A stretch of DNA of 64,000 nucleotides, from positions 1-64,000 of the IMG/VR virus record IMGVR_UViG_3300045526_000254, one strand, 5' to 3'. Of this stretch, positions 1-64,000 are shown one piece after another (positions within the stretch are counted from its first letter, which is position 1; each line of letters opens with the position of its first letter). The notes below the pieces were generated by a model. That model did not search any database. It saw nothing but the letters and a program-made list of their open reading frames with translations, and had not been told where the DNA came from. Source of the stretch: a virus. Lineage: Duplodnaviria; Caudoviricetes. The position numbers and the translations under genes were made by a program.

Positions 1-3000
1 ACTTTAAAGAATGGAGCAACTTATTATACAAAATACGTTAGTGATACAACAATTCAACTTTATCAATCTATTTTAGATTATAGAACTGGAATCAATACGG
101 TTGGATTTACTACCATTGGAACATCAGGTATTCAAAAATTTGTTACGGAACCAAAAAATAAATTAACTGAGATTAAAGTTATAAATGGAGGAAGTAATTA
201 TACAAATAGAAAACTTAGAGTTACTTCAAGTGGAATTTCAACTTCATCTAACATAATAAGATTTAATGGACATGGATTTAATGAAGGAGATCTAGTCGTA
301 TATTCAAGTACTCAAAATTTAATATCAGGACTGAGTACAGAAAAACAATATTATGTTATTAAAGTTGATGACAATAATTTTAGATTATCAGATGCAGGGA
401 TTGGTGGTACAGACAAGACAAATTATCTTAGAAAAAAATATGTAAAACTGGAATCTACTGGAACGGGGTATCAAATTTTTAATTATCCAGAAATATCTTT
501 AGTTGTAGAATATAGTTCTGTAGGTCTTGGTACTACTCAATTTAGAGGAAGTATAACCGCAACTCCTGTCGTGAGAGGTAAAATCATTGACGCTTATGTG
601 TACAATAGTGGTTCTAATTATGGATCAACCATTCTAAATTATCATAAAAAACCATCTATATCAATTAAGTCTGGAAAGGACGCTCAATTTGTTCCAATTA
701 TTGCAAATGGAAAAATTACAGACGTTTCTATTCAATATAGTGGATCTGAATATTATTCAACTCCGGAAATATTGGTTGTTGGTGATGGAAAAGGTGCTCT
801 ACTAAAACCGATTGTAACAAATAACAAAATAACAGATGTGGTTGTTATTAATTCTGGATATGGTTATTCTTCATCAAAAACTTATATTAATATAATATCA
901 TCCGGAAGTGGAGCAATATTAGATCCTCAAGTTAGATCTCTTACTGTTAATACTAACAAATTGTTTAGAGATGTTAATACTACTAGTTCGGAGACTAATG
1001 AATTATTAATTTCTTCCTATAATAATCTACAGTATGCAGTATGTGGATATTCAAATCTAATTAAAACAGAATTTAGTGATAATGGTTTAGAACACTCAAA
1101 AATAATCGGATGGGCATATGATGGAAATCCAATATATGGTGCATATGGATATTCCGATCCCAAAAACAAAAATTCTTCGATTAAAAAATTAGTACCAGGA
1201 TATACTTCTAGTTTAAGTAATATTTCAAATAGACCAAGTGAATTTCCAGAAGGATTTTTTGTGGAAGATTATAAATTTACAAATTCTGGAGATCTTGACA
1301 GATACAATGGCAGATTCTGTGTTACACCAGAATTTCCAAATGGTACTTATGCTTATTTTTCTACATTTAAAATTGATCAAGATAATAACATTGTAGGTAG
1401 TTTTCCATACTTCATAGGAAATGAATATAAGTCTAAGTATATTTCAGAAAATAAATTTTTAAATCAGTCATTCGACTTTAATAATTCAAAATTAACTAGA
1501 AATACTTTTCCATATAAACTTAATGATAGATATGCTGACAATGATTTTATTACAGAATCAAATGAAATCATCAATCAGGTAACAATTGTAGAATCAGTAT
1601 TGTCAGGATCGGTAAATGATTTTGAGATTATTAATGAGGGTGATAATTATAAAGTTGGGGATAATTTAGAATTTGATGATCTTGATACTGATGGTGGAGG
1701 ATTGAGTGCTCAGGTTTCCGAACTAACTGGAAAAGAAATTATTAACATTAACACATCCTCAGTTTTATACAACAATGCAGTTTTTACTTGGAGTGGAAAA
1801 AATGTAGTTAATATTAAAATAGAACCCTATCATGACTTGAGTAATTTAGATTATGTTAGTGTTTCTGGACTTTCAACGTCTCTGAGTTCATTAAATGGTT
1901 TCCATAAAATAGGAGTAACTTCTTATACATCTATTCTTATTAAAGATATTCCTTCATCTGGTATCGTTACTGACATTTATGTTTCAAATATTCCTAAAAA
2001 TATTTCTATAGGTAGTAGCGTTGGAATTGGTACAGAAATTTTATCAATTATTAATATATTTGAATCTAAAAATATACTTAGAGTTGGTAGAGGAATAGTT
2101 GGCGCTTCTCATACTGCAACAAGTTTAGTTTATTTTAAACCAGATACAATTACTATTGAAAATCCAGTAACTTATTTTGAATCTTTTTATAATAATACAG
2201 TATATTTTAATCCAAATCAATCTATTGGAGTTGGAACTACCCCTGGACTTGGTTTTAATGTATTGTATAATATTGGAATACAAACAAATAATACGATTTC
2301 TATACCATCTCAGACACTTTATTTGCCAAATCACCCATTTACCAATAATCAAGAAGTTACTTTGGTCAAACCAAGTTCTTCTTCAGCAATATCAGTAGCT
2401 AATACATCTGGAGGAACTCAATTTAATTTACCAATTGCCGGAAATACTCAAAAAGTTTACATTATTAAAAAATCTCAAGATCATATAGGCATAGTAACTC
2501 AAATAGGATTAACAACTACATCATCTGGACTATTTTTTATATCAAATGGTTCGAATGATTATGGATATTATCTACAATCAAATTTCAAACAAGTTAAAGG
2601 TAATATTGATAAAATTGTTTCTACAGTTTCCGTATCAACATCTCACGGATTAAAATCTGAAGATACTATAGGACTTGTTATAAATCCAAATCTATCAGTG
2701 GGTATTGGCACATCCACTAGTATTAAAGTAAAAAGAGATGCAAATACTGGATATATTTTAATTGATACAATTCAATTTAATTCAAGTGGAATTAATACAG
2801 AGACAAATACTATAACCATATCTCAGCATAATTTAAATACTGGGGATAAAGTTAAGTACTCTGCAAATACTGTTGCTAGTGGATTAACCACAGGATTTTA
2901 TTATGTTTATAAAGTTGATAATGATAAAATTAAGTTATCTGAAACTTTTATAGATTCTGCGCTGACTTCACCACCAAATACAATAGATATTTTTAGTACC

Positions 3001-6000
3001 GGTGGATCATCTCAAAATATTTCAAAAGTAAATCCAAATATAAAAGTTACTAAAAACAACAATATTGTTTTTGATTTGAGTGATTCTTCTTTAGTTGATT
3101 ATAATTTTAAACTATTTTGTGATCAAGAATTTAAGAATGAATTTGTTTCAACCGGATCAACAAATCAATTTTCACTAGTTGGTGTTGGTACCATTGGAAT
3201 ATCATCAACAGCATCTCTAACCTTAAATTATAGCGACAATTTACCAAATAAACTCTTTTATTCTTTGGAAAAATTTGGTGTCATTAGTGAACCAGATAAA
3301 GATACTCAAAATTATTCAGAAATTAATTTTGTAGAAAGTTTTTATAATGGATCTTACACAATTTCTGGAGTAGGAAATACAACTTTTAATGTATTTTTAA
3401 GAAATTATCCAGAAAGACTATCTTATTCTAAAGAAGAATGTGATTTATTGAAATATACCACATCTTCAACATCTACTTCTGGTGGAATTTCTAAAATTAG
3501 ACTTATTTCTTCTGGAAATAACTATAAAAAACTTCCAATTTTCAAAAAAATCACCTCCTTAAATGGAACAGGTGCATATGTTATTCCAAAATCAGATACA
3601 ATTGGCAAAGTTAATGAAATTAGAATTGTTAATGAAGGTTTTGAGTATTCTTCTGATAAAACTTTAAGACCACAAGCACTTGTACCTAGATTTGCATTTA
3701 TAAAAAATTCAAATACAATTAACAACATTTTTGTTACTGATGGTGGAAAAAATTATATTTCCCCACCAAACTTAGTGATCATAAATTCAGAGACCCGAGA
3801 AAAAATTAATTCTGGATTATTGGTTGCAAATCTTTCATCTAATACTATTTCATCAGTATTGATAGATGTACCACCTACGGGACTTCCAGAAACAATAGTT
3901 GATGTAAAATCAATCAATAATACTAATGGAATAAAAATTCAAAATGTTAAATCATCCTTGACAGGAATTGTGACTTGCGTACTGGTAACTCCTCTTTCAG
4001 GATTTGGACAAGAACCATTTTCTATTGGAGACAAAATTTTTGTTGAAGGTATACAAATAGAGGAAGGCTCTGGTGAAGGTCTCAACTCTGAAGATTATGG
4101 ATATCAATTTTTTACCGTTTCAAACTACTTGAATGCGAATACCACTACTCCAAGACAACTAGAATTTAGTGTGTCTGGTTTTACAACAAATCCCGGAATT
4201 GCTAAATCAGTAGAAAATTTTTATGGAACAATAATAAATTATAAAAATTATCCAAAATTTGAAGTTATCCAAGATTTTTCTAATTTTGTGATTGGAGAAC
4301 TCTTAGAGGTTAAATATCAAAATCAATTTATTGAAGAAGATTTATTAATTACAGAATCAAATAAAAATTATATAAAGATAAAGGGTTCTTATGATCTGAG
4401 AGAAAATCAAATCATACGTGGAACTCAGTCTGGATCAATTGCAACCATTGAAAAAATTACAAAATCAAGTGGACAATTTGTTGTCAATTATTCATTGACT
4501 AAAAAGATTGGATGGCAAGACAATATTGGCAATTTAAATGATGATATTCAGGTAGTTTCGGATAATGACTATTATCAAAGACTTGCATACTCTGTGAAAA
4601 GCACCAAGGAATGGAATGAAATTGTTAGTCCTGTAAATAGTTTACTTCATCCATCTGGGCTTAAAAACTTCTCTAATACTGAAATAATTGAAACTACTGG
4701 TATTGGAACAGTTTCTTCAGAAGAATATATTTATTCTTTCTATGATATTATAAATGAAAATAGAGTAGATACAATATACAATTATGATTTAGTAAATGAT
4801 ATTGACACCGTTGGAAATAATTCTTTATTCTTAAAATTTAAAAATAAAAAATTGACAGATTATGTGGAATGTACCTCTAACAGGGCTTTAGAAATAGATG
4901 ATATAAGTTCACAATTTTCAACCAGAGATTCATCATTGACCGCATTATCATCAAAAGTTGATGAAATAAACAAATCCAGAAAATACAATCATTACTTGGT
5001 TCAAATATCATCTGAGGATTATTCCCAAACACAATTTAATGAAATAATTGTTTTAAATGATGATTTTGAAACTTTTACCCTAGAAAAGGGATCTCTCAGC
5101 ACGGGAGATTATAATCAAACCGGATATAATGCAAATCAAATTGGCGATTTATATGGATATATTGATGAATTTGGATCATGTTATCTTAAATTTGATCCAA
5201 AAGATCCTTATAATACAATTTACAATATTAAATTTGTAAATACTGCTTTTACAAATTATTTGACTGGTATAGGATCAACTTCTATAGGATTTGTATCTTT
5301 AACAGGCATAACTTCTACAGTTTCTGTAGGATCAACTGCAGTTATAGAGTCTAAAAATATTGGAAATATAGAGTCAATACATTCTCAAGTTCACATAATT
5401 GATAATGTTACCAATGAAATGAATTATGTTGAAGTTTATGTCGATCATGATGGAACCGATACGAATATTGCAGAATTTTATTTTGATAGTGATGATGGAT
5501 TAAGTTCCAATTTTATAGGATCATTTGGCGCTAGTGTAAGTAACGGTGTTCTATCATTAAAATATACAAATAACACATCAAATAGTGTAACTATTAGGAG
5601 TAAAAATGTCGGATTTGGAACAACTTCAATTGGTATAGGAACATACAGATTCAAACAGTCTGGACAAATTGATGATACAGAGAATACAGTAAGATATGAT
5701 TCTTTATATCAAAATGTATCTTTGGCATCTACTATTTTCTCATTTGATACAAACATATTCACTTCAGTAAAATCGGTAATAAGGGTAAGTATTGGAAAGA
5801 CCAGTGCCTTACATCAATTGATGATTATTGCAAATCCAACAGAAATATACACAACACAGTATCCATTTTTATCTATTGGAAGTACCTCAGGTATTGGTAC
5901 ATTTGGTGGAGAATTATCTGGATCTGTAGCATCAATAAAATTCTATCCAGATCCTTCATTGACAGGAACCTTTGAGGTACTGTCTTTTAATCAAAATTTC

Positions 6001-9000
6001 TATAAGGAGAATGATTACATCAACACTCCTCCAGATTTAGAATACAGTAATGTATCAGAAACTATTCAAGTAAAAAAATATTATGGAATAAATCTTGATG
6101 AAATTGATAGATTAAATTTCCCCTTAAATTATAAAAATACCCCAATTTTTACAAAAACTTTCAATCCTTCAAACTCATCAATATTGAATCTATCCACAGG
6201 GGAATTTAATATTACAAATCATTTCTTTAGTACTGGTGAAGAATTGATCTATAGACCAAATTCAACATTTATTGGAGTAGCGGCTAGTTCTGTAGGAATT
6301 GGATTAACAATGAATTACGTCGGAGTGGTAACTAATATATTACCAGAAGTTGTTTATGCAATTAAAATATCCAATGATAAATTTAAACTCTCTACAAGAA
6401 AAGAATATGCCTCTGCCGGAATTTATGTCACTTTCACGTCAACCGGATCCGGTAATTCTCATGAACTTGAAATGTCGAAAAAGAATGAAAAATCAATTAT
6501 TACTGTCAATAATATTATTCAGTCCCCAATCACATACTCGTTACTAGATTACACAATTAATAATGGAACTCAAATAGGTGCTTCTTCAACTATCATAGGA
6601 TTGAGTGGAATATCTTCCATTTTAATTGGTGATATTTTGAAAATTGATAATGAGTATATGAAAGTAACCAATGTTGGAGTAGGAACTTCTAGATCTGGCC
6701 CAATATCATTTGGCGGAACATTCCCTCTTGTAAGTGTAACCAGAGGATTTTTTGGATCTATATCAACAACACATTCTAATTTAGGAATAGCTTCAGTATA
6801 TAGAGGATCATTTAATATAGTAAAAAATGATATTTACTTTGTTGATCCTCCAGAAGGATCTTTAGAGGATCAAATTCTTTCAGATTTAGATAATTTACCA
6901 GAATCTAGAGCATATTTTAGTGGTAGAGTTTTCTTAAAATCTGATTATACTTCCAATAGAGTCTATGATGATATTTCTGAAAAATTTGATGGAAAAACTC
7001 AAACTTATACTTTGACTGTTGGCGGAGCAAATACTGTAGGATTAGGAACAAGTGGAGGAAATGGAATTGTAATTATTAATGGAATTTATCAAACACCTAC
7101 AACTGCAAATAATGTCAATAATAATTTTAAAATTTTAGAAAATAATATAACAGGAATTAGCAGTATTGTCTTTTCCGGAATCACATCTTCAAATGGATCT
7201 ACATATATTTCACAGTCAGATGTGAATATGAATGAACTTCCAAGAGGAGGACTGATAGTTTCATTAGGATCAACTCCAGGACTTGGATATGCACCGTTGG
7301 TTGGAGCTTCAGTAACTGCCATTGTGTCTGGTGGGTCAATTATTTCAATAGGAATTGGAACTACAGGAAATTGGGGATCAGGATATAAAAATCCAGTATC
7401 AATTGCCGTGACAGAATCTGGACATTCTGGATTATCGGCAACAATTACTGCAACTGTTGGTGCCGGAGGAACATTATCATTTACAGTAGTGAATGGTGGA
7501 AGTGGTTATACAAATCCAATAATCAATATATCTCCACCAAATTATAGCAATTTATCTGTTATTGGTGTTTCAAGATTGGGAATAGGTCAAACTACAGAAT
7601 CTGGAAGTGGTCTACTATTAGATATTGAAGTTGGATCTAGTTCTACAACAGGAATAGGATCTACCTTATTTGAAGTTGTTGACTTTAAAGTTAATAGAAA
7701 TGGTTATGGATTTAAAAAAGGTGACGTAGTTAAAGTAGTTGGATTAGTGACTGCATATGGACTTAATCAACCTATATCAGAATTCCAGTTAACAGTTTTA
7801 GATACATATACTGATAAATTTGCAGCATGGCAATTTGGAGAACTAGACTATATCGATTCAATCGAAAATTATCAAAATGGTAGTAGAAGAACATTCCCAT
7901 TATATTATAATTCACAATTACTAAGTTTTGAAAAGAATTCAAATAACGCAGACTCTCAACTAATTGATTTCGATTCCCTGTTAGTAATTTTCATAAATGG
8001 GGTACTTCAGCAACCTGGAGTATCTTATCAATTTGAAGGTGGAACTTCTTTTACATTCACAACTGCACCAAAACCAGAAGATAATATTTCTATTTACTTC
8101 TATAGGGGTAGTTCGGTCGATAGCAAAATTGTTGATGTTAACGAAACCATCAAACCAGGAGATGATATTCAGGTTTTTAGTAATAATAATCAATTAGATA
8201 CGACCGTTACACAAAATTCTAGAATATTATCATCTATAGTCTCCTCAAGTGTTATAGAAACTAATTTATACAATGGTCAAGGAATAGATGAAGAAAATAA
8301 AAAACCATTAGCATGGACTAAACAAAAGTCTGACAAATTAATTAATGGTAATTTAGTTTCCAAAGAAAGAGATTCTATAGAAACTCAAATTTATCCAACT
8401 GCAAAAATTATCAAAAATGTATCACCATCTGATACTGAAATTTTTGTAGATAATGCTCAATTTTTCAATTATGAAAATGAAGTTAGTATTAATTTTGATG
8501 CTCTTATGGTTGCAGAACCTCAAAATGTAGTTTCTGCAGGTGTTACTGCTGTTGTATCATCTTCAGGTACTATTCAATCGTTATTGATTAATAACTCTGG
8601 TAGCGGTTATAGTGGATCTACAATTTCATTAAGTATTTCTGCGCCACCAAGAATTGGAACTGGTATTGGTACAGTTGGTACTGCAACTGCATCTATTGTG
8701 AATGGATCACTTTCCACTATTACAATTACAAATCCAGGATTTGGTTATAATCAATCAAATCCACCACAAGTCCTTGTTCCTTCACCAGAACCAGTCTATG
8801 AAAATATACAGGATATAACTTCAATTCAAGGAAGTTTTGGAAATGTTGTAGGTATTGCAACAACTGTTGGAATAGGAACCAATCTTGCCATTAAATTTAC
8901 ACTTTCTTCTGTCACAGGTCTTCAGGTAGGTTATCCAATTTATATTTTCAATACTAAGGTTGGATCTGGAGTTACCTCTATTGTTAATTCAAATTCAAAT

Positions 9001-9303
9001 ATTGTCGGAATTGGTACTAGTTATTTGGATAATGTTTATTATATTAGTGCTGTTAGTTCTTCCGTGGGAATTATAACATGCAATATTCATTCCAATTCTT
9101 CAGTTGTAGGCATTGCAACAACAGGATCATTGTGTGGTAATTTTTCTTGGGGAAGACTTTATGGATCTATTTCTAGATCACCTTCCCCAATTTCAATTAA
9201 TGTTTCTGGATTTACAGTTAACTCTGGATTATCTTCATTCCCAACAATACAACGAAGAGGATATGGATTAAGAAATATAGGATCTATCAAAAAAGCTTTA
9301 TAA
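1..9303 (+). CDS. Giant virion structural protein, probably baseplate wedge (gp7-like); 5'-truncated by the window edge
   Basis: Frame 1 is open from base 1 (checked codon by codon to 571) to TAA at 9303, giving >3100 aa. Rich in S/T/G/N with repeated GxGY and H-x4-G-D/E-x-V...YYV.K...F.LS modules. Contains the IIGWAYDGNPIYG motif and lies directly upstream of gp8. Confidence 0.65.
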   Translation, partial: TLKNGATYYTKYVSDTTIQLYQSILDYRTGINTVGFTTIGTSGIQKFVTEPKNKLTEIKVINGGSNYTNRKLRVTSSGISTSSNIIRFNGHGFNEGDLVVYSSTQNLISGLSTEKQYYVIKVDDNNFRLSDAGIGGTDKTNYLRKKYVKLESTGTGYQIFNYPEISLVVEYSSVGLGTTQFRGSITATPVVRGKIIDAYVYNSGSNYGSTILNYHKKPSISIKSGKDAQFVPIIANGKITDVSIQYSGSEYYSTPEILVVGDGKGALLKPIVTNNKITDVVVINSGYGYSSSKTYINIISSGSGAILDPQVRSLTVNTNKLFRDVNTTSSETNELLISSYNNLQYAVCGYSNLIKTEFSDNGLEHSKIIGWAYDGNPIYGAYGYSDPKNKNSSIKKLVPGYTSSLSNISNRPSEFPEGFFVEDYKFTNSGDLDRYNGRFCVTPEFPNGTYAYFSTFKIDQDNNIVGSFPYFIGNEYKSKYISENKFLNQSFDFNNSKLTRNTFPYKLNDRYADNDFITESNEIINQVTIVESVLSGSVNDFEIINEGDNYKVGDNLEFDDLDTDGGGLSAQVSELTGKEIININTSSVLYNNAVFTWSGKNVVNIKIEPYHDLSNLDYVSVSGLSTSLSSLNGFHKIGVTSYTSILIKDIPSSGIVTDIYVSNIPKNISIGSSVGIGTEILSIINIFESKNILRVGRGIVGASHTATSLVYFKPDTITIENPVTYFESFYNNTVYFNPNQSIGVGTTPGLGFNVLYNIGIQTNNTISIPSQTLYLPNHPFTNNQEVTLVKPSSSSAISVANTSGGTQFNLPIAGNTQKVYIIKKSQDHIGIVTQIGLTTTSSGLFFISNGSNDYGYYLQSNFKQVKGNIDKIVSTVSVSTSHGLKSEDTIGLVINPNLSVGIGTSTSIKVKRDANTGYILIDTIQFNSSGINTETNTITISQHNLNTGDKVKYSANTVASGLTTGFYYVYKVDNDKIKLSETFIDSALTSPPNTIDIFSTGGSSQNISKVNPNIKVTKNNNIVFDLSDSSLVDYNFKLFCDQEFKNEFVSTGSTNQFSLVGVGTIGISSTASLTLNYSDNLPNKLFYSLEKFGVISEPDKDTQNYSEINFVESFYNGSYTISGVGNTTFNVFLRNYPERLSYSKEECDLLKYTTSSTSTSGGISKIRLISSGNNYKKLPIFKKITSLNGTGAYVIPKSDTIGKVNEIRIVNEGFEYSSDKTLRPQALVPRFAFIKNSNTINNIFVTDGGKNYISPPNLVIINSETREKINSGLLVANLSSNTISSVLIDVPPTGLPETIVDVKSINNTNGIKIQNVKSSLTGIVTCVLVTPLSGFGQEPFSIGDKIFVEGIQIEEGSGEGLNSEDYGYQFFTVSNYLNANTTTPRQLEFSVSGFTTNPGIAKSVENFYGTIINYKNYPKFEVIQDFSNFVIGELLEVKYQNQFIEEDLLITESNKNYIKIKGSYDLRENQIIRGTQSGSIATIEKITKSSGQFVVNYSLTKKIGWQDNIGNLNDDIQVVSDNDYYQRLAYSVKSTKEWNEIVSPVNSLLHPSGLKNFSNTEIIETTGIGTVSSEEYIYSFYDIINENRVDTIYNYDLVNDIDTVGNNSLFLKFKNKKLTDYVECTSNRALEIDDISSQFSTRDSSLTALSSKVDEINKSRKYNHYLVQISSEDYSQTQFNEIIVLNDDFETFTLEKGSLSTGDYNQTGYNANQIGDLYGYIDEFGSCYLKFDPKDPYNTIYNIKFVNTAFTNYLTGIGSTSIGFVSLTGITSTVSVGSTAVIESKNIGNIESIHSQVHIIDNVTNEMNYVEVYVDHDGTDTNIAEFYFDSDDGLSSNFIGSFGASVSNGVLSLKYTNNTSNSVTIRSKNVGFGTTSIGIGTYRFKQSGQIDDTENTVRYDSLYQNVSLASTIFSFDTNIFTSVKSVIRVSIGKTSALHQLMIIANPTEIYTTQYPFLSIGSTSGIGTFGGELSGSVASIKFYPDPSLTGTFEVLSFNQNFYKENDYINTPPDLEYSNVSETIQVKKYYGINLDEIDRLNFPLNYKNTPIFTKTFNPSNSSILNLSTGEFNITNHFFSTGEELIYRPNSTFIGVAASSVGIGLTMNYVGVVTNILPEVVYAIKISNDKFKLSTRKEYASAGIYVTFTSTGSGNSHELEMSKKNEKSIITVNNIIQSPITYSLLDYTINNGTQIGASSTIIGLSGISSILIGDILKIDNEYMKVTNVGVGTSRSGPISFGGTFPLVSVTRGFFGSISTTHSNLGIASVYRGSFNIVKNDIYFVDPPEGSLEDQILSDLDNLPESRAYFSGRVFLKSDYTSNRVYDDISEKFDGKTQTYTLTVGGANTVGLGTSGGNGIVIINGIYQTPTTANNVNNNFKILENNITGISSIVFSGITSSNGSTYISQSDVNMNELPRGGLIVSLGSTPGLGYAPLVGASVTAIVSGGSIISIGIGTTGNWGSGYKNPVSIAVTESGHSGLSATITATVGAGGTLSFTVVNGGSGYTNPIINISPPNYSNLSVIGVSRLGIGQTTESGSGLLLDIEVGSSSTTGIGSTLFEVVDFKVNRNGYGFKKGDVVKVVGLVTAYGLNQPISEFQLTVLDTYTDKFAAWQFGELDYIDSIENYQNGSRRTFPLYYNSQLLSFEKNSNNADSQLIDFDSLLVIFINGVLQQPGVSYQFEGGTSFTFTTAPKPEDNISIYFYRGSSVDSKIVDVNETIKPGDDIQVFSNNNQLDTTVTQNSRILSSIVSSSVIETNLYNGQGIDEENKKPLAWTKQKSDKLINGNLVSKERDSIETQIYPTAKIIKNVSPSDTEIFVDNAQFFNYENEVSINFDALMVAEPQNVVSAGVTAVVSSSGTIQSLLINNSGSGYSGSTISLSISAPPRIGTGIGTVGTATASIVNGSLSTITITNPGFGYNQSNPPQVLVPSPEPVYENIQDITSIQGSFGNVVGIATTVGIGTNLAIKFTLSSVTGLQVGYPIYIFNTKVGSGVTSIVNSNSNIVGIGTSYLDNVYYISAVSSSVGIITCNIHSNSSVVGIATTGSLCGNFSWGRLYGSISRSPSPISINVSGFTVNSGLSSFPTIQRRGYGLRNIGSIKKAL

Positions 9304-9308
9304 TTTAA

Positions 9309-9316
9309 TATAAATA
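9309..9316 (+). promoter_or_regulatory. T4-type late promoter TATAAATA
   Basis: Exact gp55 consensus 20 nt upstream of the gp8 ATG. Confidence 0.8.
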
Positions 9317-9335
9317 TAGAAAAAACAATATTCAA

Positions 9336-10901
9336 ATGTCGGCAATTGTAACAGATCAGTTTAGAATATTAAATGCATCTAATTTCGTAGATTCTGTTAA
9401 TAACTCTTCAAATTCATATTATGTTTTTGTTGGATTATCCAATCCAACAACCTCTGGATTTGGTAGAACTGCTAATTGGAATACCAATGTTCCAAATCCA
9501 GTCGATAATGTAGATTATTTAAATCATTATGAGACCACGGTTTTATTTGGTAAAAAAATTACAAGTGCAAATGTTAGAAGAGTAATTAGACGAATAAATT
9601 GGATTTCTGGTCAACAGTATGAAATGTATAGACCAGATTATAGTGTAATAAATCCTTCTCCAATTACGGGTTCACTAAGGTTATATGATGCAAATTATTA
9701 TGTTATTAATTCAGACTACAGGGTTTATATCTGTATTGATAATGGATCTTCTGGAATTAAAACCACTGGAAATGCATCTCAAATAGAACCTTCATTTACA
9801 GATTTAGAACCAACCAAGTTAACAGATGGTTATACGTGGAAATATCTTTATACAATCTCGCCTAGTGATATTATAAAGTTTGACTCAATTGAATATATCA
9901 CAGTACCAAATGAGTGGGAAACATCAACGGATCCTCAAATTGTTTCCGTAAGAGAAAATGGAAATTCTGATTTAAATCAAAATCAAATAAAAAAAGTTTA
10001 CATACAAAATCAAGGTCTTGGATATCCAAGTGGCAGTAGATCATGTAACTTAGTTGGAGATGGAACTGATGGAACAGTTTTTGTTACCGTTGATTCTTCT
10101 TCAAAAATTACAGATGTAGTAGTTACTTCTGGGGGAAAAAATTATACCTATGCATTAGTTGACCTAGGAACTACATCAAACCCAGGAACTTATGCCGAAT
10201 TGATTCCAATCATTCCTCCATCGAAAGGGCATGGATTTGACATTTACAGAGAACTTGGCGCAGATAAGATTTTAGTATATGCCAGATTTGATGACTCTAG
10301 TAGAAATTTTCCTACAGATAGTAAATTTGCTCAAGTTGGAATTTTAAAAAATCCCACCGTGTATGATTCTAGTGGAATAAACACATCCATTTATACACAG
10401 AATAGTTTTTCAGGTGTATACGCGATGAAGTTAGGCAGTATTAGTGGGTCTGAAACTCCATCAGTAGGTGATGTTATTCAACAAACACAACCAAATGGAA
10501 AAAAATCTCTTGGATATGTAGTTTCATATGATTCCGAAACTATGGTTTTAAAATATTCTAGAGATAGATCTTTGTATTATGGTGGTGGGGGTGGATCTAC
10601 ACATACAGATTTTCCAGGAATTACAACATTCTTTAGTTCATCAGGTTCTTTAGTTGAGTTTGTTCAATCATCTCAGGTCTCTAAAGTTAATGGAGATTGG
10701 AATGCATCCATAAGTAATTTCTCAGGAATTAGTACAACGATTTCCAACAAAATTATAAATCTTGGTGTGGAATTTACTAATGGTTTGGCAAAACCAGAAA
10801 TAAATAATAGGTCTGGAGACATAATTTATGTCGATAATAGACCTCTAGTTACAAGAAACCCTAGGCAAAAAGAAGACATTAAAATTATCCTGGAATTTTA
10901 A
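9336..10901 (+). CDS. gp8: Baseplate wedge subunit gp8
   Basis: MSAIVTDQFRILNA start, W..G..YEMY, RVYICIDN, DGYTWKYLYTI and C-terminal IIYVDNR..R...QKEDIKIILEF are typical of gp8. Confidence 0.9.
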   Translation: MSAIVTDQFRILNASNFVDSVNNSSNSYYVFVGLSNPTTSGFGRTANWNTNVPNPVDNVDYLNHYETTVLFGKKITSANVRRVIRRINWISGQQYEMYRPDYSVINPSPITGSLRLYDANYYVINSDYRVYICIDNGSSGIKTTGNASQIEPSFTDLEPTKLTDGYTWKYLYTISPSDIIKFDSIEYITVPNEWETSTDPQIVSVRENGNSDLNQNQIKKVYIQNQGLGYPSGSRSCNLVGDGTDGTVFVTVDSSSKITDVVVTSGGKNYTYALVDLGTTSNPGTYAELIPIIPPSKGHGFDIYRELGADKILVYARFDDSSRNFPTDSKFAQVGILKNPTVYDSSGINTSIYTQNSFSGVYAMKLGSISGSETPSVGDVIQQTQPNGKKSLGYVVSYDSETMVLKYSRDRSLYYGGGGGSTHTDFPGITTFFSSSGSLVEFVQSSQVSKVNGDWNASISNFSGISTTISNKIINLGVEFTNGLAKPEINNRSGDIIYVDNRPLVTRNPRQKEDIKIILEF

Positions 10902-10904
10902 AAA

Positions 10905-13900
10905 ATGGCCCAAAAAACAAATCTCAATGTAAGTCCATATTTTGATGATTTTTCTCAACCTAATGATGGAGCGAGAGACAAAAACTATTACAAAGTTCTT
11001 TTTAATCCAGGAAAGCCTATACAGGCAAGAGAACTTAATACGTTACAGTCCATACTACAAAATCAAGTAGAAGTTTTTGGAAGTCATATTTTCAAAGAAG
11101 GTTCTTTAGTAATACCTGGAAATATTAATTATGATGATCAATTTAACGCTGTTAAATTAAATCCAGACCAATATGGAGTTAATATATCCCTATATCTAAA
11201 GAATTTTGTTGGTCAAAAAATAACAGGACAAATATCTGGAGTTACTGCAACTGTTCAATTAGTTGAGTTGCCAAATTCAGAAATAGAATATGCAACTCTT
11301 TATGTAAAATACATCGATTCTGATTCAAATTTTCAAATAAATCCATTTCAAAATAACGAACCATTATATGCTTCTGAAACTGTAGGAGAAATATCCGCAG
11401 GTACTCCATTTGCAACAACACTTTCTTTCGATTCAACTGCTATTGGATCCGCAGTATCTATTGGCGAGGGTGTTTACTTTATTAGAGGTACTTTTGTTAA
11501 AGTACCAAAACAAACAATAATATTGGATTATTATACAAATAAACCATCATATCGAATTGGATTAAAAGTTGATGAGCAGATCATAACTGCAAAAGATGAC
11601 TCTACATTATATGACAATGCTAAAGGATTTACAAATTATGCCGCTCCTGGAGCAGATAGATTCAAAATTTCTTTAAGTCTAACAAAAAAACTTTTAAGTG
11701 ATACAAATGATACCGATTTTGTTGAAATATTGAGAGTTAGTGATGGGGCAGTTAAGAAATTAGAATCCAAATCAAATTATTCAATCATTAAAGATTATAT
11801 CGCACAAAGAACTTATGACGAATCCGGAAACTATGTAGTAACTCCTTTTCAGTTTTCGTTAAATAACTCTTTAAACAATAGACTTGGAAATGATGGACTA
11901 TACTTTAGTGATCAAAAAACAGATCAGGGAAATACACCTTCCGATGATTTACTGTGCTTGAAGTTTTCTCCAGGTAAAGCTTATGTAAATGGATATGATA
12001 TTGAAAAAAATGGAATTGAAATAATAGATCTTCCTAAACCAAGAACCACAAAAAATGTTTCTTCGGAAAATATTCCCTTTGAAATGGGTAATTTGCTTCG
12101 AGTTAACAATGTAAGTGGTTCACCAAAGCAAAAGCAGATAATTTATCTACAAAATAGAAGAAAAAATAGTACCACAGTATCTACAGGATCAACGATTGGA
12201 GTTGCTAGAGTTTATAATTTCAACTTGACTGATGCATCTTACAATAATGAATCTACAAATTGGGATTTATACTTATATGATATTCAGACATATACCGAAT
12301 TAAAATTAAATCAAAGTATTTCTTCTACAGAACTTCCAACTACTTCATTTGTTAAAGGAAAAAGTAGTGGAGCTAGCGGATATGCAGTTTTTGCAGGAAA
12401 TGGTACAGATACAATTAATTTGAGGCAGACTTCTGGTTCATTCTTAATTGGAGAACAAATTTCCATAAACGGATCAGAAACTTATTCGAGAACAATATCA
12501 TCAATAAAATCTTATGGTATAGAAGATATTAAATCAGTTTATCAACCACAGTCAATCACCGGATTTAGCACTGCATTTGTATCAGACACTCAATTAGATC
12601 GAACACTTAGATCTGAATCAATTACAATAACAAGTGTTAGTGGCGGAATTAGCACGGCAACTATTTCATCTCCTGCAACTTTTACTGGAATTAAAACAGA
12701 TAATATTATCAGATATCAAAAAGAAGGATCAACAATTGAGACTTATAATAGAGTTGTTTCCATTTCTTCTGGACTTAATTCTATGACATTAGAGGCAGTT
12801 CCATCAGTAAATGCTGTTTGTGATGGAACACTACCCTCTTCAACATTTAATGGGACATATTCTCTTGGAACTCCAAAAATTAAGAATAGTCAAAAAGGAT
12901 TTCTTTATGCCGAACTTCCAAACAAAAATATTGCATCAATAGACTTAAGTTCTTCTGGAATAACATTTTCTGCTCAATCAAATACGACATTCTTACCATC
13001 ATCAAATACATTAACAGTTAATGTTGGTAATTTTAATACTGGAATTAATTCATCTTTTGTAAATTTTGAGGCATTTGATGAAGAGAGATATTCTATTTTT
13101 TATAGTGATGGAAGCATTGAAAAACTAACTTCTGATAAGGTATCAATTGATAATAATTTAGATCAAGTAACTTTTTCCAACATAGAAAATAAACAAATTT
13201 CATCCATAATTGCCACTTTTGTTAAGAGTGGTATACAAAGTAAAATTAAAAAATTTATTAGATCTAAAACTCTTAATATTACATTATCCAAAGATCCTCA
13301 ATCTGGAACAGGAGTTAATACTTCAATTAATGATGGGTTGCAATATAACCAGTATTATGGTTTAAGAGTTCAAGATGAAGACATTAGTTTAAATTATCCT
13401 GATGTTGCAAAGATAATAGCAATATATGAATCATTAGATACTAATGCTCCGGTCTTAGATCAATTAACTTTTAGTTCTCTTTCAAATGTAGACTCTAATT
13501 CAATAATAGGTGAAAATATTATTGGAAAAAGTAGTAATGCTGTTGCCAGAATAGTTACAAAACCATCATCAAATACTCTTGGAATTGTTTACTTGAATAG
13601 TAATAAATTTTCTCCCGGAGAAAATGTTTTATTTGAAGAATCTAATATTAATACAAATATTTCCTCAATTATTTTAGGAAATTATCGAAATATTACCTCT
13701 AAGTATATTTTAGATAAAGGTCAAAAAGAACAATACTACGACTATTCAAAAATCATTAGAAAATCTGGAGAATCATCTCCATCAAGACAACTCTTAGTCA
13801 TATTTGATTACTACTCAGTATCTAATGATGATACTGGTGATGCTTTTACAGTAAATAGTTATGATAGTGATAGATTTTCATCTGATATTCCAACTCTAGG

Positions 13901-16900
13901 AATAAACCAAGTAAGATCTTCGGATACATTAGATTTTAGACCAAGAGTATCTAATTTTACCGGATCATCCTCATCTCCATTTGATTTTTCATCAAGATCT
14001 TTTAACAATGAACCTAAACTCATTTTATCCCCAAATGAAGGTTCTTTGGTAAAATATGATTTTTACTTAGGAAGAATTGATAAACTTTACTTGGATAGAT
14101 TTGGGAACTTTACTATTGTCAACGGGACTCCCTCAGTAAATCCAAAAGAACCAAATACTTCAGAAAACTTGATGCAAATTGCAACTATAGAGTTGCCACC
14201 TTATCTTTATAATCCAAAGGATGTAAAAATATCTTTAATTGATAACAGAAGATATACAATGCGTGATATTGGAAAAATAGAAGATAGAGTTGAAAACTTA
14301 GAAAGAGTAACATCTCTTTCTTTGCTTGAACTTAATACACAAACTTTACAGATTCAAGATGCTCAAGGACTTAATAGATTTAAAACTGGATTCTTTGTTG
14401 ACGATTTTAAAAATAATGAATTAATTGATTCTAATTTATCTAAGATTAAAGTTGATAGTGGAAATGGTGAACTTACGACAGAAATTTCTAGAAATAGTAT
14501 TAACCTAAAACCAGTTTCTTCAGAGAATATTAGCAATGAATCTATTGATTTAAGTACTAATTTTACTTTGTATGATTCAAATACTCAAAAAACTGGTGAT
14601 TTGATTACTTTAAAATATAGTGAGGTAGATTGGATTGAGCAATCACTAGCCACAAAAACTGAAAATGTAAATCCATTTAACGTTATTGTATATGAAGGCA
14701 CCATAACTTTAAATCCAGATACAGACACTTGGGTAAGAACTATACAATTACAAGATATTAATCTTAACGTATCATCTTCACGAATTCTTAGAGGTAGAAG
14801 TGGAAGAAGAACAAGAGTTGTTGGAACTGAAGTTTCAGTTGACACTAGAGAATCAACATTAACTAGTGGCGTAGAAATATACATGAGATCCAGAAATACT
14901 GGATTCACTGCAGTTAATCTAAAACCACTAACCAGATTTTATCAATTCCTAGATGGTAATAGTGCTGTAGATTTTATTCCAAAACTTGTTGAAATTGCAA
15001 ATGATTCTAGTTTAGAAAATTATGGATCCACTTCATCTACATTCCAAGTTGGAGAGACTGTTATTGGATCTTTCAATGGATCTAATTTAATTAGTTTTAG
15101 AGTCGCATCTTCAAATCACAAAGAAGGATTATTTAATAGTCCCTCCAGTAAATATACAATCAATCCATATGTACCTTCAGAAAATATACCAGATACTTAT
15201 AGTTTATCGTCAAAAATCTTAAACATTGATATAGAATCTCTTTGTTTAGAGGTACAAGGACTTTATTCTGGATACTTAACTATTGGAATGAAACTCGTCG
15301 GACAAACAAGTGGTGCTATTGCTTATGTTAAAGACTTAAAATTAATTAGTGATAATTTCGGATTTTTAGCAGGTTCATTCTTCTTGAAAGATCCAAATAC
15401 TAATCCACCACCATTGGTTAGAATAGAAACAGGATCTAAAGTATATAAATTAACATCTAGTCAATCAAATGAAACTCCACTTCCAGGAAATAAATTAATT
15501 TCTTCCGGAGAATCTGTTTACGAATCAAGTGGAACCTGGGAAGAAAGACAAAGAACTATCACAACAACTACAACATCTCTTATTAGAAGAAGGAGAAGAA
15601 GAAGAGATCCTTTAGCACAATCATTTACTGTTGGTGGAGGAATTGAAACTTTAGTTGATATTGCACCAAATGATGATCAAAATGGAGTTTTCTTAACTGC
15701 CGTAGATCTGTTTTTTGCATCTAAAGATTCAAATAATGCACCTCTAACTGTAGAGGTAAGAACAGTAGAATTAGGAACACCTACCGATATTGTTTTAGGA
15801 AATCCGAAAATTTTAAGACCAAGTGATATTCAAACATCTACAGATGCATCAATTGCAACTCATGTAACTTTTGATTATCCAATTTATCTTGATCCAGATT
15901 CTGAATATGCAATAGTTCTTCTTGCTCCTCAATCTGATCAATATGAAGTTTGGATAGCTGAAATGGGAGAAAAAACTATCGAAACTTCTAATCTTCCCGA
16001 CTCTCAATCAATCAGATATACTAAACAGTTTGCTATTGGTAGTTTGTTTAAATCTCAAAATGGAACTATTTGGACGGCGAATCAATATCAAGATTTAAAA
16101 TTTAAATTATATAAAGCGAATTTCACCTCAACTTCCGGTAGTGTACTTTTCCATAATCCATCACTAAATCAAAGTAACAGTTACATTCCAACATTAAGTC
16201 CTAATCCAATTACAATTTTACCAAGAAAAGTAAATATTGGAGTTACTACAATAACTGATTCTACTACAATAGGTATACTAACAACTGGAAGAAAAATTTC
16301 AGTTCAGTCCGCAACATATAATTATGGTTATATTGAAAATGTTGGTTCAGCAGTTAATTCTGTCGGTATTACAACTGGAGGAGTTAATTATAGTAGTACT
16401 AATAATGTTGATACTTTCAATATAAGTGGAAGAGGAATAGGATTGAAACTAAACATAACTGCCACTTCAGGAAGAATCACTTCGGTTTCAATCGCAAGTT
16501 CAGGAAATGGTTATAGTGTTGGTGATGTTGTTGGCATTGTAACATCATCTATTACTCCAAGTAGTGGAAATAATGCAATTATCACAATTACTTCTGTGGA
16601 TTCTGGAATTGATACCTTATACTTAACGAATGTCCAAGGAAATTCTTTCAATACCGGTATTGCCTCACTATCTTATTATAATATTTCAGGAAACTTAGTG
16701 GCACTTGGATCTACTACTATTACATCATCTACACCTGTAGGTGGAGTGTATAATGGTAATTTCTTGAAAGTTAATCATTATGATCATGGAATGTATTCAT
16801 CCTTGAATAAGATTGCTTTATTTAATGTTGAAAGTGATGTATCTCCATCAACATTGACTGCACCACTATTGTCTACTGATGTACTGATCAGTGTTGCATC

Positions 16901-18098
16901 AACAGTAAATTTTGGCACTTTTGAGGGTAAACCTGTAAATGGAACAAATCCTGGATATGTTAAAATTGAAAATGAAATTATTAGATATGAAAGTATTGGA
17001 GCAAATACTTTAAATACAATTACAAGAGGAGTGGACTCCACTAAAATAGTGGATCATGATTTAAATGTTCCAATTCACAAATATGAACTAGGTGGAGTTT
17101 CACTAAGAAGAATAAACAAAACACATACAATTAGTTCGAATCAAATAGATATTGATAGTTACTATATTGAATTTGACAGATCATCGAACGGAGTGAATAG
17201 AACGGTAGATAATACTCCATCACAATTTCCACAATTATCATTTAACAATGAATCATCATGTGGTGGAAATACAGTTCAAGCATCGGAAAATATTCAGTTT
17301 AATTCCGTTTTTCCACAAGTTTCATTAATAAATCCAGGATCTTTGACTTCTGTATCAGGACAAATTAGAACTGTAAGTGGAACTAGTGTAAGTGGAAATG
17401 AAGCATCATTTATTGATCAAGGGTATGAAAGTGTGGAACTCGGAGTAGAAAATAAACTTTTATCTACAAGAATAGTTTGCTCTGAAGTAAATGAACAAGA
17501 ATATTTGTCTTCTATTTTAAGAAATAAATCATTTACTTTAAAACTTGACTTATCTACACAAGATTCTAATATTTCTCCAATGATTTTTTGGAAAAATTCT
17601 TCTGTTGAGTTATTAAGCAATAGATTGAATAAACCAATTCAAAATTATATCAGCGATAATAGGGTTAATAGTTTGTATGATGATCCCCATGCTGCGATTT
17701 ATGTATCTAATACAGTTAGACTTGCTCAGGCAGCAACTGCTCTTAAAGTGATTGTAAGTGCCTACAGGCATTCATCTGCGGACTTTAGAGTTTTATACAG
17801 TCTAATTAGACCAGATTCTAGTGAAGTTGAACCAGTTTTTGAATTATTCCCAGGTTATCAGAATCTAACAGTTGATAATAATCAGGATAATTATCTTGAT
17901 GTAATAGATACATCAAAAAATAGTGGATTACCTGATACTTTTGTACCATCAAGTTTAGATGGTGAATTTTTAGAATATGAATTTTCTGCTAACAATCTTG
18001 GAAGTTTTGTTGGTTACACTATTAAAATAGTTATGTCAGGTACAAATCAAGCATATGCACCAAGATTTAAAGATTTAAGGAGCATTGCACTAGCATGA
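10905..18098 (+). CDS. Large virion structural protein (DUF4815/VrlC-like)
   Basis: TNLNVSPYFDDF...YYKVLFNPG..IQARELNTLQS, RTYDESGNY, GFFVDDF and DPLAQSF motifs; 2397 aa; usual position after gp8 in cyanomyoviruses. Confidence 0.75.
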   Translation: MAQKTNLNVSPYFDDFSQPNDGARDKNYYKVLFNPGKPIQARELNTLQSILQNQVEVFGSHIFKEGSLVIPGNINYDDQFNAVKLNPDQYGVNISLYLKNFVGQKITGQISGVTATVQLVELPNSEIEYATLYVKYIDSDSNFQINPFQNNEPLYASETVGEISAGTPFATTLSFDSTAIGSAVSIGEGVYFIRGTFVKVPKQTIILDYYTNKPSYRIGLKVDEQIITAKDDSTLYDNAKGFTNYAAPGADRFKISLSLTKKLLSDTNDTDFVEILRVSDGAVKKLESKSNYSIIKDYIAQRTYDESGNYVVTPFQFSLNNSLNNRLGNDGLYFSDQKTDQGNTPSDDLLCLKFSPGKAYVNGYDIEKNGIEIIDLPKPRTTKNVSSENIPFEMGNLLRVNNVSGSPKQKQIIYLQNRRKNSTTVSTGSTIGVARVYNFNLTDASYNNESTNWDLYLYDIQTYTELKLNQSISSTELPTTSFVKGKSSGASGYAVFAGNGTDTINLRQTSGSFLIGEQISINGSETYSRTISSIKSYGIEDIKSVYQPQSITGFSTAFVSDTQLDRTLRSESITITSVSGGISTATISSPATFTGIKTDNIIRYQKEGSTIETYNRVVSISSGLNSMTLEAVPSVNAVCDGTLPSSTFNGTYSLGTPKIKNSQKGFLYAELPNKNIASIDLSSSGITFSAQSNTTFLPSSNTLTVNVGNFNTGINSSFVNFEAFDEERYSIFYSDGSIEKLTSDKVSIDNNLDQVTFSNIENKQISSIIATFVKSGIQSKIKKFIRSKTLNITLSKDPQSGTGVNTSINDGLQYNQYYGLRVQDEDISLNYPDVAKIIAIYESLDTNAPVLDQLTFSSLSNVDSNSIIGENIIGKSSNAVARIVTKPSSNTLGIVYLNSNKFSPGENVLFEESNINTNISSIILGNYRNITSKYILDKGQKEQYYDYSKIIRKSGESSPSRQLLVIFDYYSVSNDDTGDAFTVNSYDSDRFSSDIPTLGINQVRSSDTLDFRPRVSNFTGSSSSPFDFSSRSFNNEPKLILSPNEGSLVKYDFYLGRIDKLYLDRFGNFTIVNGTPSVNPKEPNTSENLMQIATIELPPYLYNPKDVKISLIDNRRYTMRDIGKIEDRVENLERVTSLSLLELNTQTLQIQDAQGLNRFKTGFFVDDFKNNELIDSNLSKIKVDSGNGELTTEISRNSINLKPVSSENISNESIDLSTNFTLYDSNTQKTGDLITLKYSEVDWIEQSLATKTENVNPFNVIVYEGTITLNPDTDTWVRTIQLQDINLNVSSSRILRGRSGRRTRVVGTEVSVDTRESTLTSGVEIYMRSRNTGFTAVNLKPLTRFYQFLDGNSAVDFIPKLVEIANDSSLENYGSTSSTFQVGETVIGSFNGSNLISFRVASSNHKEGLFNSPSSKYTINPYVPSENIPDTYSLSSKILNIDIESLCLEVQGLYSGYLTIGMKLVGQTSGAIAYVKDLKLISDNFGFLAGSFFLKDPNTNPPPLVRIETGSKVYKLTSSQSNETPLPGNKLISSGESVYESSGTWEERQRTITTTTTSLIRRRRRRRDPLAQSFTVGGGIETLVDIAPNDDQNGVFLTAVDLFFASKDSNNAPLTVEVRTVELGTPTDIVLGNPKILRPSDIQTSTDASIATHVTFDYPIYLDPDSEYAIVLLAPQSDQYEVWIAEMGEKTIETSNLPDSQSIRYTKQFAIGSLFKSQNGTIWTANQYQDLKFKLYKANFTSTSGSVLFHNPSLNQSNSYIPTLSPNPITILPRKVNIGVTTITDSTTIGILTTGRKISVQSATYNYGYIENVGSAVNSVGITTGGVNYSSTNNVDTFNISGRGIGLKLNITATSGRITSVSIASSGNGYSVGDVVGIVTSSITPSSGNNAIITITSVDSGIDTLYLTNVQGNSFNTGIASLSYYNISGNLVALGSTTITSSTPVGGVYNGNFLKVNHYDHGMYSSLNKIALFNVESDVSPSTLTAPLLSTDVLISVASTVNFGTFEGKPVNGTNPGYVKIENEIIRYESIGANTLNTITRGVDSTKIVDHDLNVPIHKYELGGVSLRRINKTHTISSNQIDIDSYYIEFDRSSNGVNRTVDNTPSQFPQLSFNNESSCGGNTVQASENIQFNSVFPQVSLINPGSLTSVSGQIRTVSGTSVSGNEASFIDQGYESVELGVENKLLSTRIVCSEVNEQEYLSSILRNKSFTLKLDLSTQDSNISPMIFWKNSSVELLSNRLNKPIQNYISDNRVNSLYDDPHAAIYVSNTVRLAQAATALKVIVSAYRHSSADFRVLYSLIRPDSSEVEPVFELFPGYQNLTVDNNQDNYLDVIDTSKNSGLPDTFVPSSLDGEFLEYEFSANNLGSFVGYTIKIVMSGTNQAYAPRFKDLRSIALA

Positions 18099-18298
18099 TG
18101 ATACCAGTAGAAGGGCATCCAAATTTATATCGAGATGAAAATTCTGGTGCTATAATTAACTATGATACTCATTCGTATAATCAGTATATTAACATTAGAA
18201 AAAATAAGGAGAATCAACAACAGGAAATCATTGAAATTAAAAATGATATAAATGAAATTAAGTCTATTTTAAAGGAGTTATTGAATGGACGCAAATGA
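18095..18298 (+). CDS. Small conserved hypothetical protein with C-terminal coiled coil
   Basis: Overlaps the upstream stop (ATGA coupling); IPVEGHPNLYRD..SGAIIN motif. Confidence 0.7.
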   Translation: MMIPVEGHPNLYRDENSGAIINYDTHSYNQYINIRKNKENQQQEIIEIKNDINEIKSILKELLNGRK

Positions 18299-18476
18299 AA
18301 TTAAACTCGAAACAATTGATAAAATGTTCGAGTATGAAAAATATTCAAGGTTTATTAATGATTTAAATTATGAAGATCTTAAAAAATTTTCAAAATTATA
18401 TTGTAAATTGTATTTAAAGCAACAGGAAGTAATTTCTACTCTAAGTAATACAAATATATTTGATATTAAAATATAA
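18285..18476 (+). CDS. Small hypothetical protein
   Basis: SD-like AAGGAG upstream; overlaps the previous ORF; 63 aa. Confidence 0.65.
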   Translation: MDANEIKLETIDKMFEYEKYSRFINDLNYEDLKKFSKLYCKLYLKQQEVISTLSNTNIFDIKI

Positions 18477-18479
18477 ATA
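18472..18479 (+). promoter_or_regulatory. Late promoter TATAAATA
   Basis: Exact consensus upstream of the 18503 ORF and neck operon. Confidence 0.75.
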
Positions 18480-18502
18480 CATCAGTAGTAATCAGTGTTT
18501 AA

Positions 18503-18847
18503 ATGGCATCCGTATATGTCAATAATTTAGTTATAAATTCTGGAAGCAATTTTAATCAAGGTTTTGATCTTGAAGGATCTTTCACTAATTCTTCTCTTGA
18601 TTTGACGGGATATAGTGTTTCGGCACAAATGAGAAAGTGGTCTGGAAGTTCCACTGCCATAAATTTTAACACAGAAATTGGGTCTCCTCCTACCAGTGGA
18701 AAAATTATTTTAAGTTTAAATTCTCAACAAACATCTGCAATAAAACCGGGAAGATATGTTTATGATGTTGTAGTTACAGATAGTTTTGGGGTTAAAACTA
18801 GAGTTTTAGAAGGCATGGTGCTTGTAAGAGAAGGAGTTACTAGATAA
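18503..18847 (+). CDS. Small Ig-like (BppU-like) virion structural protein
   Basis: LDLTGY...AQMRK...G.I.LSL...QT..IKPGRYVYDV pattern; follows a late promoter. Confidence 0.6.
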   Translation: MASVYVNNLVINSGSNFNQGFDLEGSFTNSSLDLTGYSVSAQMRKWSGSSTAINFNTEIGSPPTSGKIILSLNSQQTSAIKPGRYVYDVVVTDSFGVKTRVLEGMVLVREGVTR

Positions 18848-19251
18848 TGGCAGATATTAAAGTTAGAGTAGGGCAGCAAAATTCTCTCAAAGTTGTTTCT
18901 GCTATTTCTGGAATTGCAGATAAAACCATACTATCTCAAAATGTTATTGGTGGAATAGCTTCAGTTTCTCAATTAAATGTTTCTGGAGTATCGACTTTTG
19001 TAGGGGTAAGTACATTTAAAGATGATGTTTATATTGATGGATCTTTAAATATTTCCGGAATACTTACCGTAAATCAATCCATATATTATCCTCCAGGTAA
19101 TCCATATGGAATTGCTTATTTTGATCCAAGTGATCAATTAGTTTCTACGGGATCAACTTCTTCATCAATTTCAGAATCAAATTACATACTTTCAACAAAT
19201 AATTCGGGCATTCCAACCTGGACAAATACAATAGATGGAGGGTTTTATTAA
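18847..19251 (+). CDS. Hypothetical virion structural protein
   Basis: TAATG coupling at both ends; ends in TIDGGFY, typical of fibre-like small proteins. Confidence 0.6.
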   Translation: MADIKVRVGQQNSLKVVSAISGIADKTILSQNVIGGIASVSQLNVSGVSTFVGVSTFKDDVYIDGSLNISGILTVNQSIYYPPGNPYGIAYFDPSDQLVSTGSTSSSISESNYILSTNNSGIPTWTNTIDGGFY

Positions 19252-20096
19252 TGGCTAAACCTACAACCAGGCAAGAACTAATAGACTATTGTTTAAGAAA
19301 ACTGGGAGCACCCGTTTTAGAAATTAATTTGGCGGATGATCAAATAGATGATTTGGTTGATGATGCTTTACAATATTTTCATGAAAGACACTTTGATGGT
19401 GTCGAAAGAATGTATTTGAAGTATAAAATTACAGAGGAAGATATCAATAGAGGTAAGGCAAAAGGAACTGACGGAGTAGGTATTGTTACAACAACTGCTT
19501 CATCAAACATAAGTGGAATTGGAACAACTACGTTCAATTTTTACGAAACTTCTAATTACATACAAATTCCAGATTCTATAATTGGAATCGAAAAAATATT
19601 TAAATTTGATACTAGTTCAATTTCTTCGGGAATGTGGAGTATTAAATATCAACTTTTTTTAAATGACTTATATTATTTCAATTCAATTGACCTTTTACAA
19701 TATTCGATGGTAAAAACATACCTTGAGGATATTGACTTCTTATTATCCACAGATAAGCAGGTTAGATTTAATAAAAGGCAAAATAGATTATATTTAGATA
19801 TTGACTGGGGATCAAGTGTAAGAAAAGATACTTTTATAGTTATTGATTGTTATAGAATTTTAGATCCAAATAATTTTAATGAAGTTTATAATGATACTTT
19901 TTTGAAAAAGTATTTAACTGCTCTCATGAAAAAGCAATGGGGACAAAATTTAATCAAGTTCAGGGGAGTTAAATTGGCAGGTGGAATAGAATTAAATGGT
20001 AGAGAAATTTATGAAGATGGTGAAAAAGAACTAGAAGATTTAAAACAGAGAATGTCCTCGGAATACGAACTTCCTCCTTACGACTTTATTGGATAA
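19251..20096 (+). CDS. gp13: Neck protein gp13
   Basis: RQELIDYCLRKLGAPVLEIN, QWGQNLIKF.GVKL.GG..LNG.EIY. Confidence 0.92.
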   Translation: MAKPTTRQELIDYCLRKLGAPVLEINLADDQIDDLVDDALQYFHERHFDGVERMYLKYKITEEDINRGKAKGTDGVGIVTTTASSNISGIGTTTFNFYETSNYIQIPDSIIGIEKIFKFDTSSISSGMWSIKYQLFLNDLYYFNSIDLLQYSMVKTYLEDIDFLLSTDKQVRFNKRQNRLYLDIDWGSSVRKDTFIVIDCYRILDPNNFNEVYNDTFLKKYLTALMKKQWGQNLIKFRGVKLAGGIELNGREIYEDGEKELEDLKQRMSSEYELPPYDFIG

Positions 20097-21493
20097 TGGC
20101 ACTAAATCCTTTTTTTCTACAAGGTTCTGCAAACGAACAAAGACTTATTCAAGAACTAATTAATGAGCAGTTGAAAATTTATGGCGTTGAAGTGATATAC
20201 ATTCCAAGAAAATTTGTCAGAAAAGAAACAATTTTAAAGGAAATTTCATCATCAAAGTTTGATGATAACTATGCCATAGAAGCTTATATTAATAATTATG
20301 ACGGATATACTGGACAAGGAGATATATTAACAAAATTTGGAGTTAATTTAAAAGATGAACTCAGTTTAGTTATATCAAGAGAACGTTTTGAAGATTTCAT
20401 TTCACCATTTTTGGATGAAACATCTAGTGAAATAGAACTTTCAACTAGACCCAGGGAAGGAGATTTAATTTATTTCCCATTAGGTCAAAGATTATTTGAA
20501 GTTAAATTTGTAGAGCACGAGAATCCATTTTATCAATTAGGAAAACTATATGTTTATGAATTAAAGTGCGAATTATTTGAATATGAAGATGAAGTTATTG
20601 ATACTTCGATTGAAGAAATAGACACTCAAATACAAGAAGAAGGACATATTGCAACTTTAAATTTAATTGCTATTGGATCAACGGCAACCGCAACAGCAAC
20701 TATTGGTACTGGATATGTTAGAAAGATATATCTAAATGATGATGGATATGGATATACATCTTCCCCTGTAGTTTCTATATCAACAGCACCACCTGGCGGA
20801 ATAAATGCTTCTGCAGTAGCAATTACAACATCTACATCTTCGGGTGTTGTAAGGTCAGTTAAAGAAATTCTTCTCATAAATGCGGGATCAGGATATACTG
20901 TGGCACCAAAGATAACTATAACCGGTGGAGGGGGTGCTGGTGCTGCTGCAACATGTTCAATCGAAACTGTAAACAACGGAATTATAAGTTTTAGTGTTAC
21001 TAATGGTGGACAAGGATACAGAACAAAACCAACAATAACAATTAATGGACTTGTCGGAGCAGGGCAAACTGCTGTTGGCGTAGCTTCCTTATCAACCAAT
21101 AATCAAGTTGCCTCTATCAGAATTTCTAATCCTGGTGTTGGATATACTGAACCACCATCGATTGTAATTGCCCCACCATCTATAATTTCAGGAATAGGAA
21201 CTTTTATATTTAATGAGGTAGTTATAGGTTCTACATCAGGAACTCAAGCTAGAGTTAAATCTTGGGATCAAGATACAAAAACTTTAAAAGTCTCATTTAT
21301 TAACTCTGGAGGTAATGGTCAAGGATTTTATCCTGGAGAAATAATTACAGGAACTGCTTCTTCTTCTGTATATGCAATATCTTTATACGATAAATGGAAT
21401 AATTATGATAAATATAATGAAAACAAAACAATTCAAGAAGAAGGTAGTCAAATTTTGGATATTTCAGAACCATCACCATTTGGATTTTACTGA
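20096..21493 (+). CDS. gp14: Neck protein gp14 with internal GxGY-repeat insertion
   Basis: NPFFLQGS.NEQRLIQELINEQLKIYG, RPREGDLIYFP, FEVKFVEHENPFYQLGK, ELFEYEDE; ends in PFG. Confidence 0.9.
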   Translation: MALNPFFLQGSANEQRLIQELINEQLKIYGVEVIYIPRKFVRKETILKEISSSKFDDNYAIEAYINNYDGYTGQGDILTKFGVNLKDELSLVISRERFEDFISPFLDETSSEIELSTRPREGDLIYFPLGQRLFEVKFVEHENPFYQLGKLYVYELKCELFEYEDEVIDTSIEEIDTQIQEEGHIATLNLIAIGSTATATATIGTGYVRKIYLNDDGYGYTSSPVVSISTAPPGGINASAVAITTSTSSGVVRSVKEILLINAGSGYTVAPKITITGGGGAGAAATCSIETVNNGIISFSVTNGGQGYRTKPTITINGLVGAGQTAVGVASLSTNNQVASIRISNPGVGYTEPPSIVIAPPSIISGIGTFIFNEVVIGSTSGTQARVKSWDQDTKTLKVSFINSGGNGQGFYPGEIITGTASSSVYAISLYDKWNNYDKYNENKTIQEEGSQILDISEPSPFGFY

Positions 21494-22290
21494 TGTTAGG
21501 AACTTATTTTTATCACGAAATTATTCGAAAAGTTGTAATTGGATTTGGTACTTTGTTTAATGACATAGGTATTAGACATAAAGACTCTTCTGGAGATGTC
21601 ATAAGTCAAATTCAAGTTCCCATTAGATATGGACCAGTTCAAAAATTTCTAGCAAGAATAGAACAACAACCCGAACTAAACAAGGCAATTTCAATAACTT
21701 TACCAAGGATGTCATATGAAATGACATCAATACAATATGATTCTAGCAGAAAGTCTAATATAACACAATCATTTAAATCTTCTGATGGGACTAATTTAAA
21801 AAAAGTTTATCTACCTGTCCCTTACAATATTGGATTTCAATTAAATTTAATGTCAAAACTTCAGGATGATGCTCTTCAAGTTGTTGAACAAGTACTACCC
21901 TTTTTTCAACCATCTTTCAATTTAACAATTGATTTAGTTGATTCTATAGGAGAAAAAAGAGACATACCAATCGTATTAGATAGTATTAATTTTACCGATG
22001 ATTATGAGGGTGATTTTTCTACTAGAAGAATTTTAATCTATACATTTAACTTTACGGCAAAAACATATCTGTTTGGTCCCATTGCAGATAGTACAGATGG
22101 ACTTATTAAGAAAGTTCAGGTTGATCTATATAATGGCACTGACATTCAAACTACCAAGAGAGAAATGAGATATACCGTAACTCCGGATCCTATAGATGCT
22201 GGACCAGATGATGATTTTGGATTTAATGAAATTTGGGAGGTTTTTTCAGATTCAAGATCATATAGTCCTACACAACAACTGGACACATGA
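21493..22290 (+). CDS. gp15: Tail sheath stabilizer / completion protein gp15
   Basis: YFYHEIIRK...FGTLFN, LPRMS, VPYN, QVVEQVLPFFQP, DDYEGDF..RR...Y. Confidence 0.92.
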   Translation: MLGTYFYHEIIRKVVIGFGTLFNDIGIRHKDSSGDVISQIQVPIRYGPVQKFLARIEQQPELNKAISITLPRMSYEMTSIQYDSSRKSNITQSFKSSDGTNLKKVYLPVPYNIGFQLNLMSKLQDDALQVVEQVLPFFQPSFNLTIDLVDSIGEKRDIPIVLDSINFTDDYEGDFSTRRILIYTFNFTAKTYLFGPIADSTDGLIKKVQVDLYNGTDIQTTKREMRYTVTPDPIDAGPDDDFGFNEIWEVFSDSRSYSPTQQLDT

Positions 22291-22301
22291 TGAGATGGTA
22301 A

Positions 22302-22712
22302 ATGAATAATATTAATCAAGAGTTAGCAACTGATCTAGATGTTAATGCCATTGTTCAGATAGAAGACTCAAAGGACATATCTACAATAAAAGTTAATGAT
22401 ATAAAGAAAGATTATGAATATACTAGAGCAAATTTGTATTCTTTAATTGAAAAAGGGCAGCAGGCAATTAATGGAATTATGGAACTTGCTGAAGATAGTG
22501 ACTCTCCGAGAGCATATGAGGTTGCCGGACAATTAATTAAAAGTGTTGGTGATGTTACCGATAAACTTATAGATCTTCAGAAAAAACTAAAAGAAGTTGA
22601 AGAAGAATCAACAAAAACAACAAACAATGTTACAAACAATGCTGTTTTTGTTGGGTCAACTTCCGATCTTTCTAAATTATTAAAACAAGGTTTTCTAAAT
22701 AATAAAGAGTAA
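22302..22712 (+). CDS. gp16: Terminase small subunit gp16
   Basis: DYEYTRANLYSLIEKGQ, SPRAYEVAGQLIK, NNAVFVGSTSDL. Confidence 0.92.
   Translation: MNNINQELATDLDVNAIVQIEDSKDISTIKVNDIKKDYEYTRANLYSLIEKGQQAINGIMELAEDSDSPRAYEVAGQLIKSVGDVTDKLIDLQKKLKEVEEESTKTTNNVTNNAVFVGSTSDLSKLLKQGFLNNKE
22695..22701 (+). promoter_or_regulatory. Late promoter variant CTAAATA
   Basis: TAAATA core 24 nt upstream of the 22725 ORF. Confidence 0.55.
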
Positions 22713-22724
22713 TTACCTAGTTTT

Positions 22725-24524
22725 GTGCATAAAATTAAATCTCATAAAACAGTTGAGCAAATTGCAAAGAAGCATCGCCTTGATGTCTCTTTTATAAGTA
22801 ATCAACTTCGTATGGGAATTCCTATAGAATATGAGCACACTAGAGATAAAGATCTTGCAACTGATATTGCCTTGCAACATCTTGAAGAAATTCCTGACTA
22901 TTATACTCGCCTTAAAAAAATGGAGTCTTCTGCAAAAAAACAACATAAAAAGTTTAAAGATGTAAAAGAAGAAATTGATTTATTAGATGAAGGCAGGAGA
23001 GATAACAAAAAGTCTGGAGATCCTGGATATTCTCTTCGTGATTGGTTTAAGGGTGGTGGGTGGATACAAGTATCTGGAAAGTACAAGGGTAAACCATGCG
23101 CCAAACAACCAGGACAAAAAACAAAACCATTTTGTCGTGATGCCGATGATGCTGCGGCAATGAGTACATCAGAAAAAAAGAGAAGAACAGCAAAAAAACG
23201 TAAAGAAGATCCAAACCCTAACAGAAAAGGTAAAGCAAAAATGGTCAGAGAAAATTTTTTACAAGAAAAGAAAGATGCTTGTTATCACAAAGTAAAATCA
23301 AGATATAAAGTTTGGCCAAGCGCATATGCATCTGGGGCACTTGTTAAATGTCGTAATGTTGGATCGAAAAATTGGGGAACTAAATCTGAGGGAGTAGAAA
23401 TGATGAGATACTGTCCAAAATGTAAAAAAAATGAAACAAGGAGTGAATGTAAATACGGACCAAAATTCTGGGATATGTATTCTTTACCATCCATGCTAGG
23501 TAAAGACTACACTCCAAATACTCCACATCCTGGTAATTTTCCAGAATCTTATGACCATGAACATTCAATGGCCCGTTCAGAACTTTCGACGATTGTATCG
23601 GCAGCAAAAAGACTTCGTAAAAAGATGAAGGGTGAGGGTAATATTGAAGCATGGGTTCAGTCAAAAATTACAAAAGCAGCAGATTACTTAGACGCTGCTG
23701 CAGACTATGTAGATAGTGGGGAACATAAAGTTAATGAGTCTTCAAGTGTAGATTTTAAAAATTTAACAATTCGCGGCGGAAAGTCACCATTTAAAAGTCC
23801 AATACTTCCCGGAGAAAGGCGAGAAATTCCAAAGTTACAAGAACCAAATCTTAATATTCCAGGATCTGAAAATTTATTGAAACAGGCAACAAAAAATAAA
23901 AATAAAACAGTGCAAGTTGCACATTATGAACCAGAAGGTGAAATGATTGATGAAAAGTGTTGGCCTGGTTACAAGAAAAAAGGTATGAAAACAATGTTTG
24001 GAAAGAGATATCCAAACTGCGTTAAGAATGAAGAATATTCAAACTGGAGAAAGGAACTTTTCGAACAAAAAAATTATGTAATGCCACAGGCAAGTAAACC
24101 TGGAGCATATGCAGGAGGAGATAAGACACGTTCATACAGAGTCGGTGACACTATTCCAGTAAGTGCAACAAAACCAAGACCTAAACCTAATATAGACTAT
24201 AAACCTAATATGAACAATAATATTAGAAACGCAGGAGAAAAATATGGTAAAGAGGCATTTAAAGAAGATTGGCAAAAAATAAATCGTAAAGATAAAACTG
24301 ATGGTTTAAGTCAAGCAGCAGTTAATGCATATCGCCGCGAAAATCCTGGATCTAAACTTAAAACTGCAGTAACAGAAAAAAATCCAAAGGGAAAAAGAGC
24401 AGGAAGAAGAAAAAGATTTTGCAATCGTATGTCAGGAATGAGGTCAAAATTAACTTCGGCAAAAACTGCAAGAGATCCTAATAGTGATATTAACAAGGCA
24501 CTGCGCCGCTGGAGGTGCAGATAA
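22725..24524 (+). CDS. Modular, highly basic hypothetical protein (N-terminal DUF5661-like domain followed by several small K/R/C-rich modules)
   Basis: 599 aa. The N-terminal GI.IEYEHT...A..IALQHL.E.PDYY.RL pattern resembles DUF5661. The start codon (GTG) is uncertain. Confidence 0.7.
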   Translation: MHKIKSHKTVEQIAKKHRLDVSFISNQLRMGIPIEYEHTRDKDLATDIALQHLEEIPDYYTRLKKMESSAKKQHKKFKDVKEEIDLLDEGRRDNKKSGDPGYSLRDWFKGGGWIQVSGKYKGKPCAKQPGQKTKPFCRDADDAAAMSTSEKKRRTAKKRKEDPNPNRKGKAKMVRENFLQEKKDACYHKVKSRYKVWPSAYASGALVKCRNVGSKNWGTKSEGVEMMRYCPKCKKNETRSECKYGPKFWDMYSLPSMLGKDYTPNTPHPGNFPESYDHEHSMARSELSTIVSAAKRLRKKMKGEGNIEAWVQSKITKAADYLDAAADYVDSGEHKVNESSSVDFKNLTIRGGKSPFKSPILPGERREIPKLQEPNLNIPGSENLLKQATKNKNKTVQVAHYEPEGEMIDEKCWPGYKKKGMKTMFGKRYPNCVKNEEYSNWRKELFEQKNYVMPQASKPGAYAGGDKTRSYRVGDTIPVSATKPRPKPNIDYKPNMNNNIRNAGEKYGKEAFKEDWQKINRKDKTDGLSQAAVNAYRRENPGSKLKTAVTEKNPKGKRAGRRKRFCNRMSGMRSKLTSAKTARDPNSDINKALRRWRCR

Positions 24525-24832
24525 TGAAATCTTTTAAAGAATTTTTATCAGAAAGTATCAATATTGCCGGAGATTTCAATGGAAATCTTTACATGAATGC
24601 TCCACAACCTGAACAAGCAAACGAATCTTTTCTTGCCGATATAGTTTGGCAGGGGAGATTATATCGTATGGAAGTTGAAGGTAAAATGATGAACAAAAAT
24701 GAATTAGCAGAGCAATTACAGAGTGAGTATCCTGGAGCAATTGTTCATAATATTTACCCAGTAACATCGAATTCAGTAAAAATTAAAAACGCACAAAGAT
24801 ATAGACCAGAAAGTTTAACCTGGAGCGATTGA
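24524..24832 (+). CDS. Hypothetical protein with T4 capsid-targeting-like N-terminus (MKSFKEFLSE)
   Basis: The ATG overlaps the upstream stop (TAATG at 24522-24526), so 24524 is a better start than the GTG at 24515. Confidence 0.7.
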   Translation: MKSFKEFLSESINIAGDFNGNLYMNAPQPEQANESFLADIVWQGRLYRMEVEGKMMNKNELAEQLQSEYPGAIVHNIYPVTSNSVKIKNAQRYRPESLTWSD

Positions 24833-24835
24833 TTA

Positions 24836-26419
24836 ATGGCACAATGGAATAAATCTATACAAGATTATTTAAATCAAGAAAGAACACTTCATGAGGTTTA
24901 TATTCGTGCTGATGAATATGGAAACATACTAAACGAAAGTGCTTGTTCTAAATCTGCATTTGGAGAAAATCTTGCTATCCAATTAACACCAAAAGTTCAG
25001 GGTGACGCAGTTTATGGATTGAATCCAAGAGAGTTTGAGACTTACATATATAGTGCTAGTGGAATTGCCACAGACAATAACTGTCGATTTGTTGTAAGTG
25101 CTGGTTCAGATGCAAACTCATACGGGGTGATCAGAAGTACAAACTTCCTTCGATATCGTCCGGGACAAGGTGCTGTTGCTAGATTTACTGCATCATTTTC
25201 TAATAATCCGGTAGGATTTACTCAAAGAGTGGGATTGTTCAACCAAGAAAATGGTATTCAAGTTGGATATGCTCATACAAATGGAAAGTTTGGAGTACTT
25301 CGTGCTAATGGTGGAAAGGCACATATTCATGGATTTGACTTTACTACTTTAGCAGATGGAAATGTAACTGTTACTTTAAATGGAACTACATTTTCTGCAG
25401 TAACCTTAAATTCAGGATCACTTGCGGGTAACTTATCTCAACTAGTGCAAGGATTACGAGGACAAACACTTTTTAATGCACTATATATTGCAGAATATGA
25501 CCAGAGTAGACTGAGAGTTTTAGCAACATCTCTTGGAAATCAAACTGGAACATTCAATATCACAAGCACTGCTACTATTACATTTACAAACTCTCACCTC
25601 CAACAAGGAGCACCACAAATAGAAAAATGGACATTTCAAGAAGATTTTAATCTTGATAAACTTGATGGTACTGGTACGTCTGGGGTTGTCATAGATCCAT
25701 CAAAGTTAAATGTATATCAAATTAACTTCCGTTGGTTGGGTGTTGGTGAAATTAGATATGCTATGGAGAACCCTCACAATGGGGATATGTTCTTTTTCCA
25801 TCATGAACATTATACAAATAAAAACGAAACTCCTCACTTAGATAATCCATCAATGAAAATTGGATATGTCGCAGCAAATTTGAATAATGGAGTTGGAGTT
25901 GTTACTTGTAGAGGTGCATCTTTTCTTGGTGCGATTGAAGGGATTGTTGAAAGAACTCGTCTCCCATTTTCAGTGACAGCAACCAGGACAGATTCTATGA
26001 ACGTTCCTGGTTCTTTATATCATCTTGTTTCTCTTAAGAATAAACTTGTTTATCAAAATAAAATTAATACCAGAGATCTTATTATATCAAGACTTACTGG
26101 ATCAGTAAATACTACCGGTAATCCTGCAATTATTAGTTTGTATTATAATCCAACACTTGCAAACTACTTAAGATGGATCACGCAAACAGACTTTAATGCA
26201 TCGTTATATGCAACACAAGATAGCACTGGTGCATTTACATTAATTCCACAATCAATACCTGCTATCGCAGCTTTCCATGTATCCAATGGAGATACGATTG
26301 ATGTTAATTTAATTGATATGGGCATAAATATTCCACCAAACAGTTTTTTAAGTGCGGTAATTACATCTACGTCTAATATTACTGCTGCTAGTGCTTCATT
26401 CGTTTATGTAGAAGATTAA
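24836..26419 (+). CDS. Hypothetical beta-rich virion structural protein (RY-x-PG family)
   Basis: 527 aa in a late operon; RYRPGQG, FNLDKLDGTG.SG, YQINFRWLGVG motifs. Confidence 0.6.
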   Translation: MAQWNKSIQDYLNQERTLHEVYIRADEYGNILNESACSKSAFGENLAIQLTPKVQGDAVYGLNPREFETYIYSASGIATDNNCRFVVSAGSDANSYGVIRSTNFLRYRPGQGAVARFTASFSNNPVGFTQRVGLFNQENGIQVGYAHTNGKFGVLRANGGKAHIHGFDFTTLADGNVTVTLNGTTFSAVTLNSGSLAGNLSQLVQGLRGQTLFNALYIAEYDQSRLRVLATSLGNQTGTFNITSTATITFTNSHLQQGAPQIEKWTFQEDFNLDKLDGTGTSGVVIDPSKLNVYQINFRWLGVGEIRYAMENPHNGDMFFFHHEHYTNKNETPHLDNPSMKIGYVAANLNNGVGVVTCRGASFLGAIEGIVERTRLPFSVTATRTDSMNVPGSLYHLVSLKNKLVYQNKINTRDLIISRLTGSVNTTGNPAIISLYYNPTLANYLRWITQTDFNASLYATQDSTGAFTLIPQSIPAIAAFHVSNGDTIDVNLIDMGINIPPNSFLSAVITSTSNITAASASFVYVED

Positions 26420-26431
26420 AGGAGTTTTGTT

Positions 26432-28129
26432 ATGTCTGATAATATCTATCTTGGTAATCCCAATCTAAAAAAAGCAAATACTCAAATTGAGTTCACTGAA
26501 GATCAAATTATTGAGTTCTTAAAGTGTAAAGAAGATCCTGTTTATTTTGCCAAGAACTATATTAAAATTGTATCTCTTGATCATGGATTAGTTCCATTTG
26601 ATATGTATCCTTTTCAGGAAAAATTGATTCAAAATTTCCATGATAATAGATTTAACATTTGTAAAATGCCCAGACAAACGGGTAAGTCTACAACAGTTGT
26701 TTCTTATCTTTTACATTATGCAGTTTTTAATGACAATGTAAATATCGCTATTCTTGCAAACAAGGCATCAACTGCAAGAGATCTTTTGGGTAGATTACAA
26801 CTTGCCTATGAAAATCTACCAAAGTGGATGCAACAAGGTATCATTTCTTGGAATAAAGGATCTTTAGAACTAGAGAATGGATCTAAAATATCATCAAACT
26901 CTACTTCATCATCTGCAGTTCGTGGTGGATCTTATAATGTTATCTTTCTTGATGAATTTGCGTTTATTCCAAATCATATTGCAGACGACTTTTTTGCATC
27001 AGTTTATCCAACAATTTCCTCTGGTCAAAGTACAAAGGTAATTATTGTATCTACACCTCGCGGTATGAACCATTTTTACCGCATGTGGCATGATGCAGAA
27101 CGTGGAAAGAATGAGTATATACCAACAGATGTTCATTGGTCTGAAGTTCCTGGTAGAGATGAAAAATGGAAAGAACAGACGATTGCAAATACATCTGAAC
27201 AGCAGTTCAAAGTTGAATTTGAATGTGAATTTTTAGGATCAGTTAATACATTAATCAATCCGGCAAAACTTAAAAATTTTGTTTACGATGATCCTATAAA
27301 AAGAAATGCCGGACTAGATGTTTATGAAAATTCAAAGAAGGAAAACAATTATCTCATTACTGTTGATGTTGCTCGTGGAATTGGAAATGACTATTCTGCA
27401 TTCATTGTTTTTGATATCACCAATTTCCCCTATAAAGTCGTAGCAAAATATAGAAATAATGAAATAAAACCTATGCTATTTCCGAGCATAATTAATGAAG
27501 TTGCAAAGGGATATAATAATTCTTGGATTCTAATAGAGGTAAATGATATCGGAGATCAAGTCGCAAATATTTTACATTTTGATCTCGAATATGATAACAT
27601 TTTAATGTGCTCCATGCGTGGAAGAGCTGGACAAATTGTGGGATCTGGATTTAGTGGTAAAAAATCCCAATTGGGTGTTCGGATGACTGCCGCAGTTAAA
27701 AAATTAGGATGTTCTAATTTGAAAACTTTAATGGAGGATGATAAATTAATAACAAATGATTATGACATTATTTCAGAACTGACGACATTTGCACAAAAAC
27801 ATAATTCATTTGAAGCAGAAGAAGGATGCAATGATGACTTGGCCATGTGCCTGGTAATTTTTTCTTGGTTAGTCGCTCAGGACTATTTTAAAGAAATGAC
27901 GGACAATGATGTTCGTAAAAGAATTTATGAAGAGCAAAAAAATCAAATTGAGCAGGATATGTCTCCATTTGGATTTATTTCTGATGGTTTAGAAGATCTT
28001 AATGTAATCATCGATAATGATAGCGGAGATAGATGGATTTTTGCAGACTCAAAAAATCAGAACAATCCATTAGAAGTATGGAATATTGATGAATATGGTG
28101 ATAGATCTTATATGTGGGAATATCGATAG
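26432..28129 (+). CDS. gp17: Terminase large subunit gp17
   Basis: Walker A PRQTGKST, Walker B IFLDEFAF, STPRGMNHFY, nuclease motifs VDVARG and NDDLAM. Confidence 0.97.
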   Translation: MSDNIYLGNPNLKKANTQIEFTEDQIIEFLKCKEDPVYFAKNYIKIVSLDHGLVPFDMYPFQEKLIQNFHDNRFNICKMPRQTGKSTTVVSYLLHYAVFNDNVNIAILANKASTARDLLGRLQLAYENLPKWMQQGIISWNKGSLELENGSKISSNSTSSSAVRGGSYNVIFLDEFAFIPNHIADDFFASVYPTISSGQSTKVIIVSTPRGMNHFYRMWHDAERGKNEYIPTDVHWSEVPGRDEKWKEQTIANTSEQQFKVEFECEFLGSVNTLINPAKLKNFVYDDPIKRNAGLDVYENSKKENNYLITVDVARGIGNDYSAFIVFDITNFPYKVVAKYRNNEIKPMLFPSIINEVAKGYNNSWILIEVNDIGDQVANILHFDLEYDNILMCSMRGRAGQIVGSGFSGKKSQLGVRMTAAVKKLGCSNLKTLMEDDKLITNDYDIISELTTFAQKHNSFEAEEGCNDDLAMCLVIFSWLVAQDYFKEMTDNDVRKRIYEEQKNQIEQDMSPFGFISDGLEDLNVIIDNDSGDRWIFADSKNQNNPLEVWNIDEYGDRSYMWEYR

Positions 28130-28146
28130 ATTAAAGGCAGTAAATT

Positions 28147-28154
28147 TATAAATA
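28147..28154 (+). promoter_or_regulatory. Late promoter TATAAATA
   Basis: Exact consensus upstream of gp18; SD GGAG precedes the ATG. Confidence 0.8.
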
Positions 28155-28190
28155 CTTTTAGAATAATTCTGGACTTGTAGGAGAATAAAG

Positions 28191-30365
28191 ATGCCGCTAA
28201 ATTTAGCATCTCCTGGGATTGTAGTTAGAGAAATTGACTTAACAATAGGAAGAGCAAACCCATCATCAAATAAAGTTGCAGCTATTGTTGCACCTTTTGC
28301 CAAAGGCCCTATTAATGTACCCACACTTGTAGAAAATGAGAATGATCTATTAGTTAATTTTGGAGAACCTTATGCAGTAGATAAACATTATGAACATTGG
28401 TTAACAGCATCTTCGTATCTTTCATATGGAGGTTCTCTTAGAGTTGTCAGAGCTAATGATAGTGATTTAAGAAATGCTTTTGTTGGAACTGCTTCTAGTG
28501 TAAAAATTGATAGTTTAGATCACTATAATGCTTTAGGATATGATGAAAATACCCTTGCAGATGTTACTGTTGCTGCAAGAAACCCTGGTTCTTGGGCAAA
28601 TGGTATCAAAGTTGCCATTATTGACGGAAAAGCAGATCAAATTTTAGTTGGAGTAAGTACATCTAGCGTTGCAGTAGGTTGTGGAATAACTCAAGCAATT
28701 AGTTCTGTTCTTCCCGGAACTGGATCAACTTCAGTTCTTGACGGATATTTAAAAGGTATTGTTACGGGAATAGGTGCAAGTAGACTAGAGGTGAAAGTTT
28801 TAAGTCATGTTTCTTCTGGAAATACAGAAACCACTGTAGATTATCAACCTTCCGGTGTTTGGGCATTCTCCGCAACATCGCTCAATGTTTCTACTTCAGT
28901 TGGTTCAACACCAGGAACTGCAGTTACAGCAACATCAGTTCTAGATTGGTTTGATCAACAAACCATTGGAATTACCACATTATCAACAATTCCATGGAAT
29001 ACGATTGCACCAAGACCAGGAACAACTGCTTATGCAGATGCTAGAAATTCAAGATTTGATGAGGTTCATGTAGTAGTCATTGATACTTTAGGGTCCGTGA
29101 CTGGAAATGCAGGAACAATTCTTGAGAAGCATTTAGGACTTTCAAAAGGATCTGATGCAGAATTTTCTGTTGGTTCTCCATCATACTGGAGAAAATATAT
29201 TGCAAATAATTCCGATTATATTTTTGCATTAAATCAACCAACTGGAATTGTTACTACAGGTTATAGTTCTGGATTTACTCTAGTATCAGATGATGATTGG
29301 AATCAAGATACTGATGGAATTATTTTCGGAGCAATTGGATCTAATGAAGATAGTTTGTCAAGAGGAAAAGATTATGGTGGAGGATCCGATATTACCGCAA
29401 GTGGATCTTTAACAGCACCTTTATCTACTCTTTCTAGTGGATATACTTTATTTGAAGCCGATTCAACAGAATCTACTGATAATGATAATTATAAGATTGA
29501 TTTTCTATTAATGGGTTCCGCCGGATATGATATTACCACTGCACAAGCACTGGCAAATAAAATTATTTCTGTTGCAGAAATAAGAAAGGACGCAGTTGCG
29601 TTTATTTCACCATATCGGGGAGCAATTTTAACCGATACATCTAGTCAAACTGCAACCGCAATAAATTCTTCGGCAGATATTACTGAGAATTTAATAAGAT
29701 TCTATTCACCAGTTGCATCATCTTCTTATGCAGTCTTTGATAGTGGTTACAAGTATACCTATGATAGATTCTCAAATACCTTTAGATATATTCCTCTAAA
29801 TGGAGACATTGCAGGAATATGTGCAAGAAATGATATTAATAACTTCCCATGGTATTCTCCTGCAGGAACATCTAGAGGTGCAATTCTAAACGCAGTTAAA
29901 CTTCCATATAATCCAACAAAAGTTCAAAGAGATAGACTTTATTCCAATAGAATTAATCCAATAATCTTTTCTCCAGGATCTGGTATAGTCTTATTTGGAG
30001 ATAGGACTGGATATGCAAAATCTTCTGCATTTGATCGTATCAACGTTAGAAGACTCTTCATTTATCTTGAAGATGCAATTTCAAGAGCAGCAAAAGATGT
30101 ATTGTTTGAGTTTAACGATGAAGTTACTAGAACAAATTTTGTCAACACCATAGAACCATTTTTACGTGATGTGCAGGCAAAAAGAGGTATTTTTGATTAT
30201 GTTGTTGTTTGCGATGAAACAAATAATACCGCTGCAGTAATAGACAACAATGAGTTTATTGCTGATATATACATCAAACCGACCAGATCAATTAACTTTA
30301 TTGGTCTTAATTTTATTGCCACTAAAACTGGCGTTTCTTTTGAAGAAGTAATCGGAAACTTTTAA
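28191..30365 (+). CDS. gp18: Tail sheath protein gp18
   Basis: LASPGIVVREIDLT, PWYSPAG..RG, INVRRLF, FEFND..TR, YIKP.RSINFI.LNF. Confidence 0.97.
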   Translation: MPLNLASPGIVVREIDLTIGRANPSSNKVAAIVAPFAKGPINVPTLVENENDLLVNFGEPYAVDKHYEHWLTASSYLSYGGSLRVVRANDSDLRNAFVGTASSVKIDSLDHYNALGYDENTLADVTVAARNPGSWANGIKVAIIDGKADQILVGVSTSSVAVGCGITQAISSVLPGTGSTSVLDGYLKGIVTGIGASRLEVKVLSHVSSGNTETTVDYQPSGVWAFSATSLNVSTSVGSTPGTAVTATSVLDWFDQQTIGITTLSTIPWNTIAPRPGTTAYADARNSRFDEVHVVVIDTLGSVTGNAGTILEKHLGLSKGSDAEFSVGSPSYWRKYIANNSDYIFALNQPTGIVTTGYSSGFTLVSDDDWNQDTDGIIFGAIGSNEDSLSRGKDYGGGSDITASGSLTAPLSTLSSGYTLFEADSTESTDNDNYKIDFLLMGSAGYDITTAQALANKIISVAEIRKDAVAFISPYRGAILTDTSSQTATAINSSADITENLIRFYSPVASSSYAVFDSGYKYTYDRFSNTFRYIPLNGDIAGICARNDINNFPWYSPAGTSRGAILNAVKLPYNPTKVQRDRLYSNRINPIIFSPGSGIVLFGDRTGYAKSSAFDRINVRRLFIYLEDAISRAAKDVLFEFNDEVTRTNFVNTIEPFLRDVQAKRGIFDYVVVCDETNNTAAVIDNNEFIADIYIKPTRSINFIGLNFIATKTGVSFEEVIGNF

Positions 30366-30388
30366 TTAATTCAGAGGTTTAAAAAACT

Positions 30389-30979
30389 ATGGCAACCAGA
30401 AATCAATTAAATCCACCTCCATTAAGGAAGATTACGGATTTCAAAAGTAAGTTAACAGGTGGCGGTGCAAGAAGTAATCTTTTTGAAGTCGTTCTCTCTT
30501 TCCCAGATATTGCTCCGGCAAGTCCAAATGTTTTAGATAAGGCAAGATTTTTAGTTAAGGGAGCAAATTTACCTGCTTCGCAGGTAGCTCCTCTTGATGT
30601 TCCTTTTAGAGGAAGAACTCTAAAAGTTGCCGGAGATAGATCATTTGAAAGTTGGACTGTAACGGTTATCAACGATACTGACTTTAGCATTCGTTCTGCA
30701 TTTGAGAATTGGATGAATAAAATCAATCGTCTTTCTGACAATACTGGTGTAACAAATCCAAACTTGTATACTGCGGATGCTTTTGTCTATCAACTTGACC
30801 GTGATGGATCTACTTTAAGAGCATATCATTTTTATGATATTTTTCCAACTTCTGTTGGAGCAATTCAACTTGATTATGGAACTTCTACCATTGAAGAATT
30901 CCCAGTTGAATTCCAGATTCTCTGGTGGGAAGCTGTTAAAGGTAATTCTCCATCTGCTGGTGGAGATAATATCAACTAA
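30389..30979 (+). CDS. gp19: Tail tube protein gp19
   Basis: GGGARSNLFEV, VPFRGRTLKVAGDRSFESWTVTVINDTDF, IEEFPVEF. Confidence 0.95.
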   Translation: MATRNQLNPPPLRKITDFKSKLTGGGARSNLFEVVLSFPDIAPASPNVLDKARFLVKGANLPASQVAPLDVPFRGRTLKVAGDRSFESWTVTVINDTDFSIRSAFENWMNKINRLSDNTGVTNPNLYTADAFVYQLDRDGSTLRAYHFYDIFPTSVGAIQLDYGTSTIEEFPVEFQILWWEAVKGNSPSAGGDNIN

Positions 30980-30982
30980 ATA
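30976..30982 (+). promoter_or_regulatory. Late promoter variant CTAAATA
   Basis: Overlaps the gp19 stop, upstream of gp20. Confidence 0.55.
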
Positions 30983-31010
30983 GATCATACGGTTAATTTA
31001 AGTTTATAAA

Positions 31011-32687
31011 ATGGCAAAACTTTTTGGTTTTTCAATTGAGGATAATAATACAAAACCCAAATCTGTAGTTTCCCCCGTTCCTCCAAATAATGAGGACGGG
31101 GTTGATTATTTTATTCAATCTGGATTTTATGGACAATATGTAGATATCGAAGGGGTATATCGAACAGAATATGATTTGATTCGTAGATATCGTGAAATGG
31201 CCCTTCATCCTGAATGTGATGGTGCAATTGAAAGTGTTGTAAACGAAGCTATAGTTAGTGATCTTTATGATTCTCCTGTTGAAATTGAACTTTCAAATTT
31301 AAATGCAAGTGACAGACTAAAGGAAATTATAAGAACAGAATTTAAATCCATCAAAGAGATGATGGATTTTGACAAAAAATGCCACGAAATTTTTAGAAAT
31401 TGGTACATTGATGGAAGATTATTTTATCTAAAAGTCATAGATCAAAAAAAACCTGATAATGGGATTCAAGAGTTGAGATACATTGATCCTATGAAAATAA
31501 AACATGTTCGTCAGGAAAAGAAACCTCAAGGATCAAACATTAATCCAACAAGAAATTTAAATTTAGTTTCTTTGGATAATGAATATCAGGGATTTCCTGA
31601 AATTGAAGAATATTTCATATACACTCCTACACCAAATTTTCCATCAGGGACAATAAGTGGTGGGTCAAAAAAAGGAATTAAAATAGCAAAGGATTCTATT
31701 ACATATTGTACTTCTGGACTAGTTGATAGAAACAAAGGGACAATTCTTTCATATCTTCATAAAGCAATTAAGTCTCTTAATCAACTTAGAATGATTGAAG
31801 ATTCCTTAGTAATCTACAGATTATCTAGAGCACCTGAACGTAGAATTTTTTATATTGATGTTGGAAACTTGCCAAAGGTTAAGGCAGAACAATATCTTAA
31901 AGAAGTAATGAGTCGATATCGTAATAAGTTAGTTTATGATGCCAATACCGGAGAAGTTCGTGATGATCGAAAGTTCATGAGTATGCTAGAAGATTTTTGG
32001 CTTCCAAGAAGAGAGGGTGGTAGAGGAACTGAAATTACCACTCTTCCAGGTGGTCAAAATCTTGGAGAACTTACTGATATTGAATATTTTCAGAAAAAAT
32101 TATATAGATCTCTTGGAATACCAGAAACAAGAATTGCCGGTGGTGGTGATGGGTTTAATCTTGGAAGATCATCAGAAATTCTTCGTGATGAATTGATGTT
32201 TTCTAAATTTGTTGGACGTTTGAGAAAAAGATTTTCAAATTTGTTTAATGATATACTTCGCACACAACTTCTTTTAAAAAATGTAGTTTCCCCAGAAGAC
32301 TGGGATAAAATGAGTGATCATATTCAATACGATTTCTTATATGATAATCATTTTGCCGAACTTAAAGAAGCTGAGTTATTGACAAATAGACTAACTCTTG
32401 CAACTACAATCGAACCTTTTATTGGAAAATATTATTCAACCGAATACGTTCGTAAAAAAATTCTTCGTCAAACTGATTCTGAAATTATTGAAATTGATCT
32501 TCAAATAGAAGATGAAATATCAAAAGGTATCTTGCCAGATCCAAATGCCCAAGTAGATGAGAATGGAAATCCAATTCCAGTTGAAGGACAAGACATTGAA
32601 CAGGGTATGAATGGAGAAGTTCCGATAGAACAATCAATAGACACTTCATCCATGGAAATTCCTGAACCAAAAGGCGGGAAGATATAA
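31011..32687 (+). CDS. gp20: Portal protein gp20
   Basis: YREMALHPECD, WYIDGR, IYRLSRAPERRIFYIDVGNLPK, EDFWLPRREGGRGTEITTLPGGQNLG. Confidence 0.98.
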   Translation: MAKLFGFSIEDNNTKPKSVVSPVPPNNEDGVDYFIQSGFYGQYVDIEGVYRTEYDLIRRYREMALHPECDGAIESVVNEAIVSDLYDSPVEIELSNLNASDRLKEIIRTEFKSIKEMMDFDKKCHEIFRNWYIDGRLFYLKVIDQKKPDNGIQELRYIDPMKIKHVRQEKKPQGSNINPTRNLNLVSLDNEYQGFPEIEEYFIYTPTPNFPSGTISGGSKKGIKIAKDSITYCTSGLVDRNKGTILSYLHKAIKSLNQLRMIEDSLVIYRLSRAPERRIFYIDVGNLPKVKAEQYLKEVMSRYRNKLVYDANTGEVRDDRKFMSMLEDFWLPRREGGRGTEITTLPGGQNLGELTDIEYFQKKLYRSLGIPETRIAGGGDGFNLGRSSEILRDELMFSKFVGRLRKRFSNLFNDILRTQLLLKNVVSPEDWDKMSDHIQYDFLYDNHFAELKEAELLTNRLTLATTIEPFIGKYYSTEYVRKKILRQTDSEIIEIDLQIEDEISKGILPDPNAQVDENGNPIPVEGQDIEQGMNGEVPIEQSIDTSSMEIPEPKGGKI

Positions 32688-32690
32688 ATA
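32683..32690 (+). promoter_or_regulatory. Late promoter TATAAATA
   Basis: Exact consensus overlapping the gp20 stop. Confidence 0.75.
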
Positions 32691-32715
32691 ATTTCATAAT
32701 TATAACACAGTTTTT

Positions 32716-32883
32716 ATGGAAGAAGTTATCGACTTGATTGCAACTGATGGTTCTCCATCAGATATATCTGACAAGATTAAAGAGTTACTATATTCTAAAT
32801 CTGCAGAAAAAATAGATTCTGTTCGCCCTGAAGTTGCATCACTGATGTTTGGTGATGATGATACATCTGGAGATCAAGAATAA
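32716..32883 (+). CDS. 55-aa acidic protein, positional gp67-like prohead core protein (absent from ORF track)
   Basis: MEEVIDLIATDGSPSDISDKIKELLYSKSAEKIDSVRPEVASLMFGDDDTSGDQE; follows a late promoter; TAATG-coupled to the next gene; occupies the T4 gene 67 position. Confidence 0.6.
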   Translation: MEEVIDLIATDGSPSDISDKIKELLYSKSAEKIDSVRPEVASLMFGDDDTSGDQE

Positions 32884-33410
32884 TGGCAATAAAAATAGTA
32901 CAAAAAGTAGGAAGAATTTCTCCTACAGTTTCTGTAGCTGCAACAAGCAATCCAATTGCTTTAAAAAGTGGATATATTAGAGTTGCAACTGGTTTGACTG
33001 GCGTTTATATCGAAAGCGGTGAAAATCCAATAGTTAGCACTGATTCTTTTTATATTTCACCTTATGGTAATGAAGTAATAAAGGAGAGACTGGCAAAACA
33101 AAAAATTGTAGGAATAACCACAGGTTCTTCCACTGTAGTGACTTTTGCCGCAAATTCAGGAAATCCTTTTGTAGTTGGGGATTATGTAACGATTGAAAAT
33201 GCTCAACCTGTAGGAATTAATACTGTTCATAGAGAAGTTATAGCAACTACAGATTCTTCCGTAACTATTTTAGCAAATACTGCATCTATCGTTGGAGTAA
33301 TTACTACAACGAATGCCATTTTGTCTAGAAGTGTAAAGATTGCAGCTCTTGCAGATGGTGCGGCAGCAAATGTAAGTATTACAGAAATTGTTCAATTAGT
33401 TTCCGAGTAA
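32883..33410 (+). CDS. Hypothetical structural protein
   Basis: 175 aa, beta-rich, in the late operon between portal and protease. Confidence 0.65.
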   Translation: MAIKIVQKVGRISPTVSVAATSNPIALKSGYIRVATGLTGVYIESGENPIVSTDSFYISPYGNEVIKERLAKQKIVGITTGSSTVVTFAANSGNPFVVGDYVTIENAQPVGINTVHREVIATTDSSVTILANTASIVGVITTTNAILSRSVKIAALADGAAANVSITEIVQLVSE

Positions 33411-33412
33411 AA

Positions 33413-34063
33413 ATGAAACTCATCACAGAAGAAGCACAAAAAGTTAAGTTCATTATCGAAGGCAAAGGTAATGATAAAAAAATGTTTATTGAAGGTATCT
33501 TCCTTCAAGGAAATATTTGCAATCGTAATGGAAGAATGTATCCAATGGAAACTCTTTCACGCGAAGTTCGCAGATATACCGAGTCTTTCGTTAATAAAGG
33601 ACGTGCATTGGGAGAACTTGGACATCCTGATGGACCAACGGTAAATCTTGATCGCGTTTCCCATAAAATTGTATCTCTTACTTGTGAAGGATCTAATTTT
33701 AGAGGTAAGGCACAACTGCTTGAAACCCCAATGGGTAAGATTGCAAAATCTCTTATTTCTGAGGGAGTAACTCTTGGTGTTTCTTCCCGTGGTGTTGGTT
33801 CACTTAGAATGACTAACGAAGGTCATAAAATTGTTGGTGAAGATTTCATGCTTGCAACTGCCGCTGATATTGTTGCAGATCCTTCTGCACCTGATGCTTT
33901 TGTCCAAGGAATCATGGAAGGAAAAGAATGGGTTTGGGAAGGAGGAATTCTTCGTGAAAAACTTGCAGAGTCAACAAGGCATAAAATTAATACCTTAGTT
34001 GACCAGAAAAGACTTGAAGAACATAAATTAAATCTTTTTAATGAATTTCTTTTAAATCTTTAA
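33413..34063 (+). CDS. gp21: Prohead protease gp21
   Basis: NRNGRMY, ALGELGHP, VSHKI, GVSSRGVGS, DIVADPSAPDA. Confidence 0.96.
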   Translation: MKLITEEAQKVKFIIEGKGNDKKMFIEGIFLQGNICNRNGRMYPMETLSREVRRYTESFVNKGRALGELGHPDGPTVNLDRVSHKIVSLTCEGSNFRGKAQLLETPMGKIAKSLISEGVTLGVSSRGVGSLRMTNEGHKIVGEDFMLATAADIVADPSAPDAFVQGIMEGKEWVWEGGILREKLAESTRHKINTLVDQKRLEEHKLNLFNEFLLNL

Positions 34064-34065
34064 AT

Positions 34066-34073
34066 TATAAATA
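34066..34073 (+). promoter_or_regulatory. Late promoter TATAAATA
   Basis: Exact consensus upstream of gp22. Confidence 0.8.
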
Positions 34074-34102
34074 AATATAGATTATAACACAAACAATCTA
34101 AA

Positions 34103-35281
34103 ATGTCCGTTGGTAGAAATTTACAAGAAATGGAAAACGTAGTAACCAAAGGGGCTGCACCTGCCGATCCAATGAAGTCAATTGCACAAAATGCATCTGG
34201 AGTAATGATTCCAGGACAAACTGGTGCATGGGAAGATTTGGGTGGTCCTACCCCAGAAAATTATCGCCCAGATGATAATTCTGCAACACTCAAAACACCA
34301 GGAGCAACTCTTGCTCAGGTAAGAGACGTTGTAAATGCCAAGGCAGCAGCAGCAGAAGCTCCTCATACTTCCGCAACTCCTGCTCCAACTCCAGGACAAG
34401 GAGTAAAGGAAGAAAACGAAGAAGATGAAGATCTTGTTGATGAAGAAGAATATGATGAAGATGAAGAAGTAGTTGCAGAAGCTGCCGACGAAGATGAGGA
34501 AGATGAAGATGAGGAAGATGAAGATGAAGATAAAGTAGAAGAAGAGTTTGATATTGAAGAAGATGTCAATGCTCTTCTTGAAGGAGAAGATCTTTCTGAA
34601 GAGTTCCAAGAAAAAGCACGTACAATTTTTGAAGCGGCAATTCGTTCAAAGGTTGCCGACATTAAAGAAGAACTTCAAGAAACTTATGAAAATGCTCTTA
34701 TTGAAGAAGTTCAGTTTATTAAGGAAGAACTTACAGAAAGACTTGATTCCTATCTTGAATATGTTGCCGATGAGTGGATTCAAGAAAATGCACTCGCAAT
34801 CGAGCACGGTCTCAAGACCGAAATGACTGAATCATTCCTCCAAGGAATGAAGAGTCTTTTTGAAGATCATTATGTAACAATCCCTGAAGATAGATATGAT
34901 GTAATCGAGAGTATGGTAGATAAACTTGATGAAATGGAAGAAAAACTCAACGAGCAAATCGAAAGAAATGTTGCTCTTAATAGAAGATTAGCAGAGTCGG
35001 TTGCTGATGTAATTTTTGCAGATGTCGCTGAGGGTCTTGCACTTTCTCAGAAAGACAAACTCGCTTCTCTTGCCGAAAATGTTGAGTTTGATAGTGAAGA
35101 AAACTATCGTGAGAAACTAGTAACCCTGAGGGAATCATATTTCCCATCAACCACTGGTACTCAAAGAGATGACTCTGAAAACTTGTCAGAAGGTTTTTCA
35201 TATGATGGTCAAACATCATCTGAAGTTTCTCCAATAATGGAAGCATACCTTCAAACTCTCAGTAGAGTCGCTAAAAAGTGA
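34103..35281 (+). CDS. gp22: Prohead core scaffold gp22
   Basis: Very acidic; LSEEFQEKARTIFEAA, YLEYVADEW..EN, F....EGL...QKDKLASLAENVEF. Confidence 0.93.
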   Translation: MSVGRNLQEMENVVTKGAAPADPMKSIAQNASGVMIPGQTGAWEDLGGPTPENYRPDDNSATLKTPGATLAQVRDVVNAKAAAAEAPHTSATPAPTPGQGVKEENEEDEDLVDEEEYDEDEEVVAEAADEDEEDEDEEDEDEDKVEEEFDIEEDVNALLEGEDLSEEFQEKARTIFEAAIRSKVADIKEELQETYENALIEEVQFIKEELTERLDSYLEYVADEWIQENALAIEHGLKTEMTESFLQGMKSLFEDHYVTIPEDRYDVIESMVDKLDEMEEKLNEQIERNVALNRRLAESVADVIFADVAEGLALSQKDKLASLAENVEFDSEENYREKLVTLRESYFPSTTGTQRDDSENLSEGFSYDGQTSSEVSPIMEAYLQTLSRVAKK

Positions 35282-35332
35282 TTTTTAGATTATACAGTCA
35301 AACTAAAACTTTTTAAAAAGAGGTAAAATCAA

Positions 35333-36745
35333 ATGCAGATGTACAACGCTGAATATCTGCAGGAGAAGTGGGCACCAATCCTTGATTATCAAGGAATGGA
35401 TCCGATCAAAGATTCACATCGTAGATCTGTGACCGCTATCCTGCTAGAAAACCAAGAAAGAGAACTTCATGAAGAGCGTTCATTCCTTTATGAAGCTCCA
35501 ACTCAGTCTTTTGCCGGTGCCGGACTTCAAGGTGGTTATACCGGTAGTGGTGCAGGTACAGGTACTCCTGCCGCAGGTTTCGACCCCGTACTGATCTCAT
35601 TGATCCGTCGTTCGATGCCTAATCTGATCGCTTATGATCTTTGTGGCGTTCAACCAATGAACGGTCCTACTGGACTTATTTTTGCAATGCGTTCCCGCTA
35701 CAACAGTCAAACTGGTACTGAAACCTTCTACAATGAAGTAGATACTACTTTCTCTGCTCAGAACAAAGGTCGCAATCTTACCAACGGTTTTGTTAATGGT
35801 ACAGTTGGTTTAGGTACCACTAATAGTAGCGGACAAGGAACCAATCCATCAATTCTCGATGCTACCACAGGAAACCAACTCCAGTACACAACTGGCGAAG
35901 GTATGTCAACTAGCGAGTCTGAGGCATTGGGTGATGGTGGTACTAGCACCTACTTTAACGAGATGGCTTTCTCAATCGAGAAACTCACCGTTACCGCTAA
36001 GTCACGCGCACTGAAAGCTGAGTACTCACTCGAACTCGCACAAGACCTGAAGGCAATTCATGGTCTGAATGCTGAAGCGGAACTCGCAAACATTCTCTCA
36101 ACTGAGATTCTTGCCGAGATCAACCGCGAAATCATTCGTACCATCTATAAGGTTGCAGTTCCTGGCGCTCAGGTTAATACTGCCACTGCTGGTACTTTCG
36201 ACCTTGATGTTGACTCCAATGGTCGTTGGTCAGTTGAGAAGTTCAAGGGTCTGATTTTCCAAATCGAGCGTGATGCCAACGCTATTGCACAGCAAACTCG
36301 TAGAGGAAAGGGTAATATGATCCTTTGTTCTGCTGATGTTGCTTCTGCACTCACAATGGCAGGCGTTCTGGATTATACCCCAGCACTCAATGCAAACCTT
36401 CAAGTTGATGATACTGGTAATACTTTTGCCGGTGTTCTTCAGGGTAAGTATCGTGTTTATATCGATCCTTATTCTGCCAACGTTGCTGCTAATCAGTTCT
36501 ATGTTGTAGGTTATAAGGGTGCATCTCCTTATGATGCAGGTCTATTCTATTGTCCTTATGTTCCTCTCCAAATGGTTCGTGCCGTTGGTGAGCAGAGCTT
36601 CCAACCAAAAATTGGATTCAAGACTCGTTATGGAGTCGTTGCGAATCCATTTGCTAAGGGTGGTACTGAAGCTACTGCACCTGATAACATTACCACAAAC
36701 TCTAACGTTTATTACAGAAGAGTTAAGGTTGCAAATCTTATGTGA
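35333..36745 (+). CDS. gp23: Major capsid protein gp23
   Basis: EKWAPIL, GVQPMNGPTGLIFAMRS, RALKAEYSLELAQDLKAIHG, FQPKIGFKTRYG; gp21 site LYE|APT. Confidence 0.99.
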   Translation: MQMYNAEYLQEKWAPILDYQGMDPIKDSHRRSVTAILLENQERELHEERSFLYEAPTQSFAGAGLQGGYTGSGAGTGTPAAGFDPVLISLIRRSMPNLIAYDLCGVQPMNGPTGLIFAMRSRYNSQTGTETFYNEVDTTFSAQNKGRNLTNGFVNGTVGLGTTNSSGQGTNPSILDATTGNQLQYTTGEGMSTSESEALGDGGTSTYFNEMAFSIEKLTVTAKSRALKAEYSLELAQDLKAIHGLNAEAELANILSTEILAEINREIIRTIYKVAVPGAQVNTATAGTFDLDVDSNGRWSVEKFKGLIFQIERDANAIAQQTRRGKGNMILCSADVASALTMAGVLDYTPALNANLQVDDTGNTFAGVLQGKYRVYIDPYSANVAANQFYVVGYKGASPYDAGLFYCPYVPLQMVRAVGEQSFQPKIGFKTRYGVVANPFAKGGTEATAPDNITTNSNVYYRRVKVANLM

Positions 36746-36763
36746 GTTAATTCACATTTACTC

Positions 36764-36792
36764 AAGAGGGTTCTTCGGAACCCTCTTTTTTT
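36764..36792 (+). terminator. Rho-independent terminator with cUUCGg tetraloop
   Basis: AAGAGGGTTC-TTCG-GAACCCTCTT followed by a T run, directly after gp23. Confidence 0.92.
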
Positions 36793-36794
36793 AT

Positions 36795-36801
36795 CTAAAT
36801 A
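36795..36801 (+). promoter_or_regulatory. Late promoter variant CTAAATA
   Basis: Directly after the terminator, upstream of the 36813 ORF and gp3. Confidence 0.65.
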
Positions 36802-36812
36802 AAAATAAAAAG

Positions 36813-36983
36813 ATGAAAAGTTTTCAACAATTTCAAGAAGATCTTTCTAGAAATACAGTTCCTTTAGGTAAAAAGGAACAAGGAAATTTAAATCGTGCCA
36901 GACGTGGACAAATTGGACCAAGATCTACAGGTGTTCCACATCTTTCAATTAAATTAGTTCCTACAAATATACCAATGAAATAA
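36813..36983 (+). CDS. 56-aa basic protein with capsid-targeting-like N-terminus (MKSFQQFQE)
   Basis: True start inside track ORF 36519..36983, whose upstream part is only a gp23 shadow; own late promoter. Confidence 0.65.
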   Translation: MKSFQQFQEDLSRNTVPLGKKEQGNLNRARRGQIGPRSTGVPHLSIKLVPTNIPMK

Positions 36984-36985
36984 TA

Positions 36986-37531
36986 ATGGCAAATCCACTT
37001 GCAAATCAAATTTCAAATCGTAATTTTTTATCTCCGGTTGGATTTAAATTAACAATTGCAAAAGAACCAAAAGTAGCATTTTTTTGTAATTCGGCAAAAA
37101 TTCCAGATATTACTTTAGGTACGGAACCTCAAGATACTTATTTAAAGAGACTAGATGTACCCGGAAATATTATTACTTATGGAGACTTAGTAATTAGATT
37201 TTTAGTTGATGAAGATCTTGTTAATTACATGTGTGTCCATAATTGGATTACTGGACTAGGATTTCCAGAAACCGCCCAACAGTATAAAGATTTAATTACT
37301 AATGATGATGGATTATTAGATCCGAAGCAAGCATTTAGTGATGGTAGTCTTTATATTTTAAACAGTGATTATAATACGAACATAATTGTAAAATTTAAAG
37401 ATTTGTTTCCAGTATCATTAACACCACTAGATTTTGATGCCACAAAAAATGATATTGAATACTTTACAGCAGAGGTGGCTTTCAAGTATACTGTCTATAA
37501 TATTTTAGATAAAAACAATAAACCCTTATGA
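36986..37531 (+). CDS. gp3: Tail completion / sheath stabilizer gp3
   Basis: NRNFLSPVGFK, FFCNSAKIPDITLG, DEDLVNY..VHNWI, FKDLFPVSL..LDF. Confidence 0.85.
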   Translation: MANPLANQISNRNFLSPVGFKLTIAKEPKVAFFCNSAKIPDITLGTEPQDTYLKRLDVPGNIITYGDLVIRFLVDEDLVNYMCVHNWITGLGFPETAQQYKDLITNDDGLLDPKQAFSDGSLYILNSDYNTNIIVKFKDLFPVSLTPLDFDATKNDIEYFTAEVAFKYTVYNILDKNNKPL

Positions 37532-37959
37532 ATCTTGAAGAAATACAGGAGATGTGGCAGAGAGATTCTGTTATGGATCCTGATAATTTACATGATGAAT
37601 CTTTAAAAATTCCTCAACTTCATTCAAAGTATTATACCATTTACAATACTATCACTCTACTGAGAGAAAAGGCAAGAGAAACTTTTAATAAAGTACGTTT
37701 AGAACGCTACAATTACTACACAGGAAAGGCGCCAGCAGAAGTTTATGTGGAAGAACCATTTCCATATAAAGTTCGTGATAAAGAGGCATTACAGAGGCAT
37801 ATGGACGCAGATGAAAGATTGAATAAAATTGACCTCAAGATTCGATACTACGATATCATGCTTAAGTTTCTTGAGGAAATCATAAAGATGATTTCTAATC
37901 GCACATACCAAATTAAGAATAGTGTAGAATTTATGAAATTTACTGCCGGTTATAATTAA
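37528..37959 (+). CDS. uvsY: Recombination mediator UvsY
   Basis: MNLEEIQEMWQRDS, IPQLHSKY, YYTGKA, IS.R.YQIKN..EF.KF.AG. Confidence 0.9.
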   Translation: MNLEEIQEMWQRDSVMDPDNLHDESLKIPQLHSKYYTIYNTITLLREKARETFNKVRLERYNYYTGKAPAEVYVEEPFPYKVRDKEALQRHMDADERLNKIDLKIRYYDIMLKFLEEIIKMISNRTYQIKNSVEFMKFTAGYN

Positions 37960-37991
37960 TGGGATAAATATTCATAACTGATATGTTATGA

Positions 37992-39455
37992 ATGTCCCAT
38001 TTGATTATTTCAAAAAAGAATGAGGTGTTCCTTCAAGTAAAAGCAGAACCTCATGTCTATTATGAACTCTCAGACCAATTCACATTTGATGTCCCAAATG
38101 CAAAATTTGCTCCGGCATATAAGAACAAATGGTGGGACGGAAAAATTCGTTTATTTAATACCCAAACTGGAGAAATATACATTGGGTTATTAGATAAAAT
38201 TGTTCGTTTTTGTGAAAACCACAATTATACATACGAATTTAAAAATAATAAATTTTATGGACTTCCTTTTGAGGTAAATGAACGCATCTCAAAAGAAGGT
38301 GTAAAAGATTATATGAATTCTATATGCAAGTATGCTCCCCGTGAGTACCAAGTTGAGGGAGTATACGACGCTTTAAGACATAATCGCAAATTATTGATAT
38401 CTCCAACTGCTTCTGGAAAGTCGTTGATGATATACTCAATTGTGAGATATTACGTTGAGAAAGGACAAAATATTCTGATAGTCGTCCCGACGACATCCCT
38501 TGTAGAACAGATGTATAAAGACTTTGCAGATTATGGGTGGGACGTGGGTTCATATTGCCACAAAATATACGCTGGAAAAGAAAGAGAAACAGACTCTCAG
38601 GTGATTATCACTACCTGGCAGTCCATCTACAAACTTCCCCGTCAATACTTCTCAAGATTCAATGTGGTCGTTGGAGATGAAGCACACCAGTTTAAATCAA
38701 AGTCATTAGTATCTATAATGACAAAACTTTCTGATGCAAAATATCGTTTTGGATTTACCGGAACATTAGATGGATCTCAAACACACAAATGGGTTTTGGA
38801 AGGTTTGTTTGGACCATCTTATAAAATTATTCGCACTGATGAGTTAATGCAAAAAGGTCATGTTGCAACCTTAGATATTAATATTCTTCTACTCAAACAT
38901 TCACCTAATCGATTCGAAACTTTTGAGGATGAGGTTCAATATATTATTCGTCATGAAAGACGCAATAAATTTATAAAAAATCTTGCACTCGATCTTAAAG
39001 GAAATACTTTAATTCTCTTTTCAAGAGTTGAAGATCATGGACAACCTTTATATGAACTAATAAATAGTAGCAAGTTTGATAATCGTCAGGTGTTTTTTGT
39101 TCATGGTGGAGTGAGTACCGAAGACAGAGAAAATGTAAGAGCAATCACTGAAAATGAAGAGAATGCAATCATTGTGGCTTCATATGGTACTTTTAGTACG
39201 GGAATTAACATTAAAAATTTACATAATGTTATTTTTGCTTCACCTTCAAAATCTAAAATTCGTAATCTCCAATCAATTGGAAGAGTTTTAAGAAAAGGAA
39301 ACAACAAAACAAAAGCAATTTTATATGATATTGCCGATGACATTAGTTATAAATCAAGAAAAAATTATACTTTAAATCATCTAATTGAACGCATTAAAAT
39401 ATATAATGAAGAAAACTTTAATTACGATATTGTAAATATACCTTTTAAAGACTGA
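37992..39455 (+). CDS. uvsW: SF2 helicase UvsW
   Basis: SPTASGKS, GDEAHQF, GFTGTL, LQSIGRVLR. Confidence 0.96.
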   Translation: MSHLIISKKNEVFLQVKAEPHVYYELSDQFTFDVPNAKFAPAYKNKWWDGKIRLFNTQTGEIYIGLLDKIVRFCENHNYTYEFKNNKFYGLPFEVNERISKEGVKDYMNSICKYAPREYQVEGVYDALRHNRKLLISPTASGKSLMIYSIVRYYVEKGQNILIVVPTTSLVEQMYKDFADYGWDVGSYCHKIYAGKERETDSQVIITTWQSIYKLPRQYFSRFNVVVGDEAHQFKSKSLVSIMTKLSDAKYRFGFTGTLDGSQTHKWVLEGLFGPSYKIIRTDELMQKGHVATLDINILLLKHSPNRFETFEDEVQYIIRHERRNKFIKNLALDLKGNTLILFSRVEDHGQPLYELINSSKFDNRQVFFVHGGVSTEDRENVRAITENEENAIIVASYGTFSTGINIKNLHNVIFASPSKSKIRNLQSIGRVLRKGNNKTKAILYDIADDISYKSRKNYTLNHLIERIKIYNEENFNYDIVNIPFKD

Positions 39456-39862
39456 TGGGAGAAGAGTTTTACGCAATTATTAAACTAGTATCAGGAGAAG
39501 AAATTCTATCATTAATTATGATAGATGATAATGATAATGATCCAATCATAGTACTTCAAAATCCTGTGACAATGAAAATGCAACAAAATCAACATGGAAC
39601 TTTTCTAAAAGTAAAACCATGGATTGAAATGTCTGATGATGATTTTTTTATTATTAGACCTGATAAAGTTATTACAATGACTGAAACTAATGATAATAAA
39701 TTAATTGATATCTACAACAAATATATTACTGATGATGAAACTTTAGATGAACATAATTCATCAGGACAAGTAAAACCATCATCTAAGATGGGATATATTT
39801 CTTCTGTAGAAGATGCTCGTAAAAGACTTGAAGATTTATTTAAAGGCCTTAAAGAAAGCTAG
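39455..39862 (+). CDS. Conserved hypothetical protein (possibly Sm-like fold)
   Basis: IKLVSGEEIL...LQNP...KPW pattern; coupled to the uvsW stop. Confidence 0.7.
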   Translation: MGEEFYAIIKLVSGEEILSLIMIDDNDNDPIIVLQNPVTMKMQQNQHGTFLKVKPWIEMSDDDFFIIRPDKVITMTETNDNKLIDIYNKYITDDETLDEHNSSGQVKPSSKMGYISSVEDARKRLEDLFKGLKES

Positions 39863-39911
39863 ATTCTCATCTTCATCGGTAACAAACCTAGTCTACTTAG
39901 TTTTTAGTGTC

Positions 39912-39941
39912 TTGTCAAGCCCTTTATTTCTGTGCTATAAT
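39912..39941 (+). promoter_or_regulatory. Sigma70-type early/middle promoter for gp55
   Basis: TTGTCA-N18-TATAAT with a TG extension. Confidence 0.55.
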
Positions 39942-39972
39942 AAAGAAAAATTCAATAGATGAAACCAATGTT

Positions 39973-40491
39973 ATGCCAAAAAAGAAAACAGAACATTATG
40001 TAAATAATAAAGAACTATTGGAAGCTCTTATAGTCTATAGATCTAAAGTAGAATCCGATTTTTCTAAAAGAAATTCAAGACTTCCAACCAGGGAAGATAG
40101 AGCAAAACATTGGGATGGAAAACCACCAATTCCAAATTATTTGGGAGAGTGTTTTTTAAAGATTGCAACACACCTTTCTTATAAACCAAATTTTGTAAAT
40201 TATATGTTTCGTGAGGATATGATTTCTGATGGAATAGAAAATTGTGTTCAGTATATTCATAATTTTGATCCAGAAAAATCAAATAATCCTTTCGCATATT
40301 TTACTCAAATTATTCATTATGCTTTTTTGAGGAGAATTCAAAAGGAAAAAAAGCAATTAGATATTAAAACAAAAATTATTGAAAAAACTGGATATTCTGA
40401 AGTTATGATGATTGATGATAGTTTGCTTTCTGGACATAGTTCGGAGTATAATTCCATTAAAGACAATATTTCTTATCGTAATAATCGATGA
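39973..40491 (+). CDS. gp55: Late-transcription sigma factor gp55
   Basis: HYVNNKELL, YLGECFLKIA..LS.KPNF.NY, NPFAYFTQII..AF.RRI.KEKKQ; start reassigned to the ATG at 39973. Confidence 0.95.
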   Translation: MPKKKTEHYVNNKELLEALIVYRSKVESDFSKRNSRLPTREDRAKHWDGKPPIPNYLGECFLKIATHLSYKPNFVNYMFREDMISDGIENCVQYIHNFDPEKSNNPFAYFTQIIHYAFLRRIQKEKKQLDIKTKIIEKTGYSEVMMIDDSLLSGHSSEYNSIKDNISYRNNR

Positions 40492-41528
40492 CAAAAATTG
40501 CCTGCATAACTGACACGCACTGGTCGGCAAAAAAATCTTCAAGACATCTACATGATTATTTTGAACTCTTTTATAAGAATATATTTTTTCCAAGTTTAAA
40601 AAAGCATGGAATTACTACGGTTATTCATATGGGAGATGCATTTGATAATCGTAAAAGTATAGATTTTTGGGGACTGGAATGGACTAGAAGAGTTGTATTA
40701 GAACCTCTTAGGGAATATGAAACTCATATGATTGTGGGAAATCATGATATTTTCTTTCGCAATTCTACAGAGGTTAATTCCCCAAAACTTTTGCTAAAGG
40801 ACTATCCAAATATTAAAGTTTATAATTCTCCACAAACTGTCAATATTGGAAATTTAGATATTATGATGGTTCCTTGGATATGTGATAATAATTATGATGA
40901 AACTATGAAACACATTCAAAAAACCAAAGCAAGAGTTGCATTTGGTCATTTAGAATTTCAAGGATTTCGAGTTAATCGAAACATGATTATGGAAAATCAT
41001 GGATTGGATTCTAAAATTTTTGATAAATTTGCAAAAGTTTTTTCCGGACATTATCATACTCGTTCTGATAATGGAAAAATCTTTTATCTTGGTAATCCTT
41101 ATGAAATGTATTGGACTGATGTGAATGATACTAGAGGATTCCATATTTTTGATACGGAAACTCTTGATCATACTCCAATTAATAATCCTTATAAATTATT
41201 TCATAACATTTATTATGAAGATACTCCGTATCAATTATTTGATGCCACAGAATATGAAAGTAAAATTGTTAAAGTTATTGTTCGTAAAAAAACAAAACCT
41301 AAACATTTTGAAAAGTTTATTGATAAACTTTATTCGGTGGGAGTTCAAGATCTTAAAATCATAGAAAATTTTAATATTCAAGAAAATGAGAATTTTGAAA
41401 TTGATGAGGATGAAAATACATTGTCAATTTTGAATAGGTATATTGATGAATCAGAATTTGAATATGATAAAACAACTATCAAAGATATCTTTCAAAATAT
41501 CTATAAACAAGCTTGCGAAGTAGAATAA
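40488..41528 (+). CDS. gp47: Recombination endonuclease subunit gp47 (Mre11/SbcD-like)
   Basis: ITDTHW, HMGDAFD, VGNHD, GHLE, SGHYH. Confidence 0.95.
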   Translation: MTKIACITDTHWSAKKSSRHLHDYFELFYKNIFFPSLKKHGITTVIHMGDAFDNRKSIDFWGLEWTRRVVLEPLREYETHMIVGNHDIFFRNSTEVNSPKLLLKDYPNIKVYNSPQTVNIGNLDIMMVPWICDNNYDETMKHIQKTKARVAFGHLEFQGFRVNRNMIMENHGLDSKIFDKFAKVFSGHYHTRSDNGKIFYLGNPYEMYWTDVNDTRGFHIFDTETLDHTPINNPYKLFHNIYYEDTPYQLFDATEYESKIVKVIVRKKTKPKHFEKFIDKLYSVGVQDLKIIENFNIQENENFEIDEDENTLSILNRYIDESEFEYDKTTIKDIFQNIYKQACEVE

Positions 41529-41529
41529 A

Positions 41530-41799
41530 ATGTTTCTTCTTACTCTTAAAGGTAGAAAAGATGATGGGGCATATGCAGTTCAGGATCAATATGGGCATAA
41601 GGTTTTATTTTTATTTGAAGAGGAAGATGATGCCGTTAGATATGCTCTTCAATTAGAAGATCAAGAAGAAACTGAAATGGAAGTTGTTGAAGTTGATGAA
41701 GAACTTGCCATAAAAACATGTAAATTGTACAATTATAAGTATACTGTTATAACTCCTGAAGACATTGTAATTCCACCTAAAAATGTTAGTATTTCATAA
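41530..41799 (+). CDS. Small acidic conserved hypothetical protein
   Basis: GAYAV...LFLFEEEDDAVRYA pattern; usual position between gp47 and gp46. Confidence 0.7.
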   Translation: MFLLTLKGRKDDGAYAVQDQYGHKVLFLFEEEDDAVRYALQLEDQEETEMEVVEVDEELAIKTCKLYNYKYTVITPEDIVIPPKNVSIS

Positions 41800-41869
41800 T
41801 GAAGAGTATCGACAAAAAATGAGTGAAGCAGCAAAAAATAGAAAGAAAAAAAAAGTTGACAACAATTAG
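41783..41869 (+). pseudogene. Probable NUMOD3 remnant of a lost homing endonuclease
   Basis: MLVFHNEEYRQKMSEAAKNRKKKKVDNN; EE.RQKMSEA resembles the SEETKRKISE motif of the HEG at 63517. Confidence 0.4.
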
Positions 41870-41884
41870 TTTTACTGATATGAT
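41856..41884 (+). promoter_or_regulatory. Sigma70-type promoter for gp46
   Basis: TTGACA-N17-TATGAT. Confidence 0.75.
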
Positions 41885-41907
41885 GTCCTTATTAAATTTT
41901 GATTCTT

Positions 41908-43623
41908 GTGATTACATTTAAGAAAATCCGTTATAAGAATTTTTTAAGTTCTGGCAATCAATTTACAGAAATTGATTTTTTTTCTAATAAAACAAATTTA
42001 ATTATTGGGACTAATGGTGCTGGAAAATCGACACTTTTAGATGCCCTAACTTTTGCTCTATTCAACAAGGCATTTAGGAAAATTAATAAAAATCAACTTA
42101 TTAATGCAACTAATGAAAAAGATTGCGTGGTGGAAATCGAGTTTTCCATCAACAGTAGAGAGTATCTTGTTCGTCGTGGAATTAAACCGAATATATTCGA
42201 CATCGAAGTTAATGGTTCTCCGTTACATAAAGAGGCGGATGATCGTGCCAATCAAAGGATCCTTGAGGAAAATATTCTCAAGGTAAATTATAAGTCTTTT
42301 ACTCAAATCGTAATCCTTGGCAGTAGCACGTTTGTTCCTTTTATGCAACTCACAACTGCAAATCGTCGTGAAGTGATTGAGGATCTTCTGGATATTCGCA
42401 TCTTCTCTGCGATGAATAATCTCATCAAGGATCGCATTCGCACTCAGAAGGAGCAGATCAAATCTCTTGAGTTGCGTAAAGAGAATATCAAAGATAAAAT
42501 GAAGATGCAGCAAAACTTCATCGAAGAACTGGAGAACCGTGGAAATGCCAATATCAAAACCAATAAACGGAAAATTTCCGATTTAGATAAGGAAATTGAA
42601 CTTTATATGACTGAGAATGCAAAGACAGAGGAACAGGTCTTTGCCTACACTAAAGATCAGGAAGAGGTTGTTGGTGCTGATGACAAGTTAGTAAAACTCA
42701 ACAATCTGAAGGGTAAATTATCTCAGAAAGTATCAGTCATTACCAAAGAGCATAAGTTCTTTAATGAAAATACGGTTTGTCCCACTTGCACTCAGACTAT
42801 TGAAGAAGAGTTTCGGTTAAATAGAATAGCAGACGCTCAAAATAAAGCAAAGGAACTCCAGAAAGGTTTTCAGGAACTTGAGGAGACTATAAAGTTAGAA
42901 CAAGAACGAGAGCGTCAATTTCTAGTTCTATCCAAGGAGATTACGAAACTCAACCATGAGATTTCTCAAAACAATACTCGGATTTCCCTCAACCAGAGAC
43001 AAATACGAGAACTTGAACACGAAATTCAAACTATTACCGAACAACTTGAAAATCGAAATACTGAACATGAGAAGTTAGAAGAATTTAAAGAAAATCTCCA
43101 AAAAACATTAGAAGACCTTTCAAAGAAAAAAGAAGAAATCGTTTATTACGATTTTGCCTATTCCTTACTCAAGGATGATGGCGTAAAAACAAAGATTATT
43201 AAGAAGTATCTTCCGTTCATAAATCAGCAGGTCAATCGTTATCTTCAGATGATGGATTTCTATATTAATTTTGAATTGGATTCTGAATTTAATGAAAGAG
43301 TTAAATCTCCTATTCACGAAGACTTCTCATATTCTTCCTTTTCTGAAGGTGAGAAGGCACGTATAGACCTTGCTTTGCTTTTTTCCTGGCGTGAAGTAGC
43401 AAGAGTCAAAAACTCCGTAAATTGTAATATCCTCATATTTGATGAAGTTTTTGATGGGTCACTTGATGGATTTGGTGCAGATGAATTCTTGAAAATTATT
43501 AGATATGTCGTTAAAGATACTAATGTATTTGTAATTTCTCATAAATCGGATCTTCAAGATAAATTTGATCGCACAATTAAATTTGAAAAGAAAAGTGGAT
43601 TTTCATATAAGACCGAGGCATAG
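41908..43623 (+). CDS. gp46: Recombination ATPase subunit gp46 (Rad50/SbcC-like)
   Basis: YKNFLSSGN, GTNGAGKST, CPTC zinc hook, FSEGEK signature, FDEVFDG, ISHK. Start likely GTG 41908 (TTG 41899 possible). Confidence 0.95.
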   Translation: MITFKKIRYKNFLSSGNQFTEIDFFSNKTNLIIGTNGAGKSTLLDALTFALFNKAFRKINKNQLINATNEKDCVVEIEFSINSREYLVRRGIKPNIFDIEVNGSPLHKEADDRANQRILEENILKVNYKSFTQIVILGSSTFVPFMQLTTANRREVIEDLLDIRIFSAMNNLIKDRIRTQKEQIKSLELRKENIKDKMKMQQNFIEELENRGNANIKTNKRKISDLDKEIELYMTENAKTEEQVFAYTKDQEEVVGADDKLVKLNNLKGKLSQKVSVITKEHKFFNENTVCPTCTQTIEEEFRLNRIADAQNKAKELQKGFQELEETIKLEQERERQFLVLSKEITKLNHEISQNNTRISLNQRQIRELEHEIQTITEQLENRNTEHEKLEEFKENLQKTLEDLSKKKEEIVYYDFAYSLLKDDGVKTKIIKKYLPFINQQVNRYLQMMDFYINFELDSEFNERVKSPIHEDFSYSSFSEGEKARIDLALLFSWREVARVKNSVNCNILIFDEVFDGSLDGFGADEFLKIIRYVVKDTNVFVISHKSDLQDKFDRTIKFEKKSGFSYKTEA

Positions 43624-43675
43624 GACACTTTCTAAACCGGACCCCCTTGACTTCTGTCAACATAGATAGTAGTGT
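43622..43675 (+). promoter_or_regulatory. 9-4-9 palindromic motif plus sigma70 promoter
   Basis: AGGACACTT-TCTA-AACCGGACC, then TTGACT-N17-TAGTGT; the -35 lies within the inverted repeat TTGAC-TTCT-GTCAA. Confidence 0.6.
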
Positions 43676-43696
43676 GTCCTCACAAGCACAAGACTA

Positions 43697-43837
43697 ATGC
43701 AAGTACCAAATCGCTATCACCATTCTAAGAAAGAGCAGAAGCGGAAACTCAAACCGCAAGCACTCCGACAAGCAAAGGCACGTCGCCAAGCACTCAAGAA
43801 GCGTCTCCGTGCTGGAGACGCTTTTTTTCATAAATAA
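43697..43837 (+). CDS. 46-aa very basic hypothetical protein (absent from ORF track)
   Basis: MQVPNRYHHSKKEQKRKLKPQALRQAKARRQALKKRLRAGDAFFHK, just downstream of the promoter. Confidence 0.6.
   Translation: MQVPNRYHHSKKEQKRKLKPQALRQAKARRQALKKRLRAGDAFFHK
43799..43828 (+). terminator. Rho-independent terminator
   Basis: AAGCGTCTCC-GTGCT-GGAGACGCTT plus T run. Confidence 0.8.
43830..43836 (+). promoter_or_regulatory. Late promoter ATAAATA
   Basis: Directly after the terminator, 20 nt upstream of the 43856 ORF. Confidence 0.65.
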
Positions 43838-43855
43838 CTAAAAACTTTTATTCTA

Positions 43856-44602
43856 ATGAGAGATCAAGAATTTACAGACCTGCAAGAAGCTTATGCTAGA
43901 ATATGGGAATATCAAGGTGAGTTAGTTTCGGAGGAAAGACCCGCAAGAAGAAAACCATCAGAAAGTTATGACAAAGTGAAAAAAGAAATTGATGCAAAAA
44001 ATAAAACTGAACGTGGTATTACTGGTGGTAGGGTACCTAAACCACTTACTGCTAAACAACAACATGAACTTGAAAAGAGAAGAAGAAAAGAAGAGCAAAA
44101 AAGAAAAGGAGAAGTGCCGGGTGGAGATTTTACACAATATAGAATGACCGGAAGTAGAGGACATGGTTCTGAATATTCAGTCAATTCTGGTAACCCTAGA
44201 ATTTCTTATAGACATAATGAAGAATATTTAATTGATTATCTTTTGGGTGAAGGTTTTGCCTTTAATGAAAAATCAGCACAGGCAATCTACAGTGCAATGA
44301 GTGAAGAATGGAAGCAGAGTATTGCTGAAGAAATTGGAATTGTTGGTCCGCCAAAAAAGGGAATTGATAAAATTCCAGGAGTTCGTGGGTTGAGAATTGC
44401 TGCATCAAACGCTGTTAAAGCATCCGATTATCCTGCAGGGCAAAATGTTCCTATGGCAGGTAAGCATGTAATTCCAACAGAACGTTCTACCCCAGCAGTT
44501 GCTAAAAGTAGACCATATACTAGATCTGAAATAAATCAAGGTGCTCTATCTGGAGTAACTGGTAATAGAGCAGTTGGATTTAAAGATATTAGTGGAGATT
44601 GA
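43856..44602 (+). CDS. Late hypothetical protein, EG(Y/F)A...MSEEW family member 1
   Basis: 248 aa; YLLGEGFAFNEKSAQAIYSAMSEEWKQSIAEE motif is shared with the 46870 and 47231 ORFs. Confidence 0.75.
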   Translation: MRDQEFTDLQEAYARIWEYQGELVSEERPARRKPSESYDKVKKEIDAKNKTERGITGGRVPKPLTAKQQHELEKRRRKEEQKRKGEVPGGDFTQYRMTGSRGHGSEYSVNSGNPRISYRHNEEYLIDYLLGEGFAFNEKSAQAIYSAMSEEWKQSIAEEIGIVGPPKKGIDKIPGVRGLRIAASNAVKASDYPAGQNVPMAGKHVIPTERSTPAVAKSRPYTRSEINQGALSGVTGNRAVGFKDISGD

Positions 44603-44660
44603 GGGACACTTCCAAAACTGGCACACTAGAGGGTTTCACCACCCTCTTTTTTTGTATGAT
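44603..44660 (+). promoter_or_regulatory. 9-4-9 palindrome, hairpin/T-run and extended -10
   Basis: GGGACACTT-CCAA-AACTGGCAC; AGAGGGT/ACCCTCT stem plus T run (44628-44653); TG-TATGAT at 44653-44660. Confidence 0.6.
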
Positions 44661-44681
44661 ACTCTCATACGCAATAAACCA

Positions 44682-46832
44682 ATGTCCGTCAATCACGAAA
44701 TCAAATCTCAACTCGCCAAACTCCTTGCCACCGAAGATCTTGTGGTTGAGCACAAGAAAGTAGACACTGCTCAGTTCAATGTTCACACCCGCGTGCTTAC
44801 TCTTCCCATGTGGGAGAAGGCAAGCAACACTGTTTATGATCTTCTGGTTGGACATGAAGTAGGTCATGCACTTTATACACCTGACGTGGATTGGTTGAAG
44901 GATCGTAAGATTCCTCCACAGTTTGTCAATGTTGTGGAGGATGCCCGTATTGAGAAACTGATGAAGCGGCGTTATGCTGGTCTTGCCAAGACCTTCTATG
45001 CTGGTTATAAGGAATTGTCTGATCAGGATTTCTTCTCTCTAGAAGATGATGATCTGAGTACCTATAATCTTGCCGATCGTGCAAATCTGTGGTTCAAGAT
45101 TGGCAATTTCATCAACGTTCCGATTTTGAATGGTGAGGAAACTGAAATCATCAATATGATTGCCGATAGTCAAACTTTTGATGATGTTCTGGATGCTGCT
45201 GAAGCACTTTATAAGTACTGCAAGCAATCCAAAAAACAAAAAAATATTAATGATCTTCAGGGTGATCAACCTCAGGATTATAATCCTAACCCTAACAACT
45301 CTGCCTCTGATTTTTCTGATCAGGAAGAGGGCGAGAATAATGTAGATGAGTCTAATGAATCTTTTGAAGATTCTGATGTAGATGAGTCTAATGAATCTTT
45401 TGAAGATTCTGATGTAGATGAGTCTAATGAATCTTTTGAAGATTCTGATGAGGGTGGTGGAGAAGAGAATGAACCTCAAGTGACGACAATGGATTCTCTT
45501 GAAGATTCTATTAAGAATCTTGTAGGGAATTCCAGTTATGATAATATCTATATTGAGATTCCCAAACTGGATCTTGATAAAATTATCATACCTAACTCTG
45601 AAATTCATTCAAATTGTAAGAAAGAATGGATTAATGTTCCAATTGACGACTTTGAATTTGTTGATAGGAAGTATTCAGAATTCAAGCATTCTGCACAAAA
45701 GGAAGTTAATTATCTGGTAAAAGAGTTTGAATGTCGCAAGGCAGCAGATTCTTATGCTCGTGCATCAGTTTCTAAGACTGGTGTTCTTGATTGCTCCAAA
45801 CTTCATTCCTACAAATATACTGAGGATATCTTCAAGAAAGTAACCACACTTGCCGATGGTAAAAATCACGGGCTTGTGTTTATTCTTGATTGGTCTGGTT
45901 CTATGAGTGATGTGATGCTGGATACGGTTAAGCAACTCTTTAATCTGATTTGGTTTTGTAAAAAGGTTTCTATTCCTTTTGAGGTTTATGCTTTTACAAA
46001 TGACTACCCTCTTGTAAAGTATGATCAGGATGGTAAGGCAAAACTTCGTATGAGTTCCTATGAGAAGAAAAATGGAGTTTTTCATATCGCGGAATGGTTT
46101 TCTCTGATGAACATTCTCACCAGTAAGGTGAATGGTAGTACGCTCGAAGTTCAAATGAAGAACATCTTTCGTATTGCCCATTCCTTTAATCACTATCCTT
46201 CATTCAATATTCCCACTGGTATGAGTCTTTCTGGCACTCCTTTGAATGAGAGTCTGATTGCTCTTCATCAAATTCTTCCTAAGTTTCAGAAAGAAAACAA
46301 ACTACAGAAAGTTCAATGTGTTATTTTGACTGACGGTGAAGGATATCATCTTAAGTATCATTGTGAAGTAAATCGTAGTTGGGAAAGGGATTCCTTCATT
46401 GGAGTGAATAGTATTCCTTACAATGCTTATTTGAGAGATCGTAAAACCGGAAATACTTATGTACTTAATGGTTTTGATCCAACTACTACTCTTCTTCGAA
46501 ATCTTAGAGATAACTTTGTCGATATTAACTTCATCGGCATTCGTATTCTTGGTAAAAATGTTTGTAATTTTATTCGCCGTTATACTCTTACTGATAATTC
46601 AGAATATCTTAAGGCGATGAATTCTTGGAAAAAAGAAAAGGCATTTTCTATTAGAAATTCTGGATATCATATTTACTTTGGACTTTCTTCAAGTGCCATG
46701 GATCAGTCTTCTGAGTTTTCAGTATGTGAAAATGCAACTAAATCTCAAATTAAAAATTCTTTTATTAAAAGATTGAAGAGTAAAAAAATGAACAAGCGTA
46801 TCTTGAATGAGTTTATTGGTCTTGTGGTTTAA
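44682..46832 (+). CDS. CobT-like protein: N-terminal HExxH metallopeptidase-like domain, acidic linker and vWA (MIDAS) domain
   Basis: HEVGH...NVVEDARIE, LDWSGSM, LSGTPLN, LTDGEG; start reassigned to ATG 44682 (MSVNHEIKSQLAKLLATE). Confidence 0.8.
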   Translation: MSVNHEIKSQLAKLLATEDLVVEHKKVDTAQFNVHTRVLTLPMWEKASNTVYDLLVGHEVGHALYTPDVDWLKDRKIPPQFVNVVEDARIEKLMKRRYAGLAKTFYAGYKELSDQDFFSLEDDDLSTYNLADRANLWFKIGNFINVPILNGEETEIINMIADSQTFDDVLDAAEALYKYCKQSKKQKNINDLQGDQPQDYNPNPNNSASDFSDQEEGENNVDESNESFEDSDVDESNESFEDSDVDESNESFEDSDEGGGEENEPQVTTMDSLEDSIKNLVGNSSYDNIYIEIPKLDLDKIIIPNSEIHSNCKKEWINVPIDDFEFVDRKYSEFKHSAQKEVNYLVKEFECRKAADSYARASVSKTGVLDCSKLHSYKYTEDIFKKVTTLADGKNHGLVFILDWSGSMSDVMLDTVKQLFNLIWFCKKVSIPFEVYAFTNDYPLVKYDQDGKAKLRMSSYEKKNGVFHIAEWFSLMNILTSKVNGSTLEVQMKNIFRIAHSFNHYPSFNIPTGMSLSGTPLNESLIALHQILPKFQKENKLQKVQCVILTDGEGYHLKYHCEVNRSWERDSFIGVNSIPYNAYLRDRKTGNTYVLNGFDPTTTLLRNLRDNFVDINFIGIRILGKNVCNFIRRYTLTDNSEYLKAMNSWKKEKAFSIRNSGYHIYFGLSSSAMDQSSEFSVCENATKSQIKNSFIKRLKSKKMNKRILNEFIGLVV
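45340..45450 (+). repeat. Three perfect tandem 36-bp repeats within the acidic linker
   Basis: ATGTAGATGAGTCTAATGAATCTTTTGAAGATTCTG at 45340, 45376 and 45412; encodes (D/N)VDESNESFEDS x3. Confidence 0.95.
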
Positions 46833-46842
46833 ATTATCTTTA

Positions 46843-46849
46843 ATAAATA
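46843..46849 (+). promoter_or_regulatory. Late promoter ATAAATA
   Basis: Lies 21 nt upstream of ATG 46870. Confidence 0.65.
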
Positions 46850-46869
46850 GTAAAAAACCAAAAATAGAT

Positions 46870-47178
46870 ATGAAATATCAACTTAAAGAATCTGATGTCA
46901 GTGACATTATTGTATCATATCTTGTAAAAGAAGGTTATGCTAATAATGAAAAAAATGCTGTTGCTATTTTTTGTGCTATGAGTGAGAAATGGAAAAAATC
47001 TATTATGGAAGAGTCTAGACCATTCCCAATAGATAAAGTGTCGGGTAAGGTTGAAAAGTTACATGCAGAATTTAAAAAAAGTATAGGGGATGGAGATCTT
47101 ATTGGAGCTAGTAGAATAGCGGGAAGAGTTGGTGCAATTCGGACAGCAGCTTGGGGAGGAGTGAGACCAGCTAATTGA
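46870..47178 (+). CDS. Late hypothetical protein, EGYA...MSEKW family member 2
   Basis: MKYQLKESDVSDIIVSYLVKEGYANNEKNAVAIFCAMSEKWKKSIMEE...; start reassigned from 46807. Confidence 0.7.
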   Translation: MKYQLKESDVSDIIVSYLVKEGYANNEKNAVAIFCAMSEKWKKSIMEESRPFPIDKVSGKVEKLHAEFKKSIGDGDLIGASRIAGRVGAIRTAAWGGVRPAN

Positions 47179-47230
47179 AGTTAATTTTAAATTAAATAAA
47201 TAATACTTAGAAAAGTACATAAAAACTTAT

Positions 47231-48292
47231 ATGAATTCCCATCAAATTCAAGATATTCGTCTCATGTACGAGGCGGTTTATAATGATGAACTTAGAGAGA
47301 AGGCAGAAGAATATAATAATCAAGTGACTGAGGAAGACATTGTTGAAGTGGCGACTGAGTATTTTTATACTTATGGTTTAAATTCTGATGGTATCGACAT
47401 CTTAATTGAAAAGGTTGGATTGGATAACTTTGTAGAATTTGTTTATAGTCTTTCCGAAGATCTTATGGTTCTTAATGAGGCAAGATCTGGTAAATCAAGA
47501 ATTGAACCAGTTACTAAAGGTGGGAAATCAGTTGGATCATTGAAAGGTGGTCAAAAAACTTCTGCAATCAAGCGTCTTCGTAAAGAAAAGGAAGCAAGAA
47601 AGGAATCGGAAGCATCTGCATCTGCAGCAAAACCATCTGGATTAACTGCCGCTCTTAAGAGTCAATCAGTAATTGCAACAAAAGAAAAATCCAAAAAAGC
47701 AGCACAAGAAAGAAAAGAGACTGAAAGAAAAGAACCAGAATCTAAAGGAGCAGATACTGAGGCAAAAACTGAGCAACCCAAATCAAAAAAACCAATTAGA
47801 GACGCAATTGCAAGAAAAATTCTTGCCGGAATGGAGCGTCACCGTAAAGCAACTCAAACTGCTGGAAATCTTGCTAGAGAAACTAAACAGACTTTGGGTA
47901 AAATTGTTTCAGTAACTCATGAAGCAGGTCGTCGTGCAGGTGAGCATGTTAAAAAGCATGGTTGGAAATCACTTGCTAATGAAGAGTTTGAATATTGGGT
48001 AAATTCTCTTGTTGAAGAGGGTTATGATCTGAGTGAATATACTTGGGATGATATGTATGAAATTTACTTGGATGAAGAAGTGAAAAGAACTTCTAAAACG
48101 TATGATAGCTTTGACATTGTTTTAGAACACTTAGTATCTGAGGGTTATGCAGATACCAATGAAGATGCTATTACAATTATGGCAAACATGAGTGAGGAAT
48201 GGAGAGAAGAGATTCTTGATGAAGCAACTCGTCTTTTTTATAAGTTGCAAAAAGAGGAAAAGGTGGTTCTCGAACTGCACGAGCACAGTTGA
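47231..48292 (+). CDS. Late hypothetical protein, EGYA...MSEEW family member 3; probably extends to 48441 across a 1-nt frameshift
   Basis: ATAAATA at 47196-47202; acidic-basic-acidic architecture; HLVSEGYADTNEDAITIMANMSEEWREEILDE. Confidence 0.75.
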   Translation: MNSHQIQDIRLMYEAVYNDELREKAEEYNNQVTEEDIVEVATEYFYTYGLNSDGIDILIEKVGLDNFVEFVYSLSEDLMVLNEARSGKSRIEPVTKGGKSVGSLKGGQKTSAIKRLRKEKEARKESEASASAAKPSGLTAALKSQSVIATKEKSKKAAQERKETERKEPESKGADTEAKTEQPKSKKPIRDAIARKILAGMERHRKATQTAGNLARETKQTLGKIVSVTHEAGRRAGEHVKKHGWKSLANEEFEYWVNSLVEEGYDLSEYTWDDMYEIYLDEEVKRTSKTYDSFDIVLEHLVSEGYADTNEDAITIMANMSEEWREEILDEATRLFYKLQKEEKVVLELHEHS

Positions 48293-48443
48293 CATCTGAT
48301 GCTGATCTGCAAAGACAAAAAAATAAAGAAATAATGCAGCAACAAACAAGACAAAGACAAGAAAGAGAACCAGAACCACAAGAAAATGAAAGAGATCATG
48401 GATCAATGAGTGCTGCTGAAAGAAATCGATCAATGCGTTGATA

Positions 48444-48502
48444 GTGCCAATTTCAAAACTGTCACAGGGGGCACTAACTGCCCCCTTTTTTGTGTGTATA
48501 AT
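48444..48502 (+). promoter_or_regulatory. 9-4-9 palindrome, hairpin/T-run and extended -10
   Basis: GTGCCAATT-TCAA-AACTGTCAC; AGGGGGCA/TGCCCCCT stem plus T run (48466-48491); TG-TATAAT at 48495-48502. Confidence 0.65.
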
Positions 48503-48536
48503 ATGAGAGTTCAAATGAAACGACCCTAATTACATC

Positions 48537-49673
48537 ATGTCTCGCAAATCTTCCGTGAACAACGAACAACTGATTTCCGATCTCAAATCGCTTTATGGTA
48601 TTGAGTTTTCTGCTGCCGATGTTCGTGGTTATTGTGCATCTAAAGGTATTTCTTATCCTACCGTAACTCGTTATCTTGAACCATATAAAACTGATCGTGG
48701 TCGTTGGAATCTGGAAGTGACTCAAGAACGTGTTGATGAGATTGAGCGTTCTTATCAGTCTCCTGCTGTTTTGCCTGTTATTGAACAAAATCTTATTCCT
48801 GACAAAGATGATACCTTCGTCAAGTTTGGTAGTTTTAACGATATTAAACAAATTATTCAGTCCCGTCTTTTTTATCCTACGTTCATTACGGGTCTGTCTG
48901 GTAATGGTAAAACGTTCTCGGTGGAGCAAGCGTGTGCTCAACTGAAGCGTGAACTCATCCGTGTAAACATCACCATTGAAACTGATGAAGACGACCTTAT
49001 CGGTGGTTTCCGCCTTGTTGATGGGAATACTGCTTGGCATAATGGCCCTGTCATTGAGGCACTGGAACGAGGTGCAATCTTGCTTCTTGATGAAATTGAC
49101 CTTGCCAGCAACAAAATCCTGTGCCTTCAGTCCATTCTTGAAGGTAAAGGTGTCTTCCTGAAGAAGATTGGTCGTTGGATCAAACCTGTCGCTGGATTCA
49201 ATGTGTTTGCCACCGCAAACACAAAGGGTAAGGGTTCTGATGATGGACGTTTCATCGGCACTAACGTTCTCAACGAAGCGTTCCTGGAGCGTTTCCCCGT
49301 GACTTTCGAGCAATCCTATCCTGCTCCTGCAACCGAACAGAAGATTCTTGAAGGTATTGCTCTGGATCTTGGCGTAGAGGATCGTAATTTCTGCAAGCGT
49401 CTGGTTGATTGGGCGGACATTATCCGTAAAACCTTCTATGATGGTGGTATTGAGGAAATCATCAGTACCCGTCGCCTGGTTCACATCATTCGTGCTTATT
49501 CCATCTTCAAGGATAAGGCAAAAGCAATTCAGGTATGTGTAAATCGTTTTGATGATGAAACCAAACAGTCCTTCCTGGAACTGTATGATAAAGTTGATGC
49601 AGATTTCCAGATGCCTAATATGCCTCAAGAGGATGGTGTTCCTACTGCCGTTGACTTTGCAAAACCTTTCTGA
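48537..49673 (+). CDS. cobS: CobS-like / MoxR-type AAA+ ATPase
   Basis: GLSGNGKT, ETDEDDLIGG, LLLDEID, ATANTKGKG, NEAFLERF, ISTRRL. Confidence 0.88.
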   Translation: MSRKSSVNNEQLISDLKSLYGIEFSAADVRGYCASKGISYPTVTRYLEPYKTDRGRWNLEVTQERVDEIERSYQSPAVLPVIEQNLIPDKDDTFVKFGSFNDIKQIIQSRLFYPTFITGLSGNGKTFSVEQACAQLKRELIRVNITIETDEDDLIGGFRLVDGNTAWHNGPVIEALERGAILLLDEIDLASNKILCLQSILEGKGVFLKKIGRWIKPVAGFNVFATANTKGKGSDDGRFIGTNVLNEAFLERFPVTFEQSYPAPATEQKILEGIALDLGVEDRNFCKRLVDWADIIRKTFYDGGIEEIISTRRLVHIIRAYSIFKDKAKAIQVCVNRFDDETKQSFLELYDKVDADFQMPNMPQEDGVPTAVDFAKPF

Positions 49674-49679
49674 TATAAT
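49651..49679 (+). promoter_or_regulatory. Sigma70-type promoter
   Basis: TTGACT-N17-TATAAT at the end of cobS. Confidence 0.8.
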
Positions 49680-49722
49680 TGGGGGAGGTAAAAATGTGCC
49701 TTCCCTTTTATTTTATTTTACT

Positions 49723-50049
49723 ATGTCAGACAATAAAAATCATCTTTGGAAATATAATGAGGATAAAATCCTTAAAGATATTGAAGATTATGTGACCAGC
49801 ACTTATGGAAGTCACTATTGTGGTCACAATCAAGACTATAAAGACATTCAGACAATTGATCTGATGGCGGCAAAAGATCTGGCACAACATTTTTGTCAGG
49901 CAAATATCCTGAAATATGGTAGTCGTTATGGCGATAAGGATGGTCGTAACAAACGTGATCTTCTTAAGGTAATTCACTATGCCATGCTCCTTCTTCATTT
50001 TGATGGACATTATTCTCGACAAGATAACGGACTTACTGAATTTCGTTGA
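49723..50049 (+). CDS. Conserved hypothetical protein, DUF3310-like
   Basis: HY...IQTID...FCQANILKYGSRYGDKDG..KRDLLKVIHYA; start reassigned to ATG 49723. Confidence 0.55.
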   Translation: MSDNKNHLWKYNEDKILKDIEDYVTSTYGSHYCGHNQDYKDIQTIDLMAAKDLAQHFCQANILKYGSRYGDKDGRNKRDLLKVIHYAMLLLHFDGHYSRQDNGLTEFR

Positions 50050-50051
50050 TT

Positions 50052-50738
50052 ATGAAACTAAAACCTCAAACTATGAAACTTTCTGACAATACACTCACGG
50101 TTCTCAAGAATTTTGCCGGGATTAACAATTCGATTCTTGTGAAGCAAGGTACTCGTCTTCGCACGATTTCTGTGGCAAAAAACATTCTGGCAGAAGCAGA
50201 GATTACCGAAGAGTTCCCCCGCGAATTTGCCATTTATGATCTTAATCAATTTCTAAATGGTCTGGGTCTTCATCAGGATCCTGATCTCGATTTTACCGAA
50301 GATTCTCATATTACAATCCGCGAAGGTAAGCGTAGGGTGAAGTATTTCTATGCTGATCCTAATGTTATTGTTTCGCCTCCAGATAAAGACATTCAACTTC
50401 CTTCCCAGGATGTTTGTTTCCAACTTGACAGTGTAACTCTTGAAAAACTAATCAAGGCAGCGGGTGTTTATCAACTTCCTGATCTTTCTGCTGTCGGACA
50501 GGCAGGAGTAATTCGTCTGGTTGTTCGGGATAAAAAAAACGATACTTCTAACGAATATTCGATTGTTGTTGGTGAAACTGATAAAGAATTCATCTTTAAT
50601 TTTAGGGTTGAGAATATCAAGATTATTCCCGGAGCTTATGACGTTGTGGTGTCTTCTAAACTTTTGTCTCAATTTACAAATAAGAAGTACAATTTGAAGT
50701 ATTATATTGCTCTGGAACCTGATTCAACTTTTGAATGA
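50052..50738 (+). CDS. gp45: Sliding clamp gp45
   Basis: MKLSDNTLTVLKNFAGINNSILVKQG, FAIYDLNQFL, YFYADP, YYIALEPDS. Confidence 0.95.
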   Translation: MKLKPQTMKLSDNTLTVLKNFAGINNSILVKQGTRLRTISVAKNILAEAEITEEFPREFAIYDLNQFLNGLGLHQDPDLDFTEDSHITIREGKRRVKYFYADPNVIVSPPDKDIQLPSQDVCFQLDSVTLEKLIKAAGVYQLPDLSAVGQAGVIRLVVRDKKNDTSNEYSIVVGETDKEFIFNFRVENIKIIPGAYDVVVSSKLLSQFTNKKYNLKYYIALEPDSTFE

Positions 50739-51169
50739 TGGAATTTCTTCTTTATCTTTCTCCAGAAAGTCATAAAATTTATACTTTAATTTCACAAAAA
50801 GTTAAAGTAGTTGAAAATGCTCCTATTTGCCGAAAGCACGATATTTTTGGATGGTATCAGTCAAATAAAAAACTTATAACCATTTGCACTGACAGAATCA
50901 AAGACTTCCAAAATTTTGAAAAATATGTTAATGAGACTATAAATCATGAATCTGTTCATGTCGCTCATGAATGCAAATCTAATAATGGTACTATGATTCC
51001 TTTTGGAATTTCTCCTGATACTATGCATCTTGACGATCGAAGAAAAACTGATTTAAATAGTTCTATTAGAATAAATGGCGAAACAAATCGACGAATTGAG
51101 CATGAAGCTCTTTGGATGGAAGATAAACCAGACAAAGTTGAATATGTTTTGAAAAAGTATTGTTTTTGA
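50735..51169 (+). CDS. Hypothetical protein with HExxH zincin-like motif
   Basis: ETINHESVHVAHEC followed by a distal E (EHEA). Confidence 0.6.
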   Translation: MMEFLLYLSPESHKIYTLISQKVKVVENAPICRKHDIFGWYQSNKKLITICTDRIKDFQNFEKYVNETINHESVHVAHECKSNNGTMIPFGISPDTMHLDDRRKTDLNSSIRINGETNRRIEHEALWMEDKPDKVEYVLKKYCF

Positions 51170-51234
51170 TATTGAAGAACACAAAGCAATCATTCGATAT
51201 ATGATTGAACACCTAATGAGTTGAGGAACCTACC

Positions 51235-51744
51235 ATCAATATATTCGCCACTTCTCCTTGGCCTGCTGAAAGCGCCATCTGCCTTCCCGACAAGCACATC
51301 GTCAAGATGCCTCTGGAGTGCTGCCAAATGCTTTCCATCGTGGCATCTGACTGGTATCATGGGTATGGACGCCTCCACAAGGCAGATGAGACGCCTTACA
51401 GCACCGCCAAGGGCGCTTTCCGCAATCATCCCTGTACTAAATGGGCAGCGGAGTCTGTGGATAATGCGTACTGGTTGATTAAGCACGGAATGAATCTCTG
51501 TGATGAATATACTCTTCGTTACGGTAAGACTCATTCTTGCTATAATACTTTGCTAGAAGCATACTACCTTTTTCCGAAAGGTAAAATTGATAATGTGACA
51601 CCGTTTGTGAGGGCGATGCCAGATGAGTATAAACTTGACGAAGGGATTGACACTTTTACTGCTTACAAGATGTATATCGCATCCAAACCTTGGGTTGCAT
51701 CTAATTATCTTCGTATGCCAGAACGTAAACCTGAATGGGTATAA
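51235..51744 (+). CDS. DenV/Pyr_excise-like conserved protein; apparent ATC start
   Basis: In-frame (I)NIFATSPWPAESAICLPDKHIVKMPLECCQMLS...NHPCTKWA...EY..RYGK.H...YKMY..SKPW. SD GAGGA lies 7 nt before ATC 51235, and there is an in-frame TGA at 51217. Confidence 0.7.
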   Translation: MNIFATSPWPAESAICLPDKHIVKMPLECCQMLSIVASDWYHGYGRLHKADETPYSTAKGAFRNHPCTKWAAESVDNAYWLIKHGMNLCDEYTLRYGKTHSCYNTLLEAYYLFPKGKIDNVTPFVRAMPDEYKLDEGIDTFTAYKMYIASKPWVASNYLRMPERKPEWV

Positions 51745-51791
51745 ATAACTCATTTACTAAATAGTATTATACTACGAGGTTTAGTAAATGA
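51740..51791 (+). promoter_or_regulatory. Late promoters plus start-codon-sequestering hairpin of the GIY-YIG HEG
   Basis: TATAAATA at 51740-51747; CTAAATA at 51757-51763; 12-bp stem TCATTTACTAAA (51750-51761) / TTTAGTAAATGA (51780-51791) includes the ATG. Confidence 0.75.
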
Positions 51792-52321
51792 ACTGCGTTT
51801 ATCAAATACGAAATAAAATAACAGGAGAAAATTACATAGGTTCTACTGAAAAAAATTATATGCTTAGATTTGCTAAACATATAACTATGTGTGCTTCTAA
51901 TAAAATGGATTGTCCTAAACTTTATGAAAATTTTTTAAAGTATGGGTATCATAATTTTACTATTGAAGTAGTTAAGTGGATTCACGAAGATGAAGAAATT
52001 AAATCAGTAGAACAACAATATTGTGAGTGGTTAAAACCTTCATTGAATTCTTTATGGGGTACAAAACATACTAAAGATTCTATTGATAAAATGCGTAAAT
52101 CGCAAAGAGAATATTGGTCTAAAAATTCTCATCCAAGAAAAGGAGTTCCTTTTACTGAAGAACATAGAAAAAATCTTTCAAAATCTATGGGCAAAAAATG
52201 TTGTGTTGATGGAGTCATTTATGAATCCGTGAAAGAGTGTGCTAAGATACTTGATATCCACAGGGATACTGCAAGTTGGAGAATGAGAAGTAAATCGTTC
52301 CCAAATTATTATTACATTTGA
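51788..52321 (+). mobile_element. Free-standing GIY-YIG homing endonuclease (Seg-like) with NUMOD3/NUMOD1-type C-terminal DNA-binding motifs
   Basis: VYQIRN..TGENYIGST..RF..H, catalytic E (SVEQ) and LN; HTEEHRKNLSKS; DGVIYESVKECAK.L. Confidence 0.88.
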
Positions 52322-52336
52322 TTTTTATTTTTTGAT

Positions 52337-53296
52337 ATGGAACTGACTGATAACAAACCATTTCTCTGGGTTGAAAAATGGGCACCAGAATCTGTTGAAG
52401 ATTTAATTCTTACTAAAAGTGTAAAAGAGTTTTTTACTAATGTAGTAGATGAAGGACAACTAAATCAAAATCTTATCCTTCAAGGTTCTCAAGGGTGTGG
52501 AAAAACTCAAACAATCAAGACTCTCTGTAAGATTACTAAACAAGATGTTTTGTTTTTGAATGGTTCATCTGAAGGGAGGTATTTGGATACTATTCGCAAT
52601 CAAGTCATTAACTTTGGAACAACTGTTTCTATGTTTAATGATAAGAAAAAGGTGGTATTTTTTGACGAGTTTGATGGAACAACTAATGATGTGATGCTCT
52701 GTCTTCGTGGTGTAATTGAACAACTTCACAATAATGTTTGTTTTATTTTTACTTGTAATAATCTAAACAAGATTATTGAACCAATTCAATCAAGGTGTGT
52801 TGTTCTTAAATACACACCCATTCCAAAGAATGAAAAATCCCAGTTGATGGTTTCTATTTTTAATAGAATGTCTCATATTCTTGATGAGGAAAAAGTTGAG
52901 TACGATAAAAAAGTTGTAGCAGAACTCATTAAAAACTATTTTCCAGATACAAGGCAACTTCTCAATACTCTTCAAAGGTACTCTACGGGAGGAAAAATTG
53001 ACACGGGCATTCTTGCATCTTTCTCTGACATCTCTGTAAATGAACTCATCAAGAACCTCAAGGAAAAGAACTTTACAGAAGTCCGTAAGTGGGTGGTCTC
53101 CAACCTTGACAACGATGCTCCTGTTCTACTTCGCAGGGTGTATGACGCCTGTTATGATTGCCTTTCACCCCAATCTATCCCTGCTGCCGTTCTTGTTATT
53201 GCTAAGTATCAATACCAATGTGCGTTCGTGGCTGATCAGGAAATTAACCTCCTAGCAGCACTAATTGAAATTATGTGTGAGGTTGAGTTTAAATGA
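52337..53296 (+). CDS. gp44: Clamp loader large subunit gp44
   Basis: LWVEKW, GSQGCGKT, FFDEFD, FIFTCN, EPIQSRC, AFVADQEINLLA. Confidence 0.93.
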   Translation: MELTDNKPFLWVEKWAPESVEDLILTKSVKEFFTNVVDEGQLNQNLILQGSQGCGKTQTIKTLCKITKQDVLFLNGSSEGRYLDTIRNQVINFGTTVSMFNDKKKVVFFDEFDGTTNDVMLCLRGVIEQLHNNVCFIFTCNNLNKIIEPIQSRCVVLKYTPIPKNEKSQLMVSIFNRMSHILDEEKVEYDKKVVAELIKNYFPDTRQLLNTLQRYSTGGKIDTGILASFSDISVNELIKNLKEKNFTEVRKWVVSNLDNDAPVLLRRVYDACYDCLSPQSIPAAVLVIAKYQYQCAFVADQEINLLAALIEIMCEVEFK

Positions 53297-53463
53297 GTAA
53301 TAAAACGACTCCCGAAAACGTAGCGGAAGCAAATTGGGCATTATTTCGTGCTACCATGAATCTTCCTGCCGCTGCCGCTCATTGTGGCATGACGCAGAAA
53401 GAAATGAAAATGACCTTTCGTGAATTCTTGAAGTATCACCCTATTGATTATGAAACGAATTAA
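53293..53463 (+). CDS. 56-aa hypothetical protein (absent from ORF track)
   Basis: MSNKTTPENVAEANWALFRATMNLPAAAAHCGMTQKEMKMTFREFLKYHPIDYETN; ATGA-coupled to gp44. Confidence 0.65.
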   Translation: MSNKTTPENVAEANWALFRATMNLPAAAAHCGMTQKEMKMTFREFLKYHPIDYETN

Positions 53464-54001
53464 AAAAGATTGGACGGCGTATTGTAGAACTTCTTTTAAT
53501 GCATTAAAAGGAAATATAAAAGATTGGGGTAAACCTGAATTTTATCGTCCAATTACTAGAATTTATTATATCAATGTATTTGACTGTGGACTTTCTAATT
53601 TTACAGGTCTTGTAAGTAAAAAGGCATTAGAAAATAAACTTCAAGGTAAAAAAGTTGTTTATGATCACTGCCTTTCTCCACAGTTTATTGGGAGAATGAT
53701 TATGGATAACCCTCACAAATACTTATCGGAATATTCTGTTTTTGAAAATATTTTTTGGCAATCTTGTAAAACCGTTATGGTCACTCAGGATGAAAATTTT
53801 GCTCTTGCAGGACTCACAGAAAACAACGGACAAGAATATAAAGTTTATGTTCCTACTAATAAGAAATATAATCATCTAGGAATTAACCTATATTTTCGCC
53901 CACAGAAGCATGGACGCTGGAACGAGGCAGTTCCTCTGGATACAAATCTGATTGATACTCCAAAGGATCTGTTAGAATATGAAAAAGAATTTCTTGTTTG
54001 A
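53450..54001 (+). CDS. Hypothetical protein, possibly His-Me/HNH-like nuclease
   Basis: VYDHCLSP...CKTVMVTQDEN spacing resembles a beta-beta-alpha-metal site; weak. Confidence 0.45.
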   Translation: MKRIKKDWTAYCRTSFNALKGNIKDWGKPEFYRPITRIYYINVFDCGLSNFTGLVSKKALENKLQGKKVVYDHCLSPQFIGRMIMDNPHKYLSEYSVFENIFWQSCKTVMVTQDENFALAGLTENNGQEYKVYVPTNKKYNHLGINLYFRPQKHGRWNEAVPLDTNLIDTPKDLLEYEKEFLV

Positions 54002-54003
54002 TT

Positions 54004-55062
54004 ATGTTATCTCCAGAAAACGCTATTTGGGCAGCGAATCAATTTATAGAGTATTATTCTAAGTTTAATAGAATTGATGACTATATGAGATTCGTTAAGA
54101 AAAGCAGAATTTTAAACTCTGCTGGCAAATTATTTGGACCTGAAGATGAAATGTTTTCAGATTTTTCTTTAGATCCAAATGACATGTCTTTCACAATTCA
54201 TGAAGTAGATACAGGATCTAAACCAAAAACTAAGTATAATCAGGAATTGTACTCTGAAATTTTAAATCTCACGGCATCAAATCCTATTGAAGAGGCAATT
54301 CCAGGAAGAACAATAAAGTGGATTGTTACTGAGGATAATACAAAAAAAGTTGTAGGTGTGGTTAGGTTTGGATCACCGACAATTAATTCAAAACCAAGAA
54401 ATGATTATTTTTGTGAGGTATTACCATTATCGAAAATTAATCATGAATTTGTAATGGGATTTAATATTGTTCCTGTTCAACCTTTTGGATACAATTATCT
54501 TGGTGGAAAACTACTTGCATTGTTAGCATCATCTAATGAACTCAAACGACAATTTGATTCAAAGTATGGAACTGATCTTCATTACTTTGAAACAACTTCA
54601 TTGTACGGTACAACGAAAGGGGTATCCATGTATGATGGTCTTAAACCTTATCTTCGACACATAGGAGATACTGAGAGTAAATTTTTACCACTTTTTCATG
54701 ATGACTATTTTCGTGAAATGTTCTGGTGGTTTAATAACAATGCTAACGGTGGAGAACGACTTATTTCTGCTGATAAGTCATCGAAGAAATTGAAGATTCA
54801 AGTCAAGATGATTTCAATCATCATAAAGTCCCTTCAAGATGCTTCAAAACTACATGAGTTTAAATCTTGCATTGAACATGCCAAATCTCTCACAGAAAAA
54901 AAGAGATACTACATTTCTGAGTTTGGATATGAACCTGAAGAGGTTATTTCTTGGTGGAAAATAAAAGCATCTAAACGATATAAAAAACTTAAAGAAGAAA
55001 ATCGTATTAGAACAAATTTAGAATTATGGACTGTAGACTCTAATTTGCAAATCATTAGATAG
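54004..55062 (+). CDS. DUF4338/DruA-like protein (GNAT/Mom-like fold inferred)
   Basis: VVGVVRFGSP....PRN, VPVQPFGYNYLGGKLLALL, YG..L..FETTSLYG...SMYDGL...IG.T motifs recall DUF4338. Confidence 0.55.
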   Translation: MLSPENAIWAANQFIEYYSKFNRIDDYMRFVKKSRILNSAGKLFGPEDEMFSDFSLDPNDMSFTIHEVDTGSKPKTKYNQELYSEILNLTASNPIEEAIPGRTIKWIVTEDNTKKVVGVVRFGSPTINSKPRNDYFCEVLPLSKINHEFVMGFNIVPVQPFGYNYLGGKLLALLASSNELKRQFDSKYGTDLHYFETTSLYGTTKGVSMYDGLKPYLRHIGDTESKFLPLFHDDYFREMFWWFNNNANGGERLISADKSSKKLKIQVKMISIIIKSLQDASKLHEFKSCIEHAKSLTEKKRYYISEFGYEPEEVISWWKIKASKRYKKLKEENRIRTNLELWTVDSNLQIIR

Positions 55063-55063
55063 T

Positions 55064-55444
55064 ATGGAACTTAAAGACTGGTTAAATTCAATTAATCAAA
55101 CAAAAATTAACTTGATTGATCAAGATCAATCATTGGAAAAAGAGTATCCACCTTATATTATTAATCGGTGCTTATCTGCTCATATTGATTCTATTATGTT
55201 TGCTAATGAAATGAATCAATACCATTTTCTTCCTAAGAAAATGCAATATGATTTTTTTATAAATAGTCTGAGGAAAAAGAAGAGATTTTCTTCTTGGATC
55301 CGACAAGATAAAATCCAAGATCTTGATTATGTCAAACATTATTATGGATATAGTAATGAAAAGGCAAAACAAGCTTTGAGGATTCTTACCAAGGAACAAC
55401 TTAATTTTATAAAATCAAAATTTGAAACTGGAGGAACAAAATGA
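55064..55444 (+). CDS. gp62: Clamp loader small subunit gp62
   Basis: LKDWLNSIN..K, YPPYIINRCLS, MQYDFFINSLRKKKRFS, YYGYSNEKAKQAL. Confidence 0.93.
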   Translation: MELKDWLNSINQTKINLIDQDQSLEKEYPPYIINRCLSAHIDSIMFANEMNQYHFLPKKMQYDFFINSLRKKKRFSSWIRQDKIQDLDYVKHYYGYSNEKAKQALRILTKEQLNFIKSKFETGGTK

Positions 55445-55881
55445 GTGTCGTTCAAGAACCTGAAGTGAAGTGGACGCCCGACCAAATGGTGGAAGTGATT
55501 CTTAATGAACCTGATGATTTTTTAAAGGTTCGTGAAACTTTAACTCGTATCGGAGTTGCTTCAAGAAAAGAAAAGAAAATCTATCAATCTTGTCATATTC
55601 TTCATAAGCAGGGTAGATATTATCTAGTGCATTTTAAGGAACTCTTTGCACTGGATGGAAAACATGCCAATTTGACCATAAATGATGTTCAACGTCGTAA
55701 TCGTATTGCTCAACTTCTTGCTGATTGGGGATTGATTGATATTGTCGATGTAAAAAAAATTCAAGACATTGCACCACTTAACCAAATTAAAGTTCTTGCA
55801 TATAAGGACAAAGGTGATTGGATTTTGGAGACAAAATACAACATTGGTGCGAAAAAGAAAAGGGGTGAGGAAACCGAATGA
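55441..55881 (+). CDS. regA: Translational repressor RegA
   Basis: PDDFLKVRETLTRIGVAS, YQSCHILHKQGRYYLVHFKELFALDG, RRNRIAQLLADWGL. Confidence 0.96.
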   Translation: MSVVQEPEVKWTPDQMVEVILNEPDDFLKVRETLTRIGVASRKEKKIYQSCHILHKQGRYYLVHFKELFALDGKHANLTINDVQRRNRIAQLLADWGLIDIVDVKKIQDIAPLNQIKVLAYKDKGDWILETKYNIGAKKKRGEETE

Positions 55882-55887
55882 TTTTAT

Positions 55888-55912
55888 AGGGAGTTCAACA
55901 CTCCCTTTTTTT
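55888..55912 (+). terminator. Rho-independent terminator
   Basis: AGGGAGT-TCAAC-ACTCCCT plus T run after regA. Confidence 0.8.
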
Positions 55913-55991
55913 ATGGAAGTGTTATAATTATACTATGAACGCCGAAAGGGTTCACAAAATACAAACTCGCTTTAAAAAAGGAGCTACCATA

Positions 55992-56426
55992 ATGACTAAT
56001 CTCACAAGATATACTGCTGCGGATTTGCCTGCCTTGATGGACAGGATTACTCGCCACAGCATTGGAATGGACGAGTATTTTGATCGTCTATTTAATCTTC
56101 ATGAAACAACTTCTAATTATCCACCTTATAATCTTATTCAAATCAGTAATGTAGAATCACGTCTAGAACTTGCTCTTGCCGGATTTAAAAATGAGGAAGT
56201 GCATGTATACACAGAGCACGGAAAACTTTTTGTAGAAGGGCAGAAGGAAGACAGGGAATCTGACACTAACTACGTTCATAAAGGATTAGCTCAACGATCT
56301 TTTAAGAGAGCGTGGACACTATCCGACGACACCGAAGTAAGGGAAGTCTTATTTGAAGATGGGTTGTTAACTGTGAAACTTGGTAAGATTGTTCCAGAGC
56401 ATCATACTAGAAAGGATTATCTCTAA
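55992..56426 (+). CDS. hsp20: Small heat-shock protein (Hsp20)
   Basis: NYPPYNL, LELALAGF, VHKGLAQRSF.RAWTL, FEDGLLTV.L; SD AAGGAG precedes ATG 55992. Confidence 0.93.
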   Translation: MTNLTRYTAADLPALMDRITRHSIGMDEYFDRLFNLHETTSNYPPYNLIQISNVESRLELALAGFKNEEVHVYTEHGKLFVEGQKEDRESDTNYVHKGLAQRSFKRAWTLSDDTEVREVLFEDGLLTVKLGKIVPEHHTRKDYL

Positions 56427-56444
56427 ATAGAAGAAAAACCTTAC

Positions 56445-56603
56445 ATGAAAACTTTCCGCCAGTTTTTGAATGAGATAAAAACTATTAAGTATCCTATGGC
56501 AAAAGCACATAAGGTTTATATGAAAGGAAAAGTTCAAAATGTACCTGCCGGAAAAGCTGTTCCATTTAATCCAGGTGGTGGTGGAAGAGGATGTGAAGAA
56601 TAA
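56445..56603 (+). CDS. 52-aa basic protein with capsid-targeting-like N-terminus (MKTFRQFLNE); absent from ORF track
   Basis: MKTFRQFLNEIKTIKYPMAKAHKVYMKGKVQNVPAGKAVPFNPGGGGRGCEE; CTAAATA at 56423-56429. Confidence 0.65.
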   Translation: MKTFRQFLNEIKTIKYPMAKAHKVYMKGKVQNVPAGKAVPFNPGGGGRGCEE

Positions 56604-56653
56604 TAAATAATAAATGAACTATCGTCGGCGTGAGGAGCACCTGGAGATCCAGG

Positions 56654-56682
56654 TTGACTCCTCTCTTTTTTCTTGCTATAAT
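56654..56682 (+). promoter_or_regulatory. Sigma70-type promoter for the gp43 operon, overlapping a hairpin
   Basis: TTGACT-N17-TATAAT; the -35 lies within the GAGGAG..ACCTGG-AGAT-CCAGGT..CTCCTC stem followed by a T run. Confidence 0.8.
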
Positions 56683-56704
56683 GGGAAGGAGGATAGTAGG
56701 TACA

Positions 56705-57016
56705 ATGTCAATTAAATTAGCACTGTTGAAGTCTGGAGAATCAATAATTTCAGATGCTAAAGAATTAGTTTCTGATGATAAAGTTTGTGGATATTTATTT
56801 CATAATCCACATGTTGTTGATGTAAGAAAAACTGTTCTTTTGGTTGAAGAAAATCAAAATTCAAATAAAAATTTAGAGATTACTTTAACTCCTTGGATTT
56901 TTTTAAGTAGTGATAAGCAAATTCCAGTTCCACCTGATTGGATTGTAACGATTGTAGATCCCATAGAAGAAGTTAAACAAATGTACGAGGAAAAAATAAA
57001 TGGACAAAACGATTAA
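56705..57016 (+). CDS. Conserved hypothetical protein (possibly Sm-like fold)
   Basis: MSIKLALLKSGESIISD...PW...VP.DW.VT..DP; start reassigned to ATG 56705 after SD GGAGG. Confidence 0.7.
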   Translation: MSIKLALLKSGESIISDAKELVSDDKVCGYLFHNPHVVDVRKTVLLVEENQNSNKNLEITLTPWIFLSSDKQIPVPPDWIVTIVDPIEEVKQMYEEKINGQND

Positions 57017-57257
57017 GTGTCTTTTAACAGATGTTGATGCAGTTTTAATTAGTGAAGTTGTTGAAATTGATGCAGAATTCGGAGATCCTGATTGGAAATT
57101 AATCAATCCATATAAAATTGACAGTCAAGGTAATTTAACTCCTTGGCCTAATGTTTCGGAACAAAGGGAAATTAAAATTATTTCAGATAATATACTTACT
57201 GTTGTAGATCCTAAACCGGAAATTATTGAAAAGTATCTTGAACTAACTGCCGAATGA
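57000..57257 (+). CDS. Conserved hypothetical protein
   Basis: Overlaps neighbours at both ends; LINPY..., D.ILT.VDP pattern. Confidence 0.7.
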   Translation: MDKTIKCLLTDVDAVLISEVVEIDAEFGDPDWKLINPYKIDSQGNLTPWPNVSEQREIKIISDNILTVVDPKPEIIEKYLELTAE

Positions 57258-58531
57258 GATTTTACACAAACGTTCAAATGGTCGGGGATCACTTCTTGGT
57301 TCGTGGTTATGAAGATGGAAATCACTTTATGACCCGTGAGAAGTTTAACCCGACTCTTTTTGTCCCTTCTAATAAAAAAACTAAATATCAGACTTTAAAT
57401 GGAGAGTATGTTGAAGCAGTTCAACCTGGATGTGTTCGTGATTGTAGGGAGTTTGTTAAAAAGTATGAGAATGTAGAAAACTTTAAAATCTTTGGAAATA
57501 CTCAATACATCTATCAATACATTTCTGAAATGTATCCTGAGGATGAGATTAAGTTTGATATTGGTAAAATCAAAGTTACTACTCTGGATATTGAGGTTGC
57601 ATCCGAAAACGGTTTTCCTGACGTAGAATCTGCTTCTGAAGAAGTCCTTTTGATTACTATTCAGGATTATTCTTCCAAACAAATTCGTACTTGGGGAATG
57701 GGTCCTTTCCAGAACAAGCAAAAGAATGTAATTTATCGTTCTTTCACTAATGAACGTGATCTGTTGATGGATTTCATCAATTGGTGGATGGTTGAAGAAA
57801 ATATTCCTGAAGTTGTGACTGGATGGAATGTTGAACTGTATGATATTCCGTATCTTGTTCGTCGTTTAGATCGTGTTTTAGGCGAAAAACTGATGAAGCG
57901 TATGTCTCCTTGGGGTCTTGTAACCGAGAGTGAAATTTATATTTCTGGACGTAAGCATATTTCTTATGATGTTGGTGGTATTACTCAACTTGACTATCTG
58001 AATCTTTATAAGAAATTCACTTATAAAGCACAGGAGTCTTATCGTTTGGATTATATTGCCGAGGTTGAACTGGGGCAGAAAAAACTAGATCACTCCGAGT
58101 TTGATACCTTCAAGGATTTTTATACAAAGGGTTGGCAGAAGTTTGTAGAGTACAACATCGTTGACGTAGAACTTGTGGACCGTTTGGAAGACAAGATGAA
58201 ACTGATTGAACTCGCAATCACGATGGCATATGACGCCAAAGCGAACTATGCAGATGTATTTTCTCAGGTGAGAATGTGGGATACAATCATTTATAACTAT
58301 CTGAAGAAGAGGAATATTGTTATTCCTCCTAAAGAACGTTCTGATAAAGATTCCAAGTATGCTGGTGCGTATGTTAAAGAACCTATTCCAGGAAAGTATG
58401 ATTGGGTTGTGTCTTTTGACCTCAACTCCCTATACCCTCACCTCATTATGCAATACGCAATTTCACCAGAAACTCTTGTTACACAAGATGATATTAACAA
58501 TCGTATTGCAGAATTAGAGAAAATGTTGTAG
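57254..58531 (+). CDS. gp43: DNA polymerase gp43, N-terminal part (gp43A: NTD, 3'-5' exonuclease, motif A)
   Basis: MRFYTNV, ExoI LDIEV, ExoII TGWNVELYDIPY, ExoIII YNIVDV, motif A FDLNSLYPHLI; stops 27 codons after SLYP. Confidence 0.95.
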   Translation: MRFYTNVQMVGDHFLVRGYEDGNHFMTREKFNPTLFVPSNKKTKYQTLNGEYVEAVQPGCVRDCREFVKKYENVENFKIFGNTQYIYQYISEMYPEDEIKFDIGKIKVTTLDIEVASENGFPDVESASEEVLLITIQDYSSKQIRTWGMGPFQNKQKNVIYRSFTNERDLLMDFINWWMVEENIPEVVTGWNVELYDIPYLVRRLDRVLGEKLMKRMSPWGLVTESEIYISGRKHISYDVGGITQLDYLNLYKKFTYKAQESYRLDYIAEVELGQKKLDHSEFDTFKDFYTKGWQKFVEYNIVDVELVDRLEDKMKLIELAITMAYDAKANYADVFSQVRMWDTIIYNYLKKRNIVIPPKERSDKDSKYAGAYVKEPIPGKYDWVVSFDLNSLYPHLIMQYAISPETLVTQDDINNRIAELEKML

Positions 58532-58533
58532 AA

Positions 58534-58566
58534 TATCCACACAATATAAATAATAAAGTGTGGATA
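58534..58566 (+). promoter_or_regulatory. Hairpin with late promoter in its loop, upstream of the HNH gene
   Basis: TATCCACAC (58534-58542) / GTGTGGATA (58558-58566); TATAAATA at 58545-58552. Confidence 0.7.
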
Positions 58567-58577
58567 CAGTAAATTAA

Positions 58578-59138
58578 ATGCAACCAAAATTTAACATAAC
58601 AAAAGAACAATTAGAGCAACTTTATATTGTTGAGAACAAAAGTAGAAAAGAGTGTGCTGAATTTTTTGGTTGTTCTGACCCTCTTATAAAACAAAAGATA
58701 CGCAAATATGGACTACAAAAACCAAAACAATTAGAAAATAAGAATAAAGAAAGAAAGGAAATTCTCTATTGTGAAAATTGCGGTTCTTCATTTATAGTTA
58801 GCAGATTTAGAGCAACAAGTGAAAAATGGAAACTTCGTTTTTGTTCTCATTCTTGTTCTACTAAATTTAGATATTTGGGTGAAGAACATAAACGGGCAGT
58901 TTTAAATTCTATTGCTGCCCGTAGAAGATGTAGAATGAAAAACGCTTTTGATGCAACTGCAAATCAACAAAAAATAAATGAGATATACTGTGAAGCAAAA
59001 CAACTAACGGAAGATACTGGTATTCCACACGAAGTAGATCATATTATTCCAATTTCAAAAGGAGGAAAACATCACGAAGATAATTTGCAGATTATTACTA
59101 TGAGTGAAAATCGCAAAAAACATACTAAAATTATTTAA
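58578..59138 (+). mobile_element. HNH homing endonuclease splitting gp43
   Basis: N-terminal HTH-like region, Zn finger CENC...FCSHSC, HEVDHIIPISKGGKHHEDNLQII..SEN.KK. Confidence 0.9.
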
Positions 59139-59139
59139 A

Positions 59140-59304
59140 ATGACTTACGAAGAAGAATATCAACTACGAAACAGAGAGAAGGCAAAACAGGCAAAATATG
59201 GAATGGTATGGTGTTCTTATTGTGATAGAGATATGGTAGGTGATATTGGTAAATGTTCTTATTGTGGAAGATTTAACAACAGAAAGAAAATTCGATATGA
59301 GTAA
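59140..59304 (+). CDS. 54-aa Zn-ribbon protein inside the split gp43 locus
   Basis: MTYEEEYQLRNREKAKQAKYGMVWCSYCDRDMVGDIGKCSYCGRFNNRKKIRYE; CxxC-x10-CxxC; its stop overlaps the gp43B start region. Confidence 0.6.
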   Translation: MTYEEEYQLRNREKAKQAKYGMVWCSYCDRDMVGDIGKCSYCGRFNNRKKIRYE

Positions 59305-60655
59305 TTCTATGTGGAAAGATGTTCGTAAAATGTCCCGTGAAGAAATTGAAGAAGAATTAGATACACTTAAAAAAGTAAGAGAACTTTCTACTAAGGTTAG
59401 TGTTGATAAAATTCTTAATCAAGAATTAGATTTTGAACCATTACAAAAAGTAAATCTTACTATAACGGCAAATGGGTCTCTTTATCGTAGAGTGAAGGGT
59501 ATGCTTCCAGAACTGATGGAAAAAATTTATAATGAACGTGTGATCTTTAAAAAGAAAATGCTTGCTGCGGAGCAGGAATATGAGAAAACGAAAAACAAAC
59601 AACTTGTTAAAGAGATTGCCAGGTGCAATAATATTCAAATGGCAAGAAAGATTCAATTGAACTCTGCTTATGGTGCAATTGGTAATCAGTATTTCCGATA
59701 TTTTAAACTCGCAAATGCTGAGGCGATTACACTTTCCGGGCAAGTATCAATTCAGTGGATTATGAATGCCATGAATGGGTATTTAAATAAAATTCTCAAA
59801 ACTAATGAGGTAGATTATGTTATTGCTTCTGATACTGATTCTTTGTATATTAATATGGGCCCTTTGGTTGAAAATGTATTCAAAGGACGAGAGAAAACTA
59901 CTCAAAGCATTGTGTCGTTCCTTGATAAGGTCTGTCAAGTGGAATTTGAAAAGTATATTGAAAGTTCTTACCAAAAACTGGCGGACTATGTGAATGCTTA
60001 TGACCAGAAGATGTTCATGAAGCGTGAATGTATTGCCGAACGTGGTATTTGGACTGCAAAGAAGCGATATATTCTAAGCGTATGGGATAGTGAAGGTGTC
60101 CGTTATGAAGAACCTAAACTGAAGATCAAGGGTATTGAGGCAATCAAGTCTTCTACTCCAGCACCTTGCCGTAAGATGCTGAAGGACTCCTTTAAGATCT
60201 TGATGAGTGGAACTGAAGATGACCTGATTGAATATATTGATAAGTGTCGTGAAGAGTTCAGAAAACTTCCTCCAGAACAGATTGCTTTTCCTAAATCTGC
60301 TTCTGATATTCGTAAGTATCAATCATCTTCCAGCATTTACGGATTTAAAACTCCATTTCATATTCGTGGAGCACTTCTATTCAATCATTACATTAAAGAG
60401 AAAAAACTTACAAACAAATACTCTTTGATTAATAATGGTGAAAAAATTAAATATATTTACCTCAAAACTCCAAATATTATTCGGGAAAATGTAATTGCAT
60501 TTATTCAAGAATTTCCCAGAGAACTTGGTCTTGACAAATACATCGACTATGACCTACAATTCGAAAAGAGTTTTATTGATCCACTTAGATCTGTTTTAGA
60601 TTCAATCGGGTGGCGAGTAGAAAAAACAGTTACTTTGGAGGCATTTTTTAACTAA
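59297..60655 (+). CDS. gp43: DNA polymerase gp43, C-terminal part (gp43B: fingers, palm motifs B/C, thumb)
   Basis: VSVDKILNQ..ANG, motif B KIQLNSAYG, motif C ASDTDS, KKRY, KIKGIE, ends in TLEAFF clamp-binding motif. Start is ATG 59297 or 59309. Confidence 0.93.
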   Translation: MSNSMWKDVRKMSREEIEEELDTLKKVRELSTKVSVDKILNQELDFEPLQKVNLTITANGSLYRRVKGMLPELMEKIYNERVIFKKKMLAAEQEYEKTKNKQLVKEIARCNNIQMARKIQLNSAYGAIGNQYFRYFKLANAEAITLSGQVSIQWIMNAMNGYLNKILKTNEVDYVIASDTDSLYINMGPLVENVFKGREKTTQSIVSFLDKVCQVEFEKYIESSYQKLADYVNAYDQKMFMKRECIAERGIWTAKKRYILSVWDSEGVRYEEPKLKIKGIEAIKSSTPAPCRKMLKDSFKILMSGTEDDLIEYIDKCREEFRKLPPEQIAFPKSASDIRKYQSSSSIYGFKTPFHIRGALLFNHYIKEKKLTNKYSLINNGEKIKYIYLKTPNIIRENVIAFIQEFPRELGLDKYIDYDLQFEKSFIDPLRSVLDSIGWRVEKTVTLEAFFN

Positions 60656-61662
60656 TGGATTTTTTAAAAGATATTGTAAAAGAAATTGGTGATGATTACA
60701 CTAAACTAGCATCGGACATTGATGAGACAGAGACGTATGTTGATACAGGTTCATACATTTTTAATGCACTGGTTTCAGGTAGTATATTTGGTGGTGTATC
60801 TGGGAATAAGATTACTGCTATTGCTGGAGAGTCTTCTACTGGAAAGACTTTTTTCTCTCTCGCCGTGGTTAAGAACTTTCTTGATACTCATCCCGATGGT
60901 TACTGTCTCTACTTTGACACTGAGGCTGCTATCACTAAATCTCTTCTAGAAAGTCGTGGTATTGATATTCGGCGTCTTGTGGTCGTTAATGTGGTTACCG
61001 TAGAAGAGTTTCGCGGTAAGGCACTTAAAGCAGTTGATATTTACTTAAAGAAACCTACTGAGGAACGCAAACCCTGTATGTTTGTATTAGATTCTTTGGG
61101 TATGCTTTCGACTGAGAAAGAGATTACTGATGCTTTAAATGATAAACAAGTTCGGGATATGACTAAATCTCAACTTGTTAAAGGAGCATTTCGTATGCTT
61201 ACTTTAAAGTTGGGAAAGGCAAAAATTCCTATGATAGTAACTAATCATACTTATGATGTTATTGGATCTTACGTTCCAACAAAGGAAATGGGTGGTGGTT
61301 CTGGTCTCAAGTATGCCGCTTCTACTATCATATATCTTAGTAAGAAAAAGGAAAAGGATGGAACTGAAGTTGTTGGAAATGTCATTAAGGCAAAGACTCA
61401 TAAATCACGTTTAAGCAAGGAGAACCAAGATGTAGAGATTCGTCTTTTTTATGATGAACGTGGTCTTGATCGATATTATGGTCTTTTAGAACTTGGAGAA
61501 TTGGGAGAACTTTGGAAAAATGTAGCAGGTCGTTATGAGATTAACGGTAAGAAAGTCTATGGAAAAGAAATTCTTAGAAATCCAGAGCAATACTTTACCG
61601 AAGAAATAATGCAAAAACTTGATGACATCGCAAGACAACAATTTACTTATGGAACGAATTGA
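60655..61662 (+). CDS. uvsX: UvsX / RecA-like recombinase
   Basis: DTGSYIFNALVSG, GESSTGKT, FDTE, LDSLGML, TNHTY, GGSG.KYAAS. Confidence 0.95.
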   Translation: MDFLKDIVKEIGDDYTKLASDIDETETYVDTGSYIFNALVSGSIFGGVSGNKITAIAGESSTGKTFFSLAVVKNFLDTHPDGYCLYFDTEAAITKSLLESRGIDIRRLVVVNVVTVEEFRGKALKAVDIYLKKPTEERKPCMFVLDSLGMLSTEKEITDALNDKQVRDMTKSQLVKGAFRMLTLKLGKAKIPMIVTNHTYDVIGSYVPTKEMGGGSGLKYAASTIIYLSKKKEKDGTEVVGNVIKAKTHKSRLSKENQDVEIRLFYDERGLDRYYGLLELGELGELWKNVAGRYEINGKKVYGKEILRNPEQYFTEEIMQKLDDIARQQFTYGTN

Positions 61663-63028
61663 GACAACCATTCTCAGGAACTTAGTATTTAATGAAGATT
61701 ATTCGCGCAAGGTCATACCTTTCATTCAACCAGATTATTTTGAGCAAAAGACCGAGAAGGTCATTTTTGAAGAGATCGTTGAATTTATTGTCAAATATGG
61801 TTCGGCAATTACAGTCGAAGCACTCGGTATTGAAATTGAAAACCGAACGGATTTAACTGAAGATCAAATTAAAGATATCCGAGAAATAAACAAGAGTTTA
61901 AATGATGCTCCTGTTGAGAAAACTTGGTTACTTGATACTACAGAAAAGTGGTGTCGTGATCGTGCCATTTATCTGGCACTTATGGAATCCATTCATATTG
62001 CTGATGGTAAGGATGATAAAAAAAATAGGGATGCAATTCCTAGCATTCTTTCTGATGCTCTCGCCGTTAGTTTTGACAATAATATCGGGCACGATTATTT
62101 AAATAATTATGAAGAACGATATGAGTATTATCACAGAAAGGAGGATAAAATTGAATTTGATCTTGAGTATTTTAATAAAATCACGAAAGGTGGTCTCCCT
62201 AACAAAACTCTTAACATCGCTCTTGCTGGTACGGGTGTCGGCAAGTCTTTATTCATGTGCCATGTGGCTAGCTCCGTCTTGCTCCAAGGACGGAACGTTC
62301 TGTACATTACGTTGGAAATGGCAGAAGAAAAAATTGCTGAAAGAATTGATGCAAATCTCTTGAATGTAAATATTCAAGAATTATCAGATCTTCCTCGATC
62401 TACTTTTGAGACTAAGGTTACGAATCTTGCCAAAAAGACTCAGGGAACTCTTATAATTAAAGAGTATCCTACTGCATCAGCACATGCAGGGCATTTCAAG
62501 GCACTTCTAAATGAACTTTCACTTAAAAAGTCATTTAGACCTGATATTATTTTCATTGATTACCTTAATATTTGTTCTTCTAGTAGGTATAAAGGAAACA
62601 GTAATATTAACTCATATACATTCGTGAAAGCAATTGCAGAGGAACTTAGAGGACTTGCTGTTGAGTTTAATGTTCCAATAGTCAGTGCAACACAAACTAC
62701 CAGATCAGGTTTTGGTTCATCTGATGTGGAATTAACCGATACTTCTGAATCCTTTGGTCTCCCTGCCACTGCCGATCTTATGTTTGCTCTTATTAGCACT
62801 GAAGACTTGGAGGGGTTGGGGCAAATTATGGTGAAACAATTGAAGAACCGATATAATGATCCAACCATTTATAAGCGTTTTGTAATTGGTATTGATCGTG
62901 CTAAGATGCGTCTTTATGATTGCGAACAATCGGCACAAAATGACATACTTGACAAAGGTAACGATGACGAGTATGATTATGAGGAAGAAAGAAAACCTAA
63001 AAAATCATTTGAGGGATTTAAATTTTAA
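61649..63028 (+). CDS. gp41: Replicative helicase gp41
   Basis: AGTGVGKS, YITLEM, IKEYPT, IDYLNI, SATQTTRSG, SESFGLP, KQLKNRY; start reassigned to ATG 61649. Confidence 0.96.
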   Translation: MERIETTILRNLVFNEDYSRKVIPFIQPDYFEQKTEKVIFEEIVEFIVKYGSAITVEALGIEIENRTDLTEDQIKDIREINKSLNDAPVEKTWLLDTTEKWCRDRAIYLALMESIHIADGKDDKKNRDAIPSILSDALAVSFDNNIGHDYLNNYEERYEYYHRKEDKIEFDLEYFNKITKGGLPNKTLNIALAGTGVGKSLFMCHVASSVLLQGRNVLYITLEMAEEKIAERIDANLLNVNIQELSDLPRSTFETKVTNLAKKTQGTLIIKEYPTASAHAGHFKALLNELSLKKSFRPDIIFIDYLNICSSSRYKGNSNINSYTFVKAIAEELRGLAVEFNVPIVSATQTTRSGFGSSDVELTDTSESFGLPATADLMFALISTEDLEGLGQIMVKQLKNRYNDPTIYKRFVIGIDRAKMRLYDCEQSAQNDILDKGNDDEYDYEEERKPKKSFEGFKF

Positions 63029-63444
63029 TGGAAACTGCTAAACACGTTGATTTTAATCGTTATGCTGAATTCGTAGATGCCGTAACTTCTGATGCATCTA
63101 AGGATTTTCTTGCCCTTTCAGATCGTTTAGTTGCTCTTGATGAGAAGGGTGCGAATATTGAACGACTTCTGACTGGTGCAGTAGGTGCTGCTGCTGAAAG
63201 TGGAGAATTGCTTGAGGTTGTAAAAAAACTTGTATTTCAAGGGAAAAGTTGGAATGAAGAAACTAAGTTTCACATTCAAAGAGAATTGGGAGACCTAATG
63301 TGGTATGTTGCCCAAATTTGTATTGCTCTTGATACTCCTCTTGACGAAATTATTAAGATGAATGTTGAAAAACTTTTGAAGAGATATCCAGAAGGATATT
63401 TTGATTCTTTTTATTCTGAAAATAGAGAAAAGGGTGATATTTAA
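63028..63444 (+). CDS. mazG: MazG-like NTP pyrophosphohydrolase
   Basis: AESGELLEVVKK...ELGDLMWY...N..KL..RYP. Confidence 0.88.
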   Translation: METAKHVDFNRYAEFVDAVTSDASKDFLALSDRLVALDEKGANIERLLTGAVGAAAESGELLEVVKKLVFQGKSWNEETKFHIQRELGDLMWYVAQICIALDTPLDEIIKMNVEKLLKRYPEGYFDSFYSENREKGDI

Positions 63445-63447
63445 TAT

Positions 63448-63473
63448 AAGAGGGTAGAAATACCCTTTTTTTT
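63448..63473 (+). terminator. Rho-independent terminator with GAAA loop
   Basis: AGGGTA-GAAA-TACCCT plus T run after mazG. Confidence 0.85.
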
Positions 63474-63480
63474 GTAATTT

Positions 63481-63496
63481 CTAAATATTATAAATA
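63481..63496 (+). promoter_or_regulatory. Tandem late promoters CTAAATA and TATAAATA
   Basis: Positions 63481-63487 and 63489-63496, upstream of ATG 63517. Confidence 0.7.
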
Positions 63497-63516
63497 ATAG
63501 TAGAAATACTAAACAA

Positions 63517-64000
63517 ATGAAGTATATAATCTATGCATATATTAATGAAGAAGGTAAATTTTACTATATTGGTAGGGGAAGACCTGGAAGAGAAAGAGAA
63601 AATCATAAAAAACTAAAAGTTCCACCAAAAGATAAAATATTAATATTACATAAAAATTTATCTTTAACTGAAAGTGTTGAATATGAGAAAGGACTTATTC
63701 AATTTTATGGTAGAAAATGTGATGGTGGGATTTTAGATAATAAAAGTATTGGAGGGCATAAGGGAGCATTAGGAGTTCCTTCTTGGAATAAAGGTCTTAA
63801 ATGCGATTATGTTTCTGAAAATAATAGGAAAAGGAGAGGAGAATTGCATCCTTTATATGGAAAACAAAGAAGTGAAGAAACTAAAAGAAAAATTTCTGAA
63901 AAAAATATTGGAAAAAAAATGACCCAAGAACAAGTTCAAAAATTAAAAGATAAATTGACTGGTAAAGTAAAAACAGATATTCATAAAAAAAATATAAGTA
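63517..64000 (+). mobile_element. GIY-YIG homing endonuclease with NUMOD3 motifs; 3'-truncated by the window edge (absent from ORF track)
   Basis: MKYIIYAYINEEGKFYYIGRG..R...EYEKGLIQFYGR...ILDNKSIGG...HPLYGKQRSEETKRKISE; open to base 64000. Confidence 0.85.

What the first reader, a model, noticed from the sequence alone, without database searches (positions are those of the whole stretch)
57254..60655. DNA polymerase gp43 split into two genes by an HNH endonuclease cassette, without intron or intein
Seen: gp43A stops at ...SLYPHLIMQYAISPETL-VTQDDINNRIAELEKML*. The polymerase resumes about 770 nt later in a separate ORF at ...STKVSVDKILNQ, with an HNH gene and a Zn-ribbon ORF in between. Catalytic motif A and motifs B/C, which form a single active site, are therefore on different polypeptides. 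The interval is filled by ORFs, leaving no room for a ribozyme core, and neither end has intein residues. Established: split gp43A/B genes occur in some Aeromonas and Acinetobacter T4-like phages, and mobE splits nrdA in Aeh1 into two chains that reassemble. Inference: as I recall, the known gp43 splits are in the fingers domain, whereas this one is just downstream of motif A, so it looks like an independent split producing a two-chain replicase.
Basis: partly seen in the sequence, partly recalled or inferred. Interest (0 to 1): 0.85.

Follow-up and report, generated by a model that had tools for sequence, protein, structure and literature searches.

The report
Nuclease cassette splits cyanophage DNA polymerase
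A selfish HNH nuclease gene sits inside the essential DNA polymerase gene of this T4-like cyanophage, so the enzyme is made as two proteins; the same cassette, with two short extra peptide ends, recurs in dozens of uncultured cyanophages, a trick already described for two other phage enzymes.

Summary
gp43 is encoded as gp43A (57254-58531) and gp43B (59297-60655). Between them lie an HNH gene and a 54-aa Zn-ribbon ORF. No intron or intein was found.

The break maps to RB69 residues ~431-440, in the palm just after motif A. That is about 80-100 residues upstream of the fingers-tip split of Aeromonas phages, so it is an independent split site.

It is not a one-off. 63 IMG/VR contigs from more than 50 metagenomes carry the same gp43A-HNH-gp43B arrangement, with a nearly invariant 13-17-aa C-terminal tail on A and a ~26-aa N-terminal extension on B.

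- **Mobile:** on a tree of the distal polymerase parts, split and intact alleles interleave (at least 10 well-supported changes). The window's nearest relative is intact.
- **Fixed block:** near-isogenic pairs differ only in a block running from ~30 nt before the break to ~210 nt into gp43B.
- **Functional:** both halves evolve at dN/dS 0.06-0.19, and the split persists where the HNH has decayed.

This matches the published MobE/nrdA and MobA/topoisomerase "genes-in-pieces" cassettes, so it is a new member of a known kind. That the tails act as a clasp is not shown. This scan had already noted the same cassette in other genomes.

The parts
57254..58531 (+). gp43A: N-terminal domain, 3'-5' exonuclease and the first part of the palm, with motif A (DLNSLYP). 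425 aa plus stop.
   Evidence: ORF. Pfam DNA_pol_B_exo1 (4.6e-21) and DNA_pol_B (2e-12). Aligns to RB69 pol residues 3-431. 90% identical to S-SRM01 gp43 residues 1-411 and 96% to the intact allele L076.
58448..58477 (+). Left edge of the cassette-linked tract. These are the last ~30 nt before the break. Split alleles read QY(S/A)ISPETL where intact alleles read QYNISPETL.
   Evidence: sequence comparison; identity to near-isogenic intact alleles falls to 53-83% in this last 30-nt bin; it is a clear drop in five of the six pairs.
58478..58531 (+). C-terminal extension (tail) of gp43A, VTQDDINNRIAELEKML*. It has no counterpart in intact gp43.
   Evidence: The consensus over 34 distinct versions is V-x-x-x-(E/D)-(L/I/V)-N-N-R-I-A-E-L-E-K-M-L*. 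N7, R9, I10, L13 and E14 are invariant. Variation is mostly at third codon positions (variable sites 12/7/18 by codon position).
58532..58577 (+). Intercistronic spacer. It holds a 9-bp inverted repeat (58534-58542 with 58558-58566) that encloses TATAAATA (58545-58552), the T4-type late-promoter box. It lies just upstream of the HNH start.
   Evidence: Fold -15.1 kcal/mol, z -4.2. TATAAATA is invariant or nearly so in all HNH-bearing loci. The stem is 94% paired over 20 loci, but there are no compensatory changes and the middle pair is broken in half of them. No terminator-like site was found.
58578..59138 (+). Free-standing HNH endonuclease gene (186 aa): an N-terminal helix-turn-helix-like module, a CxxC...CxxxC zinc finger and a C-terminal HNH motif.
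   Evidence: Pfam HNH 1.8e-8. PHROG HNH-endonuclease families at 2e-12. It is 79-91% identical in 56 full-length IMG/VR gp43-embedded copies, whose polymerase halves are only 60-92% identical.
59140..59304 (+). Zn-ribbon ORF of 54 aa, a cargo gene in the slot between the HNH gene and gp43B. Function unknown.
   Evidence: Present at 87-93% identity in 7 of the split loci and absent from most. Only 4 protein clusters in the 5.8-billion-protein database. Only weak Pfam and PHROG matches.
59297..60655 (+). gp43B: the rest of the palm, the fingers (motif B), motif C, the thumb and the C-terminus. The start is ATG 59297 (overlapping the Zn-ORF stop) or ATG 59309 (MWKD, the start used in loci without the Zn ORF).
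   Evidence: ORF. Pfam DNA_pol_B 1.6e-15. Aligns to T4 gp43 residues 453-509 and 544-897. 78% identical to S-SRM01 gp43 residues 414-832.
59309..59395 (+). N-terminal extension of gp43B (MWKDVRKMSREEIEEELDTLKKVREL-STK). It has no counterpart in intact gp43.
   Evidence: 37 distinct versions. M1, W2, K3, D4, M8, E12, I13, E16, L17, L20 and E25 are invariant. Variable sites by codon position are 19/11/21. Predicted helical, but with low confidence.
59396..59519 (+). Recoded polymerase segment that travels with the cassette (VSVDKILNQELDFEPLQKVNLTITANGSLYRRVKGMLPELMEKIY). Intact alleles read ...VTVDKILNQE.TFELYKDYAVCANGAMYRKDVRGFLPELMEKIY. By inference, the HNH target site lies in the intact version of this segment.
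   Evidence: In six near-isogenic split/intact pairs, identity is 30-73% up to ~210 nt after the gp43B start; in four pairs it then jumps to 86-100% (and is 96-100% from there on in L023/L115), while in the other two it rises more gradually. Divergent split loci rise from 44-70% identity in distal parts to 78-87% identity here.

Best explanation
The DNA polymerase gene of this T4-like cyanophage has been invaded by a mobile cassette of about 1.07 kb (roughly 58448-59519). At its centre is a free-standing HNH homing endonuclease gene.

The cassette breaks gp43 in a loop of the palm domain, 8-10 residues after the ISPET helix that follows catalytic motif A (RB69 ~431-440). It brings with it:
- a stop codon and a 13-17-aa C-terminal tail for the upstream half;
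- a spacer with a T4-type late-promoter box for the nuclease gene;
- a slot for cargo genes, here a Zn-ribbon ORF;
- a start codon and a ~26-aa N-terminal extension for the downstream half;
- about 125 nt of recoded polymerase sequence.

gp43A and gp43B are translated separately. They assemble non-covalently into one enzyme whose active site is composite: the motif A aspartate comes from gp43A, and motifs B and C come from gp43B. No RNA or protein splicing is involved.

Shown here: the anatomy, the recurrence, the patchy distribution, the fixed block boundaries, purifying selection on both halves, and persistence of the split after nuclease decay.

Inferred:
- The nuclease cuts intact alleles in or near the segment that the cassette replaces, and repair copies the whole block in (homing).
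- The recoded segment makes carriers immune to cutting.
- The two extensions help the halves assemble or function, as shown experimentally for the MobE-split NrdA of phage Aeh1.
For: **Anatomy and break site:**

**No splicing element:** no Rfam intron and no intein domain.

**Recurrence:** the same gp43A-HNH-gp43B order occurs in 63 of 69 IMG/VR loci found with the HNH protein. The A tail and B extension are conserved. About 80 protein clusters hold 415-429-aa gp43A proteins with this tail, some on contigs up to 233 kb.

**Mobility:**
- The tree of distal polymerase parts has 35 split and 58 intact rows. It needs at least 16 changes of state, of which at least 10 are forced by well-supported branches.
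- The window is sister to intact L076 (support 100, 94% identity).
- Single 90%-identity protein clusters contain both 423-425-aa and 831-833-aa members.
- The HNH protein is 79-91% identical across backbones that are only 60-92% identical.

**Fixed block with sharp edges:**

**Function:**
- dN/dS is 0.055-0.19 for both halves, including lineages with a decayed HNH.
- The tails vary mostly at third codon positions.
- Four independent HNH deletion or pseudogene forms keep the split and the tails.
- No second gp43 was found in this record or in five other records of 27-141 kb.

**Precedent:** conserved C- and N-terminal tails, an insert-derived divergent homology region, and retention of the split after endonuclease loss are described for MobE/nrdA (PMC3045599) and MobA/topoisomerase (bioRxiv 10.1101/2022.08.31.505936).
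Against: - There is no experimental evidence for polymerase activity of the two chains, for cleavage by this HNH, or for its target.
- All records are incomplete (14-65%), so a second polymerase elsewhere cannot be strictly excluded.
- The clasp idea is weak. The AlphaFold model of a natural read-through form had pLDDT below 50 around the junction. The helical hydrophobic moment of the tails is not significantly above shuffles (fraction of shuffles at least as high 0.09-0.43).
- In Aeh1 NrdA the tails were not needed for heterodimer formation, only for higher-order assembly and activity (abstract and section titles of PMC3045599), so "zipper" may be the wrong picture.
- The cassette copies are only about 80-90% identical to each other, so the transfers are not all recent. 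Recombination between co-infecting phages without nuclease action could give the same pattern.
Confidence: 0.85

Rival explanations
1. The interruption is removed at the RNA level. A group I or group II intron carrying the HNH ORF would be spliced out, so one polymerase chain would be made.
For: HNH genes inside group I introns of phage DNA polymerase genes exist, for example I-PfoP3I in cyanophage Pf-WMP3 (PMC3428280, listed). About 250 nt outside the HNH ORF could in principle hold a ribozyme core.
Against: No Rfam intron match at E<=10. The flanks of the HNH gene are protein-coding, with third-position-dominated variation and a conserved stop and start. HNH-decayed forms keep only 61-100 nt between the two genes, with no room for a ribozyme, and still carry both tails. 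The 46-nt spacer holds a promoter box rather than paired intron elements.
Confidence: 0.02
2. The two tails are a very small split intein. They would ligate the halves by protein trans-splicing, as in the "fractured genes" of marine metagenomes.
For: Cyanophage-like genes broken by a free-standing endonuclease and flanked by split inteins are known (Dassa et al. 2009, PMC2677866).
Against: No Hint/intein domain is present. The tails are 13-17 and ~26 aa, far below intein size. The first tail residue is V or I, not Cys/Ser/Thr. The B extension does not end in His-Asn followed by Cys/Ser/Thr.
Confidence: 0.02
3. The split gene is a dead copy. Replication would depend on another polymerase in the unsequenced part of the genome or in a co-infecting phage.
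For: The window's record is only 43% complete, and all other records are fragments.
Against: dN/dS is 0.055-0.19 in both halves over dS up to ~1-2.4. All catalytic motifs are intact. The gene sits at the syntenic gp43 position between hsp20 and uvsX, as in S-SRM01. No second copy was found in 27-141-kb records. The form is widespread.
Confidence: 0.03
4. The split arose once and is inherited vertically. The patchy pattern would come from repeated reversion or ordinary recombination with intact alleles, and the HNH would play no active part (a passive passenger, not homing).
For: Cassette copies differ by 10-20%, so many transfers are old. No nuclease assay exists. T4-like phages recombine freely.
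Against: At least 10 strongly supported state changes occur on the backbone tree, with split alleles nested inside otherwise near-identical intact clades. In four of six pairs the downstream block edge falls at the same place, about 210 nt after the gp43B start. The HNH ORF is intact in most loci, and the degraded forms look like the usual end of a homing cycle. The pattern is the same as for MobA, which has been shown to be an active homing endonuclease.
Confidence: 0.08

Closest known systems
nrdA-a / mobE / nrdA-b of Aeromonas phage Aeh1 (Friedrich et al. 2007; Crona et al. 2011, PMC3045599)
   Same: A free-standing HNH-family endonuclease gene sits inside an essential gene of a T4-like phage. 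The active site is divided between two polypeptides, and there is no intron or intein. New C- and N-terminal tails were created by the insertion. The nuclease gene has late-type regulation.
   Different: The target is ribonucleotide reductase, not the polymerase. The tails there were shown experimentally to be essential for activity; nothing is tested here. This HNH has its nuclease motif at the C-terminus, after an HTH-like module and a zinc finger. Homology to MobE was not tested.
MobA element splitting the topoisomerase gene (T4 genes 39/60) in many myoviruses (Manning & Atkins 2022, bioRxiv 10.1101/2022.08.31.505936)
   Same: A mobile cassette always inserts at one site of one gene. It has many independent insertions across phage lineages, conserved CTE and NTE sequences, an insert-derived homology region that diverges from the target, and progressive loss of the endonuclease with retention of the split and the tails.
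   Different: The target gene differs. There is no translational bypass element here. This cassette has a variable cargo slot (Zn-ribbon ORF, Dam methylase).
Split gene 43 (43A/43B) of Aeromonas salmonicida phages 25, 44RR and Aes007 (Petrov et al., as reviewed in PMC2988022; record JN377897)
   Same: The same enzyme is made from two cistrons, with or without an endonuclease gene between them. Motif A is on gp43A, and motifs B and C are on gp43B. The two products of phage 25 co-purify and are active (PMC2988022).
   Different: That break is at the tip of the fingers: Aes007 gp43A is 498 aa. Here the break is in the palm loop right after motif A (gp43A is 425 aa). The endonuclease is a different one, and phage 25 also has a group I intron in 43B. 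The host clade differs too (Aeromonas phages versus cyanophages).
"Fractured genes" with split inteins and a free-standing endonuclease (Dassa et al. 2009, PMC2677866)
   Same: Cyanophage-like replication genes in metagenomes are broken by a free-standing endonuclease gene at a fixed point. Alleles with and without the endonuclease exist.
   Different: Those halves end in split inteins and are ligated. Here no intein is present, and the chains presumably stay separate.

Membership tests
Family B replicative DNA polymerase (T4 gp43 type) | An exonuclease domain plus polymerase motifs A (DxxSLYPS), B (KxxxNSxYG) and C (DTDS), all present and intact | tested here: met
   Pfam PF03104 and PF00136. 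Alignments to RB69 and T4 gp43 structures and to intact cyanophage gp43. Motif A is on gp43A; motifs B and C are on gp43B.
Free-standing HNH homing endonuclease | HNH nuclease motif with its own start and stop, not embedded in an intron or intein | tested here: met
   Pfam HNH 1.8e-8. PHROG HNH families. A separate ORF in a different frame from gp43A and gp43B. No intron.
Free-standing HNH homing endonuclease | Sporadic distribution among close relatives, with linked flanking sequence transferred together with the gene | tested here: met
   At least 10 well-supported state changes on the backbone tree. A fixed divergent block in near-isogenic pairs. The junction region is more alike than the backbone.
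Free-standing HNH homing endonuclease | Site-specific cleavage of alleles that lack the gene, and biased inheritance in mixed infection | not testable with these tools
   This needs a nuclease assay and phage crosses.
Endonuclease cassette with CTE/NTE tails (MobE/nrdA and MobA/topoisomerase type of genes-in-pieces) | The same insertion point in all carriers, and conserved new C-terminal and N-terminal extensions on the two products | tested here: met
   All 63 loci are broken at the same point. The tail and extension are nearly invariant at key positions.
Endonuclease cassette with CTE/NTE tails (MobE/nrdA and MobA/topoisomerase type of genes-in-pieces) | The split and tails are retained after the endonuclease is lost | tested here: met
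   L066/L067/L075, L072 and L094 are deletion forms and L062 is a pseudogene. All keep gp43A, gp43B and the tails. dN/dS is 0.07-0.15 in those lineages.
Endonuclease cassette with CTE/NTE tails (MobE/nrdA and MobA/topoisomerase type of genes-in-pieces) | Tails required for assembly or activity of the split enzyme | tested here: inconclusive
   The AlphaFold2 model of the natural read-through form predicts helices for both, but pLDDT is below 50 around the junction. Hydrophobic moment is not significant. This needs biochemistry.
Endonuclease cassette with CTE/NTE tails (MobE/nrdA and MobA/topoisomerase type of genes-in-pieces) | The endonuclease is homologous to the T4 Mob proteins | not tested
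   No Mob sequence was compared. The domain order here (HTH-like, zinc finger, C-terminal HNH) was read.
Group I intron with an endonuclease ORF | Ribozyme core (P3-P9) detectable around the ORF | tested here: not met
   No Intron_gpI hit at E<=10. The flanks are coding. The remnant forms leave 61-100 nt.
Intein or split intein | Hint fold, Cys/Ser/Thr at the first intein and first C-extein residue, and a terminal His-Asn | tested here: not met
   No Hint domain. The tails are too short. The first tail residue is V or I, and the extension does not end in HN.
Aeromonas-phage type split gp43 (fingers-tip split) | Break between the two long helices of the fingers domain | tested here: not met
   Aes007 gp43A runs about 86 residues past ISPE. 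The window's gp43A stops 20 residues past it, and only about 8 of those are homologous to intact gp43.

The most novel reading that the evidence does not exclude
The cassette may be more than a tolerated parasite. Its two extensions could form a self-contained heterodimerisation clasp that re-joins a polymerase cut next to its catalytic aspartate. The slot between the HNH gene and gp43B could serve as a hitch-hiking site through which cargo genes (a Dam-type adenine methylase in some phages, a Zn-ribbon protein here) spread between cyanophage lineages inside an essential gene, where they are hard to lose.
Probability: 0.3. Interest if true: 0.65.

Novelty: new member of a known kind. Interest (0 to 1): 0.5.

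Why it matters
The replicative polymerase is the most constrained enzyme of a T4-like phage. Here it is cut in the palm, with one catalytic aspartate motif on each chain, and the phages carrying the cut are common in nature.

Metagenomes hold near-isogenic pairs of intact and split alleles. One pair (L023/L115) is 96-100% identical beyond the block on the downstream side and 83-100% upstream. They also hold forms with and without the nuclease, and about 35 natural variants of each tail.

This gives a ready-made comparative set for a question that Edgell and colleagues called open in 2010: how do the pieces of endonuclease-fragmented enzymes find each other?

It also adds a third target gene to the class of tail-bearing endonuclease cassettes. 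That supports the suggestion that such tails are a general alternative to introns and inteins.

On the practical side, gene callers and g43-based diversity surveys will mis-handle these alleles.

Tried and rejected
1. **Intron.** The Rfam scan at permissive threshold over 58300-59700 gave only chance snoRNA-like hits. Rejected.

2. **Duplication of the target.** I suspected that the A tail was a copy of the VTVDKILNQ segment. Comparison with 75 intact alleles showed that only the first 4-5 tail residues (VEKH) echo the intact LEE(R/K)H. The rest is new sequence. Rejected.

3. **HNH-Zn-ribbon fusion.** The 242-aa HNH relatives have a second N-terminal HTH-like repeat rather than the Zn ORF. Rejected.

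4. **Structure model of the assembled enzyme.** I modelled a natural in-frame read-through of the HNH-decayed locus L066 (P0121, alignment A3). Mean pLDDT was 72, but it was below 50 for residues 363-413 and 423-465. No contact output is available, so the model cannot test the clasp. A second run was not made for that reason.

5. **Amphipathicity of the tails.** Not significant against shuffles.

6. **Spacer hairpin.** It is thermodynamically stable in the window. Across 20 loci there are no compensatory changes, and the central pair is broken in half of them. It stays a hypothesis.

7. **Isolate genomes.** Among 50,697 phage records I found no close HNH relative (best 48% over 41% of the protein), no match to the gp43B extension at E<=1, and no full-length match to the A tail above 64% identity.

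8. **Literature.** Four full-text searches found no description of this cyanophage split. Subscription journals are not covered.

Full report
**What is there**

The window is part of a 91-kb IMG/VR virus record, estimated 43% complete. It is a T4-like cyanophage. The closest isolate is the freshwater Synechococcus phage S-SRM01 (Kyanoviridae), whose gp43 is a single 833-aa ORF at the same position between hsp20 and uvsX.

The window has four tightly packed ORFs on the + strand:
- gp43A, 57254-58531 (425 aa);
- a 46-nt spacer;
- an HNH ORF, 58578-59138 (186 aa);
- a 54-aa CxxC-x10-CxxC ORF, 59140-59304, starting 1 nt after the HNH stop;
- gp43B, from ATG 59297 (ATGAGTAA overlap with the preceding stop) or ATG 59309, to 60655.

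Pfam finds the PolB exonuclease and polymerase domains in gp43A, the PolB polymerase domain in gp43B, and HNH (1.8e-8) in the middle ORF. It finds nothing else, and in particular no Hint/intein domain. Rfam gives no intron match at E<=10.

**Where the break is**

Against intact cyanophage gp43, the sequence ...QYNISPETL-(L/V)(E/D)E(R/K)HP(S/T)-V(T/S)VDKILNQ... is interrupted inside the short variable block.

Against solved structures, gp43A aligns to RB69 polymerase up to residue 431 (...NISPETIA). gp43B picks up at T4 residue ~453 and runs to 897. By the published RB69 domain limits (palm 383-468 and 572-729, fingers 469-571; from my own knowledge, not checked here), this lies in the palm. 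It falls between the helix that follows motif A and the beta-hairpin that leads into the fingers.

The annotated split gp43 of Aeromonas phage Aes007 (gp43A, putative HNH homing endonuclease, gp43B) breaks about 80-100 residues later. That break comes after the first long fingers helix and shortly before motif B. The two splits are thus at different sites. In both, motif A is on one chain and motifs B and C are on the other.

**It is a recurrent cassette, not a one-off**

A search of IMG/VR with the HNH protein returned 69 loci. In 63 of them the HNH gene or a remnant of it lies between gp43 halves. The other six are 43-52% identical relatives in other contexts. The contigs come from more than 50 different metagenome datasets.

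The broken ends are the same everywhere:
- gp43A ends in V-x-x-x-(E/D)-(L/I/V)-NNRIAELEKML*.
- gp43B begins MWKDVRKMSxEEIxEELEALKxVREL..., before rejoining the polymerase at V(N/S)VDKLLNQ.

Two flanking polymerase stretches also differ from all intact alleles. These are QY(S/A)ISPE versus QYNISPE, and ...KVNLT(I/M)TANGALY(R/H)RVKG versus ...YKDYAVCANGAMYRKDVRG.

A search of 5.8 billion proteins, restricted to the last 42 residues of gp43A, listed about 80 clusters of 415-429-aa proteins matching over the full tail. Some sit on contigs of 145-233 kb.

None of 50,697 GenBank phage records carries the HNH, the A tail or the B extension.

**It moves**

I built a tree from the distal parts of the polymerase (gp43A residues 1-395 plus gp43B residues 86-452, leaving out the junction) for 35 split and 58 intact alleles.
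- Rows left out: L079 (frameshifted), L092 and L131 (duplicates of L023 and L008), and all loci that lack a full distal A or distal B part.
- The tree needs at least 16 changes of state. At least 10 are forced by branches with SH-aLRT >= 95.
- The window is sister to the intact allele L076 (support 100, 94% identity). L014 is sister to intact L086, and so on.

Single 90%-identity protein clusters contain both 423-425-aa and 831-833-aa members.

The HNH protein is 79-91% identical across loci whose polymerase halves are 60-92% identical to the window's.

Sliding-window identity shows two things:
- The window is 82-96% identical to L076 along the whole gene, except from the tail to about 165 nt into gp43B.
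- Strongly divergent carriers (L052, 44-70% in distal parts) rise to 78-87% around the junction.

In six near-isogenic split/intact pairs, the divergent block starts within the last 30 nt before the break. In four of them it ends about 210 nt after the gp43B start codon; in the other two (L018/L108, L031/L147) identity recovers more gradually. In L023/L115, identity beyond the block is 96-100% on the downstream side.

The transferred unit is therefore: left edge + A tail + spacer + HNH (+ cargo) + B extension + about 125 nt of recoded polymerase. In the window this is about 58448-59519.

This is the pattern expected for a free-standing homing endonuclease that cuts intact alleles near the insertion point and is copied in together with a cleavage-resistant version of the target. 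The cutting itself is inferred, not shown.

**The two-chain enzyme is under selection**

In split-versus-split comparisons, dN/dS is 0.065-0.095 for gp43A and 0.055-0.19 for gp43B, at dS of 0.5-2.4.

The tail and the extension vary mostly at third codon positions. Variable sites by codon position are 12/7/18 and 19/11/21, so they are translated and constrained.

Four independent degenerate forms exist:
- a deletion from the end of the A tail into the last 35 HNH codons (L066, L067, L075);
- a deletion from the spacer into the HNH gene (L072);
- a partial deletion (L094);
- a multiply stopped pseudogene (L062).

All four keep separate gp43A and gp43B genes with their extensions. dN/dS is 0.07-0.15 in these lineages. 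The form that lost the spacer shows that the spacer promoter is not needed for gp43B.

No second gp43 was found in the window's record or in five other carrier records of 27-141 kb. All of these records are incomplete.

**Regulatory detail**

The spacer has a 9-bp inverted repeat around TATAAATA, the T4 late-promoter box, which is invariant or nearly so in every HNH-bearing locus.

The hairpin is stable in the window (z -4.2). Across 20 loci it is 94% paired, but without compensatory changes, and its central pair is often broken. No terminator-like site separates the genes.

The likely reading, by analogy with T4 endonuclease genes, is this. Early read-through transcription makes gp43A and gp43B. 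The nuclease is expressed mainly late from its own promoter. This is inference.

**The tails**

Both extensions are predicted helical in an AlphaFold2 model of a natural read-through of locus L066. Confidence around the junction is below 50, and no contact information is returned.

Their invariant hydrophobic residues follow an i, i+3/i+4 spacing. However, the helical hydrophobic moment is not significantly above shuffles. Whether the tails zip together, pack on the palm or do something else remains open.

**Comparison with what is known**

The kind is published.
- Crona et al. 2011 (PMC3045599) showed that tails created by the mobE insertion in Aeh1 nrdA are essential for activity of the fragmented reductase. 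They proposed this as a general alternative to splicing.
- Manning & Atkins 2022 (bioRxiv 10.1101/2022.08.31.505936) describe the MobA element. It has one insertion site in the topoisomerase gene, many independent insertions, conserved CTE and NTE, an insert-derived divergent homology region, and loss of the endonuclease with retention of the split and the tails.
- Edgell et al. 2010 (PMC2988022) review split gene 43 of Aeromonas phages 25 and 44RR, whose products co-purify and are active.
- Dassa et al. 2009 (PMC2677866) describe endonuclease-fractured cyanophage-like genes held together by split inteins.

The present cassette has every structural feature of the MobA/MobE type, at a new target and site (gp43, palm, next to motif A) and in a new phage group. 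It also has a variable cargo slot. I found no paper that describes it, but subscription journals are not covered.

The scan's own index shows that the same cassette was already noted and followed up in other genomes. One of those notes gave me the lead to the MobA preprint, which I then read.

**Verdict**

- Novelty: a new member of a known kind.
- Interest is moderate (0.5). This is a well-populated natural series of intact, split, nuclease-bearing and nuclease-free alleles of an essential polymerase, useful for asking how fragmented enzymes reassemble. It is not a new principle.

Noticed in passing
L022:3571-4023, L007:3571-4023, L063:155-604; the same ORF is also in L025 (~1401-1853) and in L010, whose HNH-gp43B gap has the same length: In some carriers the slot between the HNH gene and gp43B holds a 150-151-aa DNA N6-adenine methyltransferase with an NPPY motif (Pfam Dam PF05869, E 2.8e-30) instead of the Zn-ribbon ORF. 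A methylase riding in a homing cassette inside the polymerase gene could protect the carrier's DNA, or it could simply hitch-hike.
   Followed up: partly
L033:3573-3806: This is a third kind of cargo in the same slot: a 78-aa ORF with no Pfam match.
   Followed up: partly
P0001, P0006, P0015, P0034: Some close relatives of the HNH protein are 241-242 aa. They carry two tandem copies of the N-terminal helix-turn-helix-like module (NITKEQLYQLYI.ENK...), which may mean a longer or different recognition site.
   Followed up: partly
L091 (~2440-2540) and L079 (~2100-2120): Two otherwise intact gp43 alleles are unusual. L091 has about 125 extra nt in the fingers region (...QLVDIEEEMKRR...). L079 is frameshifted shortly after the break site and has lost about 110 nt. 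Neither was examined further.
   Followed up: no
one search hits P0185, P0192, P0209, P0213, P0214, P0234 (505-568 aa): Other clusters of gp43 N-terminal pieces of 505-570 aa appear, some on contigs above 200 kb. These may be the fingers-tip type of split in cyanophage-like genomes. The scan index also lists fingers-tip and ExoI splits of gp43 in other genomes.
   Followed up: no
window 59140-59304: The Zn-ribbon ORF has only four clusters of relatives in the 5.8-billion-protein database (67-93% identical, about 100 member sequences); within the IMG/VR loci it was seen only in copies of this cassette. Its stop overlaps the first candidate start of gp43B, so it may couple translation of gp43B in this variant.
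   Followed up: partly

Follow-up and report, generated by a model that had tools for sequence, protein, structure and literature searches.

Conserved, predicted helical tails flank the break in a split T4-type phage DNA polymerase gene

How are the two halves of an essential replication enzyme brought together when an endonuclease gene lies between their coding sequences? The question is raised by a cyanophage gp43 locus in a 64,000-nucleotide stretch of viral DNA (the window), where one essential gene is carried as two ORFs, gp43A and gp43B, around a free-standing homing endonuclease gene (Table 1). The initial annotation proposed that new amphipathic tails on both sides of the break hold the halves together, as a non-splicing analogue of a split intein.

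Judged by their sequences, the two products together are a T4 gp43-type family B DNA polymerase, with exonuclease and polymerase domains and motifs A and B present. Pfam matches were DNA_pol_B_exo1 (PF03104, 4.6e-21) and DNA_pol_B (PF00136, 2e-12) for gp43A, and DNA_pol_B (1.6e-15) for gp43B; motif A lies within gp43A and the K...NS.YG motif within gp43B. The PDB sequence matches of the split polymerase are the RB69 and T4 polymerases, and it is the sole polymerase match in the 91-kb record, which is about 43% complete. The closest intact polymerase is S-SRM01 gp43 (833 aa), to which gp43A is 97-100% identical over residues 211-390. In gp43B, identity to S-SRM01 is just 53-70% over about the first 100 residues past the tail and about 80-93% beyond. 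The product of the gene between the halves can be classed as an HNH homing endonuclease, since it has the HNH motif (Pfam HNH, 1.8e-8; PHROG HNH endonuclease families matched), is free-standing inside a conserved host gene, and shows signs of mobility.

Table 1. Features of the split gp43 locus, in window coordinates.
Feature	Position	Strand	Description
gp43A	57254..58531	+	425 aa ORF; N-terminal half of the polymerase (family B), spanning N-terminal domain, exonuclease domain and palm as far as motif A
Tail A	58478..58528	+	17 codons past the SPETL motif, probable helix 1 of hairpin; stop TAG at 58529-58531
9-bp stem-loop with TATAAATA late-promoter-like box inside	58534..58566	+	directly 5' of the HNH gene
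HNH homing endonuclease gene, free-standing	58578..59138	+	186 aa
Small CxxC...CxxC ORF	59140..59304	+	54 aa; stop overlaps first ATG of gp43B
gp43B	59297..60655	+	C-terminal half of polymerase: remaining palm, fingers, thumb
Tail B	59297..59395	+	33 codons, then conserved polymerase sequence; residues ~13-33 probable helix 2, first residues apparent cassette-borne start module
Near-invariant 24-nt DNA block at gp43B start	59309..59332	+	defined by third-position identity, dS and exact IMG/VR copies

Both halves carry extra residues at the break. The annotation had put these at about 17 at the end of gp43A and about 30 at the start of gp43B; the exact figures are 17 residues past SPETL (tail A) and 33 residues (tail B), and neither tail is found in S-SRM01, whose linker at this position is 7 residues long. 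The view that intact cyanophage gp43 has only a short linker here holds for S-SRM01 and for 34 distinct intact IMG/VR genes with the same 7-residue linker, but not for S-CAM7, L029 and L030, which carry an insertion of 36-38 residues.

The tails are conserved well beyond the window. A tail A of the same 17-residue type occurs in about 35 metagenome proteins, both tails were found at no fewer than 54 metagenomic (IMG/VR) loci, and tail B is kept in all split loci. Across loci, tail A has invariant N, R, I, E, L and E positions, and the heptad-like hydrophobic positions (I/L/V) and flanking charges of the tails are likewise invariant; tail B shows an S/T-x-x-E capping pattern at residues 9-12, counting from its second Met. 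The dN/dS of the tails is 0.21, indicating purifying selection. The 3/4 hydrophobic spacing reported earlier is present, but in the window sequence alone it is weakly above chance, with helical hydrophobic moments against shuffles giving p ~0.08 in tail A and, over residues 9-29, ~0.1 in tail B; the first 11 residues of tail B from the second Met gave p 0.007. It is the conservation across loci that lifts the observation above chance.

The tails also occur with more than one kind of endonuclease gene, or with none. The HNH gene is present at most split loci and reduced to remnants at others, and the site between these tails can hold either of two distinct endonuclease types; with both types, tail A ends in the same two residues written in different codons. 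In 13 of the 54 split loci, a gap of 47-171 nt without an endonuclease gene, in some cases with HNH remnants, separates the halves, and both the split and the two tails are retained. These data bear on the possibility, named at the outset as one that would undo the proposal, that the tails have no function, being read-through and run-in that the insertion left behind, tolerated and unselected. Short extensions are indeed common where mobile elements split genes. However, non-conserved read-through is contradicted by the purifying selection and the invariant positions over at least 54 loci, by the common tail end reached through different codons, and by tails that outlast the endonuclease gene; we consider it extremely improbable.

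A tail-B profile run against 1.84 billion proteins returned gp43 pieces and one unrelated repeat protein only. Because the matches are almost all gp43, the tails are not a module common to other split genes, as had been thought possible. Among GenBank phages, a protein search with tail B found S-CAM7 alone, in continuous form, and DNA searches found the split or the cassette in no record.

S-CAM7 is a cultured phage with an intact gp43 of 867 aa, and it belongs with L030 (unsplit) and L029/P0099 to a group in which the 36-38 residue insertion is continuous and homologous to both tails. The insertion lies in a palm-domain loop directly past motif A, after RB69 residue ~430. Tail A aligns with its helix 1 in L029, L030 and S-CAM7, and helix 2 of tail B is homologous likewise. 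AlphaFold2 modeled the insertion as a helix, a 2-3 residue turn and a second helix, at residues 408-421 and 424-442 in L030 (pLDDT 81-92) and at 409-422 and 426-441 in L029 (pLDDT ~84). In L029 and L030 these pLDDT values are above those of the adjoining palm segments, within whole-protein models of moderate mean pLDDT (71.6 and 77.4). The insertion is thus predicted to be an antiparallel α-hairpin with 3/4-spaced hydrophobics on both helices.

Homology to this modeled hairpin supports tails that are conserved, helical and hairpin-forming, as the annotation had suggested, but the split did not create the helices. The tails are missing from most intact genes, and the continuous hairpin is carried by a minority of cyanophage gp43 genes; yet, as far as sequence comparison can tell, the helices pre-date the split, being present as one continuous hairpin in unsplit polymerases. 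The tails are therefore mostly not new. A further proposal, that the change from QYNISPETL to QYAISPETL reflects immunity at the HNH target, did not survive the same comparison. The N-to-A/S change occurs in every hairpin-type allele, including the unsplit, endonuclease-free S-CAM7, L029 and L030, and therefore marks the hairpin allele type rather than immunity specifically.

The continuous form also bears on whether the gap might be removed, leaving one chain, either because the tails are split-intein remnants or because the gap is lost in RNA (group I intron or bypass). Metagenomes are known to contain fractured genes in which split inteins go together with endonucleases, and the window locus resembles those of Dassa et al. 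2009 in that its halves flank a free-standing endonuclease gene with a hairpin upstream, and in the aquatic metagenomes where they occur (PMC2677866). Unlike them, gp43 here has no intein motifs or fold, and its reassembly, if tail-mediated, would be non-covalent. Together the tails come to 50 residues, well short of a HINT fold (~130 residues or more). Tail A begins with Val or Ile, not Cys/Ser; the end of tail B is Ser/Thr-Lys, with Val next and no His-Asn plus nucleophile, and no intein family matched even at E up to 10. Phage 25 gp43 reportedly has a group I intron, which speaks for an RNA-level route; against this, there was no Rfam intron match, and the endonuclease-free gaps are too short for an intron. 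That the continuous form is a plain hairpin of 36-38 residues counts against either route. With these motif, family and Rfam nulls and the dN/dS value, we rejected the split-intein, intron and read-through readings, and a single-chain product retains next to no likelihood.

We next consider what the cassette itself brings. By comparison with the continuous alleles, the cassette sits in the DNA for the hairpin turn; up to the turn and beyond it, the DNA of L029 nearly matches that of split alleles. What appears to be cassette-borne is, in tail A, the stop codon and the two or three residues ahead of it and, in tail B, only the first ~13 residues. Within the latter lies the 24-nt block, whose third-position identity is 0.92 compared with ~0.45-0.6 farther away and whose dS is 0.31 compared with ~1.0 in the flanks. 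It has 61 exact copies in IMG/VR, every one at a gp43B start, and is absent from the continuous hairpin alleles. gp43B has two candidate starts, ATG 59297 and a second ATG at 59309. Because GGAG lies 7 nt upstream of the second ATG in most loci, the conserved start peptide is probably translated.

The split allele itself shows signs of movement. Over well-supported branches of the N-terminal polymerase tree, the split state changes at least 7 times, and synonymous identity drops with distance from the cassette in a co-conversion-like gradient. In the window, the block of 53-70% identity stands inside a gene that is otherwise 93-100% S-SRM01-like. The scattering on the polymerase tree and the locally divergent block support movement of the split allele between polymerase backbones by recombination. 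The idea that the tails travel with the endonuclease gene is supported for the split allele, but of the tails only the extreme ends look cassette-borne.

Repair of a split by tails is not new in kind. In phage Aeh1, where an endonuclease gene split NrdA, Crona et al. 2011 showed that the enzyme cannot be active without the tails at the break, and they proposed such tails as a general way to neutralise fragmentation (PMC3045599). As with Aeh1 NrdA-a/NrdA-b (split by the HNH gene mobE), an essential T4-like phage gene is found here in two ORFs with a free-standing HNH gene between them, short C- and N-terminal extensions at the break, no RNA or protein splicing, and structured RNA 5' of the endonuclease gene. 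The Aeh1 tails are oppositely charged and thought to be element-derived, whereas the gp43 tails have net charges of -2 and 0 and probably are for the most part pre-existing hairpin helices. Also unlike the Aeh1 case, the gp43 tails are kept in dozens of loci with either of two endonuclease types or none.

Split gp43 genes have precedents too. As cited in PMC2677866, work by Petrov, Karam and co-workers shows that Aeromonas phages 44RR2.8t and 25 encode gp43 in two parts, 43A and 43B, separated by a short untranslated spacer or an endonuclease gene. The 44RR gp43 that we examined comprises a gp43A of 498 aa and a gp43B of 391 aa, with a 49 nt spacer only, and its break lies at the fingers-domain tip. 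The window split is not of this 44RR/25 type; it lies about 80 residues earlier, directly past motif A. A second split site in relatives of the window (L029, L144 and L147) does fall in the 44RR region at the fingers tip. A separate pair of helical extensions belongs to this second site, and in relatives with a three-piece polymerase (the L149/L150 type) the middle piece, of 106-108 aa, bears one tail at each end. A candidate third split site near residue 545 was discarded, as its products end in out-of-frame translation of normal sequence, pointing to frameshifted or misassembled genes.

The explanation we favor, with a probability of roughly 0.65 as a whole, is that of a bisected hairpin. 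Tails A and B would be the two helices of a small antiparallel α-hairpin whose turn is interrupted by the cassette. The cassette would close the upstream half with a stop codon and two or three final tail-A residues, and would give the downstream half a new start (Shine-Dalgarno, ATG and ~13 residues); the polymerase would then consist of two separate chains. Once these assemble, the helices most likely pack side by side without a covalent turn, and the pair may add a short zipper at the break to the extensive native interface that the halves share; the turn-replacing residues would contribute roughly one further hydrophobic layer. Together with flanking exon sequence, the split allele would spread among polymerase alleles by homing or recombination, and the locus would remain split once the endonuclease gene decays. 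The data show the anatomy of the locus, the conservation of the tails, their homology to continuous hairpins and the signatures of mobility; the hairpin fold is predicted, and pairing in trans and a contribution to assembly are the parts that we infer. Local alignment found no significant likeness between tails A and B (p 0.14), in contrast to the resemblance first noted. Counting against the bisected hairpin are the weak amphipathicity of the single tails, the lack of any covariation between them visible by eye among loci, and the excess length of tail B: nothing in tail A matches in length its first 8 residues, whose near-invariance in DNA this explanation covers only in part.

The hairpin could instead be a lineage-specific surface element with a job of its own, such as contacting a replisome partner or DNA. 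Its turn would then be merely a permissive place to break, with the native interface holding the halves and the tails adding little. The presence and conservation of the hairpin in unsplit polymerases allow a primary role unrelated to reassembly, 44RR gp43 is split elsewhere, and halves of family B polymerases already share a large interface. Moreover, the Aeh1 NrdA tails are needed for dimerisation of heterodimers and are dispensable for a/b association (PMC3045599). Several features count against this reading. After the split, each chain has conserved hydrophobic residues in place of the turn; the two endonuclease types close tail A with the same residue pair in different codons; and purifying selection holds the tails at endonuclease-free loci. 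The middle pieces tailed at each end are hard to explain without an assembly role. We therefore judge the own-function alternative unlikely, though it carries far more weight than read-through or splicing.

In engineered zipper-assisted protein-fragment complementation, helical pairs are fused to split enzymes (refs 22-23 and 27-29 of PMC3045599). The bisected hairpin would be similar, with two enzyme fragments that each have a short amphipathic helix at the cut. It would differ from the engineered zippers, which are added and parallel, in being natural, antiparallel (as predicted) and derived from an existing hairpin. If correct, it would add to Aeh1 NrdA another, independent case of fragmentation neutralised by tails, one that is far more widespread and lies in a replicative polymerase. 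It would also have a checkable origin, in which an existing helical hairpin serves as both landing site and interaction surface and an essential gene is split at little cost. Continuous forms, splits with either endonuclease type, splits with none and three-piece forms make up a natural comparative series numbering in the dozens, which is usable for studies of gene fragmentation by mobile elements and could be a source of small, naturally occurring helix pairs for engineering split proteins. A bolder and more tentative extension, possible but doubtful, is that the cassette is a portable 'cut-and-clasp' device that targets the turn of a surface α-hairpin and brings a stop, a start and a clasp peptide. 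The zipper would then be necessary and largely sufficient for assembly, and reuse at the fingers tip would yield three-piece polymerases whose middle piece is held by zippers only.

Two smaller features accompany the HNH gene. The stem-loop has a predicted RNA fold of -15.1 kcal/mol (z -3.48), and every HNH-type locus keeps it, although its arms vary in sequence; as in endonuclease genes of the T4 type, it and its late-promoter-like box may be regulatory. The CxxC ORF, which gave weak family hits only, is an optional passenger, as only a subset of split loci have it (gaps of 773-792 nt).

The replication module in the window is of the T4-like cyanophage type, and its family B DNA polymerase is spread over two ORFs, gp43A and gp43B, which encode the N- and C-terminal halves and flank a cassette of endonuclease-bearing DNA. 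Across the whole 91-kb IMG/VR virus contig, this split gene is the sole polymerase match. The stem-loop and TATAAATA box 5' of the HNH gene are kept in all HNH-type loci; in loci with the second endonuclease type, TATAAATA lies directly 3' of the gp43A stop instead. Only a subset of split loci, with gaps of 773-792 nt, has the 54-aa CxxC ORF. Elsewhere the small ORFs are different or absent, which makes this ORF an optional passenger, not a required part of the split.

Features of the split gp43 locus and of related loci (L), proteins (P) and models; positions without a locus label are in the window
Feature	Position	Details
gp43A	57254-58531	425 aa
Stem-loop, 9 bp, enclosing TATAAATA late-promoter-like box	58534-58566	directly before HNH start; fold z -3.48
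HNH endonuclease gene	58578-59138	Pfam HNH 1.8e-8; PHROG HNH families
Shared endonuclease module, regions compared	58578-58721; L005:1549-2091	44 residues
CxxC ORF	59140-59304	54 aa; stop overlaps first gp43B ATG
gp43B	59297-60655	452 aa counted from first ATG; second ATG at 59309
Near-invariant block at gp43B start	59309-59332	24 nt
Continuous insertion, S-CAM7 (cultured phage)		gp43 of 867 aa, one annotated CDS
Continuous insertion, L030 (divergent T4-like contig)		at least 853 aa, ~50% identity
Continuous insertion, L029/P0099		within the window's own clade
L030 insertion, AlphaFold2 helices	residues 408-442	helix 1 408-421, turn 2 residues, helix 2 424-442; pLDDT block means 81-92
L029 N-terminal piece insertion, AlphaFold2 helices	residues 409-441	helix 1 409-422, turn 3 residues, helix 2 426-441; pLDDT ~84
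Endonuclease-free split loci, spacers	L006:3841-4013; L022:3901-4010	pieces of HNH C-terminal coding sequence
Second-site split	L029:676-4049; L144:3001-5636; L147:3001-6299	
gp43 middle pieces	L149:1595-1921; L150:744-1070	P0139, in L149-L151; also P0146

Alignment with Synechococcus phage S-SRM01, the nearest relative in GenBank, whose single 833-aa gp43 joins SPETL to the next conserved block through a 7-residue linker, confirmed the extra residues that the initial annotation had described on both sides of the break: 17 close gp43A (tail A) and 33 open gp43B (tail B). The break falls just past RB69 polymerase residue 430, between the palm motif A helix and the conserved SPNG strand (near residue 456), about 40 residues ahead of the fingers.

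Both tails recur widely. A length-restricted protein search returned ~35 gp43A proteins of 400-429 aa that share the 17-residue tail at the C-terminus, and a locus search using the gp43B start found both tails in 27 IMG/VR loci. An exact scan placed the 24-nt block in 61 loci, at a gp43B start in all 61, with tail A seen in every one for which upstream sequence exists. Invariant positions are N, R, I, E, L and E in tail A, and I, L, L and L, flanked by E, K and R, in tail B. The same tails in dozens of loci, together with a dN/dS of 0.21 (compared with 0.12-0.15 in adjoining polymerase sequence), rule out read-through; at the sequence level, the tails are conserved elements. A 711-aa metagenome protein, P0142, contains nine tandem repeats, each with a motif like the first ~19 residues of tail B (E 6e-9 against the tail-B profile, summed over repeats), and is probably unrelated.

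The origin of the tails can be traced to unsplit genes. Three kinds of these carry a 36-38 residue insertion at the exact break position; tail A aligns with the leading part of this insertion, and the distal two-thirds of tail B align with the part that follows. The expectation that intact cyanophage gp43 has only a short linker thus holds for S-SRM01 and for 34 distinct intact IMG/VR genes with the same 7-residue linker, but not for S-CAM7, L029 and L030. Compared as DNA, L029 and split alleles such as L015 match almost completely on either side of the turn and differ only in the ~22 nt that encode it; split alleles have in their place the final tail-A codons and a stop, then the cassette and the ~13 opening codons of gp43B. 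AlphaFold2, run with alignments, predicts a helix-turn-helix in both insertions modeled, within whole-protein models of moderate confidence (mean pLDDT 71.6 and 77.4). Because the helices are joined by 2-3 residues, between anchor points spanned by 7 residues in other alleles, the geometry implies that they would pack antiparallel, side against side. By homology, the tails correspond to the two helices of a predicted hairpin that is uninterrupted in these genes and probably predates the split. Since three divergent continuous forms exist, hairpin first and split later is the most parsimonious order, though not proven. In the split protein, the tails of the two chains may pair in trans as helices, and this pairing could contribute to polymerase assembly.

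Near the gp43B start, the 24-nt block is almost invariant, synonymous sites included, with a third-position identity of 0.92 that falls with distance into gp43B to 0.64-0.68, then 0.59, then ~0.45-0.5; dS is 0.31 in the block against ~1.0 in the flanks. DNA-level comparison did not find the block in continuous hairpin alleles. Its near-invariance may reflect recent spread with the cassette or translation-initiation constraint. In most loci, GGAG lies 7 nt 5' of the second gp43B ATG, so the start peptide is translated. An S/T-x-x-E capping pattern at tail B residues 9-12, counted from the second Met (position 10 is sometimes Pro), suggests that helix 2 begins there, leaving the first eight residues as a separate, strongly amphipathic element. 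Tail A ends in the same two residues with either endonuclease type, while the codons differ, which points to selection at the protein level. We infer that the helices are the host gene's own and that the stop end and start module are the cassette's, whose residues would stand in for the covalent turn and add about one hydrophobic layer.

On a maximum-likelihood tree of ~390 N-terminal residues, the split-with-tails state changes 15 times, at least 7 of them forced by well-supported branches, and such alleles are interleaved with short-linker intact and second-site split alleles. Relative to the S-SRM01 protein, identity of the window protein is 97-100% over residues 211-390; the stretch that starts at the motif A helix and takes in ~100 gp43B residues has only 53-70%, after which identity returns to ~80-93%. 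Homing co-conversion or allelic recombination would produce such a local drop together with the synonymous gradient. Two endonuclease genes use the same site, one of HNH type and one of 175-181 aa that is weakly GIY-YIG-like. Both contain a 44-residue helix-turn-helix-like, DNA-binding-like module (43% identity, E 7e-12), which occupies the N-terminus of one protein and the C-terminus of its counterpart, suggesting that a common DNA-binding domain was shuffled between otherwise unrelated endonuclease types. In 13 of 54 loci the gap is just 47, 96, 108 or 171 nt, some with recognizable HNH remnants; all 13 retain two ORFs and both tails, so the split state persists once the endonuclease is lost. 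The HNH fragments in the L006 and L022 spacers show that these loci arose from the HNH cassette by deletion. Chimeras are a risk in metagenome assembly; nevertheless, the same arrangements recur across many independent samples.

A residue change near SPETL had been proposed as possible immunity to the HNH enzyme. A or S replaces N two residues before SPETL in every hairpin-type allele, including the unsplit, endonuclease-free S-CAM7, L029 and L030. It is thus a marker of this allele type, whether or not it also influences cleavage. N is kept in short-linker alleles and also in one tail-bearing protein, P0090.

Split gp43 genes, and endonuclease genes lying between their halves, are already known from Aeromonas phages, in work cited in PMC2677866, and we checked the split gp43 of one, 44RR, whose split lies at a different site from that in the window. 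Functional tails have been demonstrated at the endonuclease-made split of the Aeh1 ribonucleotide reductase NrdA, whose authors predicted similar tails elsewhere (PMC3045599). Here, in contrast, the gene split is a polymerase, and the tails are not oppositely charged. Unlike the known cases, they have a traceable origin in a bisected alpha-hairpin. The split with tails is common in metagenomes; it was not found among the 50,697 GenBank phage records searched.

Relatives have a second gp43 split at the fingers tip, the same region as in 44RR, with conserved helical extensions of its own on both pieces. L029 and L147 carry a GIY-YIG-type gene (234 aa) there, and L144 no endonuclease gene. In the AlphaFold2 model of L029, the first finger helix is predicted to run on through the second-site tail. 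A candidate third site (P0047, P0049-P0053, P0099; products of 539-548 aa) was rejected, as the ends are out-of-frame translations of normal polymerase sequence; these truncated products are frameshifts or assembly errors. A profile search also recovered gp43 middle pieces of 106-108 aa with tail B at the start and the second-site tail at the end, apparently from three-piece polymerases. They are flanked by endonuclease genes of HNH and GIY-YIG-like types and one with a faint DUF559/Vsr-like match.
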